A stretch of 64,000 nucleotides of DNA from a virus. The stretch lies in IMG/VR virus record IMGVR_UViG_3300045454_000060, positions 38,456 to 102,455 of that record. One strand, 5' to 3'. Below are positions 1 to 64,000 of the stretch, piece by piece. A program made the translations under genes and the position numbers. The notes under the pieces are model-generated. The model was given only the letters and a program-made list of their open reading frames with translations. It ran no database searches and was not told where the DNA came from. Position 1 is the stretch's first letter; each line of letters begins with the position of its first letter.

Positions 1-14
1 CGGCGGTTCTCAAG

Positions 15-236
15 GTGGATCTCGACGGCCATCGCGCGATGATTCGCGACGAGATCGCCACCCGTTTGCAGGCGAGTTCCGAGCGCGAGACGCGCCTCCT
101 GAAGCAGCTCGAGGAGCTGCAGGCCAAGGTCGGCTCCGTGCAGCGATGGATGTGGATGCTGATGGGCGGCGGCACGACGCTGATGCTGCTCTCGCGGCTG
201 GTGTCCATCCCCGTGAAACTCACGATCGGCGGTTGA
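15..236 (+). CDS. Small coiled-coil protein with C-terminal TM helix (lysis region; may start upstream of the window)
   Basis: Coiled-coil then hydrophobic WMWMLMGGGTTLMLL; stop 1 nt before the next ATG. Confidence 0.55.
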   Translation: MDLDGHRAMIRDEIATRLQASSERETRLLKQLEELQAKVGSVQRWMWMLMGGGTTLMLLSRLVSIPVKLTIGG

Positions 237-237
237 T

Positions 238-741
238 ATGATCCCAGGCATCGAAACCCTGCTCGGCGGCGCGCTTGGCGGACTGTTCCGGCTCGGCCAG
301 GCGTTTCTCGAGACGCGCGAGAAGCAGCGCGACCGCGACCACGAGTTCCGCATGATGGAGCTGCAGGGTCGGCAGGCGGTGGCGGCCGCCGAGGCCCGGC
401 TGCGCGAGGTCGCAATCGACGGGCAGTTCAAGCTGGAAGCGACCGATGTCCAGGCGATCATGGAAGCGACCAAGGCGCAGGCGCTCGAGGCCTCCACCGC
501 CGGCGGCTGGGCGGCGTTCCTCTCCGCCACCGTGCGCCCCGTTCTCACCTATCTCCTGGCGCTGCTCTATATCGGCCACAAGATCGCTCTGATCGGCGCC
601 GCGCTGATGGTGTCCGGCGACCCGCTGCCTTCGGTGGTTCTCGCCTTCACCGAGGCCGATCATGCGATCCTGTCCTCGATCCTGTCCTTCTGGTTCGTCG
701 ATCGTTCGCTCCGCAAGGGGCGCAGTCCGATCACCAGCTAG
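238..741 (+). CDS. Putative holin-like membrane protein
   Basis: Gly-rich N-terminal helix plus hydrophobic segments (VRPVLTYLLALLY; ILSSILSFWFVDR), directly upstream of the lysozyme. Confidence 0.6.
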   Translation: MIPGIETLLGGALGGLFRLGQAFLETREKQRDRDHEFRMMELQGRQAVAAAEARLREVAIDGQFKLEATDVQAIMEATKAQALEASTAGGWAAFLSATVRPVLTYLLALLYIGHKIALIGAALMVSGDPLPSVVLAFTEADHAILSSILSFWFVDRSLRKGRSPITS

Positions 742-747
742 ACGATC

Positions 748-1347
748 ATGCGCACGCCTGACGAGGCCAAGGCGCTGATCAAGCGTGCCGAGGGGTTCCA
801 TCGACGCCTGCCGGATGGCCGTGCCGCCCCCTATCTCTGTCCCGCCAATATCTGGACCATCGGCTGGGGCTCGACGCGCGATCTTCAGGGGGCGCCGATC
901 ACTCGCGACACGCCGCCCGTCACGGTCGAGGAGGCCGAGCTGCTGTTCGGGCGCGATCTGCGTCTGTTCGAGGAGGGAGTGCGTCGGCTGGTCAGCGTGC
1001 CGCTCACCAACAACCAGTTCGGCGCTCTGGTGTCTTTCGCCTACAATCTCGGGCTCGGTCGGCTGCGCAGTTCGACGCTGCTGCGCCGGCTGAACGCCGG
1101 TCGATATGAGGATGCGGCCAACGAGTTCCCGAAATGGGTGATGGCGGGCGGCCGACGCCTGCCCGGGCTGGTCATCAGGCGCGAGCAGGAACGAGTGCTG
1201 TTCCTCAAGCCGGACAGCGCAGGCCCGCCCGCTGATTCGGCGACAGACCGCCATGCAACCACCGGAGATGGCGGAAGCTGGATCAGCCGTTTTCTGAGGG
1301 CGTTTCAGCGCGGCGCCGAAGGATCGGTCTGGGCTGGCCGCTTCTAA
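748..1347 (+). CDS. Endolysin, GH24 phage lysozyme
   Basis: AEG...YLCPANIWTIGWGST, QFGALVSFAYNLG, GLVIRREQE motifs. Confidence 0.93.
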   Translation: MRTPDEAKALIKRAEGFHRRLPDGRAAPYLCPANIWTIGWGSTRDLQGAPITRDTPPVTVEEAELLFGRDLRLFEEGVRRLVSVPLTNNQFGALVSFAYNLGLGRLRSSTLLRRLNAGRYEDAANEFPKWVMAGGRRLPGLVIRREQERVLFLKPDSAGPPADSATDRHATTGDGGSWISRFLRAFQRGAEGSVWAGRF

Positions 1348-1443
1348 TCTGTGGTATAAGTCACCACTGATTACTATAAAAGCTACAACTGAATCTAGTT
1401 TCGCTTGACAGTGGGCTTCGCCCAGCCCGAGACGGAGAAAGTG

Positions 1444-2613
1444 ATGGCGGTCAGTAAGAAACCCGATGCTGCAGCTCAGCGCGCCGAGGTTCCGTTCTCG
1501 GAAGATGCCTCCAAGCTCACTGTGGCATCGCGCCGGGAGCTGATCGCCGATCTGCGGCGGCTCGTGGAGGCCGAGCCCACGCGGGTGATCAGCCGGAATT
1601 ACTACCGGGTGAACGGCCGCTACGCCGAGAGCGCCTGGACCGGCGTGTTCGGGACCTTCGCGGAGTTCAAGAAGCAGGCCAATGTCACGCCGTCGCGGCA
1701 CGTGCAGGCGCTGGAGAAGCAGGTCGCCAAGCACGCCTCGGTCGAGCGCATTCGCGTGCTCTCGGAGGAGCGCAAGGGCTATGCCGAGCGTTACCTGATT
1801 CCGGACAAGCGCCGCTTCCAGACGCATGTGGTCGTGTCCGACATCCATGATCGCAGAGCGGATCCGTTCGTGGTCCGGGTGCTGCTCGACACCCTCGAGC
1901 GCATCCAGCCCTCGCGCTTCATCGAGGGCGGCGACACCTTCGACCTTCCCGAGTTCGGCAAATACGCCATCGACCCGCGCGAGTGGGATGTCACCGGGCG
2001 AATCCAGTGGGTGCGCGAGTTCCATGCCGAGGTGCGCCGGCGTTGTCCGAACACGCAGATCGACGTGCTGGAGGGCAATCATGAGCATCGCCTGCTGCGC
2101 CATCTGGCCGAGGCCTCGCCGGCGATGCGCGCGGTGCTGGCCGATCTGCACGGCTTCACGGTTCCGAAGCTGCTCTGCCTCGACGAGTTCGGCATCAACT
2201 ACGTGGCGCGTTCCGATCTCGCCACCTTCACTCAGGCCGACGTCAAGCGCGAGGTGGCGAAGAACTACCTGATCGTCGATGGCGCCTTCCTGGTGCACCA
2301 TTTCCCCGAGGGGATGGCGATGGGCTTCCCGGGCATGCACGGGCATCACCACAAGCACATCGCGTGGCCGCACTACAGCCCGGTCTTCGGGTCCTTCACC
2401 TGGCACCAGCTCGGCTGCGTGCATCGTCGCGAGGCGTCCTACTGTGCCGGCGAGAAGTGGGCGAACGGCTTCATGATCGCGCATGTGGACACGCTGAAGA
2501 AGCACACCGCCCTCGAATATGTCGAGTTCCAGGAGGATCACGTGGTCGTCGGCGGCAAGTGGTATGAGCGTTCCGAGAGCGAGCGATTCGTCCACGTCAA
2601 GCAAAAGGTGTAA
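1444..2613 (+). CDS. Calcineurin-like metallophosphoesterase
   Basis: SDIHD, GGDTFD, EGNHE, HGHHH motifs; GGAG SD before the GTG/ATG at 1441/1444. Confidence 0.8.
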   Translation: MAVSKKPDAAAQRAEVPFSEDASKLTVASRRELIADLRRLVEAEPTRVISRNYYRVNGRYAESAWTGVFGTFAEFKKQANVTPSRHVQALEKQVAKHASVERIRVLSEERKGYAERYLIPDKRRFQTHVVVSDIHDRRADPFVVRVLLDTLERIQPSRFIEGGDTFDLPEFGKYAIDPREWDVTGRIQWVREFHAEVRRRCPNTQIDVLEGNHEHRLLRHLAEASPAMRAVLADLHGFTVPKLLCLDEFGINYVARSDLATFTQADVKREVAKNYLIVDGAFLVHHFPEGMAMGFPGMHGHHHKHIAWPHYSPVFGSFTWHQLGCVHRREASYCAGEKWANGFMIAHVDTLKKHTALEYVEFQEDHVVVGGKWYERSESERFVHVKQKV

Positions 2614-2680
2614 CTGACAATCAGTCATCGCTGAGATATGCTAGTGTTCGCCATTGAATAGGCGACACAGGAGCATACCG

Positions 2681-3496
2681 ATGAGCAAGTCCCTTCGCGG
2701 TTCCCGGCGTGAAAACGCCAAGAACAAGAGGGAGGGACGTGGTGTGCTCCCCCTCACGTCCTCTTGCGAGGACGCATTGCGCGACTTTCCTGCCGCGCGC
2801 GAGACTGCATTCCGACCCATCAACACCTCCCAGGCGCGCTATGCCGGTTTGATCGGCTCGATGGAGCTGGTCTTCGGGCTGGGCCCGGCCGGCACCGGCA
2901 AGACCTATGTCGCCGGGATGCTGGCCGCCGAGGCGCTGCTCGAGGGCAGGGTGAAGCGCATCATCGCCACGCGGCCGATCGTCGAGGCGGGAGAGGAGCT
3001 CGGCTTCCTGCCCGGCGAGCTCGAGGAGAAGACCGCCCCTTATTTCCGCCCGCTGCGCGAGGTGCTGGAGCGGCGTCTCGGCCGCGGCCATGTCGAGGCG
3101 CTGATCAAGGGGCGCAAGATCGAGATGCTGCCGCTCGCCTTCATGCGCGGGCACTCCTTCCAGGACGCCTTCGTCATTCTCGACGAGGCGCAGAACACCA
3201 CCCCGACGCAGATGAAGATGTTCCTGACCCGCCAGGGGGAGGGGTCGGTCGTGGTGGTGGACGGCGACAGCACGCAGAAGGACATTCCCGGCCCGTCCGG
3301 CCTGGTCGATGCCGTGCGTCGCCTGCGCGATCTGCCGAGCGTCGGCGTTCATCGCTTCACGCGCGAGGATATCGTGCGCTCCGGGCTGGTGCAGGCGATC
3401 GTGGAGCGCTACGAGGAGCCCGACGAGGCCTTCGAGGCCGAGGTCGAGGATGCCACGGCGGGGTTGCAGCGGGTGCTGGATCTGCGTCGCCCTTGA
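2681..3496 (+). CDS. phoH: PhoH-family ATPase
   Basis: GPAGTGKT, LGFLPG, FMRGHSF, ILDEAQN, GDSTQKD, DIVRSGLV; AGGAG SD before ATG 2681. Confidence 0.95.
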   Translation: MSKSLRGSRRENAKNKREGRGVLPLTSSCEDALRDFPAARETAFRPINTSQARYAGLIGSMELVFGLGPAGTGKTYVAGMLAAEALLEGRVKRIIATRPIVEAGEELGFLPGELEEKTAPYFRPLREVLERRLGRGHVEALIKGRKIEMLPLAFMRGHSFQDAFVILDEAQNTTPTQMKMFLTRQGEGSVVVVDGDSTQKDIPGPSGLVDAVRRLRDLPSVGVHRFTREDIVRSGLVQAIVERYEEPDEAFEAEVEDATAGLQRVLDLRRP

Positions 3497-3521
3497 AAAT
3501 CCCGGGCGGGGCGGGCATATT
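3493..3521 (+). promoter_or_regulatory. Sigma70-like promoter TTGAAA-17nt-CATATT
   Basis: Exact 17-nt spacing, at the start of a 300-nt intergenic region. Confidence 0.5.
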
Positions 3522-3522
3522 G

Positions 3523-3785
3523 CCGGAGGCCTGGAGCGGGAGCGATCCCGCCCCAGGCGCCGTCCGGTAGGCTACCCGGCGGTTCCGAATTGCACTCGGA
3601 ACCGCCACCTACCGAACCGGACTTCCAGATACACCCTCACGAGCATATCTGTTCTCCGGTTGGTGTGGCGTGATTGCCACACCCTTCGGGCGTCGTGACG
3701 CCCGAAGCCCGAGCGCGAGGTGCATCCCGCGTCGTGCCGTGATGCTAGCAGATTCTCCCGGAGAGCGGGGCATCTCCTGCCCCGC
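3523..3785. ncRNA. Highly structured intergenic RNA candidate
   Basis: At least six hairpins, e.g. GGCGGTTCCGA/TCGGAACCGCC 3578-3606, GGTGTGGC/GCCACACC 3662-3683, CTTCGGGCGT/ACGCCCGAAG 3684-3707; closing stem CCGGAG(3523)/CTCCGG(3654). Confidence 0.5.
3572..3646 (-). CDS. Putative 24-aa peptide MLVRVYLEVRFGRWRFRVQFGTAG
   Basis: GGAG SD 7 nt before ATG on the minus strand; basic/hydrophobic peptide inside the structured region. Confidence 0.4.
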   Translation of the reverse strand: MLVRVYLEVRFGRWRFRVQFGTAG

Positions 3786-3802
3786 GCGACTATGCTTGCC
3801 GC

Positions 3803-4606
3803 ATGACGAGACTGAGCGATCTGACGTGGTGGGAGGCCGACTTCCCCGGCAAGTCCCTCGACCGCGACGCCTGCGAGGCGCTGTTGTTCGACCGCTGGCC
3901 CGAGCGTGAGCGTCGGCGCGAGCCGGAGCTGATGGGCACCAAGTGGTGGGATGTGCGCCTGCTGCACCCTGTCCAGGCGACCTATTGGTTTGCGCATCTG
4001 CTCACGTTCGAGGTGCGGCGGATCATTCGCGAGCATCTCGACGACCGCGCGCCCTCGCTCAGCGCGTCCGGGCGCGTGCTCGACTGGCACCCGATCAAGA
4101 GCGGTGACGTGTTCGAGCCGCCCTTGGATGAGCGCCGGCGACCCTACTGGAAGCGCAAGATCATCGGTCTGATTCGGGCACGCCAGGCAGCCGATCTCGA
4201 CGGGGTGCCCTACGAGGTGTTTGTCGCCTCCGGCCTCAAGCATTTCTATTTCGGCCGCGGCGCCTATGTGCTGGCACGGTCGGCGGTGAAGATGCCGGAG
4301 CCCAATCTGCTCTACGGCGAGAACTGCCTGGCGCAGATCCGCGAGGACTGGCTCGCGCAGCTCCAGGTGCGTCCCTGGGCGGCCAGGCACGGGCGCTATC
4401 GCCTCGCGCATGATGACGGCCATCCCGATCATCGCGCGCATCGCGACTGGCTGGTGCAGCAGCTCTCCCTGCGCTCCCAGCCCGAGCTTGCTGCGGCGCG
4501 GCTGGTGCGCGACGGGCTGCTGTCGCGCCCTGAGGCCGAGAAGGTCTGTCTTGCGCGGGGGCGATCGGTGTTGACGCGGTTCAGCCGCGCCCTGGAAGGG
4601 GCGTGA
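3803..4606 (+). CDS. Hypothetical protein upstream of the helicase (possible initiator/loader)
   Basis: 267-aa ORF with phage-like codon usage; function inferred from position only. Confidence 0.7.
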   Translation: MTRLSDLTWWEADFPGKSLDRDACEALLFDRWPERERRREPELMGTKWWDVRLLHPVQATYWFAHLLTFEVRRIIREHLDDRAPSLSASGRVLDWHPIKSGDVFEPPLDERRRPYWKRKIIGLIRARQAADLDGVPYEVFVASGLKHFYFGRGAYVLARSAVKMPEPNLLYGENCLAQIREDWLAQLQVRPWAARHGRYRLAHDDGHPDHRAHRDWLVQQLSLRSQPELAAARLVRDGLLSRPEAEKVCLARGRSVLTRFSRALEGA

Positions 4607-4666
4607 AAACGCGCTTGCCGGTCAGTCATACGTGACTTATGACTCTGTGAGCGCTGATGGGATCAG

Positions 4667-6010
4667 GTGATGACGACGCCGGTTTACGAGTTCGACGCCG
4701 AGACACAGACCGAGATCTGCTCGCTGCTGATGTGGGACCATGATTTCGCTCGTCGCACCGATGGGCTGATCAAGCCTGCCTATCTGGAGAACGATGTCGA
4801 GCGCGGCTTTGCGCGGCTCGCGATCGCCTTCTTCCGTCGCTATGGCGAGGTGCCGTCGCGCACTGCCTGGGTCGAGCTGGTCAAGGATGGCTTCAAGCTG
4901 AAGCCGCCGATCTGGCGCGAGGATCAGAAGAAGGACGTGGTCGAGAGGCTGGCGCTGACCGCGCGGCTGACCGTGCGCTCCCGCCAATTTCTGCTCGACA
5001 AGATCGCCGAGTTCGCGCAGCAGCAGGAGATCACCCAGGCGATGATCTCGGCGGCGGCCGAGCTCGGTAAGACGCACGACCCGGAGCGCTTCGCGCGCAT
5101 CAAGGACAGGCTCGGCCAGGCCTTCGCGGTCGGGCTGCGCGACGGCGACGAGGATTACGACTTCTTCGAGCGGATCGAGGAGCGCACGGAGGATCGCCTT
5201 GCGCGTGCCTCGGGTTCCCTGCCGCGCACCGGCATCACCACCGGGATCAGGGAGCTTGATGGTCTGCTGACCACGCATGGCGGCTGGGGCCGCAAGGAGC
5301 TCAGCCTGTTCATGGGGGCGATGAAGGCCTCCAAGAGCTTCCATCTCACGAGTGCGGCGGCGGCGGCCGTGATGGCCGGCAAGAACGTGCTGTTCGTCAC
5401 CTGCGAGAACGCGATCGACATCCAGGCCAGGCGCATCGACGCCTACATGTCCGACATCGCCATGTCGGATTTCCTGCGCAGTCCGCATACCGTGCGCGGC
5501 GCGGTCGAGGCGGTGGCGGTCTCGGGCAGAGTCGGCAAACTCAAGATTCGCGAGTTCCCGACCATGCAGTTCCGCCCCCGCGACCTCGAGCGATTGATCG
5601 AGGAATACAAGACCAAGGGGCTGATCTTCGATCTGGTCGTGATCGACTATCTCGACCTGATGACCTCCGACATGCCGATCGAGAAGGACACCGAGCGCTC
5701 CAAGCACATCTATGCGCGTTGTCGCGGCATCGCCATGAAGGAGGGGTTCGCGCTGCTGAGCGCCACCCAGACCACGCGCCAGGGGGCGAAGGCCGCCGTC
5801 GCCACTGCCACCGATGTTGCCGAGGACATCAATCGGGTGCGCATCGCCGATCTCGTGATCTCGATCAATCGCACGGAGGAGGAGCGCGCGAACGGCAAGG
5901 CACGCCTCTACATCGCGGCGGCACGCAATGAGCGCGACGGTGTCACCCTGTTCATCACGCAGGATCTTGATCGTGGCAGGGCGGTCAAGGACGTCGAGGC
6001 GGTCGAGTGA
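4667..6010 (+). CDS. dnaB: DnaB-like SF4 replicative helicase
   Basis: ITTGIRELD, variant Walker A GAMKASKS, Walker B LVVIDYLD, ATQ and ADLVISIN motifs. Confidence 0.88.
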   Translation: MMTTPVYEFDAETQTEICSLLMWDHDFARRTDGLIKPAYLENDVERGFARLAIAFFRRYGEVPSRTAWVELVKDGFKLKPPIWREDQKKDVVERLALTARLTVRSRQFLLDKIAEFAQQQEITQAMISAAAELGKTHDPERFARIKDRLGQAFAVGLRDGDEDYDFFERIEERTEDRLARASGSLPRTGITTGIRELDGLLTTHGGWGRKELSLFMGAMKASKSFHLTSAAAAAVMAGKNVLFVTCENAIDIQARRIDAYMSDIAMSDFLRSPHTVRGAVEAVAVSGRVGKLKIREFPTMQFRPRDLERLIEEYKTKGLIFDLVVIDYLDLMTSDMPIEKDTERSKHIYARCRGIAMKEGFALLSATQTTRQGAKAAVATATDVAEDINRVRIADLVISINRTEEERANGKARLYIAAARNERDGVTLFITQDLDRGRAVKDVEAVE

Positions 6011-7098
6011 GGGGCGAGCTCGAGGCGCTGATCGCTGACCTCGATCTCGAGGCGCTGCTCGATCACTTCGGGGTGGATTACCGGCGCACCGGCGGCGGCT
6101 CGAATCTCAACCTGCGCGAGTGCCCGTTCTGCCATGACGATCGCTGGCGCGCCTATATGAGCGTCGAGAAGAAGCTCGGGCTCTGCTTTCACGCCGACTG
6201 CCAGAAGCGCTGGAACCTGTTCTCCTTCGTCCGCGCCAAGCTCGAGACCGATGCGCGCGGGGCGATCAGATTCCTCGAGGATTACGGCAGCCAGGTGCTG
6301 GGCAGATCGACCCGCGCCAGCCTGGCGCGTGGCCAGGCGAGGCTGCCGACCGCATGGGAGCTGCCGGCGTCGGTGCCGCTGCCGACCGATGACGGCATGA
6401 CGCATCCCTACCTGGTGACGCGGCGCATCCTGCCCTTGACGCAGAGCCTGTTCGGGCTGCGCTGGTGCGAGGACGGCATCTACAGCTACGAGGACGTGGA
6501 CGGGCGGGCGCGGCGCATGTGGTTCGGCGGGCGGGTGCTGCATCCGATCTGCGATCTCGACGGCACGGTGGCGACCTTTGTCGGTCGCGATGTCGGTGGC
6601 GCCTCCACCGTTCGCTACCTGTTCCCGCCCCTGCTGCCGGCGGCCGGGCGCTACCTTTACGGGGGCGAGCGTCTGTCCGGTTTTGCGCATGTGGTGCTGG
6701 GCGAGGGCCCTTATGACTGCCTGGCGATTCACCAGGCGATCGTCGACCACCCGGATTTTCGCGATACGGCCGCCGCGGCCACATTTGGCCTGTCGATCGG
6801 ACATGCCGATCCCGAGAGCGGGAACGACCAGCTCGGGAGGCTGCTGCGCCTCAAGGAGACGGGTCTGCGGCGCGTGACCTTCCTCTGGGATGGCGAGAGG
6901 AACGCGCTCAAGGCGGCGCTCGAGGCGGCCGAGCTGGTGGCTGCGCATACCGGGTTGCACGTGCGCATCGGTCTTCTTCCCGGGGGCAAGGATCCGGCCG
7001 AGCTGGAGACCAGGGAGGTGCGTGCTGCGATCGGCCAGGCCAGACCGTTCGAGCCGCGTCTCAAGCTGCTGTGGAGCCTGAAGAACCCCTATGATTAA
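6007..7098 (+). CDS. DNA primase (Zn finger + TOPRIM)
   Basis: CPFC..CFHADC zinc binder, FVGR, EGPYD, LWDGE, GKDP; coupled to the helicase. Confidence 0.88.
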   Translation: MRGELEALIADLDLEALLDHFGVDYRRTGGGSNLNLRECPFCHDDRWRAYMSVEKKLGLCFHADCQKRWNLFSFVRAKLETDARGAIRFLEDYGSQVLGRSTRASLARGQARLPTAWELPASVPLPTDDGMTHPYLVTRRILPLTQSLFGLRWCEDGIYSYEDVDGRARRMWFGGRVLHPICDLDGTVATFVGRDVGGASTVRYLFPPLLPAAGRYLYGGERLSGFAHVVLGEGPYDCLAIHQAIVDHPDFRDTAAAATFGLSIGHADPESGNDQLGRLLRLKETGLRRVTFLWDGERNALKAALEAAELVAAHTGLHVRIGLLPGGKDPAELETREVRAAIGQARPFEPRLKLLWSLKNPYD

Positions 7099-7177
7099 TC
7101 ACGGGTGAGTGTTGACGCCTGCGCGCGTCTGAGCGATAGCGTCGTGTGCAGTGGGGCGCTGAGAGGAGGGCGGGGAC

Positions 7178-7756
7178 ATGGGGCTGTATGTTGTGCGCGG
7201 CACAGTGATGACCCGGAGGAACGGGGATGTCTGGCGCGCCGCGCTCTGCCAGGCTGTCGGGCTCAGGCTGGACAAGGCCATCCTGGTGCGCTCCTGGGCA
7301 AGCCGGAAGCACCCGCCCGGCGCCGCTGTCATGACGGGCACTTACCACGGCATGCACTCCAAGTTCGTCGAGGCGGTCGAGACCAAGACCTTCTCTGGAT
7401 ATGAGTCCATCTCCGATCGTCGTGCCGATGATCTGGAGGTCTCCCTGCGGGATCTGATCACGGGCGGCACTCACAGGACCTCCTGGATCTTCAACGAGAC
7501 TGCGGCGGAGGAGCTTGATCGTCTGGCGAAGGCTTTTGTTTCGATCGAGGCGATCTTGGCGCCGGAGAATCGCGATCAGTTGTCGCTGGATGCTCTGGCT
7601 CTGATTTCGGCCGGAGCGTCGCTCATCGACGCGCAGGCGATGCTGCGGGGTCATGTTCGGGATGTGGACGCGCCGATCGAGCGGCGGATCGAGCGGGAGA
7701 TCGCGCCGGGCGTGCCGATGGAGGAGTTGATCCCCGCCTGGGGATCCTGGGCATGA
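7178..7756 (+). CDS. Hypothetical protein ending PAWGSWA
   Basis: AGGAGG SD; preceded by a promoter motif. Confidence 0.7.
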   Translation: MGLYVVRGTVMTRRNGDVWRAALCQAVGLRLDKAILVRSWASRKHPPGAAVMTGTYHGMHSKFVEAVETKTFSGYESISDRRADDLEVSLRDLITGGTHRTSWIFNETAAEELDRLAKAFVSIEAILAPENRDQLSLDALALISAGASLIDAQAMLRGHVRDVDAPIERRIEREIAPGVPMEELIPAWGSWA

Positions 7757-7769
7757 GGGAGAACAGGGC

Positions 7770-8294
7770 GTGAACAAGACCTCGATTGTGGGCAGCAACC
7801 GCTACACCTTTCACTGCCCCGTGGTGGACAGGAACGAGCGGTTCCTGGCCTGCGCGTTCCGCAAGCACCGCAAGTGGCGCGGCGAGTCGATCGACGCGGA
7901 GGACTGCTCGGTGGTCATGAACGCCTCCAAGTGTCCGGCGGTGCATATGCTCGAGCTGGAGCATCGCGAGGGCAGGGCGATGTTTTTCGATTCGGCCGCC
8001 GACGAGGTGCACAAGCTGCCGTCAGCGATTCTGGATCGGATCGCGCGTATTCTGGTGTTGCCGTTCCACGGCATCGGCACAAAGATCGACCCGGAGACGC
8101 TTTCGGCGTTGGTCGGGCGCAAGGTCGAGCTGCCGGAACGGCAGGCGGCAGGTTCTGCCGAGACGGCACGCAAGGTGCCGCGTTCGGCGGCACGGGGTGC
8201 CGGCGGCAGGGGGTCGCAGGCGGAGCGCGGCAGTGTGCTCGATCACGTGGAGGGCGATGTGGCGAAGCAGATCAACAAGGCGATCGGGTCATGA
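7770..8294 (+). CDS. Hypothetical Cys-containing protein
   Basis: ORF in operon; FHCP..LAC..DC..KCP. Confidence 0.7.
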   Translation: MNKTSIVGSNRYTFHCPVVDRNERFLACAFRKHRKWRGESIDAEDCSVVMNASKCPAVHMLELEHREGRAMFFDSAADEVHKLPSAILDRIARILVLPFHGIGTKIDPETLSALVGRKVELPERQAAGSAETARKVPRSAARGAGGRGSQAERGSVLDHVEGDVAKQINKAIGS

Positions 8295-8476
8295 TGATGG
8301 TGCGCTGGGTGTTGCGGGGGCTGGGTGGTCTGGCTCTGCTGCTGTGGGGATTCGCGATGGTGGCGATCTATCGGGAGTTCGACATCAACTCCACGATGAT
8401 GATGTTCCTCGTCTCCACGGTCGGGATGACGGGCATTCTGCTGCTCTGTGGCTCGTTTCTGGGGCAGAGGGAATGA
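8291..8476 (+). CDS. Small two-TM membrane protein
   Basis: ATGA overlap with upstream gene; two hydrophobic segments. Confidence 0.6.
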   Translation: MMMVRWVLRGLGGLALLLWGFAMVAIYREFDINSTMMMFLVSTVGMTGILLLCGSFLGQRE

Positions 8477-8700
8477 GCACCCCCTACCTTGTGCTGCGGG
8501 GTGATCTGGCCGATGACGACGAGTCGGAGGCGGTCTGGCTCGAGCGGCATCCGAACGCGATCCTGTTCGGGGTCGATGACGGCATCGTCGCGGCGTTCAC
8601 CGATCCGAACATCGCCGCCGCATGGCTGATCGGGATTCTGCTGGGCGACGACATGCCCGAGCACGTCGAGGAGTGGTGCGCCTGGGCACGCGCGGAGTAG
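8473..8700 (+). CDS. Hypothetical protein MSTPYLVLRG
   Basis: ATGA overlap; GAGGG SD. Confidence 0.6.
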   Translation: MSTPYLVLRGDLADDDESEAVWLERHPNAILFGVDDGIVAAFTDPNIAAAWLIGILLGDDMPEHVEEWCAWARAE

Positions 8701-8723
8701 GGTGTCGTGGGTTGTTCCCCGGA

Positions 8724-8739
8724 TGTTCCACGTGAAACA
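8724..8739. promoter_or_regulatory. parS: Chromosomal-type parS palindrome TGTTCCACGTGAAACA
   Basis: 15/16 match to the consensus TGTTTCACGTGAAACA; intergenic, just downstream of repA. Confidence 0.8.
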
Positions 8740-8756
8740 GAGTCCGGGAAGGTATA

Positions 8757-9761
8757 TTATGACAAATCTTGGGCCTGGGTGATCAGCCGGAAGCCCTGCA
8801 TCTGGGTGCGCGGCACCGCCGCTGGCGACGGCTTCAGCGTCAGCCCGTATGAGCCGCACTCGATCTGCGCGTCGGGATAGACCGCCAGCACGTCCGGCAG
8901 CACCTGACGGATGCGCTGCGCCAGGGACGAGACACGCGCATCGCCGGCGCCGAGCTGGGCGCGCAGCGTGCCCCAGCGGAGATGCAGCGGCGTGGTGAGG
9001 CGTGGCAGCCGGTAGGCGAACAGGGCGTAGAGATCGAGCCCCAGCGAGTTGTCGGCCAGGTAGGCGATTGCACGTCGATCCAGCGGCACGGCGTGCTCGC
9101 GCAGATGCGCGTGGAATCGATCGGAGAGCTCCACCGTCTGTGCCCAACGCCCCTCGCCGCGTTCGGTCCAGAGCTCGAGCCCCTCGACAATGCGGCTCTC
9201 CTGGACGAGCGTTCGCGTCTCTCCGTTCGCACCTGCAGCATCCCATTGCAGCGTGAACGAGCACCGCGCGATTCGCAGCGCCTGCTGCCGCACGGCCTGG
9301 ATCGAGCCTCGCGCCCCGCCGGTGACCGGCAGTCCGAGCGAGCGAATCCAGGCGCTCATGGAGGGTCCGAGCTGGACGATCTTGTCCTTCAGGCCCTCGG
9401 TCTGGAGATAGATCAGGATCAGGCGTGCCTTGGGGCCGTAGGGCACGCCGACGCGCACCGCCTTCCCCTCCTCCACGATCGCCCCGGGGCTGACCAGCAG
9501 ATGGAACCGTCCCGCACTGCGCTGCCAGATGGCGTTGTCGTTCGGCGGGCGGCTGTGCGGCAGGAAGGTCTGGCAGAGCCCGGAATGCAGAAAGGCGAGC
9601 TCCTCGGCATTCGGCAGATCGGACAGGATCTCGTGCGCGACCTCGATTCGCTGGCGAAGTTGACGCTGCTTCGTCGGGCTCGGTTCGGCCGCGACGGCGT
9701 TCAGGCTCGCTTCGAGACCAATCAGCTCGAGCTGGCTTCGCTGTGTGCGACTCATGGGCAC
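8757..9761 (-). CDS. repA: Plasmid replication initiator, RepA_C-type
   Basis: FLHSGLCQTFLP, GVPYGPKARLILIYL, HAVPLD, LDLYALFAYRL motifs; adjacent to iterons and parA. Confidence 0.88.
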   Translation of the reverse strand: MPMSRTQRSQLELIGLEASLNAVAAEPSPTKQRQLRQRIEVAHEILSDLPNAEELAFLHSGLCQTFLPHSRPPNDNAIWQRSAGRFHLLVSPGAIVEEGKAVRVGVPYGPKARLILIYLQTEGLKDKIVQLGPSMSAWIRSLGLPVTGGARGSIQAVRQQALRIARCSFTLQWDAAGANGETRTLVQESRIVEGLELWTERGEGRWAQTVELSDRFHAHLREHAVPLDRRAIAYLADNSLGLDLYALFAYRLPRLTTPLHLRWGTLRAQLGAGDARVSSLAQRIRQVLPDVLAVYPDAQIECGSYGLTLKPSPAAVPRTQMQGFRLITQAQDLS

Positions 9762-9799
9762 CTCCGCCGACGCTGATACAGGATTCGGCGACGGGGGCT

Positions 9800-10095
9800 A
9801 CGCTGAATCGCCTACCTTTCGGCGTTGAGCCACAAGATTTTGTGTCCCCTGCCCTTCCTGAATGCCGGATGTGAGGGTCGCGCGGTTGCTCACGAACCCG
9901 TGACGCTGAATCGCCTACCCTGCGCCGCCTATAGGAGAAAGGTATAGGTTTTATATAGGGTTGGGTTGGCGATTCAGCGTGGATAACGCGAGTCGCGGTC
10001 GGCGATTCAGCGTGCGACTCGGCCGTGCCCGGTAGGCGATTCAGCGTAGCTCGGTCGGCGATTCAGCGTGGATAACTCGCCGATGCTGTGGATAA
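9800..10095. repeat. Plasmid origin: six 17-bp iterons, AT-rich spacer and DnaA box
   Basis: ACGCTGAATCGCCTACC at 9800 and 9903; inverted GGT(A/C/T)GGCGATTCAGCGT at 9964, 9997, 10031, 10053; AT-rich 9929-9958; TGTGGATAA at 10087-10095. Confidence 0.88.
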
Positions 10096-10096
10096 C

Positions 10097-10480
10097 TCAG
10101 AACCCCAGATGGCGCAGATATCGGTCAAGCGCCTCCTCGACGATGGCCTGCTTTTCGCGCCGCGCGTGGAACGCGGCCTGGCGCAGACGCTCCTGCAGGC
10201 TCGCGGGCAGACGCACCGAGACGGTGATGCGGGGTTCGATCGGTGCCGGGTCGGGCGCTGCCGCGCGTGCCCCCTCCCCCCCGCGCGCCCTGGATGTGGG
10301 GTTGTGGGGCTCGTAGAGTGCCTCTGGTGCGTCCGCGCGGGTTGTCCCCTCCCCTCCCCCATCGTGTTCCAGCAGCACTCTGGGCGCTTCCTGGGGCAGT
10401 GCTGGCACGGGAACCGCAGCGCCCTTGGTGGCGCGCGGGATGGCGAGATCCTCGAGGGTCGGTCGCTTGCTGGCGCTCAT
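10097..10480 (-). CDS. Ribbon-helix-helix partition adaptor (ParG-like)
   Basis: Disordered N-terminus plus C-terminal RITVSVRLPASLQERLRQAAF..KQAIVEEAL; 4-nt overlap with the parA stop. Confidence 0.75.
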   Translation of the reverse strand: MSASKRPTLEDLAIPRATKGAAVPVPALPQEAPRVLLEHDGGGEGTTRADAPEALYEPHNPTSRARGGEGARAAAPDPAPIEPRITVSVRLPASLQERLRQAAFHARREKQAIVEEALDRYLRHLGF

Positions 10481-11148
10481 GCCGGCACCTTCCTGTTGAC
10501 GAGCTGGCTGGCTGGCAAGCTGGCGGGCTTGCCGTTCAGACGGTTGCTCAGATAGCGCCACAGCTCGGCGAACTCCCGTGCCGGCGTGCCCTTCGGGTCG
10601 ATTTCGACCGCGGTGCGACCGTCGATCCCGCTCTCGCGGATCTTCGTGCTGAGCGAGATGATCGCTGGGGCGACCGTGCCGTGCTGGCTGAGCTTGATCG
10701 CGGTCTGTGCGGTCAGCCTGGCGCGCCGATTGGCGCCGTTGATGATGAACACCACGGGTTTGCCTTCGCTCTCCACCAGGTCGATCGTGCCGCCGACCGC
10801 CCGCAGGTCGTCCGGTGAGGGCAGTGTTGGCACCAGCACCAGGTCGGCCAGGTGGATCATCGCGCGCACCAGCTCCGAGGCTTGCGGCGGCGTGTCGATC
10901 ATGGCGTAGCGGTAGCCGCTCTGGCGCAGGCGGGCCAGGATCGCGGGCATCTCGGCGAGGCTGGACTGCACGAAATCCGGCCGCTCCTCCGCCCTGGCGT
11001 TCCACCACTGCGACAGCCCGCCCATCTCGTCGGCGTCGATCAGGGCGACCGGCCCCTCCCCTGCCCTCTCCGCCTCGACCGCCAGATGGCGCACCACGGT
11101 CGTCTTGCCCGCGCCACCCTTGCGGCAGGCCACCACGATGGTCTTCAT
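10477..11148 (-). CDS. parA: ParA (type Ib) partition ATPase
   Basis: KGGAGKTT, LIDAD, IDTPP, ADLVLVP..PSPDD; no N-terminal HTH. Confidence 0.92.
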   Translation of the reverse strand: MKTIVVACRKGGAGKTTVVRHLAVEAERAGEGPVALIDADEMGGLSQWWNARAEERPDFVQSSLAEMPAILARLRQSGYRYAMIDTPPQASELVRAMIHLADLVLVPTLPSPDDLRAVGGTIDLVESEGKPVVFIINGANRRARLTAQTAIKLSQHGTVAPAIISLSTKIRESGIDGRTAVEIDPKGTPAREFAELWRYLSNRLNGKPASLPASQLVNRKVPA

Positions 11149-11149
11149 C

Positions 11150-11620
11150 TGCGACTCCGTGTGCGACTCCGTGCCAACCGGCAGGCAACCTGGCATGCCG
11201 CGCGGCTGGCAGGCAAGTCGAGTGCGCGGCTGGCAGGCTGGTCAGCGGGACGGATGGGCGAGGGGGCAGCTTGCGGGCCGTTCGGCTTGGCGCGTGGCTG
11301 GCTGGCGGGAAAGCGGACTGCGCGGCGAGAGGGCCAGCAGGCGGGCTTAAAGGCGGACGGGCTGACGGACAAGCTGGAAGGCGGGCAGGCCGGCTGACGG
11401 GTGGGGTGACCAGTCAGCGGGCGGGCGGGCTGTTTGGCAGGCAGGTGGCACGGCCTGCTGTCAAGTCTGCCGTCAAGCCGGGCGTCAAGCCGGACGGCAA
11501 GCAGAGCAGTGGTGTGGCTGGCGGGCTGCGCGCCTGGGCAGCGGCGTTGCTGTCTGAGCGGTCATGTTGGAAGCTTGCTAGTCAGCATGCTTGCTGGCAG
11601 AGCAGCAAACAAGAAGGGCC
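11150..11620. repeat. Degenerate tetramer-periodic repeats (GCTG/GCAG/GCAA/GCTT); candidate parC centromere/operator
   Basis: Non-coding region upstream of parA rich in GCTGGCAGGC, GCAAGC and GCTTGC; TGCGACTCCGTG x2 at 11150-11173. Confidence 0.5.
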
Positions 11621-11661
11621 GCTCGCGATGGAGCGGCCCTCTCGGCGGCGCGGCAGCAGGA

Positions 11662-12096
11662 TCAATGCGCGCTCTTGCCCCGACGCTTGGCGAGCGGCTT
11701 CAGCGCGTCCTCGACCACCTCGTCGAAGGGCGGCAGGCTCTCCGGGAACATCGTGCGGAGCCCGGTCAGCCACTCCCGCTCGACCTTCGAGACGGTCGGG
11801 TCCATGTATTCGTCCAGCACGCGCAGGATCTCCGGCGCATACTCGCTCATCCAGAGCCGCAGCATGGCGGTGGGGTCCGCCTCGAGCGCCTGGGCGAGCG
11901 CGGGCACCTTGTCGAGCGGCACGCGGGTCACGCCGGTCTTGAACATGGAGATGATGTTGGCGCGCTCGTAGCCGAGCGCTTCGGCGATCTCGCGCTGCGT
12001 CATGCCGCGCGCATTCGCCTCCACAAGCAGTCGCTCCAGGTGTCGCACGAACTTCGCACCCAGTCGTCGCGCCTTCGTTGCCTGGGTCATGTCCAT
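11662..12096 (-). CDS. XRE-family HTH regulator (candidate prophage repressor)
   Basis: MTQREIAEALGYERANIISMFKTGVTRVPLDKVPALAQAL; AAGGAGGGG SD; divergent AT-rich promoter region. Confidence 0.85.
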   Translation of the reverse strand: MDMTQATKARRLGAKFVRHLERLLVEANARGMTQREIAEALGYERANIISMFKTGVTRVPLDKVPALAQALEADPTAMLRLWMSEYAPEILRVLDEYMDPTVSKVEREWLTGLRTMFPESLPPFDEVVEDALKPLAKRRGKSAH

Positions 12097-12159
12097 CCTT
12101 TGCACCCCCTCCTTGGGGTGATCAGCCCTCACTGACCACCCTCACCCACGTCCCCGTGA

Positions 12160-12340
12160 CGCGGATTTCACTTATGACTTACTTAATAGATAGTGATTAG
12201 TCAGTGTCAACGGATATTTGTGCGTGGGCGCGTGTCATTTTTTAATACCATGGTAGTTATCTAGACTCTGATCATTGGTGTCACAAAAACTCTGGAATCG
12301 CGTTGCGCCCCCCGAGTGCCTACGCTAAGTAAGCGCTAAC
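12160..12340. promoter_or_regulatory. AT-rich divergent control region
   Basis: Very AT-rich; TCACTTATGA palindrome at 12168; TTGACA on the minus strand near 12205-12210. Confidence 0.6.
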
Positions 12341-12409
12341 GTGGGCACTCGGTCGGGCGCTGCGCGTGGGTTGCGTTTTGATGTTCATCCTGTAACGAAG
12401 GAGCAAGCG

Positions 12410-12667
12410 GTGCGCGTGGATGCGGTGAATCTGGATGAGGCGGCTCTTTTGGTCGATGAGCTGTCAAAGAACGGCGACGCGAAGATGGTGGATCTCGGCG
12501 ATTTTGCCGTCACCACATGGGTGGACGAGGGTCAGATTCGAGCCGTTCTGGTGCAGGGGGTTCTGGCCGGGGTCAGTCTGCTGGTGCAGCAGGTGGGGCG
12601 GACTCTGGTGGACGTGGATGCGTTTCTCGCGAAGGAGTCGGCCGTTCAGCTCGAAGCTGCCGGCTGA
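12410..12667 (+). CDS. Hypothetical protein
   Basis: AAGGAG SD before GTG 12410, within ORF 12341-12667. Confidence 0.55.
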   Translation: MRVDAVNLDEAALLVDELSKNGDAKMVDLGDFAVTTWVDEGQIRAVLVQGVLAGVSLLVQQVGRTLVDVDAFLAKESAVQLEAAG

Positions 12668-12778
12668 GCTGATCGTTCGGGCGGCATCGCCGGAACAAAG
12701 TCGAGGCGGGCGACTTGTCGCCCGCTTCTGCTTTTGCGAGTATGCGTCTGTCAGCACTGAGGTAGGAGGGGCAAGGGA

Positions 12779-15133
12779 ATGAGCAGGGCGGGATTGTCGA
12801 GGGTCGCTGAGTTCCGTGCCACCGTCGATAAGGTGGTGACGATGTTGATCGAGCGTGGCCTGAAAGTCACGCAGCAGGGCATTGATGCCAAGGTGCTCTA
12901 CGACCAGGACGGGATGCCGATCTTGGTCAATCTGCCCCAGATCCCGGATGACGCCGACGAGGCCTTCATCTCGGCGATGCGGGGCTTCATCGACCATGAA
13001 TGCGCGCATGTGCTGGAGACTGACGGCCCCGTGATGGTGGCGGCCGTGCGCAAGAACCCAAAGATCAGGAACCTGCTGAACGTCATCGAGGACGTGCGAA
13101 TCGAGCGCGCCATGCGCCGGCGCTTCCCGGGCTCGGCGGGGCATCTCGAGGATCTCTGGGGTTTCGTGTCCGAGCGCAGCATCCTGCCGGCCGCGCAGAA
13201 GGCGGCGAACGAGCGCGAGCTGTTCGGCGCGCTGCTTCCGACCATCCTGCATGCCTGGTCGGGCAAGCGCGCCTCCCAGGAGCTGATGGACAAGCATCAT
13301 CTCTGGCCGGCGGTCGAGAAGCTGACCAGGGTTCTCGAGCCGTTGCGCGAGGGGCTGGCGGACGGGGCGCTGAAGTCGAGCGAGGATGCGATCCTGCTCG
13401 CCGAGCGCATGCTGAAGGCGCTGCAGGAGGCCGAGCAGCCGGAGAAGCCCAAGCCGCCGCCCATGCAGGAGGGTGACGAGGGTGAGAAGGACGAGGGTCA
13501 GTCTGGCGAGCCCGACGATTCGGGCGATCGGTCGGAGCCGTCCGAGGGGGAGGGGGCTGCCGGCTCGGAGGGTTCCGAGAACGAGGGCGCGGGAGAGGAC
13601 GAGCGTTCTCAGGACGAGCGTTCTCAGGACGAGCGTTCTCAGGACGAGCGTTCTCAGGACGAGCGTTCTCAGGACGAGGGCGACGAGCAGGATCGGGGTT
13701 CCGAGGACGAGGGTGAGGGTTCCGAGGACGAGGGTGAGGGTTCCGAGGACGAGGGTGAGGGTTCCGAGGACGAGGGTGAGGGTTCCGAGGGCGAGGCTTC
13801 CAGGGAGAATGACCAGCGTTCCGAGGGCGCGGGAGAGGACGAGCGTTCTCAGGACGAGGGCGACGAGCAGGACGAGCAGGATCGGGGTTCCGGTGACGAC
13901 GGCGATGGCCAGGGCGCTGAGGGTGACGATCGGGGTCAGGACGACAGCTCCGACAGCTCCGAGGGGCTCGGGGGTGGCGAGTCCGATCCTGCCGAGGAAG
14001 CTCGGGAAGGTGAGGGGGATTCCTCCGATGATCCCGCGGGGGAGTCGGCTGTTGAAGGTGCGTTGATCGACAGCACCGACTTCCTGGATGAGATGCGCCA
14101 GCTCGAGGATCACGCGGTGGAGGCGCTGCGCAAGGGCGTGCTGCATGCCCTGACCGACGCGGCCTACATCCCCTACACCACCGATTGGGACACCTGGGTG
14201 ACGCTCAACCCACATCCGGGCACGGAATCGGCGGTTGAGCGCGAGGCTGCCAAGATGGACGAGCAGACCCGGGCAATGGTCGGTCAGCTCGCCAATCAGT
14301 TCCGGCGTCTGTTCGCGCAGAAGGAGATCTCGGTTCCGATTGGCGGGCTGCGTGCCGGGCGGCTGCATGCGCCAGCGTTGCATCGCCTGATGGCGGGCGA
14401 CGATCGCGTGTTCTTCCGCCGCGAGGAGCACAATGCGACCGACACCGCCGTGACGCTGCTGGTTGATTGCTCCGGCTCGATGAACGGGCACGGCAAGATG
14501 GATCTGGCGCTGATCGCCGCCAATGCCTTTTCGCAGACGCTGGATCTGGTGCGGATCGCGCATTCCGTGTGCGGCTTCACCACGCGCTCCGACATGGATG
14601 ACCATTACATTGGCATGTTCCATCCCAGGTCGCGCAAGACGCCGCTTCTCACCGACAAGGTGAGGGAGGAGATCGGCGCTCAGCAGGACAAGATGGGTCG
14701 GCAGTTCAGTCGGATCGAGCCGATCGCCATGCTGCGATTCAAGGGCTTCGAGGAGAGCTACCGCGTGGCGCGACCGCGTTTCGCGGCGATGCGCCAGTCG
14801 CTCGGGGATCATCGCGCCTACCCGATGGTCTCGAATGTCGATGGCGAAAGCGTCCAGTATGCCGCCAGGGAGCTGCTGGTGCGGCGCGAAAAGCGCAAGG
14901 TGATGATCGTCTTCTCCGACGGCTACCCGGCGGCGATGGCGCAGGCCAGTCACCTGCAGTCGCACCTCGTCGAGACCGTGAAGCGGCTCGAGAAGGCGGG
15001 TGTCGAGATGCTGGGTATCGGTATCCTGTCGGATGCGGTGCGACGCTACTACAGCAAGCATGTGGTGCTGACGAATGCCGCGGAGCTGCCGACCACGACC
15101 ATGCGCGAGCTGACCAGGATGCTTCTGCGCTGA
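12779..15133 (+). CDS. CobT-like protein: HExxH domain, acidic linker and C-terminal vWA
   Basis: HECAH..NVIEDVRIE; MIDAS motif DCSGSM; NVDGE; VFSDGYP. Confidence 0.88.
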   Translation: MSRAGLSRVAEFRATVDKVVTMLIERGLKVTQQGIDAKVLYDQDGMPILVNLPQIPDDADEAFISAMRGFIDHECAHVLETDGPVMVAAVRKNPKIRNLLNVIEDVRIERAMRRRFPGSAGHLEDLWGFVSERSILPAAQKAANERELFGALLPTILHAWSGKRASQELMDKHHLWPAVEKLTRVLEPLREGLADGALKSSEDAILLAERMLKALQEAEQPEKPKPPPMQEGDEGEKDEGQSGEPDDSGDRSEPSEGEGAAGSEGSENEGAGEDERSQDERSQDERSQDERSQDERSQDEGDEQDRGSEDEGEGSEDEGEGSEDEGEGSEDEGEGSEGEASRENDQRSEGAGEDERSQDEGDEQDEQDRGSGDDGDGQGAEGDDRGQDDSSDSSEGLGGGESDPAEEAREGEGDSSDDPAGESAVEGALIDSTDFLDEMRQLEDHAVEALRKGVLHALTDAAYIPYTTDWDTWVTLNPHPGTESAVEREAAKMDEQTRAMVGQLANQFRRLFAQKEISVPIGGLRAGRLHAPALHRLMAGDDRVFFRREEHNATDTAVTLLVDCSGSMNGHGKMDLALIAANAFSQTLDLVRIAHSVCGFTTRSDMDDHYIGMFHPRSRKTPLLTDKVREEIGAQQDKMGRQFSRIEPIAMLRFKGFEESYRVARPRFAAMRQSLGDHRAYPMVSNVDGESVQYAARELLVRREKRKVMIVFSDGYPAAMAQASHLQSHLVETVKRLEKAGVEMLGIGILSDAVRRYYSKHVVLTNAAELPTTTMRELTRMLLR
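13598..13789 (+). repeat. In-frame tandem repeats: 15-nt x5 (DERSQ) and 21-nt x4 (GSEDEGE)
   Basis: GACGAGCGTTCTCAG 13598-13672; GGTTCCGAGGACGAGGGTGAG from 13697. Confidence 0.95.
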
Positions 15134-15231
15134 CCGGAAAAGTTCAGTCACGGATGACTTGCGTTCGCGCGCGGGATGCAGCATAAGCATCTTGCGCACG
15201 GGGCGCGGGATACGAGGGAAAGGAGGGGCAT

Positions 15232-16407
15232 GTGAGCGACCACGACGATCACGATCATGGCGACGGAAAGATCGCGTGCGCGATCTGCGGCGAGCGGGTG
15301 CACGTGATGAAGCTGCATCTGCAGGAGGCGCACCCCAAGGTCACGCTCGAGGCCTACAAGGTCAAGTTCCCCGATGCGCCGGTGCTGTCGCCGACGGCGC
15401 TTGCCAAGCTCGAGGAGGCCCGTCGCAAGACGGCCTCCGCTCCCGCACCCACCGGCATCCCGACCGACATCGAGACCGGGCAGGGGGCTCTCCACGAGGT
15501 GTTCCGGCTCGGCACCGTGAAGGCGGCGATGAACGCGCGCACCGGCGCGCCGCTTCCGATCACGGTCTATCGCGCGCCGCCGGCGCTGCGCCACTTCGTT
15601 CCCGAGGTGGACCCCGCCTACATCTTTCCGATCGACCTGCTCAAGACCGGCGTGATGGCGCTGGAGATGCGCATGCCCGCGTTGTTCTGGGGGCACGCGG
15701 GCACCGGCAAGTCCTCCATGTGGGAACAGATCCACGCCAATATCGGCAAGCCGATCATCCGCATCCAGCACACGCGCAACACGGAGGAAAGCCACGTGGT
15801 CGGGCAGTGGGTGGTGCGGGACGGCCGCACCGTGTTCGAGCTCGGCCCGCTCGCCTTCGCCATGAAGTTCGGGCTGACCTATCTCGCCGACGAATACGAC
15901 TTCGCCATGCCGTCCGTGCTCTCGGTCTACCAGCCGGTGATGGAAGGCAAGCCGATGGTGATCAAGGAGGCCGACGAGGCCAATCGGATCATTCGCCCGC
16001 ATCCGCTGTTCCGCTTCGTCGCCACCGGCAACACCAACGGGACGGGCGACGAGACCGGGCTCTACCAGGGCACGCTCTTGCAGAACGCCGCCAACTACGA
16101 ACGCTTCGCGGTCGTCGAGGAGGTGCGCTACATGGATCGCAAGACCGAGACCCAGGTGGTGGCGGCGCAGGCGCAGCTCTCGAAGGAGATCGCCGAGAAG
16201 CTGGTCAACTTCGCCAATCAGTGCCGCGAAGCCTATGCGCAGCAGAAGCTCGGCGTGCCGCCCAGCCCGCGCGCGATGATCCATGCCGGCATCATCGGCC
16301 GGCTGCGGGGTGACATGACGGCGGGGTTGCGTCTCGCCTACATCAATCGCCTGCCGCGTGTCGATCAGGAGGCGGCGAACGAAGTGCTGCGGCGCATCGT
16401 GTTTTGA
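15232..16407 (+). CDS. CobS/MoxR-like AAA+ ATPase with N-terminal C2H2 zinc finger
   Basis: CAIC..HLQEAH; GHAGTGKS; LADEYD; ATGNTNG; ANYERF. Confidence 0.9.
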   Translation: MSDHDDHDHGDGKIACAICGERVHVMKLHLQEAHPKVTLEAYKVKFPDAPVLSPTALAKLEEARRKTASAPAPTGIPTDIETGQGALHEVFRLGTVKAAMNARTGAPLPITVYRAPPALRHFVPEVDPAYIFPIDLLKTGVMALEMRMPALFWGHAGTGKSSMWEQIHANIGKPIIRIQHTRNTEESHVVGQWVVRDGRTVFELGPLAFAMKFGLTYLADEYDFAMPSVLSVYQPVMEGKPMVIKEADEANRIIRPHPLFRFVATGNTNGTGDETGLYQGTLLQNAANYERFAVVEEVRYMDRKTETQVVAAQAQLSKEIAEKLVNFANQCREAYAQQKLGVPPSPRAMIHAGIIGRLRGDMTAGLRLAYINRLPRVDQEAANEVLRRIVF

Positions 16408-16412
16408 GACCG

Positions 16413-17057
16413 ATGCAACAGTCATCGGTGAGCGATTGTGCGATCAGATTCGAGGACTACGAGAAGCTGACGCACTGGTTGAGCCGGCGTCTGGTCGCGC
16501 GCGGGCAGGGTGAGGGAGTCGCCTTGCCATATGGGGACGTGTTCCAGGAGCTCGTCCTCGTATGGCTGCGCTGCAGGGACGGTTTCGATCAGGCGGTCGG
16601 GGTCAAGTTCTCGACCTATTACGTGCGCGCGGCTGTGTGGGAATACCGCAACATCAAGCGGGCCCTGGCGGGGCAGTATGCACGACACATGGTCAGCCTG
16701 AGCGACCAGGTCGGTGGGGCGGGCGAGGAGTCGCTCGATTGGATCGACGTCATCCCGGATCTGTCCGCCGAGAACCCGGAAGCTCAGGTCGCGCTGGCCC
16801 AGAGTGTCGAGCAGGAGATGGCGATCAATCCCGCGTTGCACCGCCTGACGGAATTGGCTGCCAATCCGCCGCCCGAGCTCGCGCGGGAGCTGGAGGCGCT
16901 CGCGGCCCAGGCGGCGTGGGCGAAGCATCTTGGGGTTGTGCAGCCCGAGACGATGCCGACCGCGCTCACGCCGATGATGCTGCGTCGGCTGTTCCGGCTG
17001 AACTGGCGGCAAAGGAAGCTTTCTCTGCCGCGTGCCGAGGCGTTTTCTGGAGCGTGA
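16413..17057 (+). CDS. Sigma-70 region-2-like protein
   Basis: DVFQELVLVWLRCRDGFDQAVGVKFSTY resembles sigma regions 2.2-2.3. Confidence 0.6.
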   Translation: MQQSSVSDCAIRFEDYEKLTHWLSRRLVARGQGEGVALPYGDVFQELVLVWLRCRDGFDQAVGVKFSTYYVRAAVWEYRNIKRALAGQYARHMVSLSDQVGGAGEESLDWIDVIPDLSAENPEAQVALAQSVEQEMAINPALHRLTELAANPPPELARELEALAAQAAWAKHLGVVQPETMPTALTPMMLRRLFRLNWRQRKLSLPRAEAFSGA

Positions 17058-17058
17058 C

Positions 17059-17625
17059 ATGATCCACGATGAGGCGTTCCGTCCTGGTTGCTTCGGCAGC
17101 CCGCTGTGCCATGGGGATTCGCGGCTGCCCTGCACGGTTTGCCCGCATTCCAAGTCCTGCGGTGAGGAGGCCGAGCGTCGTGCCGAGGCGCTGCGCGTGA
17201 AGTTCGGTCTTGATGCGTTGCGTGCCAAGCCGACGCGCTCGGCGCGCGTGATGCGGGTGGCGGGGTCGCGCGAGTCCGCTGCGGCACCAGGCCAGCCGCC
17301 TGCGGCGAGTCTCGATCTGCCCAAGAAGTCGCTTGAGCTCAAGGCGCGGCTGGAAGGCAAGGGGATCGACCTCCTGCGTGCGGCGCGCCGGCGCGCCAAC
17401 CCGTTCGAGCCCGATCGGCCGCCGGCGTTCATGCGCATCCTGTTCCGGATGCTGCTCGAGGGCTCGCTGACGCGCGGCGGCGCAAGTGCCGCCCTGCAGC
17501 GCGAGCTCGGCTGGTCGAAGGCGAGCGCGGACAGTCACGTGGCCCTTGCCATGCCGCTGCTGCTGGCGAGCGGGGCGGGGGTTGCCCTGCCGGACGGACG
17601 GATTCGTCCCTGCGAGGAGTGCTGA
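17059..17625 (+). CDS. Hypothetical protein with N-terminal Cys4 and C-terminal winged-helix-like region
   Basis: PGCFG..CTVCPHSKSC; LQRELGWSKASADSHV. Confidence 0.7.
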   Translation: MIHDEAFRPGCFGSPLCHGDSRLPCTVCPHSKSCGEEAERRAEALRVKFGLDALRAKPTRSARVMRVAGSRESAAAPGQPPAASLDLPKKSLELKARLEGKGIDLLRAARRRANPFEPDRPPAFMRILFRMLLEGSLTRGGASAALQRELGWSKASADSHVALAMPLLLASGAGVALPDGRIRPCEEC

Positions 17626-17626
17626 G

Positions 17627-20600
17627 ATGAGTTTTCCTTGGCTGAACGCGCGCTCGCATTTCTCGGTCGGCGAGAGTCTGGCGGAGCCTGCAGCCCTGGC
17701 GAAGACGGCCGATCAGCTCGGCCTGTCGGGGATTCTGCTGTCCGACACGATGAGCGTGTCCGGCATGCCGGAGCTGTTCACGTCAGCCAGCAAGCTGGCT
17801 TGCAAGCCCATGATCGGGGTCCGCCTGCGCGTCGTGCGCGGGCTCGAGAAGGACAAGGCTGCCGCGAAGAAGGATCAGCCGATGTTCCTGCGCGCGCTGG
17901 TGCTTGATCAGCGCGGCTGGGATGCCACGCTCGGGCTGCTCTCGCGTGCCTTCGACGACGACCATTTCTATAGCGTGCCGCGTCTGCTGCTTGCCGACGT
18001 GATCGCGGCATATGCCCCCGGGGGCGCAGCATTGACGCTAGGGGATACCTACGGGGCGTTGTCGCAGGGGAGGGGGGCGGAAGTTGTCAAGGCATGCAGG
18101 GACGCGGGAATCCCGCTCTATGCCGAGACCACCCTGACCCCGACACCCCTGGGCGTGCGCCTGTTCCGGGATGCGCTGTTCCTGCAGAGCTTCGGCGTGC
18201 CGACGCTGATCGCGCCGCTGGCGCTCTACGATGATGCCTCCCAGGCCGACACGTTGGATCTGATGGCGTCGATCGCGCGCAACATGCCGCTGGATGATCT
18301 GAGTCCGCGGCATCCGTATCGCGAGCACCACCTGCAGGAATGGGAGCGGCTGCGCCGGCGCCTGGCGGTGATGGTGAAGCTGGCCTCCGCTCGCTACGGG
18401 GCGGGCATGGACTGGACTGAGCGCGTGCGTGTGGCGATCGAGAGCACGCGGGCGTTCCCGTCGCTGGTCAGTTTCGCCTGGCGGAAGATGCCGGTGTCGC
18501 TGCCGAAGATGGCCGATGACGAGTTTGCCGAGCTGGTCGGTCGTTGCCGGCAGGGCTGGCGGTCCCGCTTCGCGGGCGAGGTGTTCGGGCACCGACCGAC
18601 GCTGGCAGAGCAGGGGCTCTATGCCGAGCGTCTGGCGCACGAGCTGAAGGTGATCAGGTCGCTCGGATTCGCCGCCTACTTCCTGTTGGTGGCCGATGTG
18701 GTGAATTGGGCCAAGTCGCAGGGGATTCGCGTCGGCCCGGGGCGGGGCAGCGTGGGCGGCAGCCTGATCGCCTATCTGATCGGCATCACCGATGTCGATC
18801 CGATCCGCTTCGGGCTGCTGTTCGAGCGCTTCATCAATCCGGAGCGCATCGACCTGCCCGACGCCGATCTTGATTTCGCTTCTTTGCGGCGCGACGAGGT
18901 CGTGCGCTACCTGAAGGATCGTTTCGGCGAGGACTATGTGGGCGGCGTGGTCAACTACAACAGCATGCAGGCCGCCGGGGCGCTGAAGGATGTGTGCCGC
19001 ATGCTGGGGGTCGAGAACACCGGCCCCGCCTTCTCCAAGATCGTGCCGAAGGAGCACGGCGAGTCCTGGTCGATCGAGCAGGCGATCGCGGAGGTGCCGG
19101 AGCTCGCGGCTTTCGCCTCGCGTCATCCCGAGGTGATCCAACATGCCAGGGCTCTCGAGGGCAAGGTGCGCGCCTTCGGCAAGCACGCGGCCGGCATGAT
19201 CGTCGCCGGCGTGCCGCTGCGCGAGCGTGCCGTGGTCGAGCGCCGCAACGGCGATGCCGTGATCAATTGGGATAAGCGTCTGGCGGAGGATTTCGGGCTG
19301 GTGAAGCTCGACGTGCTCGGCCTCTCCACGCTCGACATGCTGGACATCTCCCTGAGGCTGATCAGGGGGCGGCGCGGTCGATCGCTCGACCTCCTGACGA
19401 TCCCGCTGGACGACGCGAAGACGCTGGATGCGTTCGGGCGCGGCGAGACGGTGGGCGTGTTCCAGTTCGAGAGCGCCGGCATGCGTCGGCTGCTGTGCGA
19501 TCTCGCGGAGGGCGGCCGGCTGAGCTTCGAGGATCTGGCGGTCGCGACCGCGCTCTACCGTCCGGGCCCGATGGATTCCGGGCTGATGGAGGACTTCATC
19601 AAGATCCGCCAGGGCAAGAAGGTCGAGACCTACGACCACCCGTCGATGCGCGAGGCGCTGCGCGAGACCAGGGGGGTGATGGTCTACCAGGAACAGGTCA
19701 TGCAGGTCGCGCGCGACTTCGCCGGCTTCTCGATGCCCGAGTCGGATACGCTTCGCAAGGCCATGGGGAAGAAATCGAAGGATCTCATGGCAAAGTTTAA
19801 GGAGAAGTTCCTGGACGGCGCCGTGCTCATGCATGGCGTGCCCGCCGCGCTCGCCCAGGAGGTGTTCGATCGGATCGCCAAGTTCGCGGCATACGGGTTC
19901 AACAAGAGCCATGCCGTGGAGTATGCGCTGATCTCCTACCAGACCATGTATGTGAAGCAGCACTACCCGGTGGAGTTCTGGGCCGGGGTGCTGACGATGG
20001 TCAAGGAGGATCGGCGCGACGCCTGCCTGGCCGATATGGGGCGGATGGGAATCCGGCTGCTGCCACCCGACGTGAACAACTCCGGGGTCACGTTCGTGGC
20101 GCTGAACGATGCCGTGCTGTTGGCACCCTTCTCGGCGCTCAAGGGGCTGAGCGATCGCACGGCCGCCGCCATTGTGCAGGCGCGCGAAAGCGGCGGACCC
20201 TTCCAGTCGATGCAGGACTTCGAGGAACGCTGCGGCGGACGCAACTGCACATCCCGACAGCGCGAGATCCTCGACAGGGTGGGTGCCTTCGCGCGCATCG
20301 AGCCGGGGCAGAAGCCGGCGGATGATCCGTCGCGGCGGGCGGACCAGGTGGAGTTCCTGCAGGGTCTGGTGAGCGAGGCCGTGATCGTCGATCGTCCGCT
20401 CGATCTGAGCGACAAGGCGATGGAAAGCCTGGACGATCTGGTGAACGGCTGGAGGGGCTGCACGCTTTGCGAGCTGGCCGGGAAGTGCCATCCCAGATCC
20501 TATCTCAATGGCCCGGCGCGCGTGATGCTGGTGGTCGATGGACCGAACTATCGCGAGGAGGCCGATGACGAGCTCGGGCGTGGCTCGCATGTCGCGGCGC

Positions 20601-20977
20601 TTGAGCAGGCGCTCGAAGGGGTCGGCCTGACGCTGAACGAGACCTATCTGACGGCGCTGATCAAGAGCCCGAAGCCGGAAAAGAGCAAGGTGTGGCCGAC
20701 CAAGACGCTCGCCGAATGCCCCGTCTGGCTCGAGCGGGAGATCGAGGTTCTGAAGCCGCCGGTGGTCGTCGTGCTCGGCAGTTTGACCTTCAAGCACTTC
20801 TTCCCTGGCATGAAGGGCGGGATCAACGAGCATGCCGGGCGGGTGATCTACGACAAGGGCAGGAAGCTCAACTTCCTGATCGGCATCAACCCGAACGCGA
20901 TTCACTTCGACGCCTCGAAGCAGAATATTTTGAACGGAGTGATCGCGAAACTACCTGACATCCTGCCTTTCGCTTGA
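17627..20977 (+). CDS. dnaE: DNA polymerase III alpha subunit with C-terminal UDG-like domain
   Basis: GPGRGSVGGS, LLFERFINPER, PDADLD, KLDVLGL, YQEQVM, YGFNKSHA; tail CTLC..VDGPN..ECPVWLEREIEVLKPPVVVVLG. Confidence 0.95.
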   Translation: MSFPWLNARSHFSVGESLAEPAALAKTADQLGLSGILLSDTMSVSGMPELFTSASKLACKPMIGVRLRVVRGLEKDKAAAKKDQPMFLRALVLDQRGWDATLGLLSRAFDDDHFYSVPRLLLADVIAAYAPGGAALTLGDTYGALSQGRGAEVVKACRDAGIPLYAETTLTPTPLGVRLFRDALFLQSFGVPTLIAPLALYDDASQADTLDLMASIARNMPLDDLSPRHPYREHHLQEWERLRRRLAVMVKLASARYGAGMDWTERVRVAIESTRAFPSLVSFAWRKMPVSLPKMADDEFAELVGRCRQGWRSRFAGEVFGHRPTLAEQGLYAERLAHELKVIRSLGFAAYFLLVADVVNWAKSQGIRVGPGRGSVGGSLIAYLIGITDVDPIRFGLLFERFINPERIDLPDADLDFASLRRDEVVRYLKDRFGEDYVGGVVNYNSMQAAGALKDVCRMLGVENTGPAFSKIVPKEHGESWSIEQAIAEVPELAAFASRHPEVIQHARALEGKVRAFGKHAAGMIVAGVPLRERAVVERRNGDAVINWDKRLAEDFGLVKLDVLGLSTLDMLDISLRLIRGRRGRSLDLLTIPLDDAKTLDAFGRGETVGVFQFESAGMRRLLCDLAEGGRLSFEDLAVATALYRPGPMDSGLMEDFIKIRQGKKVETYDHPSMREALRETRGVMVYQEQVMQVARDFAGFSMPESDTLRKAMGKKSKDLMAKFKEKFLDGAVLMHGVPAALAQEVFDRIAKFAAYGFNKSHAVEYALISYQTMYVKQHYPVEFWAGVLTMVKEDRRDACLADMGRMGIRLLPPDVNNSGVTFVALNDAVLLAPFSALKGLSDRTAAAIVQARESGGPFQSMQDFEERCGGRNCTSRQREILDRVGAFARIEPGQKPADDPSRRADQVEFLQGLVSEAVIVDRPLDLSDKAMESLDDLVNGWRGCTLCELAGKCHPRSYLNGPARVMLVVDGPNYREEADDELGRGSHVAALEQALEGVGLTLNETYLTALIKSPKPEKSKVWPTKTLAECPVWLEREIEVLKPPVVVVLGSLTFKHFFPGMKGGINEHAGRVIYDKGRKLNFLIGINPNAIHFDASKQNILNGVIAKLPDILPFA

Positions 20978-21017
20978 TATACACTGCCAGTCAGCACTGA
21001 GCTATGGAGCAAAGACG

Positions 21018-21476
21018 ATGACGGTTGAGATCACTCTCGACCACGAGAGGTTCCATCGGGACGTCGCCATCGACGGCAACGACCTGAACAGGGGTTTCCT
21101 GGAGCATGCCGGGCTGTTCGCCTACTACGCCTCCGCGCATGTGAAGGCGATGCGCGCGGAGGGCCAGGCCAAGATTCGCGTCGAGCTGACCGAGTCGAAG
21201 GTGGGCAAGGCGCTGCGCGAAAAGGCGCTCGCCGACGGGACGAAGATGACCGAGAAGCAGCTCGAGGAGCTGGTCAGCCTGGATGCCGAGGTCATCAAGG
21301 CGCGTCTCGCCTATGTGAACGCGAAGGCGACCACGCAGCTCGCGCAGCATGCGGTCGAGGCCTTCCGGCAGCGGCGCGACATGCTGATCCAGATCGGCGC
21401 GTCGGCGCGCGAGGAGCTGAAGGGGGATGTGCGCGCGGCGAATGTCGAGCGTCTGCGCGGCATGATCGGCGCCTAG
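21018..21476 (+). CDS. Helical protein, possibly a UvsY-like recombination mediator
   Basis: Long helical hairpin pattern ending EAFRQRRDML; next to SSB and RecA. Confidence 0.55.
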   Translation: MTVEITLDHERFHRDVAIDGNDLNRGFLEHAGLFAYYASAHVKAMRAEGQAKIRVELTESKVGKALREKALADGTKMTEKQLEELVSLDAEVIKARLAYVNAKATTQLAQHAVEAFRQRRDMLIQIGASAREELKGDVRAANVERLRGMIGA

Positions 21477-21572
21477 GATTCGCGACGCGGCACCTGAAGA
21501 AAGTCGGGGAGTATAACTCACGGCTGAGCTATAATATGGGGCGAGCGTGCCTTCGGGCAGGTTCATGAACGG

Positions 21573-21626
21573 AAGCACTGCAAGCACCGCAAGGACAGCA
21601 AGCACAGAAAGGACCAGGTAGCACCA
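21573..21626 (+). repeat. Six 9-nt repeats (AAG[C/G]ACNGC) abutting the SSB start codon
   Basis: aagcactgc aagcaccgc aaggacagc aagcacaga aaggaccag gtagcacca ATG. Confidence 0.8.
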
Positions 21627-22589
21627 ATGGACATGAACAAGCTGATGGCGATGGTCAAGGCGCGACAGGCCGAGATCGACGCCAGGAAGACCGCCGGGAC
21701 GCAGTTCGCCGAGATCCCGCAGGGCCAGTCCCGCTGGCGCATTCTCCCGGGCTGGCGCAAGGATGCCCCGGAGGTCTACTTCCACGATTTCGGGCAGCAC
21801 TGGATCAAGGACGAGAACGGCAAGCCGATCGCCGTCTATGTCTGCGACTGGGATACCTTCGCGCGCCCGTGCGAGATCTGCGAGGTGGTCAAGACCGCGA
21901 TCCGCGCGACGAAGGACGACAAGACGCTGCAGGCGCTCAAGGAGATGGCGAGCAAGCGGCGCGTGCTCGTCAACGCTCTGCAGATCCAGGGGCCGAATGC
22001 TGATCCCGGCAAGCCCGTGCTGGTGGCGCTGCCCTATTCGATCGGCACGCGCTTCCACGAGCTGTTCGCCGCTCGGCTCGGTGACGAGATCAACATGCTC
22101 GACCTCAGCGACGGCCGCGACATCATCATCAACCGCACCGGCTCGGGCTTCAACACCGAGTATTCGCTGACCGACGCGGCGAAGAACACGGCGGTCGATC
22201 CGGCGGTGATGGCCAAGCTGATCGACATCGACGCCTTCATCGAGGCTGAGCGCAACAAGGGGCTGCAGAAGGGCACGGCGCCGGTCAACAACGCGATCCG
22301 CTCCGTGCTCAAGGGGCTGCTCGCCGGCCCCGCTGGGCGGAGCTCGCTGGTCGCGGCGGCGGCGCCGGCGATCGCCGCCCCGAGCCCTCTGCTCGAGAGC
22401 CCGGTCGCTGCCCCGGTCGTCGCGGTGGCCGCTCCGACACCGGCTGCCGCTCCGACACCGGCTGCCGCTCCGACACCGGCTGCCGCTCCGACACCGGCAC
22501 CCGCTGCCGCTGCTGCCGCTGCTACCGGGTTCGGTGAGGTGCTGAGCGACCAGGAGCTGATGAAGCTGCTGGGCGAGATCGGCTCCTGA
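21627..22589 (+). CDS. gp32-like single-stranded DNA-binding protein
   Basis: RWRILP..FGQHW..VC..PCEIC; GRDIIINRTGSGFNTEYS; Ala/Pro linker. Confidence 0.75.
   Translation: MDMNKLMAMVKARQAEIDARKTAGTQFAEIPQGQSRWRILPGWRKDAPEVYFHDFGQHWIKDENGKPIAVYVCDWDTFARPCEICEVVKTAIRATKDDKTLQALKEMASKRRVLVNALQIQGPNADPGKPVLVALPYSIGTRFHELFAARLGDEINMLDLSDGRDIIINRTGSGFNTEYSLTDAAKNTAVDPAVMAKLIDIDAFIEAERNKGLQKGTAPVNNAIRSVLKGLLAGPAGRSSLVAAAAPAIAAPSPLLESPVAAPVVAVAAPTPAAAPTPAAAPTPAAAPTPAPAAAAAAATGFGEVLSDQELMKLLGEIGS
22431..22500 (+). repeat. 18-nt tandem repeat x~4 (APTPAA)
   Basis: GCTCCGACACCGGCTGCC units. Confidence 0.9.
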
Positions 22590-22596
22590 CGGGGAG

Positions 22597-22620
22597 GGGA
22601 GGGGCCCTATGGCCCCTCCC
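22597..22620 (+). terminator. GC-rich hairpin after the SSB gene
   Basis: GGGAGGGGCC-ctat-GGCCCCTCCC; no U-tract. Confidence 0.45.
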
Positions 22621-22625
22621 ATGCC

Positions 22626-23552
22626 ATGAGGACGTTTCCGCGTTCGGTTGTGCTGATCGACGGCAACAACCTGGGGTTCGCTGCGCAGATGAGCGGCGGC
22701 GCCAGGTTGTCTGTCGGCGCACTGGAGACCACAGCCCTCTATGGCTTCCTGCGCGCCTTGCGCAAGCTGCGCGAGGAACATGCGGGCAAGCCGATCGTGC
22801 TCTGGGATGGGCGTTCCTGGCGCTACGAGGAATACCCGGATTACAAGGCCGGGCGCGACGACAGACCTGAGATGCGCGAATTGAGGCAGAGCTGGAGTGC
22901 GGCGCGACCGATGGTGGCTGGCGCGCTGCGCGATCTCGGGGTGAGCCAGGTGATCGCGGCGAATATGGAGGCCGACGACATGGCCGCCAGGATGCGGCGT
23001 GTCTATGCCGATCACGGCACGACGGTCACGCTGATTTCGTCGGATCACGACTGGCTGCAGCTTGTTGGCGAGGGCGTGTCCCTGTTCGATCCCCGCAAGG
23101 CGCGGCATGTCACGCTTGCGAGCTTCGAGGATCACGTGAAGCTGCCGAGCCCGATGGCGCTTGCCGAGATGAAGGCGTTGGTCGGCGACAAGTCGGACAA
23201 CATTCCCGGCGTCGGCGGCATCGGCGAGAAGACCGCGCAGGCCATTCTTGCGCGATGGGGGTCGGTGCCGGCCTTCGTGGGCGCGCTGCGGGACAATCTT
23301 GATCTTCGTCTCGACTGTGATCGTCGCCAGCTCAGTCTGGTTGATGACCCCGACAAGATGGCGCGCTTCGCGCGCAACATGCGCCTGATCTGGCTCGATC
23401 ATGTGGATGCCCCGGAGACCAAGGGTGCGCGGCATATCGGCGGTGCGCTCAATCGCGAGGCATTCGCGCGATGCTGCGAGGAGTGGGCCTTCGTCAGCAT
23501 CCTGAAGTCCCTGGACGAGTGGGTTCAGCCCTTTGCCCGAAAGGATCACTGA
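22626..23552 (+). CDS. 5'-3' exonuclease / flap endonuclease (T4 RNase H-like)
   Basis: LIDGNN, YPDYKAGR, EADD, SSDHDWLQL, GDKSDNIPGVGGIGEKTA. Confidence 0.93.
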   Translation: MRTFPRSVVLIDGNNLGFAAQMSGGARLSVGALETTALYGFLRALRKLREEHAGKPIVLWDGRSWRYEEYPDYKAGRDDRPEMRELRQSWSAARPMVAGALRDLGVSQVIAANMEADDMAARMRRVYADHGTTVTLISSDHDWLQLVGEGVSLFDPRKARHVTLASFEDHVKLPSPMALAEMKALVGDKSDNIPGVGGIGEKTAQAILARWGSVPAFVGALRDNLDLRLDCDRRQLSLVDDPDKMARFARNMRLIWLDHVDAPETKGARHIGGALNREAFARCCEEWAFVSILKSLDEWVQPFARKDH

Positions 23553-23555
23553 CGA

Positions 23556-25880
23556 ATGACTGACTTCGCCAAGCTGGCTGCGGCGCTCGAGAAGGCCGCC
23601 GGCGGCAATGACGAGACGCAGGGGCCGATCGCGCTTCTGGATTCCGGCTTCGCGCCGCTGAACTACGCCATCTCCGGGCGCTGGGATGGCGGATTCCCGA
23701 GCGGCCGGATCGTAGAACTGTTCGGTCCCGAAAGCTCTGGGAAGTGCCTGACTGCCGGCACCTACCTGCTCGGCGAGCATGGTCTGGCGACCATCGAGGA
23801 GCTCTGGGGGCTGCGCGGCTTCACGGCAAGCTCGCGTCAGCACGAGGAGCCGGTGGTTCATCATCTGCTGAATGAGCTGGGCGAGCTGGAGCCGACCAGC
23901 CACTTCGTCTGGAACGGCCGGCGTCGGTTCCTGCGTCTCGTCACGCGCTCCGGGCGTGTGCTCGAGGCGACTGCGCGGCATCCCGTGCGGGTGATGAATG
24001 AGCGCGGGCGCATCGTCTGGCGGCATGCCGAGAAGGTCAGGGTCGGCGATCATCTGCCGACGCTGCGCGGGCAGAAGCTCGGCGGGTCCGGGACGCTTGA
24101 GACCGACGAGGCGCGCATGCTCGGCTACCTTGTTGCCGACGGCTACTACGGCGACACGGGTCGGTTCTCGCTGTCCAACTCCGATCCCGAAATCGTGAAT
24201 GACTGTCGGGCGTTGCTTCGTCGCTATCTGGGCGTCGACCCCAAGAGCACGCCGCCGCGCGAGGACAGCGCTTCGGTCGAGCATTGGGTGTATTCCGTCG
24301 AGTTGCGGCGGATTCTTCACGACCGCTATGGGCTGAGGCCGGTTCTGTCCAAGGACAAGATCGTGCCGCTGGCAGTTCGCGTGGCGAGCATCGAAGCGCA
24401 GCGTGCCTTCATTCGCGCCTACGTGGAATGCGAGGCTGCGATCAATCCGGGGACGTGCATCGAGGTGTGCTCGGCGTCCCATGAGCTGCTGCGCCAGATT
24501 CAGTTGATGCTGCTCAACCTGGGCGTGTATGCGACCGTGCACGACAAGCCTGTTGCGGGTCGCGAGCATGTCTATCGTCGGCTTGCGATCAGTGGGGCCG
24601 ACTATGACCGCTACGGGCAGGAGATTGGCTTCGGCACGACTGCTCGCCAGGCGCAGTTCCGATCGCGCAGTGTCGCGATGGAGCGCACTTATTCGGACTG
24701 CATCCCGAATCTCGGCGGCATTCTGCGCGATCTTTTCGAGGCATCCGATACGGATCGCGAAGCCTCCTCGCTGCTCGAAGGCTACATGGGCGAGGGTGCG
24801 ACGGCGATCGGGCGGGATCGGCTGCAGCGGGTGATCGCCTATTTCGGCGGGCGTCCCAATGCCTTCAATGTCGGTCTTGTGGCGTATCTGCGTCAGCTTG
24901 CGGCGCTGAACTATGCCTATGACGAGGTGGTTGCCGTCGAGGAGGGCGATGCGCCCACCTTCGACGTGGCGATGCCGGGGACGCACTCGTTCTGGTCGAA
25001 TGGCTTCATCAGTCACAACACCTGGCTGGCAACGCAGGCGATGATCGCCGCGCAGCGTGTGGGCGGTGTCGCCGGCTTCCACGATCACGAGCGCAGCTTC
25101 GTCTCGGCGGTCGCCGAGCGTCTCGGGCTCGATCTCACGCCCGGCCGCTTCTTCTTCAAGACCCCGGAGAGCTACGAGCAGTCGGTGGTGCACTTCATCA
25201 AGGCGACCACGGCCGTGCGCGAGGCGAAGGTGCTCGATCCCAAGACGCCGCTCTGCTGGGTGTTCGACAGCCTGGCCTCGATGGTGCCGCAGCAGCGCAT
25301 CGCCAAGGATGCGACCGAGCTGAACATGAACGACACCACGGCACTCGCGCGCCTGACCTCGACCACCTTCCCCTCGATCGCGCAGATCGCCGAGAAGAAC
25401 AACGTGCTGGTGCTGGTGCTGAATCAGATCCGCCTCAAGCCCGGTGTCGTTTATGGCGACCCCACCACCACCCCGGGCGGCAACGCGCCAAAATACTACG
25501 CCTCCGTGCGCATCCAGCTTGCTGCCTCGCGTCTGATGAAGGACGAGGGCGGCGAGAAGGTCATGATCGGCCAGGAGGTCACGGCGCGCTGCGTCAAGAA
25601 CAAGATCGCCCGCCCCTTCGTCACCGCGAAGTGGCGCTTCCTGTTCGGTGAGGACGGGGTGGGGCGCTTCGACGTGGCGGGCAGCCTGCTGGAGTTCGCG
25701 CTCGCCAAGAAGCTGCTGAAGACTTCCGGGTCGCGCGTCGAGTGGATCGACGGCAAGACCTATTTCAAGGGGCAGCTTGCCCAGAAGATCGAGACCGAGG
25801 GATGCCTCGGCGAGCTGCAGGCGCTGATCGCGCAGTCGGGCGAGACCCCGGACGTGGCGCCGCCGGAGAGCGAGGAGTGA
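23556..25880 (+). CDS. recA: RecA/UvsX recombinase interrupted by an intein
   Basis: GRIVELFGPESSGK|T, FDSLA, NQIR, TTPGGNAPKYYASVRI, VKNK. Confidence 0.93.
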   Translation: MTDFAKLAAALEKAAGGNDETQGPIALLDSGFAPLNYAISGRWDGGFPSGRIVELFGPESSGKCLTAGTYLLGEHGLATIEELWGLRGFTASSRQHEEPVVHHLLNELGELEPTSHFVWNGRRRFLRLVTRSGRVLEATARHPVRVMNERGRIVWRHAEKVRVGDHLPTLRGQKLGGSGTLETDEARMLGYLVADGYYGDTGRFSLSNSDPEIVNDCRALLRRYLGVDPKSTPPREDSASVEHWVYSVELRRILHDRYGLRPVLSKDKIVPLAVRVASIEAQRAFIRAYVECEAAINPGTCIEVCSASHELLRQIQLMLLNLGVYATVHDKPVAGREHVYRRLAISGADYDRYGQEIGFGTTARQAQFRSRSVAMERTYSDCIPNLGGILRDLFEASDTDREASSLLEGYMGEGATAIGRDRLQRVIAYFGGRPNAFNVGLVAYLRQLAALNYAYDEVVAVEEGDAPTFDVAMPGTHSFWSNGFISHNTWLATQAMIAAQRVGGVAGFHDHERSFVSAVAERLGLDLTPGRFFFKTPESYEQSVVHFIKATTAVREAKVLDPKTPLCWVFDSLASMVPQQRIAKDATELNMNDTTALARLTSTTFPSIAQIAEKNNVLVLVLNQIRLKPGVVYGDPTTTPGGNAPKYYASVRIQLAASRLMKDEGGEKVMIGQEVTARCVKNKIARPFVTAKWRFLFGEDGVGRFDVAGSLLEFALAKKLLKTSGSRVEWIDGKTYFKGQLAQKIETEGCLGELQALIAQSGETPDVAPPESEE
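23745..25019 (+). mobile_element. 425-aa intein with LAGLIDADG homing endonuclease
   Basis: Starts CLTAGT, block B ATARHP, MLGYLVADG, ends FDVAMP..GFISHN, then +1 Thr. Confidence 0.93.
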
Positions 25881-26353
25881 GCGACTTCATCAGCTACGTG
25901 CTCGGCTTCGTCTTCGACGAGGGCTGTCGCCGCGTCGTGCTGATCTCCAAGAAGCGCCCGCAATGGATGCTGGGTCGGCTGAACGGGGTCGGCGGCAAGA
26001 TCGAGCCTGGCGAGAAGGCGCTCGCGGCGATGGTGCGCGAGTGCGAGGAGGAGACCGGGCTCAGGGTGGAGGACTGGTCGCATGTCGCGACCATTCGCCA
26101 TCCGACCTTCAAGATCGTCTGCTTCTTTACCGTGGCGGACGTGACAGCGGCGCGCACCATGACCGACGAGGAGGTGAGGATCGTGCATCTCAGTCGGCTT
26201 CACGAGCTTCTCGAAGGTGGCTGGCTGCTGCCCAATCTCCCGTTGCTGATCGCGCTTTCGCTGGATCGAAGCGGCATCAGGAAGCCCGTGGAGCTGCTCG
26301 ACGACAGCGCGGTGCCGCAGGTGCGCCGGCGTTTGTCACTTGCCGGTGACTGA
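25877..26353 (+). CDS. Nudix hydrolase
   Basis: Nudix box GGKIEPGE..AMVRECEEETGL. Confidence 0.92.
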   Translation: MSDFISYVLGFVFDEGCRRVVLISKKRPQWMLGRLNGVGGKIEPGEKALAAMVRECEEETGLRVEDWSHVATIRHPTFKIVCFFTVADVTAARTMTDEEVRIVHLSRLHELLEGGWLLPNLPLLIALSLDRSGIRKPVELLDDSAVPQVRRRLSLAGD

Positions 26354-26401
26354 TTTTTCTGCGATCGTGCGACAGTCACGACTGACGTAGGAGGGGCAAT
26401 C

Positions 26402-26944
26402 ATGGCAACGCGGTCGCTGATCGGCATGATGGAGGCCGATCAGGTGCGGTTCATCTACTGCCATTGGGACGGCTACCCGTCCCACAATGGCGCGCTTCTG
26501 CTCGATCACCACTCGACGGTCGAGCGGGTGCGCGGGCTGCTCGATCTGGGCGATCTCTCCTCGCTCGGCGAGGAGCTCGGCGAGAAGCACGACTTCGACT
26601 GGCGCATGAAGCTTATGCAGGAGCTGCGCGCGAAGGGCGTGCAGAACTACGACGAGGATGCGGAGTATCGCCGTCTGGATCGCATGTGTCTCGCCTATGG
26701 GCGGGATCGCGGCGAGACCGACATCGAGGCGAAGACCTGCTCGCGCGAGCAGTATCGCGGGTTCGCCGTCAGCGGCGAGTATGGCGCCGAGTATGTCTAC
26801 CTCGCCGAGCCGCGGCTCGACGGCAGCGTGAAGTGGCTGGTCGCGAATCACGGGGGCGTGCTGGTCGAGCTGACGCGGCGGATCGTCGAGAGCGACGAGA
26901 TCCACCTGCCGGTCGAAGGTCCGAATGCCGGGGTCTGGGCGTGA
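26402..26944 (+). CDS. Hypothetical phage protein
   Basis: MATRSLIG..IYCHWDGYP..EYVYL; GGAGG SD. Confidence 0.75.
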   Translation: MATRSLIGMMEADQVRFIYCHWDGYPSHNGALLLDHHSTVERVRGLLDLGDLSSLGEELGEKHDFDWRMKLMQELRAKGVQNYDEDAEYRRLDRMCLAYGRDRGETDIEAKTCSREQYRGFAVSGEYGAEYVYLAEPRLDGSVKWLVANHGGVLVELTRRIVESDEIHLPVEGPNAGVWA

Positions 26945-27855
26945 GCGAGACGCCGTTCCGGCCGATGCTGGCGAGTCCGGCGGATGTGGATGCGCTCCGC
27001 TATCCGCTGCTCGCCAGCCCGAAGCTCGACGGCATTCGCTGTCTGGCGATGGGCGGCAGGGCGATGTCGCGCTCGATGAAGCCGATCCCGAACCGGCATG
27101 TCCAGCAGAAATTCGCCGAGTTCGCGCGCCAGCTCGAGGGTCTCGACGGCGAGCTGATCGTCGGCGAGCCCAATCACCCCGACGTGTATCGCACGACCAG
27201 TTCGGCGGTGATGGCGCATGACGGCACCCCGGACTTCTTCTTCTGGGCGTTCGACCTGTGGGATGAGGGCTACGGCTATGCGATGCGCTTCTCGCTGCTG
27301 GCGAAGCGCTTCCAGCCGATCAATGACATGGCCCCCTGGGCGATGATCCTGCCGCATGACTACATCCGCGATCGGGATGAGTTGGATGCCTTCGAGGCCG
27401 ACGCTCTGAAGCAGGGCTTCGAGGGCGTGATGCTGCGGTCGCTCGATGGCCCCTACAAGCGGGGGCGGTCGTCGGCGCGCGAGGGCTATCTCTTGAAGCT
27501 GAAGCGCTACCGGGATGCCGAGGCCGAGATTGTCGGCTTCGAGGAGCGGATGCACAACGGCAACGAGGCGTTCACCTCCGAGCTCGGCCGCACCAAGCGC
27601 TCGACCGCGATGGCCGGGCTGGTGCCGACGGGCAGTCTGGGTGCCTTCGTGCTGCGGGGTCTGCCGGGTCAGCCCTTCGAGGGTGTGATCTTCAATGTCG
27701 GGACCGGGCTGGTCGAGCAGGAGCGCCAGCGTTTCTGGCGGGAGCGGGATGCCTTGCTGGGCAAGATCGTGAAATACAAGTTCTTCGATATCGGCGTGAA
27801 GGACGCACCGCGACACCCGGTCTATCTCGGCTTCCGTGATCCGATCGACCTCTAG
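26941..27855 (+). CDS. ATP-dependent DNA ligase
   Basis: SPKLDGIR, LDGEL, AFD, FEGVMLR, LLKLK, PRHPVYLGFRD. Confidence 0.93.
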   Translation: MSETPFRPMLASPADVDALRYPLLASPKLDGIRCLAMGGRAMSRSMKPIPNRHVQQKFAEFARQLEGLDGELIVGEPNHPDVYRTTSSAVMAHDGTPDFFFWAFDLWDEGYGYAMRFSLLAKRFQPINDMAPWAMILPHDYIRDRDELDAFEADALKQGFEGVMLRSLDGPYKRGRSSAREGYLLKLKRYRDAEAEIVGFEERMHNGNEAFTSELGRTKRSTAMAGLVPTGSLGAFVLRGLPGQPFEGVIFNVGTGLVEQERQRFWRERDALLGKIVKYKFFDIGVKDAPRHPVYLGFRDPIDL

Positions 27856-27915
27856 CGCAAGGGTGTTGCCTCTGATCTGGAGCGTGCCTATGTCGTTACT
27901 CCTGGGGGTGACGAC

Positions 27916-28458
27916 ATGGCACGTTTCGATCAGGGGTTTGTGCGACGCAACGGCAAGGTCTGGTATCGGCGGGGCGGGAAGGTTCTGTGCGAGGTCTGTG
28001 GGGTGCACGACACCTGCGAGCTGCGCTCGGCGCTGGTCAATCTCGGCGCCTGGAGGCTGGCGACGGTGGCGGTAGAGGAGTGCGGCATCTACGTTCCCGT
28101 GCTCGGGTTCCAGGATCGCAGCGGGCTCGAGGGCAGCTTCAACACCTTCCGGCGCGGCAGGGGGTGGGCCAATCGTCTCGAGCTCGGCTGCCGGGTCGCA
28201 CTGCACGATCTTGCCGCGGATCGTCTGCTTGGGCGCGCGACGGTGACGGGCATTCACTACGGGCCCCTGGGTGGCCTGCTGCGGGACTTCGCGGCGGACA
28301 ATCATCTGATGCGGGGCCTCTCGGCCATCGAGGCCCCGGGGCGTCTGCACGCGGTGCTGCGTCGGCTCTACGGGACGAACTATGCCGGCGTGGACTGCGA
28401 GTTCTCGGTGATCGAGCTTGCGTGCGGGGAGGAGGGTGATGCGGATCGTGCGGCTTGA
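27916..28458 (+). CDS. Hypothetical protein (possible ASCH/PUA-like domain)
   Basis: FNTFRRG..GCRVAL..LGRATVTGI resembles ASCH; weak. Confidence 0.55.
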   Translation: MARFDQGFVRRNGKVWYRRGGKVLCEVCGVHDTCELRSALVNLGAWRLATVAVEECGIYVPVLGFQDRSGLEGSFNTFRRGRGWANRLELGCRVALHDLAADRLLGRATVTGIHYGPLGGLLRDFAADNHLMRGLSAIEAPGRLHAVLRRLYGTNYAGVDCEFSVIELACGEEGDADRAA

Positions 28459-28858
28459 TCCGGTCAAGCGGGGTCGGATCACGCTGGGTCATCTCGTCAC
28501 GCTGGACAGCGGCGAGATCGTCTATGCGGCACGGCGCCGCCACAGGCACATCTTCCGCTCCGGGCGCGCTTCGATCAGCGCGGCGATGGAGGATGGCGAG
28601 GCGGCCTGGGCGATCGACGAGACGACCCTCTACATGCTGCGCACCAAGGGGGTGAAGCGGGTGGCTGTGCGTGTCGAGGACACGGGCGACATCTACCTGA
28701 CCGCGCTCGCCAGCTTCTTCGATCTGCGCAAGGCGCGCGTGAAGGACTACTCCGATCGCGGCGGCAGTCGGCAGCGCTACCTGCCGCTGGATCACTTCAC
28801 CTTCCAGCGCGGGCGCGTGACGCTCCAGGAGAACACGGCACTCGCCGGGGTTTGCTGA
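28439..28858 (+). CDS. Hypothetical protein
   Basis: GGAGG SD; AWAIDE..QRYLPL. Confidence 0.7.
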   Translation: MRIVRLDPVKRGRITLGHLVTLDSGEIVYAARRRHRHIFRSGRASISAAMEDGEAAWAIDETTLYMLRTKGVKRVAVRVEDTGDIYLTALASFFDLRKARVKDYSDRGGSRQRYLPLDHFTFQRGRVTLQENTALAGVC

Positions 28859-28911
28859 TTGCGCGCCTCAGTCAGCGTTGATATATGAGTGCATCACGAC
28901 GGGGGAGGGGC

Positions 28912-29139
28912 ATGGTGGAGCTCGCAGATCTTTTGGGCTTGTGGGAAGCGAAACCCTACACGGCAGAGGATCACCTCGTTGGGCACGGTGAGATGGCCGG
29001 CTGGGATGAGGCGAAGATGAGACGGCTTGCGGGTCGCTTCATCGACGAAAACGACCTGACCGAGCAGTTCTGCGATTGGTTGGACGCGCGATGGCGCGAG
29101 GAGGGTTCGGTGAACGTCTATGCGGAGGATGAACCGTGA
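28912..29139 (+). CDS. Hypothetical protein
   Basis: GGAGG SD; overlaps the next gene. Confidence 0.6.
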   Translation: MVELADLLGLWEAKPYTAEDHLVGHGEMAGWDEAKMRRLAGRFIDENDLTEQFCDWLDARWREEGSVNVYAEDEP

Positions 29140-29399
29140 TCGAGGCGTTCGACAAGATGGCCGAGCAGTTCAATGCGGAGCTGGAGGAGGTTCGCGCGGA
29201 TGCTCATTGGCTGAGTGAGCAGCTCGACAGGGCGGTGGTTGCGATGGCCGGCGTGCGCGCTGCGCTGCACAGCATGCCCGGGGTCGATCCCTTCGCGCAT
29301 GGACCGCTCGCTGAGGCGGATTCGTTGATGGAGACCCTTTTGGAGACGATCGCGAAGGGTCGTCAGGGCGTCGAGACTTCGGAGGGCGATCGGGAATGA
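29136..29399 (+). CDS. Hypothetical protein
   Basis: Coupled on both sides by 4-nt overlaps. Confidence 0.6.
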   Translation: MIEAFDKMAEQFNAELEEVRADAHWLSEQLDRAVVAMAGVRAALHSMPGVDPFAHGPLAEADSLMETLLETIAKGRQGVETSEGDRE

Positions 29400-30439
29400 G
29401 GCCGTTCGGTGTGATGGCGGATCTGCACTGCCACGCCTGGTCAGCCTTCGCGAGCACTCTGCCCGATGGCGTCAACTCGCGCCTGCGGGAGATTCTGCTC
29501 GAGGTCGATCGCTGCTGCCAGACGGTGCTGGACGCCGGCGGCGACACGGTCGTGATCGCCGGCGACGTGTTCCATGTGCGCGGGCACGTCGCGCCGTCGG
29601 TGTTCAATCCCGCGCGCGATTGCCTGCTGCGGTGGGTCAATCTCGGCATAACCTTCATCGTCATCCCGGGCAACCATGACCTGGAAGGCAAGGAGAGCAG
29701 GCGTCTGACCAGTGCCGTGGCGATGCTCGAGGACTCGCTCGGCGTCACGGTCGCACACGAGCCGGCAGTGATCGGCAGCAAGGTGCTGGTGCCCTACATG
29801 CCGCGGCGCGAGGCGCTGCTGGCCCAGATCGAGGTGATCGCCTCGCGCTACCGCCCGGTCATTGCCGGCATGGACCTGTTCATCCATGCCGGCATCGACG
29901 GCGTGCTGCCGGGGGTGCCTGCGCATGGGCTGACGGCGGATGCGCTTGCCGCATTCGGCTTCCGTCGCGTCTGGGCGGGTGACTATCACAACGCGAAGGA
30001 GCTTGCGGACGGCAGGGTGATCTCGATCGGCGCTCCGGTGCAGCACACCTGGTCGGATGTCGGGCATCGTGCCGGCTGGTGGCTGGTGCAGGAGGACCAG
30101 CCCCGCTGGTTCGCGTCCCATGCGCCGCGATTCATCGAAATCACCGGCAGGGAGGATCCGGCCGAGCTGCCTCTCATCGTCGATGGTCACTATGTCAGAG
30201 CCAAGATCGGCACGGCGACCGCGCGGGATGTCGCCCTGTGGCGCGAGCAGTTGCGTGGGATGGGGGCGCGCGGGGTGCTGATCCAGGCGGTGCCGGCGAC
30301 AACAGCGATGCGCTCGGGTGCGGTCAGCGGATCGCTCGATCGCATCGACGAGGCGGTGGCGAAGTTCTGTGCGAACAACGGGCACGCGCCGGTGGTTGCC
30401 GATCTTTGCGTGCGTTATCTGGCGGAGGCGCAGTCGTGA
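29396..30439 (+). CDS. sbcD: SbcD/Mre11-like nuclease
   Basis: ADLH, AGDVFH, PGNHD, FIH, GDYH; coupled to a Rad50-like gene. Confidence 0.88.
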   Translation: MRPFGVMADLHCHAWSAFASTLPDGVNSRLREILLEVDRCCQTVLDAGGDTVVIAGDVFHVRGHVAPSVFNPARDCLLRWVNLGITFIVIPGNHDLEGKESRRLTSAVAMLEDSLGVTVAHEPAVIGSKVLVPYMPRREALLAQIEVIASRYRPVIAGMDLFIHAGIDGVLPGVPAHGLTADALAAFGFRRVWAGDYHNAKELADGRVISIGAPVQHTWSDVGHRAGWWLVQEDQPRWFASHAPRFIEITGREDPAELPLIVDGHYVRAKIGTATARDVALWREQLRGMGARGVLIQAVPATTAMRSGAVSGSLDRIDEAVAKFCANNGHAPVVADLCVRYLAEAQS

Positions 30440-32352
30440 GGGTCTGCACGGTCGAAGTGCGGGATTTCCTGTCGGTTGCCGAGGCGGCTTTTCGCCTCGA
30501 CGAGCGGGGGCTGGTGCTCATTCAGGGCGAGAACCGCGACAACCCCTCGGCGAGCTCGAACGGTTCCGGCAAGTCCAGCCTGGTCGATGCCGTGTGCTGG
30601 GGGCTCTACGGCGAGACCGCACGGGGTGCCGCCGCGACGGAGGTGATTCGCGCGGGGGCCAAGAAGGCCAGCGTGACGCTGGATGTCGAGGATGCGGGCC
30701 TGCGCTATCGCGTCACGCGCACGCGCAGCAAGGGCAAGACCACGCTCGAGCTGGTGCGGATCGACGCCGCCGGCGAGTCTGATCTGACGCAAGGCACCGT
30801 GCAACTGACGCAGGCGCGTCTGACGGCCGTGCTGGGGTGCAGCCCCGAGGTATTCCGCTCGGCGGTCTATCTCGGCCAGGAGCAAATGCCCGATCTGCCG
30901 TCCCTGACGGACAAGGCGCTGAAGAAGCTGATCGAGGAGGCGGCCGGGATCGAGGTGATCGAGCTCGCCTATGCGCGCGCCCGGCAGGCTGCGCTGGACG
31001 CACAGGCGAAGATCGACGGGCTGACGGCGAAGCGCGACGCGCTCCGGGGCGTGATCGAGCGCGTCAAGACGGATCTGCAGGATCTCAAGCTGCGCTACGA
31101 GGGCTGGAACGAGAGCCACCGCAAGCGTCTGGAAAGCCTGGAGGACTCGCTGAAGGCTTCCAGGGCGCATCTTCAGGGGGCCGATACCGAGATGGACGGC
31201 ATCGACGTGAGGCCCCTGGTTGACGAGTTGAAGGCGATCGAGGCCAGGCTTGCCGGCTATTCGGGCGAGCAGAAGCGCGAGCAGGAGCTCGCATCGGCGC
31301 TGGCGCGCTGCGAGCGGGAGGTTGCCGAGCACGAGGCACGCGCCCGCATGCTGGTCGGTCAGGCGCAGACGGCACTCAAGGCCGAGCAGGCGATCGCCGG
31401 CAAGGAGGGCCAGCCCTGCGATCACTGCGGTCAGCCCCTCTCGCGGCATGCGCTTTCGCATGCCTGCGAAGGGGCGCGACGGGATGCGGCACGCTACCGG
31501 GACGCGGCACGTGCGGCAACGGAAGCGCTGCGCAAGGCACGCGCGACGGCAAGCGCGGCAGCGGAAGCACTGGCAGCGCATCGCGCGAGCATGGGGGACC
31601 CGTCGCAGTTGCAGGCACGCGCGACCGAGCTGCGCGCGGAGCTCGAGCGCATCGCCGGCAAGGCGCGCGACGTTGAGACCTGGCGCGAGCGTGTCCAGCA
31701 GGCGAACAAGGCGCTGGAGGACGCCAAAGCTGAGGTGAACCCGTTCGTCTCGCTGGTGACGAACAAGGCGGTCGAGCTTCGGGGTCACATCCCGGCTTTG
31801 GAGAGCATGAACAGAAGCCTTGAAGAAGCGTCCCAGGAGCGCGATACTATTCAGTCAGCGGTGAAGGTGCTCGGGCCCGCCGGCGTGCGCGCGCATATCC
31901 TCGACGGGGTGACACCCTATCTGAACGACCGCACGGCGACCTACCTGGATGCGCTCTCGGACGGCACGCTGAAGGCAATCTGGACCACGCTGGTGCGGGA
32001 CGCGAAGGGCGATCTCAAGGAGCGCTTCTCGATCGAGGTGCAGCACCCGGCGGGCGAGGGCTTTGCCGTTCTGTCGGGCGGCGAAAAGCGCAAGGTTCGG
32101 CTGGCAACCGCTATGGCACTTCAGGATCTGGTCGGCTCGCGTGCGACGAAGCCGTTCCAGCTCTGGATCGCGGACGAGATCGACGATGCCCTGGACGATG
32201 CCGGCCTGGAGCGTCTGATGGTCGTGCTGCAGGAGAAGGCGAAGGAGAAGGGCACGGTGATGGTGATCTCGCACAACCCCCTGCGCGACTGGGTGCCGAA
32301 TGCGTGGGTGGTGGTCAAGGAAGACGGCAAGTCGAAGCTGGAGACGGTCTGA
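30436..32352 (+). CDS. sbcC: SbcC/Rad50-like ABC ATPase
   Basis: SNGSGKS, coiled coil with CDHC zinc hook, LSGGE, IADE, ISH. Confidence 0.92.
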   Translation: MRVCTVEVRDFLSVAEAAFRLDERGLVLIQGENRDNPSASSNGSGKSSLVDAVCWGLYGETARGAAATEVIRAGAKKASVTLDVEDAGLRYRVTRTRSKGKTTLELVRIDAAGESDLTQGTVQLTQARLTAVLGCSPEVFRSAVYLGQEQMPDLPSLTDKALKKLIEEAAGIEVIELAYARARQAALDAQAKIDGLTAKRDALRGVIERVKTDLQDLKLRYEGWNESHRKRLESLEDSLKASRAHLQGADTEMDGIDVRPLVDELKAIEARLAGYSGEQKREQELASALARCEREVAEHEARARMLVGQAQTALKAEQAIAGKEGQPCDHCGQPLSRHALSHACEGARRDAARYRDAARAATEALRKARATASAAAEALAAHRASMGDPSQLQARATELRAELERIAGKARDVETWRERVQQANKALEDAKAEVNPFVSLVTNKAVELRGHIPALESMNRSLEEASQERDTIQSAVKVLGPAGVRAHILDGVTPYLNDRTATYLDALSDGTLKAIWTTLVRDAKGDLKERFSIEVQHPAGEGFAVLSGGEKRKVRLATAMALQDLVGSRATKPFQLWIADEIDDALDDAGLERLMVVLQEKAKEKGTVMVISHNPLRDWVPNAWVVVKEDGKSKLETV

Positions 32353-32363
32353 CGGTGGCGAAG

Positions 32364-32909
32364 ATGAGGCGTAAGGTGTCGAGGCCCAAGAGCCCCTCCC
32401 TGGACCCCAAGGAGGTGTCGCAGCGCGTCGCTGCGGCGGAGGCGGCGGCGAAGGAGATCCAGAGCTCGGTCGAGGAGTGGAAGGCGTCCGACGTCTTCCT
32501 GCAATACGAGCTTGTGGTCAATGCCACCGGGCACATGTTCCATGTTCATACCAAGACCGGATGGCGCCAGATTCGCCTGCATGCCGGGCACAAGCTGAGC
32601 TGGTTCGGCAAGGTCAGGGCTGGCGCCAGGGGTGATCTCCTGTTCGAGCTGGTCCCGGAGATGAACGCGGAGCTCGAGGATCGCGGCGCCGATCGCGTTG
32701 AGGTGGCGGCGAAGGACTTCACCGTTCTCGAGCCCGATTTCCTGCGCTGGTTGTGCGAGCAGCTCGGCGTGGAAAGTCTGGACGAGTTCGTGCTGCAGGC
32801 TTTCGCGGCAGTCACGGGTGAGGATGTCAAGCGTGCCGCGCAGCGGGTGGAGGACCCCGAGCCGGCGCCGGATGTCGAGGCCCTGCCGCAATGGGGCGCC
32901 TGGGCGTGA
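32364..32909 (+). CDS. Hypothetical protein ending PQWGAWA
   Basis: ORF in operon; start uncertain (32355 or 32364). Confidence 0.7.
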   Translation: MRRKVSRPKSPSLDPKEVSQRVAAAEAAAKEIQSSVEEWKASDVFLQYELVVNATGHMFHVHTKTGWRQIRLHAGHKLSWFGKVRAGARGDLLFELVPEMNAELEDRGADRVEVAAKDFTVLEPDFLRWLCEQLGVESLDEFVLQAFAAVTGEDVKRAAQRVEDPEPAPDVEALPQWGAWA

Positions 32910-33085
32910 GCGCTCGCGAGCAGGCCGCGCTCAGGCTGCTCAAGCGCCTGAAGCCGCCGCTGCCGCAGCAGCCGCTCTTTCCGCATTCACCGCCGCGCCC
33001 TAATGCCGGGCCATCCGTCGAGAGCGGCGCGGTCGATCGCAGTCCCCCCATCGAGCACCAGAACCAGCGAGACGCCAGCACATGA
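32906..33085 (+). CDS. Small Pro-rich hypothetical protein
   Basis: GTGA and ATGA overlaps with both neighbours. Confidence 0.45.
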   Translation: MSAREQAALRLLKRLKPPLPQQPLFPHSPPRPNAGPSVESGAVDRSPPIEHQNQRDAST

Positions 33086-33699
33086 TCGAGCCCATCCGCA
33101 TCACCGCCTTCGATCCCGCCATGCGCAACTGGGGCATGGCGAAGATGCTGGTCGAGATCGCGCAGAACGGCGGTCACAGGATCGAGCTCACCCTGGTCGA
33201 TCTGCGGCTGGTGCAGACCGAGAGCCTGGCCGGCAAGACCGTTCGCAAGTCCTCGGATGATCTGCGGCGTGCAAGCGAAGCCTACAGTGCCGCGCTCGAA
33301 TGGGCGCTCTGGGCGGATCTGCTCTGTGCCGAGGTGCCTACCGGGGCACAGTCGGCACGTGCCGCGTTCGGCAATGGCATGTCGGTCGGCCTGCTGGCGG
33401 CGCTCGCGCGCGAACGCCCGCTCATTCAGGTCGATCCCTACGAGCCCAAGAAGATCGTCACCGGGCGCAAGACCGCGACCAAGGATGAGATGATCCGGTG
33501 GGCGGTGAGGGAGTTCCCGGACGCGCCCTGGATTCGCGCTCGCGGCAAGTCCGACGGCAAGATCACCGATGCCAACGAGCATCTGGCGGATGCCTGCGCG
33601 ATCGCCAGGGCAGCGTTGGGAACCGAGCAGTTCAAGCAGGCGGTCGCTCTGCGCAACTCCATTGCGCGCAGCGTGTCTCAGTCACGGGTGACTGTGTAA
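33082..33699 (+). CDS. RuvC-like Holliday junction resolvase
   Basis: AFDPAMRNWG, AEVP, ATKDEMI, EHLADA. Confidence 0.8.
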   Translation: MIEPIRITAFDPAMRNWGMAKMLVEIAQNGGHRIELTLVDLRLVQTESLAGKTVRKSSDDLRRASEAYSAALEWALWADLLCAEVPTGAQSARAAFGNGMSVGLLAALARERPLIQVDPYEPKKIVTGRKTATKDEMIRWAVREFPDAPWIRARGKSDGKITDANEHLADACAIARAALGTEQFKQAVALRNSIARSVSQSRVTV

Positions 33700-34316
33700 T
33701 GAGCGGGCTCGGCGCGATGATGGCGGGCGGCAATCCCGCCGAGGGTCGGGAGGAGGACGACTTCTACCCCACACCTCCCGAGGTCACCCAGGCACTCGTC
33801 AACGCCTGGCAGCTCGTGATCCGCAATCATGCGGACGTCATCTGGGAGCCCTGTGCTGGCGACGGCGCGATGGTGCGCGTGCTGGAACAGATCGGATGTC
33901 CGATTCATGCGAGCGACATCAATCCGCGCGCCCCTGGGATCGACGCGGCCGACTTCCTCGTCGGCGAGATGCAGGGTCGGGTGGGCGAGCGCTGTGCGAT
34001 CATCACCAATCCGCCGTTCGGGCTCGCCGAGGAGATGATCGCGAAGGCCGCTCGCATGGACGGCGTGGTGTTCGCCGCCTTCATGCTGAAGGCGACCTTC
34101 TGGCACGCCAAAACCCGCCAGGCCCTGTTCCGGCAGTTCATGCCGTTTATCGTTCATCCGCTCACCTGGCGCCCGGATTTCAAGATGAAGGGTCGGCCGA
34201 CCATGGAGATGCAGTGGTGCATCTGGCTGCCGCAGCACAAGCGCGTTGCGCCCTGGCCGCTCTACCGACCGCTTGACAATCCTGCGCCGAAGGCCCGGCG
34301 CGGAGTGCGCGCATAG
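33699..34316 (+). CDS. Amino (N6A/N4C) DNA methyltransferase
   Basis: DFYPTP, WEPCAGDG, ASDI, DFL, ITNPPF. Confidence 0.85.
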   Translation: MSGLGAMMAGGNPAEGREEDDFYPTPPEVTQALVNAWQLVIRNHADVIWEPCAGDGAMVRVLEQIGCPIHASDINPRAPGIDAADFLVGEMQGRVGERCAIITNPPFGLAEEMIAKAARMDGVVFAAFMLKATFWHAKTRQALFRQFMPFIVHPLTWRPDFKMKGRPTMEMQWCIWLPQHKRVAPWPLYRPLDNPAPKARRGVRA

Positions 34317-34417
34317 CGCGTTGACGCTGGTATGAGCGCTCGCTACAATAAATCAGCGCTGACAAACCGGGCGGCACAACATCTGGTGCCGCCTTTTGCA
34401 TCTCGGAGATCCTGATC

Positions 34418-37096
34418 ATGCCGGACGGCATCCTTCCCGCCGAAACCCTCTTTGTGCGCGAGCTGCACCCGGGCATGGGGCGGGCGGTCGCCGAGCGCAC
34501 GGTGCTGCGGCGCAAGCCGGACGGCAGTTTCGAGACCTGGGGTGATGTTGCCGAGCGGGTTGCCGAGGGCAATGCCGCGCTCTGTCCGATTGGCACGCAG
34601 CACGATCGGGTCAGCGAGAAGACGAAGCTCAGGCGGCATGTTGCGAAGGCGACGTTGCTGATGTCGGGTCGGCACCTGCAGCACGGCGATGCCGATCAGC
34701 CGTCGCGCAACATGGAAATCTATACCAACTGCGCAACGGCTGCGATGAGCTGGCTGAGCTTCCTTCTGCTGCTGAACGGCTCCGGCGTCGGCCGCTGCTA
34801 CGACGACGACATGATGCTGGTGAATTGGGACCACGCGCCCCTGCTGCGCGTGGTGATCTCCTCGAGCCATCCGGATTTCGACTGGTCGGCCGACGAGGAT
34901 GTGCGCGACGCCAAGCACAAATATCGTGGCCCCAATGTGCACTGGCACGTGGTGGACGACAGTCGCGAGGGCTGGGCGAAGGCGGTGGAGCTCTGGGAGG
35001 TGATGGCGTTCCAGAAGATCTACGCCGATCACACGCTGGTGCTCGACTTCTCGCAGGTGCGCCCGCGCGGCGCCCCGATCAAGGGCATGCAGGGTCGGCC
35101 GAGCTCGGGTCCGAAGCCGCTGATGGATGCGCTGAAGAAGTGCGCCACCATCAAGGGGGCGGGGATGCCGCCCTGGATGCAGGCGCTCTATATCGACCAC
35201 TACCTCGCCGAGTGCGTGCTGGTGGGCGGGGCGCGACGCTCGGCGCGGATGAGCACCAAGACCTGGCGCGATCCCGGGGCGATCCAGTTCGCGCGCGTGA
35301 AGCGTCCGGTCGAATACGACGGGCTCGGCATGCAGGAGGTGATCGAGCTGCGCGCTCGCTTCGCGGCCGAGAAGCGGACCCCGCCCTTCGCGTTCCTGTG
35401 GTCGTCCAACAACTCGATCACGGTGGATGCCGAGTTCTGGGCGCATGTGCAGGCCGCCAGGAAGGCGATCGCGACCGGCAAGCCGGTGGCGAAGAAGCAT
35501 CAGCACGCCTGGGACGTGCTGAACGCGCTCGCGGAGTCCGCCTATGGCGACGGCACCGGCGAGCCCGGCCTGATCAATGTCGATCGCCTGCGCCAGAACG
35601 ATGACGGCTGGCACGGGCTCGAGGATGGCGGCTATGTCGGCTCGGCCAAATACGCGGTCGAGGACGATACGCGGCTGACGCTTGCGCGTCTGGCGCGCAT
35701 CGCCAAGCGCAAGAAGCTGCACCAGATCACCAATCCCTGCGGCGAGATCAGCCTGTCGGTGCTCGGCGGCTACTGCACGATCGCCGATGTGGTGCCGTTC
35801 CACGCCGACACGCTTGACGAGGCGGAGGATGCCTTCCGGGTCGCCACGCGGGCGCTGATGCGCGTGAACCTGATGGACTGTCTCTACCGGCACGAGGTTC
35901 AGCGCACCAATCGCATCGGCGTGGGTATCACGGGCGTGCACGAGTTCGCCTGGAAGTTCTTCCAGGTCGGGTTCCGCGATCTGATCGACCCGGATTTCGC
36001 CGCGTATCACGCGCGCCAGGCTTCCTGCATCATTCGCGGCGTTCATCCCGGCGCACGTGAGCGCGCAGCCGCGTTCTGGCTGACCCTCGCGCGGTTCTCG
36101 CGTGCGGTGCAGGAGGAGGCGCGTGAGTATGCGCGCGAGCTTGGCGTCAACATGCCGCACACGGTGACGACCATCAAGCCGGCCGGCACCACCAGCAAGC
36201 TGTTCGGGCTGACCGAGGGCTGGCACCTGCCGGCAATGGCGCAGTATCTGCGCTGGGTGCAGTTCCGGCACGATGATCCGCTGGTGGCGAACTACCAGGC
36301 TGCCGGCTATCCGGTGCGCGAGCTGAAGTCCTACTCCGGCACGGTGATCGTCGGCTTCCCGACGCAGCCCGTGATCGGCGCGCTCGATCTGGGCGACGCT
36401 CTGGTGACCGCTTCCGAGGCCACCCCGGAGGAGCAGTATCGGTGGCTCAAGCTGGGCGAGCGCTACTGGATCATCGGCACGGATGAGCGCGGCGCGCCGC
36501 TGCACGCGGAGGGCGAGGATCTGGGCAACCAGATCTCCTACACGCTGAAGTATGATCCGGCGAAGGTGGACTACCCGCACTTCCTGGACATGTTGATCGA
36601 GCATCAGAGCCAGATTCGCTGCTGCTCGGTGCTGCCGGTCGCCGACACCTCCGCCTACGAATACACGCCCGAGCAGGCGGTGACCAAGGTGGAATACGAG
36701 GAGCTGCTGCGCCAGGTCGCCGATGCGACGGTGCAGGAGGAGGTCGATTTCGCGCATGTGGACTGCTCCACCGGGGCCTGCCCGGTGGACTTCAAGGAGC
36801 GCGAGACCGCCGCCAGGGACGAGCGTCACTTCGTCATCTACGGCTACGACGACGGAAGCTGCCGCTGGTGTGATGCCGCGAAGGAGCTGATCCTGTCCAG
36901 GGACTGGGGCCTCACCTTCATCGACATCAAGGAGGAGGCCGCGAAGACGCGCTTCTTCGCGAACAACCCCGATCTGCCGCGCACGGTGCCGCAGGTCTAC
37001 GAGCGCTTCCCGGAGGGCAACACCGCGCTGCATATCGGCGGCTATCATGATCTGGTCATCTACCTGGATGGCGAGGAGACGATCAGCGACCGCTGA
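34418..37096 (+). CDS. nrdJ: Class II (B12-dependent) ribonucleotide reductase with C-terminal glutaredoxin domain
   Basis: NC..LLLNGSGVG, DSREGW, RRSA, TNPCGEI, TTIKPAGT, CSTGACP; then CRWC..TVPQV..IGGY. Confidence 0.9.
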   Translation: MPDGILPAETLFVRELHPGMGRAVAERTVLRRKPDGSFETWGDVAERVAEGNAALCPIGTQHDRVSEKTKLRRHVAKATLLMSGRHLQHGDADQPSRNMEIYTNCATAAMSWLSFLLLLNGSGVGRCYDDDMMLVNWDHAPLLRVVISSSHPDFDWSADEDVRDAKHKYRGPNVHWHVVDDSREGWAKAVELWEVMAFQKIYADHTLVLDFSQVRPRGAPIKGMQGRPSSGPKPLMDALKKCATIKGAGMPPWMQALYIDHYLAECVLVGGARRSARMSTKTWRDPGAIQFARVKRPVEYDGLGMQEVIELRARFAAEKRTPPFAFLWSSNNSITVDAEFWAHVQAARKAIATGKPVAKKHQHAWDVLNALAESAYGDGTGEPGLINVDRLRQNDDGWHGLEDGGYVGSAKYAVEDDTRLTLARLARIAKRKKLHQITNPCGEISLSVLGGYCTIADVVPFHADTLDEAEDAFRVATRALMRVNLMDCLYRHEVQRTNRIGVGITGVHEFAWKFFQVGFRDLIDPDFAAYHARQASCIIRGVHPGARERAAAFWLTLARFSRAVQEEAREYARELGVNMPHTVTTIKPAGTTSKLFGLTEGWHLPAMAQYLRWVQFRHDDPLVANYQAAGYPVRELKSYSGTVIVGFPTQPVIGALDLGDALVTASEATPEEQYRWLKLGERYWIIGTDERGAPLHAEGEDLGNQISYTLKYDPAKVDYPHFLDMLIEHQSQIRCCSVLPVADTSAYEYTPEQAVTKVEYEELLRQVADATVQEEVDFAHVDCSTGACPVDFKERETAARDERHFVIYGYDDGSCRWCDAAKELILSRDWGLTFIDIKEEAAKTRFFANNPDLPRTVPQVYERFPEGNTALHIGGYHDLVIYLDGEETISDR

Positions 37097-37207
37097 CTTT
37101 CCTGTTGCCGGGTAGTCAACACTGAGATAGAACGTGCATGACGGGGCGGGGTCACTCCCGCCCCTTTCTCCGAGGGGGTCGAGATGGGTGCAGAAGGTTC
37201 GAGTGCC

Positions 37208-38125
37208 ATGAGCCGAAACTACGCGGTGAGGATCATCGCCGACTCCATCTCGCCGGAAGGGCATCGACTGACGACGATGGAGCTGGAGTATCCGCGCTTC
37301 ATTCACAGTGAGTTCATGACGCATCGCCAGTTCAGCCGCAACGCCTGCTCCTCGCGCGCGATCCCGACCGCGAAGCTGATCGAGCGGGTGCGGCAGGAGC
37401 CGGTGCTGCCGCTGCTCTGGGCGAGCAACAAGTCCGGGATGCAGGCGGGCGAGGAGCTGGGCGAGGCGGAGCGCCGGCGCGCGGAGGAGTGGTGGCGCAC
37501 CGCTGCCATGCGGGCGGCCAATTCGGCCGAGATGCTGCTCGATCTCGGCGTCCACAAGCAGTGGGCGAACCGGCTGCTCGAGCCGTTCCTCACCATCCGT
37601 GTGGTGGTCAGCGCAACCGAGTGGGTCAATTTCTTCGCGCTGCGCTGCCATCGCGATGCGCAGCCGGAAATCCGTCATCTCGCCGACATGATGGCGGAGG
37701 CGATCAAGTGCAGTGATCCCGTGACGCTCAACCCCGGCGAGTGGCATCTGCCTTATGTCGAGCGCGAGGATGTGGCGGCGGTGGTCGCCTGGCTGACAAA
37801 GCATGTCGTGTCGCCGAGCCAATCGTATCTCAACGAGACCCTGATTCGCGTGTCGGTGGCGCGCTGCGCCAGGGTGTCCTACCGCATGCATGATGGTCAG
37901 GCGAGCGATGTGGGGAAGGATCTCGATCTCTACCATCGCCTGATCGCGGCCGACCCCAAGCACGCCAGTCCAGCCGAGCATCAGGCGACCCCGGACGAGG
38001 TGCTGGTGGAGATCGACACGGGTGGACTGCCGGTGCCGATCTGGCGCTCCAGTCAACTGCACGGGAACTTCCAGGGGTGGGTGCAGTATCGCAAGACCCT
38101 GCCCGGTGAGTGCGTCAAGGGCTGA
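37208..38125 (+). CDS. thyX: Flavin-dependent thymidylate synthase
   Basis: THRQFSRNACSSR, HKQWANRLLEP, LRCHRDAQPEI, HASPAEH. Confidence 0.85.
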   Translation: MSRNYAVRIIADSISPEGHRLTTMELEYPRFIHSEFMTHRQFSRNACSSRAIPTAKLIERVRQEPVLPLLWASNKSGMQAGEELGEAERRRAEEWWRTAAMRAANSAEMLLDLGVHKQWANRLLEPFLTIRVVVSATEWVNFFALRCHRDAQPEIRHLADMMAEAIKCSDPVTLNPGEWHLPYVEREDVAAVVAWLTKHVVSPSQSYLNETLIRVSVARCARVSYRMHDGQASDVGKDLDLYHRLIAADPKHASPAEHQATPDEVLVEIDTGGLPVPIWRSSQLHGNFQGWVQYRKTLPGECVKG

Positions 38126-38137
38126 GCAAAGAAGGAC

Positions 38138-38674
38138 ATGGCGAACGTGAATACCAAGATGGTGATCGAGCCGAGCGAGGAACTGCGGCGGCTGCTGGAT
38201 GAGGTTTCGGAATCGCTCAAGGCGCTGGCGCAGCTCGAGGAGTCGGTGCTGCGCGTCAAGCGTCTTACCGAGACGGCAAAGCTGCCGTCGCGCGGCAGCC
38301 AAGGTGCGGTGGGCTACGATCTACACGCCGATCTACCCCAGGGCTTCGTGAGCATCATGCCCGGCACGCGCGCCGTCATCCCGACCGGGATCGCCGTTGC
38401 GATCCCCGAGGGCTGCTATGGTCGGGTCGCGCCGCGCTCCGGTCTGGCGTTGCGGCATGGGCTCGACGTGCTCGCCGGCGTGGTCGATCCGGATTACCGC
38501 GGCGAGGTCATGGTGATCCTGCAGAACAACGGCGCCGATCTTGTCACCATCGCCCGGGGCGATCGCATCGCCCAGCTCATCCTCGAAGCCTGCCTGACGC
38601 CGGAGGTCGAGGAGGTGACGGATCTGGACGCAACGGAGCGGGGCGAGCAGGGTTTCGGCTCGACCGGCCAGTGA
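38138..38674 (+). CDS. dut: Trimeric dUTPase
   Basis: GYDL, PRSGLA, GVVDPDYRGE, RIAQL, RGEQGFGSTG. Confidence 0.96.
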   Translation: MANVNTKMVIEPSEELRRLLDEVSESLKALAQLEESVLRVKRLTETAKLPSRGSQGAVGYDLHADLPQGFVSIMPGTRAVIPTGIAVAIPEGCYGRVAPRSGLALRHGLDVLAGVVDPDYRGEVMVILQNNGADLVTIARGDRIAQLILEACLTPEVEEVTDLDATERGEQGFGSTGQ

Positions 38675-39279
38675 TCGCGCTCTGCGGTGCCGAGCGGGTG
38701 GGCAAGTCCACTCTCGCGCAAGCCTTCGCTCGCGCGCATCATCTGATCTACATCCCATCGCGTGCCGGCGAGGTGTTCCGCGCCATGAATCTGCCGGTCG
38801 GGCCCCTGCCGCCCGAGCAGCGGCTTGTGGTGCAGGAGCGCATCCTGGACGCGCACGTGGCGGACATCGAGGCGGTCAAGGGCGATGGCGCGTGGATTGC
38901 CGACAGGTCAACGCTCGACATGGCAGCCTATGCCCTGTTTGATCTCGCCAATTCGGGCGTCGATCCCGCGCTGGTCGAGGGGTATGTGAACCGCTGTTTC
39001 CGGGTGGCGAACTTCTACTACAGCATGATCGTCCTCGTGCAGCCCGGCATCCCCTATGTCGAGGCGGAGGGCAAGCCGAAAGCCTGTCTGGTGCGGCAGG
39101 CGCTGATGAACAGCATCATCACCGGGCTTCTGCACGATGCCCGGGCGCTCTGCTCGCGCTGGATGCTGCGCTCGCAGGTGCTCGATCTCGACGACCGCTG
39201 TGAGACGCTGATGCGGCTCGTCACGCGATTCTTCCAGCAGACGCAGAACTCGATGCAGGAGGGCGCGGCGCTGCACTGA
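38671..39279 (+). CDS. P-loop nucleotide kinase-like protein
   Basis: GAERVGKST, IADRS; in the nucleotide-metabolism operon. Confidence 0.75.
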   Translation: MIALCGAERVGKSTLAQAFARAHHLIYIPSRAGEVFRAMNLPVGPLPPEQRLVVQERILDAHVADIEAVKGDGAWIADRSTLDMAAYALFDLANSGVDPALVEGYVNRCFRVANFYYSMIVLVQPGIPYVEAEGKPKACLVRQALMNSIITGLLHDARALCSRWMLRSQVLDLDDRCETLMRLVTRFFQQTQNSMQEGAALH

Positions 39280-39346
39280 GCGTGTCCCGGTGATGCGTTG
39301 TGCTCCGAACGCATCACCGGCACACCAATTCATGTCAGGGGTGGGA

Positions 39347-39658
39347 ATGGATGACGTTGGGGCGGATGGTCTGACGGTGCGCGAGGCGATCGCACGGCGC
39401 GTGATGATCGGGCTCGGTCGGCTTGCGCAGGCGCACAAGAGCGGCGAGCTCGGCTTCGAGGCGGCATATCTGGGCATCAAGGTGCTGGTCGAGACCACGC
39501 TGCCCTTCGTGGACCCCACCAGTGCGCAGTTGATCAACCAGATCATGAAGCTGTGGGACGAGGAGGCGAAGGAGCAGCAGCGCGCGGCGCTGGAGCTCGC
39601 GGCGGCTGCGGGCAAGTCGCCGCTGGATGTCGGCGCCTGGGGCACCTGGAGCACCTGA
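39347..39658 (+). CDS. Hypothetical protein ending GAWGTWST
   Basis: ORF follows a 13-bp hairpin at 39288-39321. Confidence 0.65.
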   Translation: MDDVGADGLTVREAIARRVMIGLGRLAQAHKSGELGFEAAYLGIKVLVETTLPFVDPTSAQLINQIMKLWDEEAKEQQRAALELAAAAGKSPLDVGAWGTWST

Positions 39659-39733
39659 CTGCGCCGCGTTTTCCCGATTGCCGGTCAGTGCGCGCTGAGT
39701 TAGATAAGCGCTGAGCAAGATAGCGAGGGGCGC

Positions 39734-40294
39734 ATGGGGCGACTGATTGCCGGTCTGGACTTCGAGAGCACGGGGGTCGATCCCGAGAAGGATCGCATCG
39801 TCGAGGTGGCGATCGTGTTCATGGATCTCGAAAGCGGCGAGGAGCAGGGCCGCTTCGAGCGGCGCATCAACCCCGGCATCCACATCCCCGCGAAGGCGGT
39901 GGCGATCCACGGCATCTCGGATGCCGATGTGATGGGCGCGCCGAGCTTCGCCGAGATCGCCCCGGGTTTCGTCAAGCTGCTGGCGCGGGTTGATCTGCTG
40001 ATCGGCCACAACATCGAGCGGTTCGATGCGCCGCTGCTGGTGCATGAGCTGGTGCGCGCCGGGGTGTCGCCGCCGCATTTCCCGCCCGTGTTCGACACCA
40101 TGCTGCACGGGCGGGGCTGCACCGACGACGGCAAGATTCCCCGTCTGGGCGAACTCTGTTTTGCCCTGGACGTGCCCTATGATCTCGGGCGGGCGCACCA
40201 GGCGACCTACGACGTGTTGGTGAACCTGCAGGCGTTCCGGCGCGGCTGGCAGCTTGGGGTGTTCACGGTGCCGGAGCTGGAGGAGGTGGGATGA
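39734..40294 (+). CDS. DEDDh 3'-5' exonuclease (DnaQ-like)
   Basis: LDFESTG, GHNIERFD, FDT, AHQATYDV. Confidence 0.92.
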   Translation: MGRLIAGLDFESTGVDPEKDRIVEVAIVFMDLESGEEQGRFERRINPGIHIPAKAVAIHGISDADVMGAPSFAEIAPGFVKLLARVDLLIGHNIERFDAPLLVHELVRAGVSPPHFPPVFDTMLHGRGCTDDGKIPRLGELCFALDVPYDLGRAHQATYDVLVNLQAFRRGWQLGVFTVPELEEVG

Positions 40295-40536
40295 GCGGGT
40301 ATTTCAACAAGGGCGTCTATCTTCAGCGCCTGCTGACGAAGGCGCGCGAGGACGATCAGCCGCTCAGGATCTGCGTTCGGGTCATCGGCGAGGATATGGC
40401 TCATGAGCTGGAGCTGCTCCAGATTCACGTGGATTTCATCCTGTGCAGGGTCTGGGCATCTTCGGACGATCATGTGCTGATGCTCCCGTTCTCCGCAATC
40501 ACGACGATTGCTCATGAGGTCAAGACCGATGCGTAG
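40291..40536 (+). CDS. Hypothetical protein
   Basis: ATGA overlap; GGAGG SD. Confidence 0.6.
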   Translation: MSGYFNKGVYLQRLLTKAREDDQPLRICVRVIGEDMAHELELLQIHVDFILCRVWASSDDHVLMLPFSAITTIAHEVKTDA

Positions 40537-40813
40537 GGTTGCATGGCTGGTCGCGGGAGGGCTTTGCGCGCTCATTGGCACGCAGGTGCATGGTCAGACG
40601 CGCGAGCCCGACATCCTGCTGCGTCGGCCTGACGGACGCTACTACGCACCCGACATCCCGGGCGCACGGCGCGGCGAGCGCCTCGAGGTCAGGCCGGTTC
40701 CAGGCACCGACCGATCGGCGGTCTATGGTCGCGATGGGCGGCGCATCGGCACCATCGAGCGCCGTCCGCATGGCGGCAGCAATTTCTACGATCGCGACGG
40801 GCGGCGGCGATGA
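40529..40813 (+). CDS. Small putatively exported protein
   Basis: Signal-peptide-like N-terminus; YxRDGRR repeats. Confidence 0.55.
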   Translation: MRRVAWLVAGGLCALIGTQVHGQTREPDILLRRPDGRYYAPDIPGARRGERLEVRPVPGTDRSAVYGRDGRRIGTIERRPHGGSNFYDRDGRRR

Positions 40814-41091
40814 GCGCGCACACCCCTGGGCCTTGGCATCATAACGGGGCTTTGCGCATCTACACCGACGCAGGCGAGCAGATCGCGTTGGTGCTCCGTC
40901 GCGGCAACACCAATCGCGAGGTCGCCAACGCGGATCTTATCGCCACTGCGCCCGATTTGCTGCGGGCGCTGTGCAGGCTGGTTGCTGTGGTGACGGTGGA
41001 GGAGAATCGCAGCGCCGCGCTCAACGATGCGATCAAGGACGCTCTTGCCGTCATCGCGGCGACGGGGCTTCGCGACGGGCGGCGGCGATGA
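40810..41091 (+). CDS. Phage hypothetical protein (HTPGPW..ANADLIATAPDLL family)
   Basis: Recognisable motif; flanked by 22-bp direct repeats. Confidence 0.75.
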   Translation: MSAHTPGPWHHNGALRIYTDAGEQIALVLRRGNTNREVANADLIATAPDLLRALCRLVAVVTVEENRSAALNDAIKDALAVIAATGLRDGRRR

Positions 41092-41282
41092 TCGACCGGG
41101 CGATCGGGAAACACTATCGCCCCGTGGTTGCGTGCCGGCTGGAGCAGCGACGCAAGGTTTTCTCGGTGCGGGGTCGCTGCTACGGGTCCCGACGGCGGCT
41201 CATCATCTCGCGGTGCAGGTGGGGTGATGGGTATTGGATCAGGCGCTTCTTCCAAGAGCTCATGGTGAGGCCGCCGGAGTGA
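41088..41282 (+). CDS. Small basic hypothetical protein
   Basis: Overlaps with both neighbours. Confidence 0.45.
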   Translation: MIDRAIGKHYRPVVACRLEQRRKVFSVRGRCYGSRRRLIISRCRWGDGYWIRRFFQELMVRPPE

Positions 41283-41737
41283 TGCTTGCGCTCGACAGCC
41301 GTCCCGAGTTCGACACCTGGGCGCTCGATCTCTGCGAGCTGGTCGCGAGACGCTCGCGCGACCCGGCCTGCAAGGTGGGCGCGGTGATCGTGCGGCCGGA
41401 CAAGACCATCGCCTCCATCGGCTACAACGGTTTCCCCAGGGGCGTGCTGGATGCCGTCGAGCGCTACGAGACGCGCGAGCAGAAGTTGATGATGGTGGTG
41501 CATGCCGAGGTGAACGCCATCGTCACGGCACGCGAGCCGCTGCACGGCTACACGCTCTATGTCAGCCCGATGATGCCCTGCGCGCACTGCGCCGGGGTGA
41601 TCATCCAGAGCGGTATGAGGCGCGTGATCGCGCGCATGGACAAGAACCCCGAGGACTCGAAATGGGCGCGGAGCTATGCGGTGACGCGCACCATGTTCGA
41701 GGAGGCGGAGGTTCGCCTGGAGCTGAGGAGGGTGTGA
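41282..41737 (+). CDS. dCMP deaminase
   Basis: KVGAVI, GYNG, HAEVNAI, PCAHC. Confidence 0.93.
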   Translation: MLALDSRPEFDTWALDLCELVARRSRDPACKVGAVIVRPDKTIASIGYNGFPRGVLDAVERYETREQKLMMVVHAEVNAIVTAREPLHGYTLYVSPMMPCAHCAGVIIQSGMRRVIARMDKNPEDSKWARSYAVTRTMFEEAEVRLELRRV

Positions 41738-42099
41738 TGGATGTGACCAAGCTGCCCAAGTGGGCGCAGCAGAAGATCGACGACCTGCAGCGCCATCTGG
41801 CGAAAGCCTATGATGAGCTTGCCGTCTACAAGTCCATGTTGAACAACGGCGTGGCGACGGGGGCGTCCGAGAATGCGAGGGTGATTGTCGAGTTCACCAC
41901 CAGGAACTCGATTCACGCCTTCTCGCTGCCGCTTGGGTCGGACGTCACCTTCAAGATCGGCCCCACTTCCGCCGACAGGTTCACCGTCTGCTACAGCGGG
42001 GACCGTCTGATGGTCAATGGCGGGCACTCGATCCTGGTGCATCCCTTCTCCTCCAATGTCGTGCATGTCGCGATGAAAAGTCAGCCTGAACGCGCCTGA
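41737..42099 (+). CDS. Hypothetical protein MDVTKLPKWAQ
   Basis: GAGGAGGG SD; TGATG overlap. Confidence 0.7.
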   Translation: MDVTKLPKWAQQKIDDLQRHLAKAYDELAVYKSMLNNGVATGASENARVIVEFTTRNSIHAFSLPLGSDVTFKIGPTSADRFTVCYSGDRLMVNGGHSILVHPFSSNVVHVAMKSQPERA

Positions 42100-42189
42100 G
42101 TTTTGCGCTTGCTCTCCATTCAGCGCTGAGCGACAAAGCGACATGCCAAGCGCACGGGGCGCGGGGCGCAGCGAGAAGGAGGGTTGCGG

Positions 42190-43029
42190 ATGGATGGCAT
42201 CAGCACCGGCGCCGGCACCAGTGGCGTCGAGATGGACGAGCTGACGCGCATGATGGTCGAGTCGGGGTTCCTGTCCCCGGGGGCCGTCGGGGCGCCGGCG
42301 GAGGTGGAGATCGCCGACGAGGTCGATGATGGGGCCGTGCCCGAGCTCGACGAGGTCAGTGGCGCGATCGAGATCAATGGCGCGATCGAGGAGCCGCCGG
42401 AGCTCGAGGAGCTCGTCGAGCTGCCGGACGAGACCCTGACGGCGGTGGCCGGCGCGATCGCCGCCGACGAGATTCGCGCCGAGTCCTATGCCGAGCAGGA
42501 CAGCGAGGTCGGCTTCGTCGAGCCGCCGATCGAGGCGCCGAAGGTCCCCGGCAAGCCCAGGAAGGCCAAGTCCACCGGCCCCGTGACGCGGGGCAGGGGT
42601 ATGAGCCCGGCCGAGTATGTCGCCAAGCTGACCGGCGACACGACCCTGGTCGGGGTGGTCGAGACCCTGCCCAAGAAGGTCAAGGAGAAGGCGGCCAATC
42701 TGTTCGACCACCTGCACGGCGGCAAGTCGCTGTCGGTGTTCACCCGGGTCGCGCTGACGATGCTCGCGGCCGAGGGGTCGATCAGCGGCCCCAGGCTGGT
42801 GGCGGCGCTGCAGGCGGGCAGCAAGCGTGGCGGCGGCGACGGCTACTCGCTCGGCACGGCGCGCAGCCAGGCGCAGCAGCAGATGACGCTGCTCGCCAAG
42901 CTCGGCATCGCCAAGCGCGACGGCGACAAGCTCGTGCCCGATCCCGAGAGCGCGCTCTGGCAGGCGCTGTCGGGAACCGCTCAGGCGGGCGAGGGGGAGG
43001 GGGAGGCCCCCTTGGCGGAAGCCGCCTGA
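42190..43029 (+). CDS. Acidic N-terminus, C-terminal winged-helix-like protein
   Basis: AAGGAGG SD; GYSLGTARSQAQQQMTLLAKLG. Confidence 0.75.
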   Translation: MDGISTGAGTSGVEMDELTRMMVESGFLSPGAVGAPAEVEIADEVDDGAVPELDEVSGAIEINGAIEEPPELEELVELPDETLTAVAGAIAADEIRAESYAEQDSEVGFVEPPIEAPKVPGKPRKAKSTGPVTRGRGMSPAEYVAKLTGDTTLVGVVETLPKKVKEKAANLFDHLHGGKSLSVFTRVALTMLAAEGSISGPRLVAALQAGSKRGGGDGYSLGTARSQAQQQMTLLAKLGIAKRDGDKLVPDPESALWQALSGTAQAGEGEGEAPLAEAA

Positions 43030-43115
43030 GCGAAGGGCGGGGTGTTCGACTGGCAGCGGGCACCCCGCCCGCTCGCCAAGCAACAGTGTGATCCCACGGA
43101 CCCTTGGAGGAACAG

Positions 43116-43457
43116 GTGATTCTGGAGGCTATTCTCGCACCCAAATGGTGCGTGGTGGACGGCTACCGCTTCACGCGCGAGGATCTGCTCGCCACGCCCA
43201 GATGGTGGTGGCGGCGGGCGCGCAAGCAGGCCTGGTGGCGCCTGCATCTGCGTCGCAAGATGATCGAGGAGGAGGCGCGCGAGGGCTGGATCAACCCGCT
43301 GCTCTGCTGGCCGGAGCTGCGGTTGTTCCTGGTCGAAGGCGACCCCCAGGTGCTCGACTATGCGCGCGAGAAGACCCGCATCATCGAGGAGGCGGGTCGC
43401 GTGGCGCGGCTGGTCAAGCTGCGCACCACCCCGGAGCTGCTACCCCAGACGGAGTGA
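43116..43457 (+). CDS. Hypothetical protein
   Basis: GGAGG SD 5 nt before GTG. Confidence 0.6.
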   Translation: MILEAILAPKWCVVDGYRFTREDLLATPRWWWRRARKQAWWRLHLRRKMIEEEAREGWINPLLCWPELRLFLVEGDPQVLDYAREKTRIIEEAGRVARLVKLRTTPELLPQTE

Positions 43458-43471
43458 GCGCCGATGTGCTG

Positions 43472-43505
43472 ACGGGCGGGAGCGATCCCGCCCGTTTTGC
43501 CTTTT
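43472..43505 (+). terminator. Intrinsic terminator
   Basis: CGGGCGGGA-gcga-TCCCGCCCG then TTTT. Confidence 0.75.
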
Positions 43506-43537
43506 GGAAATGGAAGGAAAACTCAATGGAGGTAACG

Positions 43538-43933
43538 ATGGCGCTTTCCCGTGGCGAGGCCCTCGCAAGCGGCAGCCTGATCGACTATTCGGACGTGGCT
43601 TCTCTGCTCGGCTATCGCTGGGCTGTGGCGATCACCGACGATCTCGAGAGCCACCTTCACAAGACCCTGCCGGCGGTGCTCAGGAGACCAAACGCGGGTT
43701 CGGACGAGGCGCTGCGCGTCGTGAACAACCTCATGAACGCGGTCGTATCCAGCGTGCTCATGCACGCGATGCGTGCGGTGCATGAGGCCGGCAAGGATCC
43801 GCATCGTGCGAACCGCAGCTCGACCCGCTTCAGCTTCGAGGCGGAGTGGAAGCCGAACGAGCGCCTCGATCTCGAGATCTCCGTCGAGGCGGATGATGAC
43901 GGTCAGCCGTGCTTCACGGTGGGGCTTGCATGA
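43538..43933 (+). CDS. Hypothetical protein
   Basis: GGAGG SD; SRGEALASGSLID..VAIT. Confidence 0.65.
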   Translation: MALSRGEALASGSLIDYSDVASLLGYRWAVAITDDLESHLHKTLPAVLRRPNAGSDEALRVVNNLMNAVVSSVLMHAMRAVHEAGKDPHRANRSSTRFSFEAEWKPNERLDLEISVEADDDGQPCFTVGLA

Positions 43934-44172
43934 CCTCCACGCTGGAGCTTCATGTCAGCTATCGCCTGGAGGGGCTTGGCTCCTGGAACATCCGATCGCC
44001 CGACGGTCGCGAACTGATGCGCGATCCGGGTCTGGTCGGCGAGGACATCCTCAGCGGCGACTATCCGCTGCATTCGACCGGCCGGGGGTATCGCCGGCTG
44101 ATCGCGCGCTGCCATCAAGGCACCCCTGCCGAGCAGAAAGGCGGGGTGCCGAGCGCGTCAGGGAAACGCTGA
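43930..44172 (+). CDS. Hypothetical protein
   Basis: ATGA overlap. Confidence 0.5.
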   Translation: MTSTLELHVSYRLEGLGSWNIRSPDGRELMRDPGLVGEDILSGDYPLHSTGRGYRRLIARCHQGTPAEQKGGVPSASGKR

Positions 44173-44410
44173 GGGGCACGGAGCGCACTTCCCGCTACCG
44201 GGGTAGCGCGAACACGCTGCCGCGCTGTAGCGCGTTCCCAGGGGCTTCCAGAGGGGTGTTGCCCGTGCGCGGGATGTCTAGGAGCCCGGAACATGCTGGT
44301 AGCGCGGGGATAACGGGTGACGTATTCTAGGGGTGTCGAGCGGGATTGACGCGGCTGCGTCGATGTCGTCGATATTTCCTTTGGCAGTAAACTGGCCGAT
44401 CGTGGTCGCG

Positions 44411-44445
44411 GGGGCGGGTCCGGGTGATCCGCCCCTCTTTTTTTT
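44411..44445 (+). terminator. Intrinsic terminator
   Basis: GGGGCGGGTC..GATCCGCCCC then T8. Confidence 0.8.
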
Positions 44446-44548
44446 GCCCGCATGGCTGCTGCGCCGGAACGCACCGCTAAGTCAGTCGTGACAAGCGCGC
44501 GAATCTGAGCGATAGACGGGAACGCAAGCAGACGCGAAGGAGGAATTG

Positions 44549-45103
44549 ATGCGCGTTGATCGGCTGGAACGCCTGAAAGCGGTGCTGCGCGAGGTGGAGG
44601 AGCAGCAGAAGCCCTTCAACATCGGGGCCTGGATGGCGAAGACCCACCCGGCAACGCAGGAGCTTGTGAACGGGCACAATCTTGGCGCGTTCTGCGGCAC
44701 CGCCTGCTGCGCGATGGGCTGGGCGGCGTTCGATCCGGAGCTGCGGGGTCAGGGTCTGCATATGATCGTGCGGACGATTCTTCCGGATTTTTCTGACGGC
44801 CCGAAGTCAGAGTGGAAGGCTGTCTCCTCGCTTGAGGACTTCGATGCCCGCTTCGTCGAGACCGTGCGCGACCCCGGGAGCTTCATCGAGACGACGGTGG
44901 CGTTCGATGACGCGATCGGCTTCCAGGCCGCCGCCGAGTTCTTCGCGATCGGCGTGGACGAGGCGATCAGGCTGTTCTCGTCGCGTGCCTACTGGACAGA
45001 GGAGCGCAGGGGCACCCCCATCAGGGTCACGCCGGCGATGGTGATCGAGCGGATCGACGCGCTGCTCGACGCGCACCGCAACAAATCGCTTGCCGGTGAC
45101 TGA
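44549..45103 (+). CDS. Cys-motif hypothetical protein (paralog A)
   Basis: CGTACCAMGW..DPEL; AAGGAGG SD. Confidence 0.75.
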   Translation: MRVDRLERLKAVLREVEEQQKPFNIGAWMAKTHPATQELVNGHNLGAFCGTACCAMGWAAFDPELRGQGLHMIVRTILPDFSDGPKSEWKAVSSLEDFDARFVETVRDPGSFIETTVAFDDAIGFQAAAEFFAIGVDEAIRLFSSRAYWTEERRGTPIRVTPAMVIERIDALLDAHRNKSLAGD

Positions 45104-45151
45104 GCGCTGAGCGAAAAGTCATCACTGAGGCACGAGCACAGGAGGGAAGCG

Positions 45152-45586
45152 ATGGAGCTGACGCGCGAGGACGCGCTGGGGGCGTTGGGCGATGCCCGCG
45201 AGGCGCTGGCGCGTGAGGGGCGCTGGCGTCAGGGCGACTGGTTCGACTGGCGCGACGTGGCGCATCGCATCAGGCCCGATGGCGTTCCGCCGCCCGACTG
45301 CGCCTGCCTGATGGGGCAGATCGGCCTCAGCTACGGGTTCGCGGCGAACGAGATCGAGAAATCCCACCAGAATGAAGGCGACACCATCGAGATTCGCCTG
45401 AACGAGTTCGCACGCCTGCTGGCGCCGCACATCCTGGCACTCAAGCCGGAAGGCCTGCCGGTCTTCCCGATCGAGGACTACACCTGGGATGACGTGGCGG
45501 CATGGAACGATCATCCGAGCACCAGGCTCGAACACGTGCTCGCGGTGCTGGATGCGGCGATCGCCGAGCTGAAGCGGGGCAAGTGA
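45152..45586 (+). CDS. Hypothetical protein (CACLMG..WND motif)
   Basis: AGGAGG SD. Confidence 0.75.
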   Translation: MELTREDALGALGDAREALAREGRWRQGDWFDWRDVAHRIRPDGVPPPDCACLMGQIGLSYGFAANEIEKSHQNEGDTIEIRLNEFARLLAPHILALKPEGLPVFPIEDYTWDDVAAWNDHPSTRLEHVLAVLDAAIAELKRGK

Positions 45587-45603
45587 GCAAGGGGGACGCT
45601 GTA

Positions 45604-45807
45604 ATGACGGATTACGTGATTACCACCGCCGGGCAGTTCTATGTGGACGCGATGACTCTGAAGAAGCTCGCGCGCACGCTGAAGTCTAACCCGGAAGGGG
45701 CGCGTGCGCTGCGGCAGATCGCCGCTCGCTTGGAGGCGGCGGCCTTCTATGTGGCCGGCGCGGAGGCGCGCTCGACTTGTGGCACCCCGATCGACGTTCA
45801 GGCGTGA
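45604..45807 (+). CDS. Hypothetical protein
   Basis: ORF with SD. Confidence 0.5.
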   Translation: MTDYVITTAGQFYVDAMTLKKLARTLKSNPEGARALRQIAARLEAAAFYVAGAEARSTCGTPIDVQA

Positions 45808-45817
45808 TGGCGCGGGC

Positions 45818-46363
45818 ATGGCGAAGAAGGAGTTCAAGCGCCTGCGCAGGCTGCAGGAGGTGCTGCACGCGGTGCACAGGCAGCGCAAGCCGTTCGCCCT
45901 CGATAATTGGGTCGCGCGCGGCTACGTGAATGGCGGGACGGTCACTGCGAAGGGCCTCGAACGCACCTGTGGCACCGTCTGTTGCGCCGTCGGCTGGGGT
46001 GCGCTCGACCCGGAGCTCCAGAAGCAGGGGCTGAAGGCGGTCGCATACGCGAAATGGGGACCTGACAGTCTCGGTCGTCGTGACCCGGTTGTGGTTACCT
46101 CCGCCCGGCAGTTCAGGGGCCTCGACGAGAAATACCACGTCGAAGTCGCCATTTGCTACGGGGATCAGACGGACAGTGAAGCCATCAAGAGATTCTTCGG
46201 TGTCACCGAGGCAGCAACCGACTGGCTGTTCTACCCCCACGCCTATCCTGAGGGCATGATCACGCCGGCGATGGTGATCGAGCGCATCGAGCGGGTGATC
46301 GCTGCCGGCGGCAGGTGCCCGGACGAGCAGTATGCCCAGCATTGGGCGATGGACAACGGCTGA
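45818..46363 (+). CDS. Cys-motif hypothetical protein (paralog B)
   Basis: CGTVCCAVGW..DPEL; ITPAMVIERI. Confidence 0.75.
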   Translation: MAKKEFKRLRRLQEVLHAVHRQRKPFALDNWVARGYVNGGTVTAKGLERTCGTVCCAVGWGALDPELQKQGLKAVAYAKWGPDSLGRRDPVVVTSARQFRGLDEKYHVEVAICYGDQTDSEAIKRFFGVTEAATDWLFYPHAYPEGMITPAMVIERIERVIAAGGRCPDEQYAQHWAMDNG

Positions 46364-46419
46364 CATCGCGAGGAGAGCATGGCGAAAATCAAGATGCGAC
46401 AGATCCAGGAGGCGGCGTG

Positions 46420-46701
46420 ATGGAGGACGATCGCGCTCGCAGCAGGCGGATCAGCCTTGATCCGCCCGCTCCACCTCCGCCCCTGCGGATCGTCTGCGTC
46501 CACAACCTGGGCGATGGTCTGCGGTTGCACCTGTCGAAGATCGCATCTGCCGACAGGATCAACGTCACCGCCTACCAGAACGATGAGGGCGAGACGACCG
46601 CGATTCTCAATCGCCGCAAGGCGATGGCGCTGCGTGACTGGCTCGACAAGGTGATCGCGCACATGCAGGCCGACGAGGGCGAGGACGAGATCGTCGCCTG
46701 A
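46420..46701 (+). CDS. Hypothetical protein
   Basis: AGGAGG SD. Confidence 0.55.
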   Translation: MEDDRARSRRISLDPPAPPPPLRIVCVHNLGDGLRLHLSKIASADRINVTAYQNDEGETTAILNRRKAMALRDWLDKVIAHMQADEGEDEIVA

Positions 46702-46781
46702 ACGCGCCATAAGTCAGTGCTGGCAGGTCTGTCAGTGCTGACGCATGATCGCATCACGTTGACACTCACGAGGAGCAAGGA

Positions 46782-47234
46782 ATGGGACCGACCATCCAGC
46801 ATGTCATCAAGCGCGTCCTCGACGCCTGGGACGACGAGGAGAACCGGGAAACCGACATCATCGCGGCGCTCGAGGGTCCGATCGAGGCGCTGCGCGAGGT
46901 GGTGATGATCGACATCGGCGTCGAACGGCAGTCGGTCGCGATGCTGAGCACCGCGCACATCACCCGCAACGACGACGCCCTGCTCAGGCAGATCGCCCTG
47001 CGGCAGCGCCAGAACGACGTCGGCTTCGGCCTGATCGTCGCCGAATACAATGGCGGCTGGCTCGTGCGGGTGCCGCGCATCTCGTTCGTCGAGCAGATGC
47101 GCAAGATGGAGGAGATGGGGCTCTCGTCGGCGTTCCAGAACCTGATATCGCTCGCCTCCGCTCAGGACTTCGACTGGCTTCGTCTCGACTGCGACGGACC
47201 CGTCCTCGAGCACCTGCCCGTTTTCGACTGGTGA
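46782..47234 (+). CDS. Hypothetical protein (LSTAHIT..LDCDG..LPVFDW family)
   Basis: Motif pattern common in mobile elements; SD present. Confidence 0.7.
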   Translation: MGPTIQHVIKRVLDAWDDEENRETDIIAALEGPIEALREVVMIDIGVERQSVAMLSTAHITRNDDALLRQIALRQRQNDVGFGLIVAEYNGGWLVRVPRISFVEQMRKMEEMGLSSAFQNLISLASAQDFDWLRLDCDGPVLEHLPVFDW

Positions 47235-47247
47235 AGGGAGGTCACCC

Positions 47248-47772
47248 ATGCCTGACTGCTCGGCTGCGCAGATCATCATCGGCGGGGAGGTCAAGACCCC
47301 CGAGGCGATGGCGGATCTGATGGATGCCCTCGAGAACGAAGGCGTTCTGGGATGGTGCCACGGCGAGCCCGACGAGGGGTGGTGGGACTATCTCTTGAAG
47401 CTCTCCAGGAACGGGGAGCACCTCATCATTCAGAGCAATTGCGTTCCTGGCGGTATGTTTCCGATGCTGGAGGGGGTCTGTTACGAGCACGGGCTCTGTT
47501 TCCAGCGTGCCGATGACGGGCACTACGCCTACGCCCCGTCGAACGCGGCGTTCAAGCCCGCGCTTGGGGGCTTCAATGCCGATGGCACCGTCGAGTCCGG
47601 CCCCTCGATTTCGCTCAAGGAGCTGGTGCACTGGCGCAAGACCGGCGAGCTGTCGGACAAGATCGACTGGTTGGTCTCGCTGTTCGGCGAAATCCCGCCG
47701 CTGAAGATCGCCCAGGCGCTGATCGACGCCGGCAAGGATGGGCTGAAGGCGAAGCCCGCGACGGAAATCTGA
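47248..47772 (+). CDS. Hypothetical protein
   Basis: GGAGG SD. Confidence 0.7.
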   Translation: MPDCSAAQIIIGGEVKTPEAMADLMDALENEGVLGWCHGEPDEGWWDYLLKLSRNGEHLIIQSNCVPGGMFPMLEGVCYEHGLCFQRADDGHYAYAPSNAAFKPALGGFNADGTVESGPSISLKELVHWRKTGELSDKIDWLVSLFGEIPPLKIAQALIDAGKDGLKAKPATEI

Positions 47773-47834
47773 CCCGCCGGGCGGTCACGTGGTTCGGCGG
47801 CAGTCCGCCATAGGATCATCGGAGAAGGAGAGCC

Positions 47835-48983
47835 ATGAGCGCGTTCAGCGTCCCGGTCGTGCGGATCGACGCCATCGAGCCGATCCCGAACGCCGACAAC
47901 ATCGAGGTCGCGCGGATCGGCGGCTATTGTTCGGTGGTGCGCAAGGGGCAGTTCCGCCCCGGCGAGCTCGCCGTCTATCTGCCCGAGGGGGCAGTGGTGC
48001 CGCGCGGCGTGCTGCGCGCGATCGGACTGTGGGAGGATGGCGCTGCCAAGGGCAGGCTTGCGGGGGCGGAGGGCAATCGCATCAAGGCCATCATGCTGCG
48101 TGGCGTGCTCAGTCAGGGCTTGCTGTATCCCGTGGATCAGGCGGGCGAACCCTTCATCACCCTGCCGACCGATGACGGCATCGGCGCGCTGTTCCCGGTC
48201 CGAGAAGGGGACGATGTGGCGGATGCCCTTGGAGTGGCGAAGTGGGAGCCGCCGGTGCCGGCAGAGATGGCGGGCACGGTGATGCCGCTCGACGGCATCC
48301 CGGGCTACGACATTGAGAACCGCAAGCGCTTCCCGGACGTGCTGCTGCTCGGCGAGCCGGTGATCGTCACCGAGAAAATCCACGGCACCTACTGCCTACT
48401 CTCGGTGATCCCGGGGCTCGACCACCCCGGGCTGCTGGACGGTGATCTGGTCGCCTCCAGCAAGGGGTTCGGGGCGCGTGGACTGGTCTTCATGACGGCG
48501 GAAGGGCTCAATCAGGGCAACATCTATGTGCAGATGTTGCGCAACTTCAAAGCTCAGCTCCTGAAGCTGCGGGAATACAGCCGGCGCTTCCATGACGGCG
48601 AACCCATTCACGTCGCCGGCGAGCTCTACGGCGTGCAGGATCTGACATACGGTCTGCCCTCGGGGGTGCGGCGCTTCCGCGCCTTCGATGTCTATGTCGG
48701 GCACAAGGGTCGCGGTCGCTGGCTCGGCTGTTCGGCGAAAGCCTATCTGCTTGCACAGATGGGCATCGCGATGGTCGATGTGCTCTACGAGGGGCCCTAT
48801 CACGACGGGCTGCTCGATCTGGCGCAGGGCGACAGCATCACGGGCAACGAGACGCATTTGCGCGAGGGCATCGTCATCACGCCGCTGCTGGAACGGCGCG
48901 ATCCGCGCCTGGGGCGGGTGATTCTGAAGGAGATCAACCCGCACTACCTGCTGCGCAAGGGCAAGGTGACGGAGTATCAGTGA
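47835..48983 (+). CDS. ATP-dependent RNA ligase, DRB0094/Rnl5 family
   Basis: N-terminal OB-like IEPIPNADNIE..LRGVLSQGL; TEKIHGT, GELYG, AFD, REGIVI, LKEINPHYL. Confidence 0.9.
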   Translation: MSAFSVPVVRIDAIEPIPNADNIEVARIGGYCSVVRKGQFRPGELAVYLPEGAVVPRGVLRAIGLWEDGAAKGRLAGAEGNRIKAIMLRGVLSQGLLYPVDQAGEPFITLPTDDGIGALFPVREGDDVADALGVAKWEPPVPAEMAGTVMPLDGIPGYDIENRKRFPDVLLLGEPVIVTEKIHGTYCLLSVIPGLDHPGLLDGDLVASSKGFGARGLVFMTAEGLNQGNIYVQMLRNFKAQLLKLREYSRRFHDGEPIHVAGELYGVQDLTYGLPSGVRRFRAFDVYVGHKGRGRWLGCSAKAYLLAQMGIAMVDVLYEGPYHDGLLDLAQGDSITGNETHLREGIVITPLLERRDPRLGRVILKEINPHYLLRKGKVTEYQ

Positions 48984-49201
48984 TGAATCTGAGCGTCATG
49001 ACCATCAGCCAGGTGCTCGAGACCGCCGGTTACGGACATCGGCCGAGCCGGCACGTGAAACCCTGCGCGCATGACATCTACCGGCTTGACACCGGCGAGG
49101 TAGTGGCGACGCTGCGAGCCGGCGAAGCCTACGATTTCGCGATGCAGGCGCTCGAGGCGCGCCGGAACACGATGATACCAGGAGAGCGCGCGCTGTCGTA
49201 A
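48983..49201 (+). CDS. Hypothetical protein
   Basis: TGATG overlap. Confidence 0.5.
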   Translation: MNLSVMTISQVLETAGYGHRPSRHVKPCAHDIYRLDTGEVVATLRAGEAYDFAMQALEARRNTMIPGERALS

Positions 49202-49238
49202 AACAGCGACAGACGAGGCAGAGCTAAAGGGCTGAGAG

Positions 49239-49529
49239 ATGCCGGCCAACCCGCCGACGCGCAACTTCCGATTGATGCTGGCGCGCGGCTTCATGCCGCT
49301 GTGGGAGCCGGGCGAGTGCGAGATCGTTGGCTGGGTGCTTGGCGGGAACGACGACAAGGCGCTCGCCAAGTATCGCGGGGTCTACGAGGGACCGAACAGC
49401 GATCTGCGCGTGATCGGTGTGCAGATACGCGATCGGGAAATCTATAATCGGCGCGGCTACTACGGTCGGGCGCCGATGAAATACGACCTGGTTGCCGGCT
49501 ACGAACCCGTGTTCGCGAGCGAGCCATGA
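49239..49529 (+). CDS. Hypothetical protein
   Basis: ORF; ATGA overlap with the next gene. Confidence 0.55.
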   Translation: MPANPPTRNFRLMLARGFMPLWEPGECEIVGWVLGGNDDKALAKYRGVYEGPNSDLRVIGVQIRDREIYNRRGYYGRAPMKYDLVAGYEPVFASEP

Positions 49530-50122
49530 CGGCGCGCGTCATCGAGCACATCACCCTCACCACCGGCGCGACGCGCATGAGTCCGCGCAGCGAGGTGGAA
49601 AATCGCGTGATTGCGTTCCTGCATCGCGCCCTCGCCGGCGATGGATCCCTGCCGGACGGGTGGCACGTGCAGGTGACGCCGGTTGAACGCGGGGTCTGGC
49701 GCTTCACGCTCGGGCGCAACGGGCGCGTGATCGTGCGCTGCTGGCTGTGTGCCGAGAAGGCTGCCAGCGAGGCGCTGTGGGAGGAGGCCATCAGCGAGGG
49801 GCTGCTGGACGAGCGTGCCGTGGTGCATCGCCCGCGCGGCGTGCCCTGGCTCGCCTGTGCGCTGACGGTGGAGGCGCTGCATGCCACGCCCGACGAGCTG
49901 ATGACGGCGGGCGACGCCGAGCGCTGCGTCGCCTGGGCGCTGCTGGAGCAGGGCAAGCAAAGGGGGGGCGGAGATGATCGGCATCCTGATCAGAGCGTTG
50001 CGGGGGCTGGGAACGGCGGGCGCGCACGGACTTGCCGACGAGATCGAGCGCGACGGGTTGACCGCCAAGCGTGCGGAGGCTGTCGGCGAGATCGCCGGCG
50101 AGGCCATTCGCAAGGCCGATGA
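49526..50122 (+). CDS. Hypothetical protein (true end may be near 49977)
   Basis: Overlaps the next gene by 149 nt after a G7 run. Confidence 0.55.
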   Translation: MTARVIEHITLTTGATRMSPRSEVENRVIAFLHRALAGDGSLPDGWHVQVTPVERGVWRFTLGRNGRVIVRCWLCAEKAASEALWEEAISEGLLDERAVVHRPRGVPWLACALTVEALHATPDELMTAGDAERCVAWALLEQGKQRGGGDDRHPDQSVAGAGNGGRARTCRRDRARRVDRQACGGCRRDRRRGHSQGR

Positions 50123-50321
50123 AGCGCGCACTCTTGCCTATCGGCTGCTGGATCAGGATCGGGCAGCGGATGATCTCGACGAGGACTATCCAGGGGATCG
50201 CTCTGATCTGCGCGTCTTCATCGCGAACGCGGTGGAGGACGCCTATAAGCAGACCATTCGGCGTGCGGCCTCGGTAGGCGCTGCGGCCAAGATCGCCTTC
50301 GAGCATATGCGGGAAGGATGA
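49974..50321 (+). CDS. Hypothetical protein
   Basis: Protein-like composition; G-rich SD. Confidence 0.6.
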   Translation: MIGILIRALRGLGTAGAHGLADEIERDGLTAKRAEAVGEIAGEAIRKADEARTLAYRLLDQDRAADDLDEDYPGDRSDLRVFIANAVEDAYKQTIRRAASVGAAAKIAFEHMREG

Positions 50322-50417
50322 GATGCCGAAAGGCAGCACCTGAAGAAAGCGCTTGCACGCCAATCATCGCTGAGTGACAACGGGACGTGCCGCGCAACAC
50401 GGCAGAGGAGAAGGGTG

Positions 50418-50951
50418 ATGGATGTCGAGCAGATGGCTGCGCGCCTGCGCGAGATGATCGCACGGCGCATGGACGAGTGCGAGGCGAAGGGCAATCTGAC
50501 CCAGAGGGACAAGTGGGCAGTGGAGCTCAAGCATCTCACGCTGCCCGCCTACTGCCAGGCGCTGACGGCGGTCGGCTTTGACCCGGCGCGGCTCGGCACG
50601 CTGGCGATCTACGCCACCACCAAGCTGCGACGCCTGGTGGCGCACTATCTCGGGGTCGGCCGCGCCGACCCCTACACCTTCGAGATCATTCGCAACGCGC
50701 GCGTGATCGCCGAGCAGGGCAACCCGATGGCGAACCGCCTGATGACCGCCACGCTGTCGGCGAAGCTGCGCGTCGAGGGCATCACCCTGCCGACGCGGCG
50801 CGAGGGCAGCGAGGGCACGGCCTCCACCCAGGCCTCCTCGACGCGCATGGCGCTTGCGGCGCTCGGCGCCGGCAAGGCAGAGGGGAAGGGGCCAGGGGCC
50901 CGCTTCGAGATCGACTTCGCCCATCCGATCATGCGCACGGTGATCACGTGA
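50418..50951 (+). CDS. Winged-helix-like hypothetical protein
   Basis: EGTASTQASSTRMALAALG; own promoter and SD. Confidence 0.7.
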   Translation: MDVEQMAARLREMIARRMDECEAKGNLTQRDKWAVELKHLTLPAYCQALTAVGFDPARLGTLAIYATTKLRRLVAHYLGVGRADPYTFEIIRNARVIAEQGNPMANRLMTATLSAKLRVEGITLPTRREGSEGTASTQASSTRMALAALGAGKAEGKGPGARFEIDFAHPIMRTVIT

Positions 50952-51037
50952 CGGGCTTCAAGCCGCAAGATCGCACTTGCCGGTGACTCACCCCTGAGCG
51001 ATCTTGCATCAGCACAACGGCAAGAGGAGTGCATCGA

Positions 51038-51403
51038 ATGACCAGCATGCCGGAAATCACCATACCGAAGGTCAACGTGCCGGAGGCAGACATGCCGGAA
51101 ATCAGCGAACGCGAGGTGCTGAACATCGCGTCCAAGCTCGCGCTGGCTGACAACTATGCGGCCTACCGCGATCGTGCGATCGAGCTGGCGAGGGGTCTTT
51201 CGACTTTGGCCAGCTACGGCCTCATCAAGAGCACCTCCCGGCGACACGCACGCATCACCCCGGAGATGCGCGAGCAGATGGAAACCATGCTGGCGCAGGG
51301 CGTGTCGCAGCGGACGGTCGCGAAGACCGTTGGCGTGTCGCTCGCGTCCGTGGCACGGCATGTGTGGCTGAAGCGGCAGGGCAATCGCCGCAAGAGGGGC
51401 TGA
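51038..51403 (+). CDS. C-terminal HTH DNA-binding protein
   Basis: MLAQGVSQRTVAKTVGVSLASVARH. Confidence 0.75.
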   Translation: MTSMPEITIPKVNVPEADMPEISEREVLNIASKLALADNYAAYRDRAIELARGLSTLASYGLIKSTSRRHARITPEMREQMETMLAQGVSQRTVAKTVGVSLASVARHVWLKRQGNRRKRG

Positions 51404-51404
51404 C

Positions 51405-52208
51405 ATGCCCAATCACGTCACCACGCGCTGCGTCGTGCGCGGCGAGGCGGCCGATCTGGCGCTGTTCCGGGCGCGCATGCTGGTGCAGAAGCCCGAGCTC
51501 CATCGGTCATGGCACGAGGATCCCGAGAAGCGCGATCAGCCGACCGGCAAGACCTATACGGCCTTCGATTTCGAGGGCGTGCTGCCGATGCCCGAGACCG
51601 TCAAGAAGACGGAGAGTTCCTCTGTGCGCGACTTCTGGCTGTTCGCGCTGACCGGGGAGTATCCGCTGGCCGCGCACACCGGCAAGACGCCGCTCGACTA
51701 TCCCTGGGCGCAGAGGGACGGGATCACCACGCGCAAGGCGTTCGAGGGCTGGCTGGAGAGGACCTACCCGGACGGGCGCGCGGCGGCCGAGCGCTCGCTC
51801 AAGGCGAGGGGGGAGACCGGGTGCCTCGACTGGTATGAGTGGGCGCGCCGGCATTGGGGCACCAAGTGGAACGCCTACGACACCAGCATCGTCGCCGAGA
51901 GCGACACCGCCATCGAGTTCACCTTCAACACCGCCTGGAGTTTTCCCACACCCGTGTTCGACGCGCTGGCGAAGGCGTTCCCGTCCCTGGTGTTCGAGTG
52001 CTGGGCCTTCGAGGAAGGCTGGATGTTCGCCGGCGAGGGCGGTTTCTGTGACGACCCGTCGCGGCTGCACGCGCTCGGCATCAAGGAGTTCGAGCTGGTC
52101 GATCCGAGCAGGGCGCTCTACCGGAAAGTCTACGGGCGTTCGCCGATCACGTTCGGGCCTCCACCGATCACGATTGGACATTCGCCGATCAAGATCACTG
52201 AAACCTGA
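51405..52208 (+). CDS. DUF1281/YubB-like ferredoxin-fold protein
   Basis: MPNH..FDF..LPMP..WYEW..HWGTKWN..FNTAWS. Confidence 0.8.
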   Translation: MPNHVTTRCVVRGEAADLALFRARMLVQKPELHRSWHEDPEKRDQPTGKTYTAFDFEGVLPMPETVKKTESSSVRDFWLFALTGEYPLAAHTGKTPLDYPWAQRDGITTRKAFEGWLERTYPDGRAAAERSLKARGETGCLDWYEWARRHWGTKWNAYDTSIVAESDTAIEFTFNTAWSFPTPVFDALAKAFPSLVFECWAFEEGWMFAGEGGFCDDPSRLHALGIKEFELVDPSRALYRKVYGRSPITFGPPPITIGHSPIKITET

Positions 52209-52279
52209 ACATCGCGCTTGCGCGCCACTCAGCGCTGAGCGATAACGGGGTATCGGCACGGCAGCGGAAGGAGAGGGAC

Positions 52280-52543
52280 ATGAGCGACTGGTGGCTCGTC
52301 ATCGGCAGCACCTTCTCGTGGGGCGTCGCTGGCGCCGGTCTGCCGGCCCCGGAATACGGGCCGTTCTACAGCCAATATGCCTGCGAGGCGACGTTGGCGC
52401 GCGTGCTGACGCTCGCCGAGCTGGACAACGCCAAGCAGCAGTTCGAGGGCGAGGTGGTGATCCCCGATTTCGAGTTCGGCGGCTGGCACGTCGAGCGCGC
52501 CCGCTGCGAGGCACGCGCGCCCGCAGCCATCAGTCAGCGGTAA
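52280..52543 (+). CDS. Hypothetical protein
   Basis: SD and upstream promoter motif. Confidence 0.6.
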   Translation: MSDWWLVIGSTFSWGVAGAGLPAPEYGPFYSQYACEATLARVLTLAELDNAKQQFEGEVVIPDFEFGGWHVERARCEARAPAAISQR

Positions 52544-52551
52544 GGAGTGTC

Positions 52552-52932
52552 ATGAAACCGATGGTCCATGCCCTGTCATCGGCCCGCAGATTCGGCGGCA
52601 AACCGGATGACTACCTGGCGATCCACGACTGGTTCGACAGCACGAAGGCGGCGCTGCCGGACATTCGCCATCGCGTGATCCTGCACAACGCCTTCGGCTG
52701 CTTCCTGGCCGAGCAGGTGTTCGGGCACACGCTGGTCAACAGCGACGGCAAGACGGTGCATGTGCGCGACGTGGCCGAGCAGCACGTGATCGAGGATCTC
52801 GGCTTCATCCCGACCATCGAGCGCTGCCTGGAGAAGCTGCCGATCGAGCCCTGGATGGCGGGCGGGATCAGGCGCTTCCAGCAGGCGGAGCGCGAGCGCG
52901 AGGCGAACACCCAGCCCGTGCTGGTGGACTGA
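52552..52932 (+). CDS. His-rich conserved phage protein
   Basis: HALSSARRFGG..IHDWFD..HRVILH..EQHVIEDLG; TAAGGAG SD. Confidence 0.75.
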   Translation: MKPMVHALSSARRFGGKPDDYLAIHDWFDSTKAALPDIRHRVILHNAFGCFLAEQVFGHTLVNSDGKTVHVRDVAEQHVIEDLGFIPTIERCLEKLPIEPWMAGGIRRFQQAEREREANTQPVLVD

Positions 52933-52955
52933 ACAACCGAGCAACGGAGGAGAAC

Positions 52956-53444
52956 ATGAGCGACCTGACGAACGCCATCGAGGCCGATCTGCAGGAGCTG
53001 GAGCGCCTGCAGGCCGAGACCAGGAATGCCATGCAGCGCGCCACTCAGAACCTGCTGGAGAGCGGCTTCAAGGCGTTCTTCGCCGCCTTCCCGGAGGTGA
53101 AGACGATCCACTGGGCGTCCTACACGCCCTACTTCAACGACGGCGATGCCTGCGTGCACACGATCACGGACATCTGCTTCAGCGCCACCCCGCATGAGGA
53201 TCTGATGTCTCCCTACGGAGACGACGACGAGGGCAACCTGCCGATCAGCGGCGAGCGCTGGGACCGGGAGGCGCGCGGATGGCGCCCCGACCCCAACGTG
53301 ACGCCCGAGCTGAAGGCGGCGATGACGAGCATCGCCAGGCTGATCGAGCGCCTCGACCCGCTCCTCACCGAGACCTACGGCGACCATCGGTATTACCGCG
53401 TGCATAGCGGCGGCCTCGTCGTGGAGGAGTATGACCACGAGTGA
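52956..53444 (+). CDS. Hypothetical protein (YTPYFNDGD motif)
   Basis: GGAGGAG SD. Confidence 0.75.
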   Translation: MSDLTNAIEADLQELERLQAETRNAMQRATQNLLESGFKAFFAAFPEVKTIHWASYTPYFNDGDACVHTITDICFSATPHEDLMSPYGDDDEGNLPISGERWDREARGWRPDPNVTPELKAAMTSIARLIERLDPLLTETYGDHRYYRVHSGGLVVEEYDHE

Positions 53445-53527
53445 GCGCCGATTGACGCCGCGACTCTGTGCTGGTAGGTCACTCATCCCTGAGCGATCAT
53501 GCCAGCACAGAGAACGGCATGGAGGGC

Positions 53528-53827
53528 ATGATGTTCTTCTACTCCGACGCTTCCGAGCAGGTCTCGCGCGGCCCCAGGAAGGGCTACGAGCATTGGGATG
53601 CCTGCAAGGCGTGGGCCATGCACACCTACAACCGCATCTGCCTCCAGCACATCAGCGCGACCACGCGCGACTTCAGGGAGAAGGCGCAGGCCGAGAGGGA
53701 GATCCAAATCTGCGACCGCAAGCGCGCCTGGTGGGAGAAGCACCCGAACTTCTCGAGCGCGGGCGCGAGCGGCGCCTTCGAGCGCGATTTCCGCATGGCG
53801 CTGCCTGCGGAGCTGCGCCGTGAGTGA
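53528..53827 (+). CDS. Hypothetical protein
   Basis: GGAGGG SD. Confidence 0.6.
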   Translation: MMFFYSDASEQVSRGPRKGYEHWDACKAWAMHTYNRICLQHISATTRDFREKAQAEREIQICDRKRAWWEKHPNFSSAGASGAFERDFRMALPAELRRE

Positions 53828-53924
53828 GTTTCCCTGCCTGGTGGGTTTTGTCGCGGGGATCGTCGTTGGCGTGACACTGATGACCCTGGTCGCGCGCTGG
53901 GCGCTGCGCACCGATCAATCGTGA
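53820..53924 (+). CDS. Small single-TM protein
   Basis: Hydrophobic LVGFVAGIVVGVTLMTLV. Confidence 0.4.
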   Translation: MSEFPCLVGFVAGIVVGVTLMTLVARWALRTDQS

Positions 53925-53946
53925 ACCGTCTGAAGGAGATGCAAGC

Positions 53947-54369
53947 ATGACCGTCATCAGCGGGGATGATCTGCCGAGGGAGTGGACGCAGCAGGCCGTG
54001 TTCGAGCACGTCTCGCGGCACCTGTTCCGCCAGGGCAGGAAGGCGGCGGCCAACGGCGACTGCCTCTATCGCGGGCCAGACGGGACCTGCTGCGCGGTCG
54101 GCTGCCTGATCCCGGACGAGGTCTACTCGGAGAGCATGGAGGGTAGGTGCATTCATGCGCTGATCCATCAGGACGCCCGCGACAGCCTCGCCTATCTCGA
54201 GCCGTTCTCTCAACTGCTGGAGAGCCTGCAGTCGGTGCACGACTCCAGCTCCGCATGGGAGTCCTCGCGCAACATGCGCGCGGAGCTGCGTCATGTCGGC
54301 GAAGGTTGCGGGTTAAAGGTTGGCTTCCTGCGCCGCCTGCGCTTCGCCTGGGACGGGAAGGGCGCATGA
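53947..54369 (+). CDS. Hypothetical protein (CLYR..CAVGCLIPD..LQSVHD family)
   Basis: AAGGAG SD; Cys/His motif. Confidence 0.75.
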   Translation: MTVISGDDLPREWTQQAVFEHVSRHLFRQGRKAAANGDCLYRGPDGTCCAVGCLIPDEVYSESMEGRCIHALIHQDARDSLAYLEPFSQLLESLQSVHDSSSAWESSRNMRAELRHVGEGCGLKVGFLRRLRFAWDGKGA

Positions 54370-54599
54370 ACCCGCACATCAACGCGCTGCACGCCTTCTG
54401 CACCGTGCTCTCGGCCGTGTTCAAGTGGGCACGCGAGCACGAGACCGCACGTCGCATCTCGACCGTCGCCGTCGCCGATATTGGCGTCAGGACGATGAAC
54501 CAGATGCTGCACGATGCCGGGCTGCCGCTGCCGTCGGCCGAGATCCAGCACGAGCTTCGGCTGTGTCTGCACGGCTGCGCCGAGAACACCCGGAAATGA
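54366..54599 (+). CDS. Hypothetical protein
   Basis: ATGA overlap. Confidence 0.55.
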   Translation: MNPHINALHAFCTVLSAVFKWAREHETARRISTVAVADIGVRTMNQMLHDAGLPLPSAEIQHELRLCLHGCAENTRK

Positions 54600-54664
54600 G
54601 CGCTTGAACACCACTCAGCGCTGAGCGATACAGGGACAGCGCAGAGAGACAGGCAGGAGGGACG

Positions 54665-54955
54665 ATGCACCAGTTCACGACAATCGCGCCGGTGCAGCAT
54701 CTCGGCAGGGTCCGACCGACGCTTAACCCCGAGGATGCGCCCCTGGCACGGGACCTGCTCGGCATCGAGTGGCCGGAGAACGTGCAGAGCGTGCACGAGT
54801 GGCTGCAGGCGCTCAGGTTCCATCTGCCGCGGCAGAACAAGGAGCCCTTCACGGGCATCACCCAGGGCACCGACTGGTGGCGCGTCACCGGCTTCATCTG
54901 CGAGGCGATCGCGCTGCTGCTCAGGGGCGAGGATTTCCCGGAGGAGCTGGCATGA
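54665..54955 (+). CDS. Hypothetical protein
   Basis: AGGAGG SD; promoter motif upstream. Confidence 0.65.
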   Translation: MHQFTTIAPVQHLGRVRPTLNPEDAPLARDLLGIEWPENVQSVHEWLQALRFHLPRQNKEPFTGITQGTDWWRVTGFICEAIALLLRGEDFPEELA

Positions 54956-55116
54956 ACATCTGGCTCGTCTTCGGGCTGCTGCTGCTCGGCATCGCCTTCA
55001 CCCTGCTGATGCCGCCCGCCTGGCCCCCGATCGCGGCGCTGATCGCCGGTGCGTGTGGCGCGCTCGGGGTGGTCGCGGTCTCGATCGGCGTGCATCTCAT
55101 GCTGGAGGACGAGTGA
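54952..55116 (+). CDS. Small membrane protein
   Basis: Two hydrophobic helices; ATGA overlap. Confidence 0.6.
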   Translation: MNIWLVFGLLLLGIAFTLLMPPAWPPIAALIAGACGALGVVAVSIGVHLMLEDE

Positions 55117-55117
55117 C

Positions 55118-55282
55118 ATGATCGGCTGGATCGTCATCGCGCTCGCCGCTCTGATCGCGCTCGCGATCTGGCTGACGGGCTCGCTGCTGCTCGGCGTGTT
55201 CTTCTGGTTCGTCGGCAGCGCCCTGCTGTTCCTGGCGAGCTACTGGATCTGGAGTGCCGCCCATGACCCCGCCCGCAAGTGA
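55118..55282 (+). CDS. Small membrane protein
   Basis: Two hydrophobic helices; GGAGG SD. Confidence 0.6.
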   Translation: MIGWIVIALAALIALAIWLTGSLLLGVFFWFVGSALLFLASYWIWSAAHDPARK

Positions 55283-55523
55283 GCCCTGGCGCCCCTTCGA
55301 CGAGGGCAAGGTGCCGCGCAACGAGTGGTTCCTCGTCCTGCTGGCGAAGCCGATGTGGGGCAATCGCGTCTGGCCGATGGTCGTCTGGGACAACATGTCC
55401 ATGATCGGCATGCGCTTCGCCTTCGATGTCAGCGAGAACGGCGACAACCGCGTCCTGATGTGGCGGCCGATGGTGGCGCTGCCGCAGGAGCACGCGCAGG
55501 AGGTGAACGATGCGGCGCCCTGA
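55263..55523 (+). CDS. Hypothetical protein
   Basis: EPWRPF..MWRPM..LP; overlaps the rtcB start. Confidence 0.55.
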   Translation: MTPPASEPWRPFDEGKVPRNEWFLVLLAKPMWGNRVWPMVVWDNMSMIGMRFAFDVSENGDNRVLMWRPMVALPQEHAQEVNDAAP

Positions 55524-56856
55524 CCCGCTCGAAAGCCACGCACGCAGCCTGGCGCTGCAGGCGGGTTACGATCCCGACGGGCGCATCCCGAACCCGCTCA
55601 AGCCCGGCAAGACCATGCCGATCTGGACCACCTTCCGCCGGCATGCGCGCGAGGAGGCGATCGCCGACAGGCAGCGTTATCTGCACGCCCAGCGTGTCGA
55701 GGACCAGGACCCCGCCTATGCCGATGCGCCCCTGGCGGTGCTCGGCGTGCATGAGCCCGCCACCATCGAGCAGATGCGCGCCTGCATGCGGGTCGGCAAC
55801 GTGGTGGCCGGCGTGCTGTGCGCCGACGGGCATCTCGGCTACGCGATGCCGGTGGGCGGGGTGATCGCCTATGAGGGGCAGATCTCCATCTCGGGCGTGG
55901 GTTTCGACATCGCCTGCGGCAATCTCGCCGTGCGGCTCGACACGCGCTTCGACGCCATCAGGCATCGCACGGCGGACATCATGCATGCGATTCGCAAGGA
56001 GATCTCCTTCGGTGTCGGGCGCAGCAACGCGACCCTGGTCGAACATCCGCTGTTCGACGACGAGGAGCTCTGGATCAGCTCCGGGATGCGAGACTACAAG
56101 AGCAAGGCCCAGACCCAGCTCGGCACCGTCGGCTCCGGCAACCACTACATCGACCTGTTCCATGACGAGGACGGGCATGTCTGGATCGGCGTGCATTTCG
56201 GCTCGCGCGGGCTCGGGCACACGGCGGCGACGCGCTACCTCAAGGCTGCCGGCGGCAAGGACGGGATTCACGTGCCGCCAGTGGTGGTGAACGAGATGAG
56301 CGAGATCGGTGCGCGCTACCTCGCGGCGATGGTGCTTGCCGGGGACTATGCCTACGCCGGGCGGGAATGGGTGGTCGAGAGAGTGCGCTCGATCATCGGT
56401 GGCGAGGTGGTCGATCGCGTCCACAACCATCACAACTTCGCCTGGCAGGAGGAGGTGCTCGGCCGACGCTGCTGGGTGGTGCGCAAGGGCGCCACACCCG
56501 CCTATCAGGGGCAGCGCGGCTTCGTCGGCGGCAGCATGGGCGATCATGCCGTGATCCTCGTCGGCACAGGTCACCCCGCCGCACGACATGCGCTGTATTC
56601 CACCGTGCATGGCGCGGGCCGTGTGGTGTCGCGCAAGGAGGCGCATCGCCGCTTCACGCGCGAGCAGATGGCGCTTCGTCTCACGCAGGCGCAGGTGATG
56701 CTTTGGGGCGGCGATCTGGACGAAAGCCCGATGGCCTATCGTCGTCTGGACGAGGTGCTGCACCACCACCGACCGAGTGTGCGGATCGAGCGCACCCTGA
56801 CGCCCTTTGCCGTGCTGATGGCAGGGCCCGGCGAGTTCGACCCCTGGAAGGACTGA
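55510..56856 (+). CDS. rtcB: RtcB-family RNA ligase
   Basis: DGHLGYAMPVGG, GFDIACG, GSGNHY, HFGSRG, HNHHN, RKGAT, HGAGR, DESPMAYR. Confidence 0.95.
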   Translation: MRRPDPLESHARSLALQAGYDPDGRIPNPLKPGKTMPIWTTFRRHAREEAIADRQRYLHAQRVEDQDPAYADAPLAVLGVHEPATIEQMRACMRVGNVVAGVLCADGHLGYAMPVGGVIAYEGQISISGVGFDIACGNLAVRLDTRFDAIRHRTADIMHAIRKEISFGVGRSNATLVEHPLFDDEELWISSGMRDYKSKAQTQLGTVGSGNHYIDLFHDEDGHVWIGVHFGSRGLGHTAATRYLKAAGGKDGIHVPPVVVNEMSEIGARYLAAMVLAGDYAYAGREWVVERVRSIIGGEVVDRVHNHHNFAWQEEVLGRRCWVVRKGATPAYQGQRGFVGGSMGDHAVILVGTGHPAARHALYSTVHGAGRVVSRKEAHRRFTREQMALRLTQAQVMLWGGDLDESPMAYRRLDEVLHHHRPSVRIERTLTPFAVLMAGPGEFDPWKD

Positions 56857-56865
56857 GGAGGGATC

Positions 56866-57084
56866 ATGCCCAAGTTCACCGTGCGGCGCTACGTGGATGC
56901 TTCCGTGGTCTACGAGGCGGAAATCGAGGCGGAGGATGCGCATGCCGCGTCGCAGGCCGCGTTCGTGGATGAGGACGAGATCGCGTGGGAGGAGCGCCAC
57001 ACCATCACCTACGACGCGCGCAGTTTCGTCACGCTCGACCCGAAAACCTGGGACCCCATCCACGACACCACGATCGAGACCTGA
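56866..57084 (+). CDS. Hypothetical protein
   Basis: GAGGAGG SD. Confidence 0.6.
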   Translation: MPKFTVRRYVDASVVYEAEIEAEDAHAASQAAFVDEDEIAWEERHTITYDARSFVTLDPKTWDPIHDTTIET

Positions 57085-57086
57085 CC

Positions 57087-57272
57087 ATGACGCGCTATCT
57101 GGTCTTCCTCGGCGATGACTACTACCCGAAAGGCGGCTGGCGCGACTTCCAAGGCGCGTTCGACACGCTGCGGGAGGCACAGGCGCTCGTCCAACAACGC
57201 CTGCGCGAGAGGGGCTGGATGTGGGCGCACATCGTTGACACCGAGACCATGCAGATCGTGCAGGAGACGTGA
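57087..57272 (+). CDS. Hypothetical protein (YYPKGGWRDF family)
   Basis: Phage small-protein motif; coupled to the next gene. Confidence 0.65.
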   Translation: MTRYLVFLGDDYYPKGGWRDFQGAFDTLREAQALVQQRLRERGWMWAHIVDTETMQIVQET

Positions 57273-57583
57273 TGATGCAGGACGAGATGGTGACGATCTA
57301 CATCACCAAGTATGCACTGACGCAGGGCATCTACCAGGCGAGGGGCCGCATCTGCCACGAGGTCAACGACTCGATGGTCCAGGTGATCCCTGAGCGGGAG
57401 GGCATGGCGATGCCATACTACCTGCACGGCCGGGACTGGTGGCGCACTCCCGAGGAGGCCAGGCTCGACGCTGAGAGGCGCCGTCAGGAGGCGATCAAGA
57501 CCATCGAGAAGAAGCTCGCCAGGCTCAAGAGCATGACCTTCAAGATCAAGGTCAGGAAGGCAGGCGATGTCCAGGAGCAATGA
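57272..57583 (+). CDS. Hypothetical protein (ITKYALTQGI family)
   Basis: AGGAG SD; overlap. Confidence 0.65.
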   Translation: MMQDEMVTIYITKYALTQGIYQARGRICHEVNDSMVQVIPEREGMAMPYYLHGRDWWRTPEEARLDAERRRQEAIKTIEKKLARLKSMTFKIKVRKAGDVQEQ

Positions 57584-57731
57584 GCGGCACCGCCTGCGGC
57601 GGGAGCGCGAACTGACGCAACTGGCGCAGTGGGCGCAGGAGGACGAGGAACGCGAGGCGATTCGCTGGCTGATGGGCGAGGTCGAGGCGCTGAAGTCCCG
57701 CATCGCAGCCCTGGAATCGAAGGGGCCTTGA
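57567..57731 (+). CDS. Small helical hypothetical protein
   Basis: 54-aa ORF below the track cutoff: MSRSNERHRL..ESKGP. Confidence 0.5.
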   Translation: MSRSNERHRLRRERELTQLAQWAQEDEEREAIRWLMGEVEALKSRIAALESKGP

Positions 57732-57769
57732 CATCGCACTTGATCACCAGTCAGCACTGAGCGATAAGC

Positions 57770-58132
57770 ATGTCAGGGATGCCGCAGCAGAGGAGCTTGC
57801 GCGTGAACACGGAAGCGATCGGCCCCTGGAGCCGGGAGGACTACGAGTGCGCCGCGCGGGAGGGCTGGGGTCTGTTCAAGACCTCGAACAGCGAGAATGG
57901 CGATTGGCAGGTGCAGCGCCTCGACGATGCGCTCGACGCCAGTGAGGCGTTCGGCTTCGCCGTGCCGCAGTTGGACAACGACGAGAGCGCCTGGGCCCTG
58001 TTCAGGGCCGCCTACGAGCGCGGCGAGAGCCACGCCGTCAAGCTCTACGGCTTCCTCCGCGAGCACTCGCCCGCCGAGTTCCAGTTCATGGGGGCCGAGT
58101 CGTGGCGGCGAACCAGCAACAAGGAGCTCTGA
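57770..58132 (+). CDS. Hypothetical protein
   Basis: AAREGWGLF..QRLDD; start may be GTG 57803 after GAGGAG. Confidence 0.65.
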   Translation: MSGMPQQRSLRVNTEAIGPWSREDYECAAREGWGLFKTSNSENGDWQVQRLDDALDASEAFGFAVPQLDNDESAWALFRAAYERGESHAVKLYGFLREHSPAEFQFMGAESWRRTSNKEL

Positions 58133-58134
58133 GC

Positions 58135-58524
58135 ATGGACGAGAACGTCAACACCATCGCGCACTACATCGGGCTGTTCGAGACGCGGCTGCAGATGCTG
58201 CGCGACCTGCACGCGCGCACCGGGCCCGACAAGGCGCTCTACGTCACCTCTGCCGAGATCGGCTTCCTGGTGCTCTGCTGGTCGGAGGACGAGACCCTGG
58301 TGCGCCTGGGGGCGGCCGAAGACCCGACCGCCATCATCGCCGGCCCCCACACCGACCGGCTGATGCATCGCTGGAACCTCAAGCCGGAGGTGATCGCCAA
58401 CAAGCTCGCGGTCAGCACGCGCCCGATGCGCGACGTTCTCCAGGACGTGATCGGCCAACTCGAGAACACCCTGAACTACCTGCGCAGCGCCGAGCAGACG
58501 CAGCAGGATGGAGGGCAGGCATGA
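58135..58524 (+). CDS. Hypothetical protein
   Basis: AAGGAG SD. Confidence 0.65.
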   Translation: MDENVNTIAHYIGLFETRLQMLRDLHARTGPDKALYVTSAEIGFLVLCWSEDETLVRLGAAEDPTAIIAGPHTDRLMHRWNLKPEVIANKLAVSTRPMRDVLQDVIGQLENTLNYLRSAEQTQQDGGQA

Positions 58525-58781
58525 TGCCACTCGACGACGCCGAGAGCTTCGACGAAGATCGCCAGAATAATCTGGCGCACTGTGACGCCTGCGGTCGCCC
58601 TACGCATGTGACTCTGCTCGACGGCAAGCCAGATCCGAACGACCCTCCGAACTGGAATCGCATCGAGTGCATGGAGTGTTACGGCCCCGGCTGGGCTTGC
58701 GTCTATCCAGAGGGGCACCCCGAACGACTGAAGGCCGAGCGTCTGACGAAGCTCTGGCGAATGCAGGAGAGTCAGGCATGA
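58521..58781 (+). CDS. Small zinc-ribbon protein
   Basis: CDAC..CMEC; ATGA overlap. Confidence 0.6.
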   Translation: MMPLDDAESFDEDRQNNLAHCDACGRPTHVTLLDGKPDPNDPPNWNRIECMECYGPGWACVYPEGHPERLKAERLTKLWRMQESQA

Positions 58782-58903
58782 AGCCGCCGCCCCTTCGCTT
58801 CGCGCGCAAGGGCGTGGGGCCAGGTGCTGTTCTGACGCTCGTGCTCGGCCTGCTGACTGCGGTGCTTCCGCTGATCGCGATGCTCGCGTCGGTCTGTCGC
58901 TGA
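58778..58903 (+). CDS. Small single-TM protein
   Basis: ATGA overlap; hydrophobic C-terminal half. Confidence 0.45.
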   Translation: MKPPPLRFARKGVGPGAVLTLVLGLLTAVLPLIAMLASVCR

Positions 58904-58942
58904 CAGGCTTTTCACCGTCCAGGCCAGCCACAGGAAGAACCG

Positions 58943-59410
58943 ATGCCCGTCGAGTTCCGCAAGCGGATCACCCGCTCAATGCTGCGCGCCGAGCCCGATG
59001 CGCTGTTCGTGTTCGGCGACTGCATCGCCGGTTGGGGACTCGGCGGCCAGGCCAAAGAGATGCGCGGCGAACCCAACGCCGTCGGCATTCCCACCAAGTG
59101 GAAGCCCTACATGACACCCGAAGCCTTCTTCCGCGACGAGGATCTGCCGATCGTGAAGGAGCGCATCGTCGCGCCATTCGACCGCCTGCATCAGCAGCTC
59201 GCCCGCTTCGGCAAGGTCGTTCTGCCGGCCGACGGCATCGGCACGGGTCTGGCGCGCCTCGACCAGCACGCCCCCGCCATCAAGCGTCTGATCGACCTGG
59301 AGATCGAAGGTCTCGTGACGGCATCCAGGCACTACGACGACCTGCTGCCGAAGACCCACAGCACTCACGGCGAATGCACTGGACAGGCGACAGTGGAAAA
59401 GAAAACCTAA
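58943..59410 (+). CDS. Conserved phage protein (FVFGD..GGQA..GIPTK..DGIGTGLA)
   Basis: Macro-like signature; function uncertain. Confidence 0.75.
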   Translation: MPVEFRKRITRSMLRAEPDALFVFGDCIAGWGLGGQAKEMRGEPNAVGIPTKWKPYMTPEAFFRDEDLPIVKERIVAPFDRLHQQLARFGKVVLPADGIGTGLARLDQHAPAIKRLIDLEIEGLVTASRHYDDLLPKTHSTHGECTGQATVEKKT

Positions 59411-59899
59411 TCCAATCAATAACTTACAGGGATTTTGTCCAGTTTTTTCCACGCTCAGGGACACGTGCTCACCGCGCAAGATTCTTTCAAATCCCGAAAA
59501 CCCGCAGACGGCCAGGCAATCCGCGCAAGCCGACCCGACAAATAGGTCAGGCACACTAACCTACTTGCTCGCTGCCAGCTAGGTCACAAGCCGAAATCCC
59601 AGATCGAACCTTCACACCGATCCCAGGTCGGCGGTCAGGTGAGGCGCAAGCCAGCATAAGAACCGAGGAGCTGCGCCATGGCGCTCCACGTCGCTCAGCC
59701 AAGTCCAACCACAATGAATGATCCACGGACCCCGGGAAGCCTAATCACCAACAAGCGCCAATAACGCCATCAACCAATCAACGCCACGAACAACCAAGTT
59801 AAATCCGCAATTTAGCTGTTGTTCACCACTCAGGGCTGAGCGATAGTCCCGTTGTCAGCAACGCGATCAAGCGTAGCGACATGCCAGAGGAGAACAACA

Positions 59900-60526
59900 A
59901 TGACCACGAAGATGATCTTCGAGGCGACCCCGGAGCAGATCGACGCGACCCGGAAGAACCTGCTCGACGCCATCGACGAGCGCACCCGTTTCGAGCAGAG
60001 CCTCGTCACCGACGCCTTCGACAACGCCTCGATCCTGCGCTTCCTCGACCGCTACCGGAAGCATGCGTCCAAGCTCGACGCCTTCTCGCTGGGGTGGGCC
60101 GCCAGCCACAACTTCGACTTCATCAGCCACCTCAACTCGACGCGCTATGAGGGGGCCAGGTTCAACGTCTACGCCATGCCGAAGCTGCACGACCTGATGC
60201 GCGTCCTCAACGGGGGCTCCTGGCAGAACCTCGAGGACTCCGACGCTGCCACGCTCGCCGGCACCGTGATCGCGCTGAAGAACGGCGTCACCGCCGGCAA
60301 GCAGATCGCCAACGCCCTCGATGATTTCATGAACACGACCGCACAGCGCACGGGCTACAAGAGCGGCTCGACGCAGAGCGGCTCGTCGCTCAGGGCGCTC
60401 GAGGCGATCGGCGCCGTCAAGAAGACGGGTGCGCGCACCTGGGAGATCGCGGATCAGAAGATGATCGGCGTGCTGATGCGCGCGATCAGGAAGGTGCTTC
60501 CCAGGAAGGAGGGCGAGACGGAGTAG
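59900..60526 (+). CDS. Winged-helix-like hypothetical protein
   Basis: GAGGAG SD; GYKSGSTQSGSSLRALEAIG. Confidence 0.75.
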   Translation: MTTKMIFEATPEQIDATRKNLLDAIDERTRFEQSLVTDAFDNASILRFLDRYRKHASKLDAFSLGWAASHNFDFISHLNSTRYEGARFNVYAMPKLHDLMRVLNGGSWQNLEDSDAATLAGTVIALKNGVTAGKQIANALDDFMNTTAQRTGYKSGSTQSGSSLRALEAIGAVKKTGARTWEIADQKMIGVLMRAIRKVLPRKEGETE

Positions 60527-60554
60527 CCGCAAGCACGGTAGATCGCCGACACGG

Positions 60555-60595
60555 AAAGGGCGGGAGCGTCGTAAAGGGCGCCCCGCCTTTTCTTG
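60555..60595 (+). terminator. Intrinsic terminator
   Basis: AAAGGGCGGG..CCCGCCTTTTCTT. Confidence 0.6.
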
Positions 60596-61798
60596 TGTTC
60601 ATACGCACGCCACGGATCCCAAAGGTTTCCAGGTTCGGCGCAGAACGGCGCTGGAACGAGGGATTTGATGTGCCCTCGGTGCATCTGAAGCCGTGGTTGG
60701 GGGCGAGAGTTTGGTTTCTGGTGCGGTTCCAGAGCCTGGCTACGAAAGACGATGCGGTGAGGCTAACGACATGACTATCGGGGCTGATCCATGTGTGATG
60801 ACTGGAAGGCATGGCTATAGGAGATGGTTTGTGTGCGCGCGGCGCCTACCCCAACAGCCGCCCCGCTCCACGGCCCACCTTGCTGCACTGCACCAGAGCC
60901 GCACCAAACCGCCCCGCCATGGCCAGCCGCGGTGCGCCACCCCACACCATCACTCTCGCACCATCACCCCACCCGCGCCCCTGCCATCTGCCGCCCCTGC
61001 CAGACTGCCGGCAGAAACCGTCAACGCTAATGCCGAAAATCTCGCGCTGGAATGCGCTGCGGCACGTTGCCGCTACCCCCCTAGCGGGAAACGCTTGACC
61101 CCACTCAGCGACGCTTAGAACGCGATTGCGAGGGGTGTGCGCCACGGCGTTGCCGCATGCCCCGCACCATGGTGCGCACCGAGGCGACCCGGGATTTGCC
61201 CCTTGCACGCCATTCAGCGCTGAGCGATAACGGGACATGCCGCAGCGCGCGGCTGACGTGAATGGCAGCAAGGGAGTGCCCGTCTCATGAAGCACCTGTA
61301 GCAAAGGTCACCCAACATCGGCGCAAGAAGGGCAAGACTGAAAGCGGCGCCCCCACCGCTATGGCAAAACGGGGAACTGAACTGGTCGAGGTGGGGCGGG
61401 GAAGAACGGTTTTCCCCGCCCCATTCGCGTTGAAGGCCGTATTGAACAGGCACACGAGCCGTGGCGCAAGAAAGTTACCATTAACCGCGGAGCGCCTTTT
61501 GCAAAAATTATCCGCTCACCGCGGTTCCCGCTAACATTATTGCTCAACCACCGCAGAACGGCGACCAGGTTCGGCTGGGGGCGGCGCAGGGACTTAGGGT
61601 CAGCCATGGCCCAACCATGGTTCACCGCGGCGCACCACAGCGCACCATCGCCACTCGCCCGTCATCAACCGCCCCGCCAGAACACGCCAGACACGCCAAA
61701 AACGCGCCTGAAATCAACGCTTTACCGCCTCTGCCGCATGTGCGACTCTGTGACTGTCAGCGATGACTGACGGACACTGCCAGAGGGAAACACAGACC

Positions 61799-61945
61799 AT
61801 GAAGCGAGTGATCACGGTGAAGCAGGCGCGTCTGGCCGAGCGCATCGAGCGCAAGGAGATCGAGCGGGCGCGCGAGCGGGCGCTCAGGCAGGCACGCCGC
61901 CGCAAGGGGGCCGAGTTCGCCCTGCTGCTCAAGGCGAAGGTCTGA
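61799..61945 (+). CDS. Small basic protein
   Basis: GAGGG SD. Confidence 0.55.
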   Translation: MKRVITVKQARLAERIERKEIERARERALRQARRRKGAEFALLLKAKV

Positions 61946-61955
61946 GGAGGGGCGA

Positions 61956-62213
61956 ATGCGCAGATGCGTGTCGGTGTTCCTGAACGATCCCAGGACCCCC
62001 AAGGAGCCGCTGCCGGCGCTGATCGGCTACAGCGAGCGCGTCCGGGGCCACGTCTACGAGGCGTGGCAGAGGGGCGATCACCGCTACGTGCTGATCAGAG
62101 CGGAGATGCGCGCGGGCGATGACCACGAGGAAGTCGAGCTCGCCGTGCTCTCGAGCGAGGAGGAGGCGATCGCGGCGCTCTTGCGCGCGGTGCGCACGGC
62201 GCTGAGCGACTGA
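61956..62213 (+). CDS. Hypothetical protein
   Basis: GAGGAGG SD. Confidence 0.65.
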   Translation: MRRCVSVFLNDPRTPKEPLPALIGYSERVRGHVYEAWQRGDHRYVLIRAEMRAGDDHEEVELAVLSSEEEAIAALLRAVRTALSD

Positions 62214-62630
62214 GGAACGGTTGGGGGGGGGGGCGGGATGCCGCCCTTCCCCGCGCTTGCAGGGGCATCATGGCGCGGTGTGACGCGGTGCGGCGCCGGA
62301 TGGTTTCCAGGTTCGGCTGGGGACGGCGCAAGAACCTAGGATCGCCACGAGTCGCCATGGCGCACCGCGGGCGCGTCTAACTTTTGAGAGCGACCCTGTT
62401 CAGACCCCTTGGGCGATCCATGAAAAAGCCGCGGCTAACCGCCAATCTCAGAAAGTGAGACAAACCGCGCCGCGGCGCTTCCCGCTCGAGCCGTGCCAGC
62501 CGATCCCCAGCCTCATCCCGCCCGCACATCACCCAGACATCGCCGCAACATCGCGCTTGCGACCCTACCTCACTGCTGACATAGTGCCGAACGTCAGCAA
62601 TGACGCTGACACTGCCAAGGGACAGCACAC

Positions 62631-62918
62631 ATGACCGAGACTGCCAAGACGATTCCCGTGATGCACTCCATGATCGACATGGGGGGCAATCGCGCCACCG
62701 TCACCTTCGGGGGCGAGCCCGTCGCGCATGTGTTCCGCGCCGAGGGGTTCTGGAACGTGAAGTCCGCGCTGACCGGGGAACTGCTGCTGCCGCGCGAGCC
62801 GCACACGCTGCAGATCAACGATCAGCGCACCGGGGCGACCCGCCGCGATGTCCCCATGGGGGTCATCCTCGACAAGCTGCGCCGCAAGCTCGTGCGCCTG
62901 CACGTCGAGCGGGGCTGA
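62631..62918 (+). CDS. Hypothetical protein
   Basis: AAGGGA SD after the repeated promoter. Confidence 0.65.
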   Translation: MTETAKTIPVMHSMIDMGGNRATVTFGGEPVAHVFRAEGFWNVKSALTGELLLPREPHTLQINDQRTGATRRDVPMGVILDKLRRKLVRLHVERG

Positions 62919-62978
62919 TCGGCCGATCACCGGGAGGGGCATGACCGCCCCTCCCACTCAGCGATGAGGAGATATGTG

Positions 62979-63194
62979 ATGCATGAGACTGAGGCAGAGT
63001 GCAACCGCGCGCAGTTCCGCCAGTTCCGCGACTGGCACGGCGCGCTCAAGGCGCGGCTGCCGGCGGGCATGCGCATCGACATGGTGGCGCTGCTCGGCCG
63101 CTTCCTCGTCTATGTCGGCCATCGCGACCACTTCGTCGCCGACATGCTGCGCGACCCCCAGGTGGTGAAGCCCCAGGAAAGGAGGGCGGCATGA
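62979..63194 (+). CDS. Hypothetical protein
   Basis: GAGGAG SD within ORF 62964-63194. Confidence 0.6.
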   Translation: MHETEAECNRAQFRQFRDWHGALKARLPAGMRIDMVALLGRFLVYVGHRDHFVADMLRDPQVVKPQERRAA

Positions 63195-63403
63195 TGGCGC
63201 TCAGGTATCTGCCGGTCAGCATGTGCTGGGCGTTCCTGTTCGGCGAGCGGATCGCGACGGCGCAGATCATCGAGATGGGCGGCTATGGGCGCGTGTTCCA
63301 GACGCGCGACGAGGCGGTCTGGGTGGCGAACGCGCTCAGGCTGAACGTGGCGCAGGACGGGCGCGTGAGCGTGCAGGAGCAGGAACAGGCGCAGGCGGGG
63401 TGA
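63191..63403 (+). CDS. Hypothetical protein
   Basis: AAGGAGG SD; ATGA overlap. Confidence 0.6.
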   Translation: MMALRYLPVSMCWAFLFGERIATAQIIEMGGYGRVFQTRDEAVWVANALRLNVAQDGRVSVQEQEQAQAG

Positions 63404-63764
63404 GGACGGCGCAGAGCGGGCGGTTTTCAGGTTCGGCTGGGGGCGGCGCAGGGATCTAGGAGGGCGCGGCGTCGCATCGGCTTGATCGGTTTCCCATGGC
63501 AGGGAAACTTGCGGGCTGGCTAGCGGGCTTGGTGACAGGCAAGCTGGCTGGCCCGCTTTTTTTGCGGCTGGCACGCCGCGGTGAACCATGGCGCGCCATG
63601 GCGGGCCGCGGCTGGCAGTGGGGCGCACTCGAGCCGTGCTGCGCCTGAGATGTCATCTGACATCGCCTGAAGATCGCCTGATTTTCCCGCTTGCGAGCCT
63701 ACCTCACTGCTGACAGAGTGCGTTCTGTCGGCAATGACGCTGACGCTGCCAAGGGAATGCACCT

Positions 63765-64000
63765 ATGACGACGTTCACGATCGAGTTCTACCGCGAGGGG
63801 TTCCAGACGCGCGGGGCGCAGGTTGCGCGTGCCGATTTCGCAGGGGGCCTCGATGAGACCTACCGCGTCGAGTGCTGGCACACGATCGAAGGCCGCTTCC
63901 GCGTCGAGCTCTACGCCTTGGAACACGATGAGGAGAGCGTCGGGGAGCTCTACGCGGGGGACACCTGGGAAGGGGCGATCGCCTTCATGATCAGCTACCT
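63765..64000 (+). CDS. Hypothetical protein, runs off the window end
   Basis: MTTFTIEFYREG.. open to the end; same promoter/SD block as 62631. Confidence 0.6.
   Translation, partial: MTTFTIEFYREGFQTRGAQVARADFAGGLDETYRVECWHTIEGRFRVELYALEHDEESVGELYAGDTWEGAIAFMISY

What the first reader, a model, noticed from the sequence alone, without database searches (positions are those of the whole stretch)
3493..3790. Multi-hairpin RNA with an antisense, SD-sequestered 24-aa peptide (type I toxin-antitoxin-like or replication-operon switch)
Seen: a + strand promoter (TTGAAA-17-CATATT) reads into six or more hairpins. On the minus strand a GGAG-led ORF encodes MLVRVYLEVRFGRWRFRVQFGTAG (3646-3572). Its SD (3654-3659) is complementary to 3523-3528, beyond the stop codon, and its start region folds in the CAGATA/TATCTG stem. 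Known: 5'-3' pairing that hides the SD, plus an overlapping antisense RNA, characterises type I TA loci that stabilise plasmids. Inference: a possibly new type I TA family (the peptide alternates hydrophobic and basic residues rather than forming a TM helix), or a structured leader controlling the helicase-primase operon.
Basis: partly seen in the sequence, partly recalled or inferred. Interest (0 to 1): 0.7.

Follow-up and report, generated by a model that had tools for sequence, protein, structure and literature searches.

The report
Hairpin stack between phoH and replication genes
The 306-base gap between the phoH gene and the helicase-primase genes of this uncultured phage-plasmid really holds seven tight stem-loops, but it is probably a non-coding transcript-boundary element unique to this phage, not a toxin-antitoxin locus.

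Summary
The window is part of a 102-kb, 65% GC viral record with phage genes plus RepA, iterons, ParA and a CI-like repressor, so it looks like a phage-plasmid.

**What is confirmed**
- The 306-nt spacer 3497-3802 lies between phoH and a conserved 267-aa gene ("gene X") that precedes the helicase and primase genes.
- It holds seven stem-loops and is the most structured spot in the genome.
- The + strand promoter-like site, the 24-codon minus-strand ORF with GGAG, and the 6-nt complementarity all exist.

**What does not hold up**
- An ORF of this kind is expected by chance about 0.14 times per strand per spacer of this size.
- The peptide has no membrane helix and no homologue.
- No minus-strand promoter was found, and no Rfam, Pfam or PHROG family matches.
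- Four metagenomic relatives keep the phoH-gene X order but have only 53-125 nt here, with one strong hairpin.

**Best reading (about 0.35)**
- The stack punctuates + strand transcripts. It would stop, process or stabilise the phoH message.
- A C-rich, G-poor rut-like stretch is followed by hairpins without U-tracts.
- Gene X has its own TATGCT box 6 nt before an SD-less ATG.

**Live rivals**
- A promoter-driven structured leader or ncRNA.
- A minus-strand antisense sRNA: the left half folds 21 kcal/mol better on the minus strand, with 8 G-U pairs against 0.
- A DNA-level priming or origin site.
- Functionless palindrome accretion.

No expression data could be obtained.

The parts
2654..3496 (+). 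phoH-like ATPase gene; its stop codon TGA (3494-3496) overlaps the TTGAAA hexamer
   Evidence: Pfam PhoH E=1.5e-72. The C-terminus aligns with the relatives' phoH ends.
3493..3521 (+). sigma70-like promoter match TTGAAA-17-CATATT (P1). The predicted start, about 3528, is at the foot of H1.
   Evidence: 9/12 match. It is one of nine + strand hits genome-wide, seven of them outside called genes. The start site is inferred.
3529..3558 (.). H1: 13-bp stem with a GCGA loop on +. There is one A-C mismatch on +, which is a G-U pair on -. No T-tract follows.
   Evidence: -25.9 on +, -28.4 on -. Its apical 18 nt (3536-3553) are identical to the T-tract terminator hairpin at 43476-43493.
3562..3622 (.). 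H2: long two-tier hairpin with a perfect 11-bp core at 3578-3606. The lower stem is completed by G-U pairs only on the minus strand.
   Evidence: -36.1 on +, -41.7 on -.
3628..3652 (-). H3: 11-bp stem with a GUGA tetraloop on the minus strand (three G-U pairs). On + only the 6-bp CAGATA/TATCTG stem forms, with a 14-nt C-rich loop.
   Evidence: -13.4 on - against -3.5 on +.
3580..3657 (+). C-rich, G-poor stretch on the + strand (30 C, 14 G): a rut-like window
   Evidence: C/G = 2.14, the 99.4th percentile of all 78-nt + strand windows; local GC skew down to -0.41.
3572..3646 (-). 24-codon ORF (MLVRVYLEVRFGRWRFRVQFGTAG) with GGAG at 3654-3659; judged fortuitous
3662..3683 (.). H4: perfect 8-bp palindrome with a 6-nt loop
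3684..3707 (.). H5: perfect 10-bp palindrome with a 4-nt loop, abutting H4 with no spacer
3710..3739 (+). H6: imperfect hairpin, slightly better on the + strand
   Evidence: -15.3 on +, -12.7 on -.
3765..3785 (.). H7: perfect 8-bp palindrome with a 5-nt loop (UCUCC on +); no T-tract after it
3791..3796 (+). TATGCT box 6 nt before ATG 3803: candidate -10 element of the replication operon, giving a leaderless gene X mRNA (inferred)
   Evidence: 12 of the genome's 15 TATGCT copies lie outside called genes, and one sits just before phoH (2637); the relatives carry CTATAGT, CTATATA or CTATCTA boxes plus an SD at the same place. The window has no SD.
3803..4606 (+). gene X: conserved 267-aa all-alpha protein (phrog_2500), followed by a DnaB-like helicase (4667-6010) and a primase (6007-7098)

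Best explanation
The spacer is a non-coding stack of RNA stem-loops, specific to this phage lineage. It marks the boundary between the phoH transcript and the replication operon (gene X, helicase, primase), and it acts in cis on + strand transcripts.

Proposed sequence of events:
1. RNA polymerase leaving phoH transcribes H1. H1 is a terminator-type GC hairpin without a U-tract.
2. It then transcribes an untranslated C-rich, G-poor stretch (3580-3657) where Rho can load.
3. The tight hairpins H4-H7 act as pause sites where transcription ends, and as 3'-exonuclease barriers that stabilise the upstream message.
4. The replication operon starts afresh from the TATGCT box at 3791 as a leaderless mRNA.

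Shown here: the structures, their rarity, the lack of U-tracts, the C/G bias, the missing SD, and the presence of a hairpin in the relatives' spacers (right after the phoH stop in L004 and L006).
Inferred: Rho loading, pausing, stabilisation, and the transcript starts.
For: - Position: the spacer lies between two co-directional genes at a module boundary, with phosphoesterase and phoH on one side and the replication genes on the other.
- Relatives: all four with the same gene order have a hairpin in this spacer, followed by a -10-like box and an SD. In L004 and L006 it is a strong 10-15-bp hairpin just after the phoH stop. So a stem-loop here looks like the ancestral state, and this phage has multiplied it.
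- H1 has the polarity, the GCGA loop and an identical 18-nt apex of a bona fide T-tract terminator of the same genome.
- This phage's ordinary + strand terminators carry T-tracts. None of the seven hairpins does on either strand, so they are not simple intrinsic terminators.
- The C/G = 2.14 window is in the 99.4th percentile and is followed by four tight hairpins. That is the two-part layout expected of Rho-dependent terminators.
- Gene X has no SD, and a TATGCT box sits 6 nt before its ATG. This hexamer lies outside called genes in 12 of 15 copies and also precedes phoH.
- The seven palindromes all differ in sequence, which argues for structure and against one DNA-binding protein.
Against: - The left half (H1-H3) folds 21 kcal/mol better on the minus strand, with 8 G-U pairs against 0. 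A + strand RNA element should show the opposite bias.
- Seven hairpins are far more than a boundary needs.
- A credible promoter-like site lies upstream of the stack rather than downstream.
- The TATGCT box has no recognisable -35 element.
- There are no expression data and no close relatives, so no covariation test was possible.
Confidence: 0.35

Rival explanations
1. Promoter-driven + strand structured RNA. P1 (3493-3521) starts at the foot of H1 and makes either a roughly 275-nt structured leader of the replication operon or a separate ncRNA. Exposed C-rich loops (CUACCC, CACCCUCAC, UCUCC) could pair with SD sequences. Alternatively the RNA could act as a ColE1 RNA II-like pre-primer for lytic replication.
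For: - P1 is the best sigma70-like match in the region, and such matches cluster outside called genes.
- The predicted start would give a 5'-terminal stem-loop, a known mRNA stabiliser (my own knowledge).
- The + strand fold has z = -6.7.
- Unchecked earlier notes of this scan report folded elements in front of helicase-primase genes in other phages. I treat these as a lead only.
Against: - The element is absent from the relatives.
- H1-H3 carry C-A mismatches on the + strand.
- An SD-less internal AUG would be translated poorly from a long leader.
- No hairpin is followed by a terminator that would end an ncRNA.
- No Rfam family matches.
Confidence: 0.2
2. Minus-strand antisense sRNA, analogous to lambda OOP or ColE1 RNA I. 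It would be a three-hairpin RNA of roughly 110-135 nt covering 3660-3527, convergent with P1 and phoH, and would modulate phoH or replication-operon transcripts.
For: - The minus-strand fold of 3527-3660 is -91.1 kcal/mol (z = -8.5) against -70.3 on the + strand.
- There are 8 G-U pairs on the minus strand and 0 on the + strand. H3 forms an 11-bp stem with a GUGA loop only on the minus strand.
- The local GC skew is inverted relative to the genome.
- A TATGCT copy lies on the minus strand at 3647-3642.
Against: - There is no sigma70-like minus-strand promoter. The best -35 matches are 3/6.
- No U-tract terminator follows H1 on the minus strand.
- All neighbouring genes are on the + strand.
- About 10 of the 21 kcal/mol is explained by base composition alone (shuffle means).
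- The plus/minus stability asymmetry is only z = -2.1 genome-wide.
- The loops are 3-4 nt, too short for kissing complexes.
Confidence: 0.14
3. Type I toxin-antitoxin locus. A minus-strand mRNA encodes the 24-aa peptide, and the P1-driven + strand RNA is the antitoxin.
For: - The geometry fits. GGAG lies 6 nt before the ATG, the ATG is buried in H3, and a convergent + strand promoter-like site is present.
- The element has plasmid maintenance genes, so a stabilisation module would make sense.
Against: - The peptide has no hydrophobic or transmembrane segment. That segment is the defining property in the reviews consulted (abstracts of PMC6563280, PMC3919570 and PMC2887945).
- The ORF is at chance frequency.
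- There are no homologues and no Rfam match.
- No toxin promoter was found.
- The locus is absent from the relatives.
- The peptide's alternating pattern is what translating through both arms of hairpin H2 produces.
Confidence: 0.03
4. DNA-level element: single-strand hairpins that serve as a priming or helicase-loading signal, or as the lytic origin, for the adjacent helicase-primase.
For: - It lies immediately upstream of the helicase-primase module.
- Folding is strand-biased and also appears with DNA parameters.
- Four hairpins are perfect palindromes with no G-U pairs.
Against: - There is no AT-rich unwinding stretch. The lowest 60-nt GC is 0.57.
- There are no iterons. The longest direct repeats are 8-11 nt, in two copies.
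- A classical RepA + iteron + DnaA-box origin lies at 9800-10098.
- Relatives with the same replication genes lack the element.
Confidence: 0.1
5. No present function: recent accretion of palindromes (template-switch products or tiny hairpin insertions, possibly partly inverted) in a tolerant spacer.
For: - It is lineage-specific and has no similarity anywhere.
- Four stems are still perfect, which suggests a young age.
- The relatives manage with one hairpin.
Against: - A 23-fold local excess of perfect hairpins is hard to get without a cause.
- It sits exactly between a promoter-like site and the next gene's start.
- The element is single-copy in the genome, so it is not a spreading repeat.
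Confidence: 0.18

Closest known systems
REP/BIME-type intercistronic stem-loops of enterobacteria (e.g. the malE-malF spacer); comparison from my own knowledge
   Same: Several GC-rich stem-loops without U-tracts stacked between co-directional genes. They are thought to block 3' exonucleases and set the relative levels of neighbouring messages.
   Different: REPs are multi-copy families linked to RAYT transposases. This stack is single-copy in its genome, its hairpins are unrelated to each other, and nothing similar was found in the 401 alphaproteobacterial genomes sampled.
Rho-dependent terminators in front of phage replication genes (lambda tR1 between cro and cII-O-P); my own knowledge
   Same: An untranslated C-rich, G-poor RNA stretch followed by pause structures, placed upstream of the replication genes of a temperate phage.
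   Different: No nut-type boxA/boxB and no N-like antiterminator were identified. Rho dependence is untested. The stack has far more hairpins than tR1.
ColE1 RNA II / RNA I and lambda OOP antisense RNA; my own knowledge
   Same: A promoter reads into a multi-hairpin RNA beside replication functions. The complementary strand would give a three-hairpin RNA of about 110-135 nt.
   Different: There is no minus-strand promoter or U-tract terminator. The loops are 3-4 nt instead of about 7 nt. No Rfam match. No conservation in relatives.
Type I toxin-antitoxin loci (hok/sok, fst, ibs/sib, zorO/orzO; PMC2887945, PMC3919570, PMC6563280)
   Same: A small ORF with its start buried in structure, and a convergent promoter-like site that could give an antisense RNA.
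   Different: The peptide is cationic and not hydrophobic. The ORF is at chance level. There are no family matches, no toxin promoter and no conservation.

Membership tests
Type I toxin-antitoxin | Small hydrophobic toxin with a predicted transmembrane helix | tested here: not met
   GRAVY 0.12, best 19-residue Kyte-Doolittle mean 0.04, five Arg and one Glu, longest uncharged run 7 residues.
Type I toxin-antitoxin | Toxin mRNA with its own promoter on the ORF's strand | tested here: inconclusive
   No sigma70-like site on the minus strand in 3440-3960; the best -35 matches are 3/6. Only consensus scans were possible.
Type I toxin-antitoxin | Antisense RNA gene overlapping or adjoining the toxin gene | tested here: inconclusive
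   A + strand promoter-like site at 3493-3521 would give an RNA fully antisense to the ORF.
Type I toxin-antitoxin | Similarity to a described toxin or antitoxin family, or conservation of the ORF in relatives | tested here: not met
   Rfam: none. Pfam and PHROGs: none. tblastn against phages and plasmids: none. The segment is absent from L003-L006.
Intrinsic (Rho-independent) terminator | GC-rich hairpin followed directly by a U-tract | tested here: not met
   The hairpins are present, but none is followed by a T-run on either strand. The genome's other terminator hairpins are followed by TTT(T).
Rho-dependent terminator | Untranslated C-rich, G-poor rut region of about 70-80 nt | tested here: met
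   3580-3657 has C/G = 2.14, the 99.4th percentile on the + strand. About a third of it is locked in the H2 stem.
Rho-dependent terminator | Termination that depends on Rho | not testable with these tools
   Needs a read-through assay with and without bicyclomycin, or a rho mutant.
REP/BIME repeat family | Many dispersed copies of one palindromic unit | tested here: not met
   Single locus in the 102-kb genome. Only chance-level short hits in 401 alphaproteobacterial genomes (one of these genomes, G241, is unpublished, and nothing rests on it). The host is unknown, so the host genome itself was not tested.
Iteron or DnaA-type replication origin | Direct-repeat initiator sites plus an AT-rich unwinding element | tested here: not met
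   Only 8-11-nt two-copy repeats. The lowest 60-nt GC is 0.57. A true iteron and DnaA-box array lies at 9800-10098 next to repA.
Any curated RNA family (Rfam 15) | Covariance-model score at or above the gathering threshold | tested here: not met
   No hit in the 64-kb window. The best permissive hit is 19.8 bits against a threshold of 70.

The most novel reading that the evidence does not exclude
P1 and an unrecognised minus-strand promoter are convergent. They make complementary three-hairpin RNAs over 3528-3660, forming an antisense switch in the spirit of ColE1 RNA I/II, lambda OOP or P4 CI RNA. The switch would gate the phage-plasmid's own helicase-primase operon between plasmid maintenance and lytic replication. 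Less likely, the minus-strand RNA also encodes a new cationic, non-membrane type I toxin.
Probability: 0.12. Interest if true: 0.55.

Novelty: new member of a known kind. Interest (0 to 1): 0.25.

Why it matters
If the boundary reading is right, this is an ordinary piece of phage transcript punctuation in an unusually exaggerated form. It adds little beyond showing that a phage which uses U-tract terminators elsewhere relies on U-less hairpins plus a rut-like stretch at one module junction. It would matter more if the strand asymmetry reflects a real antisense RNA pair in front of the replication genes of a phage-plasmid. How such elements choose between plasmid and lytic replication is poorly understood outside P1, N15 and P4. 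The finding also removes a tempting false positive: a "new type I toxin family" that rests on an ORF at chance frequency.

Tried and rejected
The DNA around the 20 protein relatives of gene X, including a 103-kb contig, could not be fetched.
So there is no RNA evidence, and read laying was not used.

**Searches that found nothing**
- The search for related loci in viral contigs, with the single protein and with the alignment.
- The search for related loci in genome contigs gave only 26-27% identity relatives.
- blastn of the spacer: no phage match, and only 22-45-nt chance hits in plasmids.
- Exact hairpin patterns in viral contigs: none.
- 401 alphaproteobacterial genomes: only chance-level hits of 20-46 nt, so a REP-like or CRISPR-repeat-like origin got no support.
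- tRNA scan: none.

**Readings considered and dropped**
- Stop-codon read-through of phoH. The frame stays open for 60 codons past TGA 3494-3496, but I estimated GC3 at about 0.63 by hand count, against about 0.85 in real genes. I judged it non-coding.
- One regulator binding all the palindromes. The seven palindromes are unrelated in sequence.
- CGTGAT as an operator half-site. It is not enriched outside called genes: 20 observed against 22 expected.
- A telomere-resolution site. No long perfect palindrome with a continuous centre is present.

**Gene X fold**
- The model is confident (pLDDT 86.6), but Foldseek and VIA-align found no informative match (best Z 4.6 over 42 residues). It gave no clue to the spacer's role.
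- A profile search of the PDB gave only a marginal UDG hit, E = 0.004.

**Technical**
- A 300-nt sliding fold timed out and was redone with 150-nt windows.
Full report
**Context.** The window is bases 38456-102455 of a 102,455-bp IMG/VR virus record that CheckV rates 93% complete. It is 65% GC, and almost all genes are on the + strand.
- Upstream of the finding lie a phage lysozyme (748-1347), a metallophosphoesterase (1405-2613) and phoH (2654-3496; Pfam PhoH 1.5e-72).
- Downstream lie a conserved 267-aa gene of unknown function (3803-4606; phrog_2500, "gene X"), a DnaB-like helicase (4667-6010) and a primase (6007-7098).
- Further on, on the minus strand, are a RepA_C initiator (8757-9761), ParA (10477-11196) and a CI-like HTH protein (11662-12132).
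- Beside repA there are six iterons and three GTGGATAAC boxes at 9800-10098.
- The element therefore looks like a temperate phage-plasmid. Its plasmid origin is about 6 kb away from the finding.

**The observation.** The finding is the 306-nt spacer 3497-3802.
- It contains the only sigma70-like match in 3000-4400, TTGAAA-17-CATATT at 3493-3521.
- It contains seven stem-loops: H1 3529-3558, H2 3562-3622, H3 3628-3652, H4 3662-3683, H5 3684-3707, H6 3710-3739 and H7 3765-3785.
- The structure is not chance. Against dinucleotide shuffles, z = -6.7 on + and -9.8 on -.
- Three consecutive 150-nt windows here are the 1st, 2nd and 3rd most over-folded minus-strand windows of the whole genome.
- Four of the genome's 58 perfect hairpins (stem >= 8) fall in these 306 nt, where 0.17 are expected.
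- The minus-strand ORF, its GGAG and the CCGGAG/CTCCGG complementarity are all present, but they are not statistically notable. Antisense-strand ORFs with SD + ATG + >= 20 codons occur at 0.14 per 306 nt. The hexamer occurs 53 times in the window. The predicted folds pair the SD locally rather than with 3523-3528.

**Known families.**
- Rfam gives nothing at gathering thresholds over the 64 kb. With permissive settings it gives only noise, at most 19.8 bits against a threshold of 70.
- No tRNA was found.
- The peptide has no Pfam or PHROG match and no tblastn match in the phage or plasmid collections.
- The spacer has no blastn match in phages and only chance hits of 22-45 nt in plasmids.
- Exact hairpin patterns are absent from IMG/VR.
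- A sample of 401 alphaproteobacterial genomes yields only chance-level matches of 20-46 nt.
- Within its own genome the spacer is single-copy. The exception is the 18-nt apex of H1, which is identical to the apex of a T-tract terminator at 43472-43495.

**Relatives.**
- Gene X has 20 protein relatives at 53-63% identity.
- A pattern scan of metagenome contigs gave four loci (L003-L006; 44-59% identity) with the same phoH-gene X order.
- Their spacers are only 53, 80, 85 and 125 nt. Each has a hairpin, which in L004 and L006 is a strong 10-15-bp stem just after the phoH stop. This is followed by a -10-like box (CTATAGT, CTATATA, CTATCTA; TATTAT in L006) and a GGGAG-type SD before the start codon.
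- In L004, L005 and L006 the + strand fold is the more stable one. In L003 the two strands are about equal.
- So a stem-loop after phoH and a promoter-like box before gene X look ancestral. The six extra hairpins, about 200-250 nt, are specific to this phage. No covariation test is possible.

**Which strand?**
- H4, H5, H7 and the H2 core are perfect palindromes and give no information on strand.
- In the left half (3527-3660) the minus strand folds to -91.1 kcal/mol (z = -8.5) against -70.3 (z = -6.6) on the + strand.
- The minus fold has eight G-U pairs and the plus fold none.
- H3 forms an 11-bp stem with a GUGA loop only on the minus strand.
- The same asymmetry appears as a C-rich, G-poor + strand: 30 C and 14 G in 3580-3657, the 99.4th percentile, with GC skew down to -0.41. 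This runs opposite to the genome's positive skew.
- About half of the energy difference is compositional, judging by the shuffle means of -55 and -45. The plus/minus difference is only z = -2.1 on the genome-wide scale.
- Two readings fit the same data: a minus-strand RNA, or a rut-like Rho loading stretch on the + strand RNA.
- H1 has the polarity, the GNRA loop and the apex of this phage's + strand terminators. No minus-strand promoter is detectable.

**Promoters.**
- Sigma70-like matches on the + strand are rare: nine in 102 kb. Seven of them lie in the 21% of the genome with no called gene, including one just before phoH (2614-2642) and P1 at 3493-3521.
- The hexamer TATGCT lies outside called genes in 12 of 15 copies. 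It is the -10 element of the pre-phoH site, and it also occurs at 3791-3796, 6 nt before the ATG of gene X.
- Gene X, unlike its relatives, has no SD. This suggests a leaderless gene X mRNA. That is an inference, and the -35 element is poor.
- A third TATGCT lies on the minus strand at 3647-3642 and contains the ATG of the 24-codon ORF.

**Mechanism.**
- I favour a + strand, cis-acting transcript-boundary element (0.35). H1 is a U-less terminator-type hairpin. It is followed by a rut-like stretch, and then by four tight hairpins that pause polymerase and protect the 3' end. Gene X then restarts from its own box.
- This phage's ordinary terminators have T-tracts and none of the seven hairpins does. 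So the stack is not a set of intrinsic terminators. It works more like REP/BIME stem-loops or a Rho-dependent site.
- The rivals are:
  - a P1-driven structured leader, ncRNA or pre-primer (0.20);
  - functionless palindrome accretion (0.18);
  - a minus-strand antisense sRNA (0.14);
  - a DNA-level priming or origin signal (0.10): it has no AT-rich stretch and no iterons, and the true iteron origin is elsewhere;
  - the type I TA reading (0.03).
- The TA reading fails on its defining feature, a hydrophobic toxin (definitions from the abstracts of PMC6563280, PMC3919570 and PMC2887945 listed). It also fails on homology, on conservation and on the toxin promoter.

**Earlier notes of this scan.**
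- A note on iterons at 9775-10095 was checked and holds.
- Notes on other phages that place folded elements in front of helicase-primase genes are unchecked AI leads. They kept the pre-primer and origin rivals alive but are not evidence here.

**Verdict.** This is a real and statistically striking hairpin stack. It is non-coding and lineage-specific, and it is most likely ordinary transcript punctuation in an exaggerated form. The type I TA interpretation is not supported. The minus-strand folding bias remains the one unexplained feature that could hide something more interesting. Only strand-specific transcript mapping, or closer relatives, can settle it.

Noticed in passing
window 3803-4606: Gene X (phrog_2500) is a Trp-rich, all-alpha 267-aa protein. 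In the four relatives recovered it follows phoH. The AlphaFold model is confident (pLDDT 86.6, pTM 0.85), but no solved structure resembles it. The only hit is a marginal profile match to a family-4 uracil-DNA glycosylase (E = 0.004).
   Followed up: partly
window 2637-2642, 3791-3796, 3642-3647 (minus); genome-wide: TATGCT (often TATGCTAG) lies outside called genes in 12 of 15 copies. Several copies abut a palindrome TAGTCAGCGCTGA (for example 187 nt before the window start, and at window -23846 and -18764). This is a candidate phage promoter and operator motif.
   Followed up: partly
genome 1000-2300 (36-37 kb before the window start): A stretch of about 1.3 kb with almost no called genes. 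It holds five perfect hairpins, three TATGCT copies and three TGCTAG copies (two of them TGCTAGC). This is a second, larger regulatory-looking island.
   Followed up: no
window 8757-12132 and 9800-10098: A plasmid-type maintenance module inside a phage genome: RepA_C, six GGCGATTCAGCGT iterons, three GTGGATAAC boxes, ParA and a CI-like repressor. The element is probably a phage-plasmid.
   Followed up: partly
window 22597-22620 and 62932-62955: Two near-identical hairpins GGGAGGGGC...GCCCCTCCC lie 5-8 nt before start codons and have no T-tract. The SD-like GGGAGG is locked in the stem, which suggests possible translational control.
   Followed up: no
window 43472-43495: A canonical T-tract terminator whose 18-nt apex (GCGGGAGCGATCCCGCCC) is identical to that of H1 in the spacer.
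   Followed up: partly
L006:2861-2985: In the most distant syntenic relative the phoH-gene X spacer is AT-rich (45% GC). It has a 15-bp hairpin and two CTTAGTCT direct repeats, so it is more origin- or promoter-like than the spacers of the GC-rich relatives.
   Followed up: no
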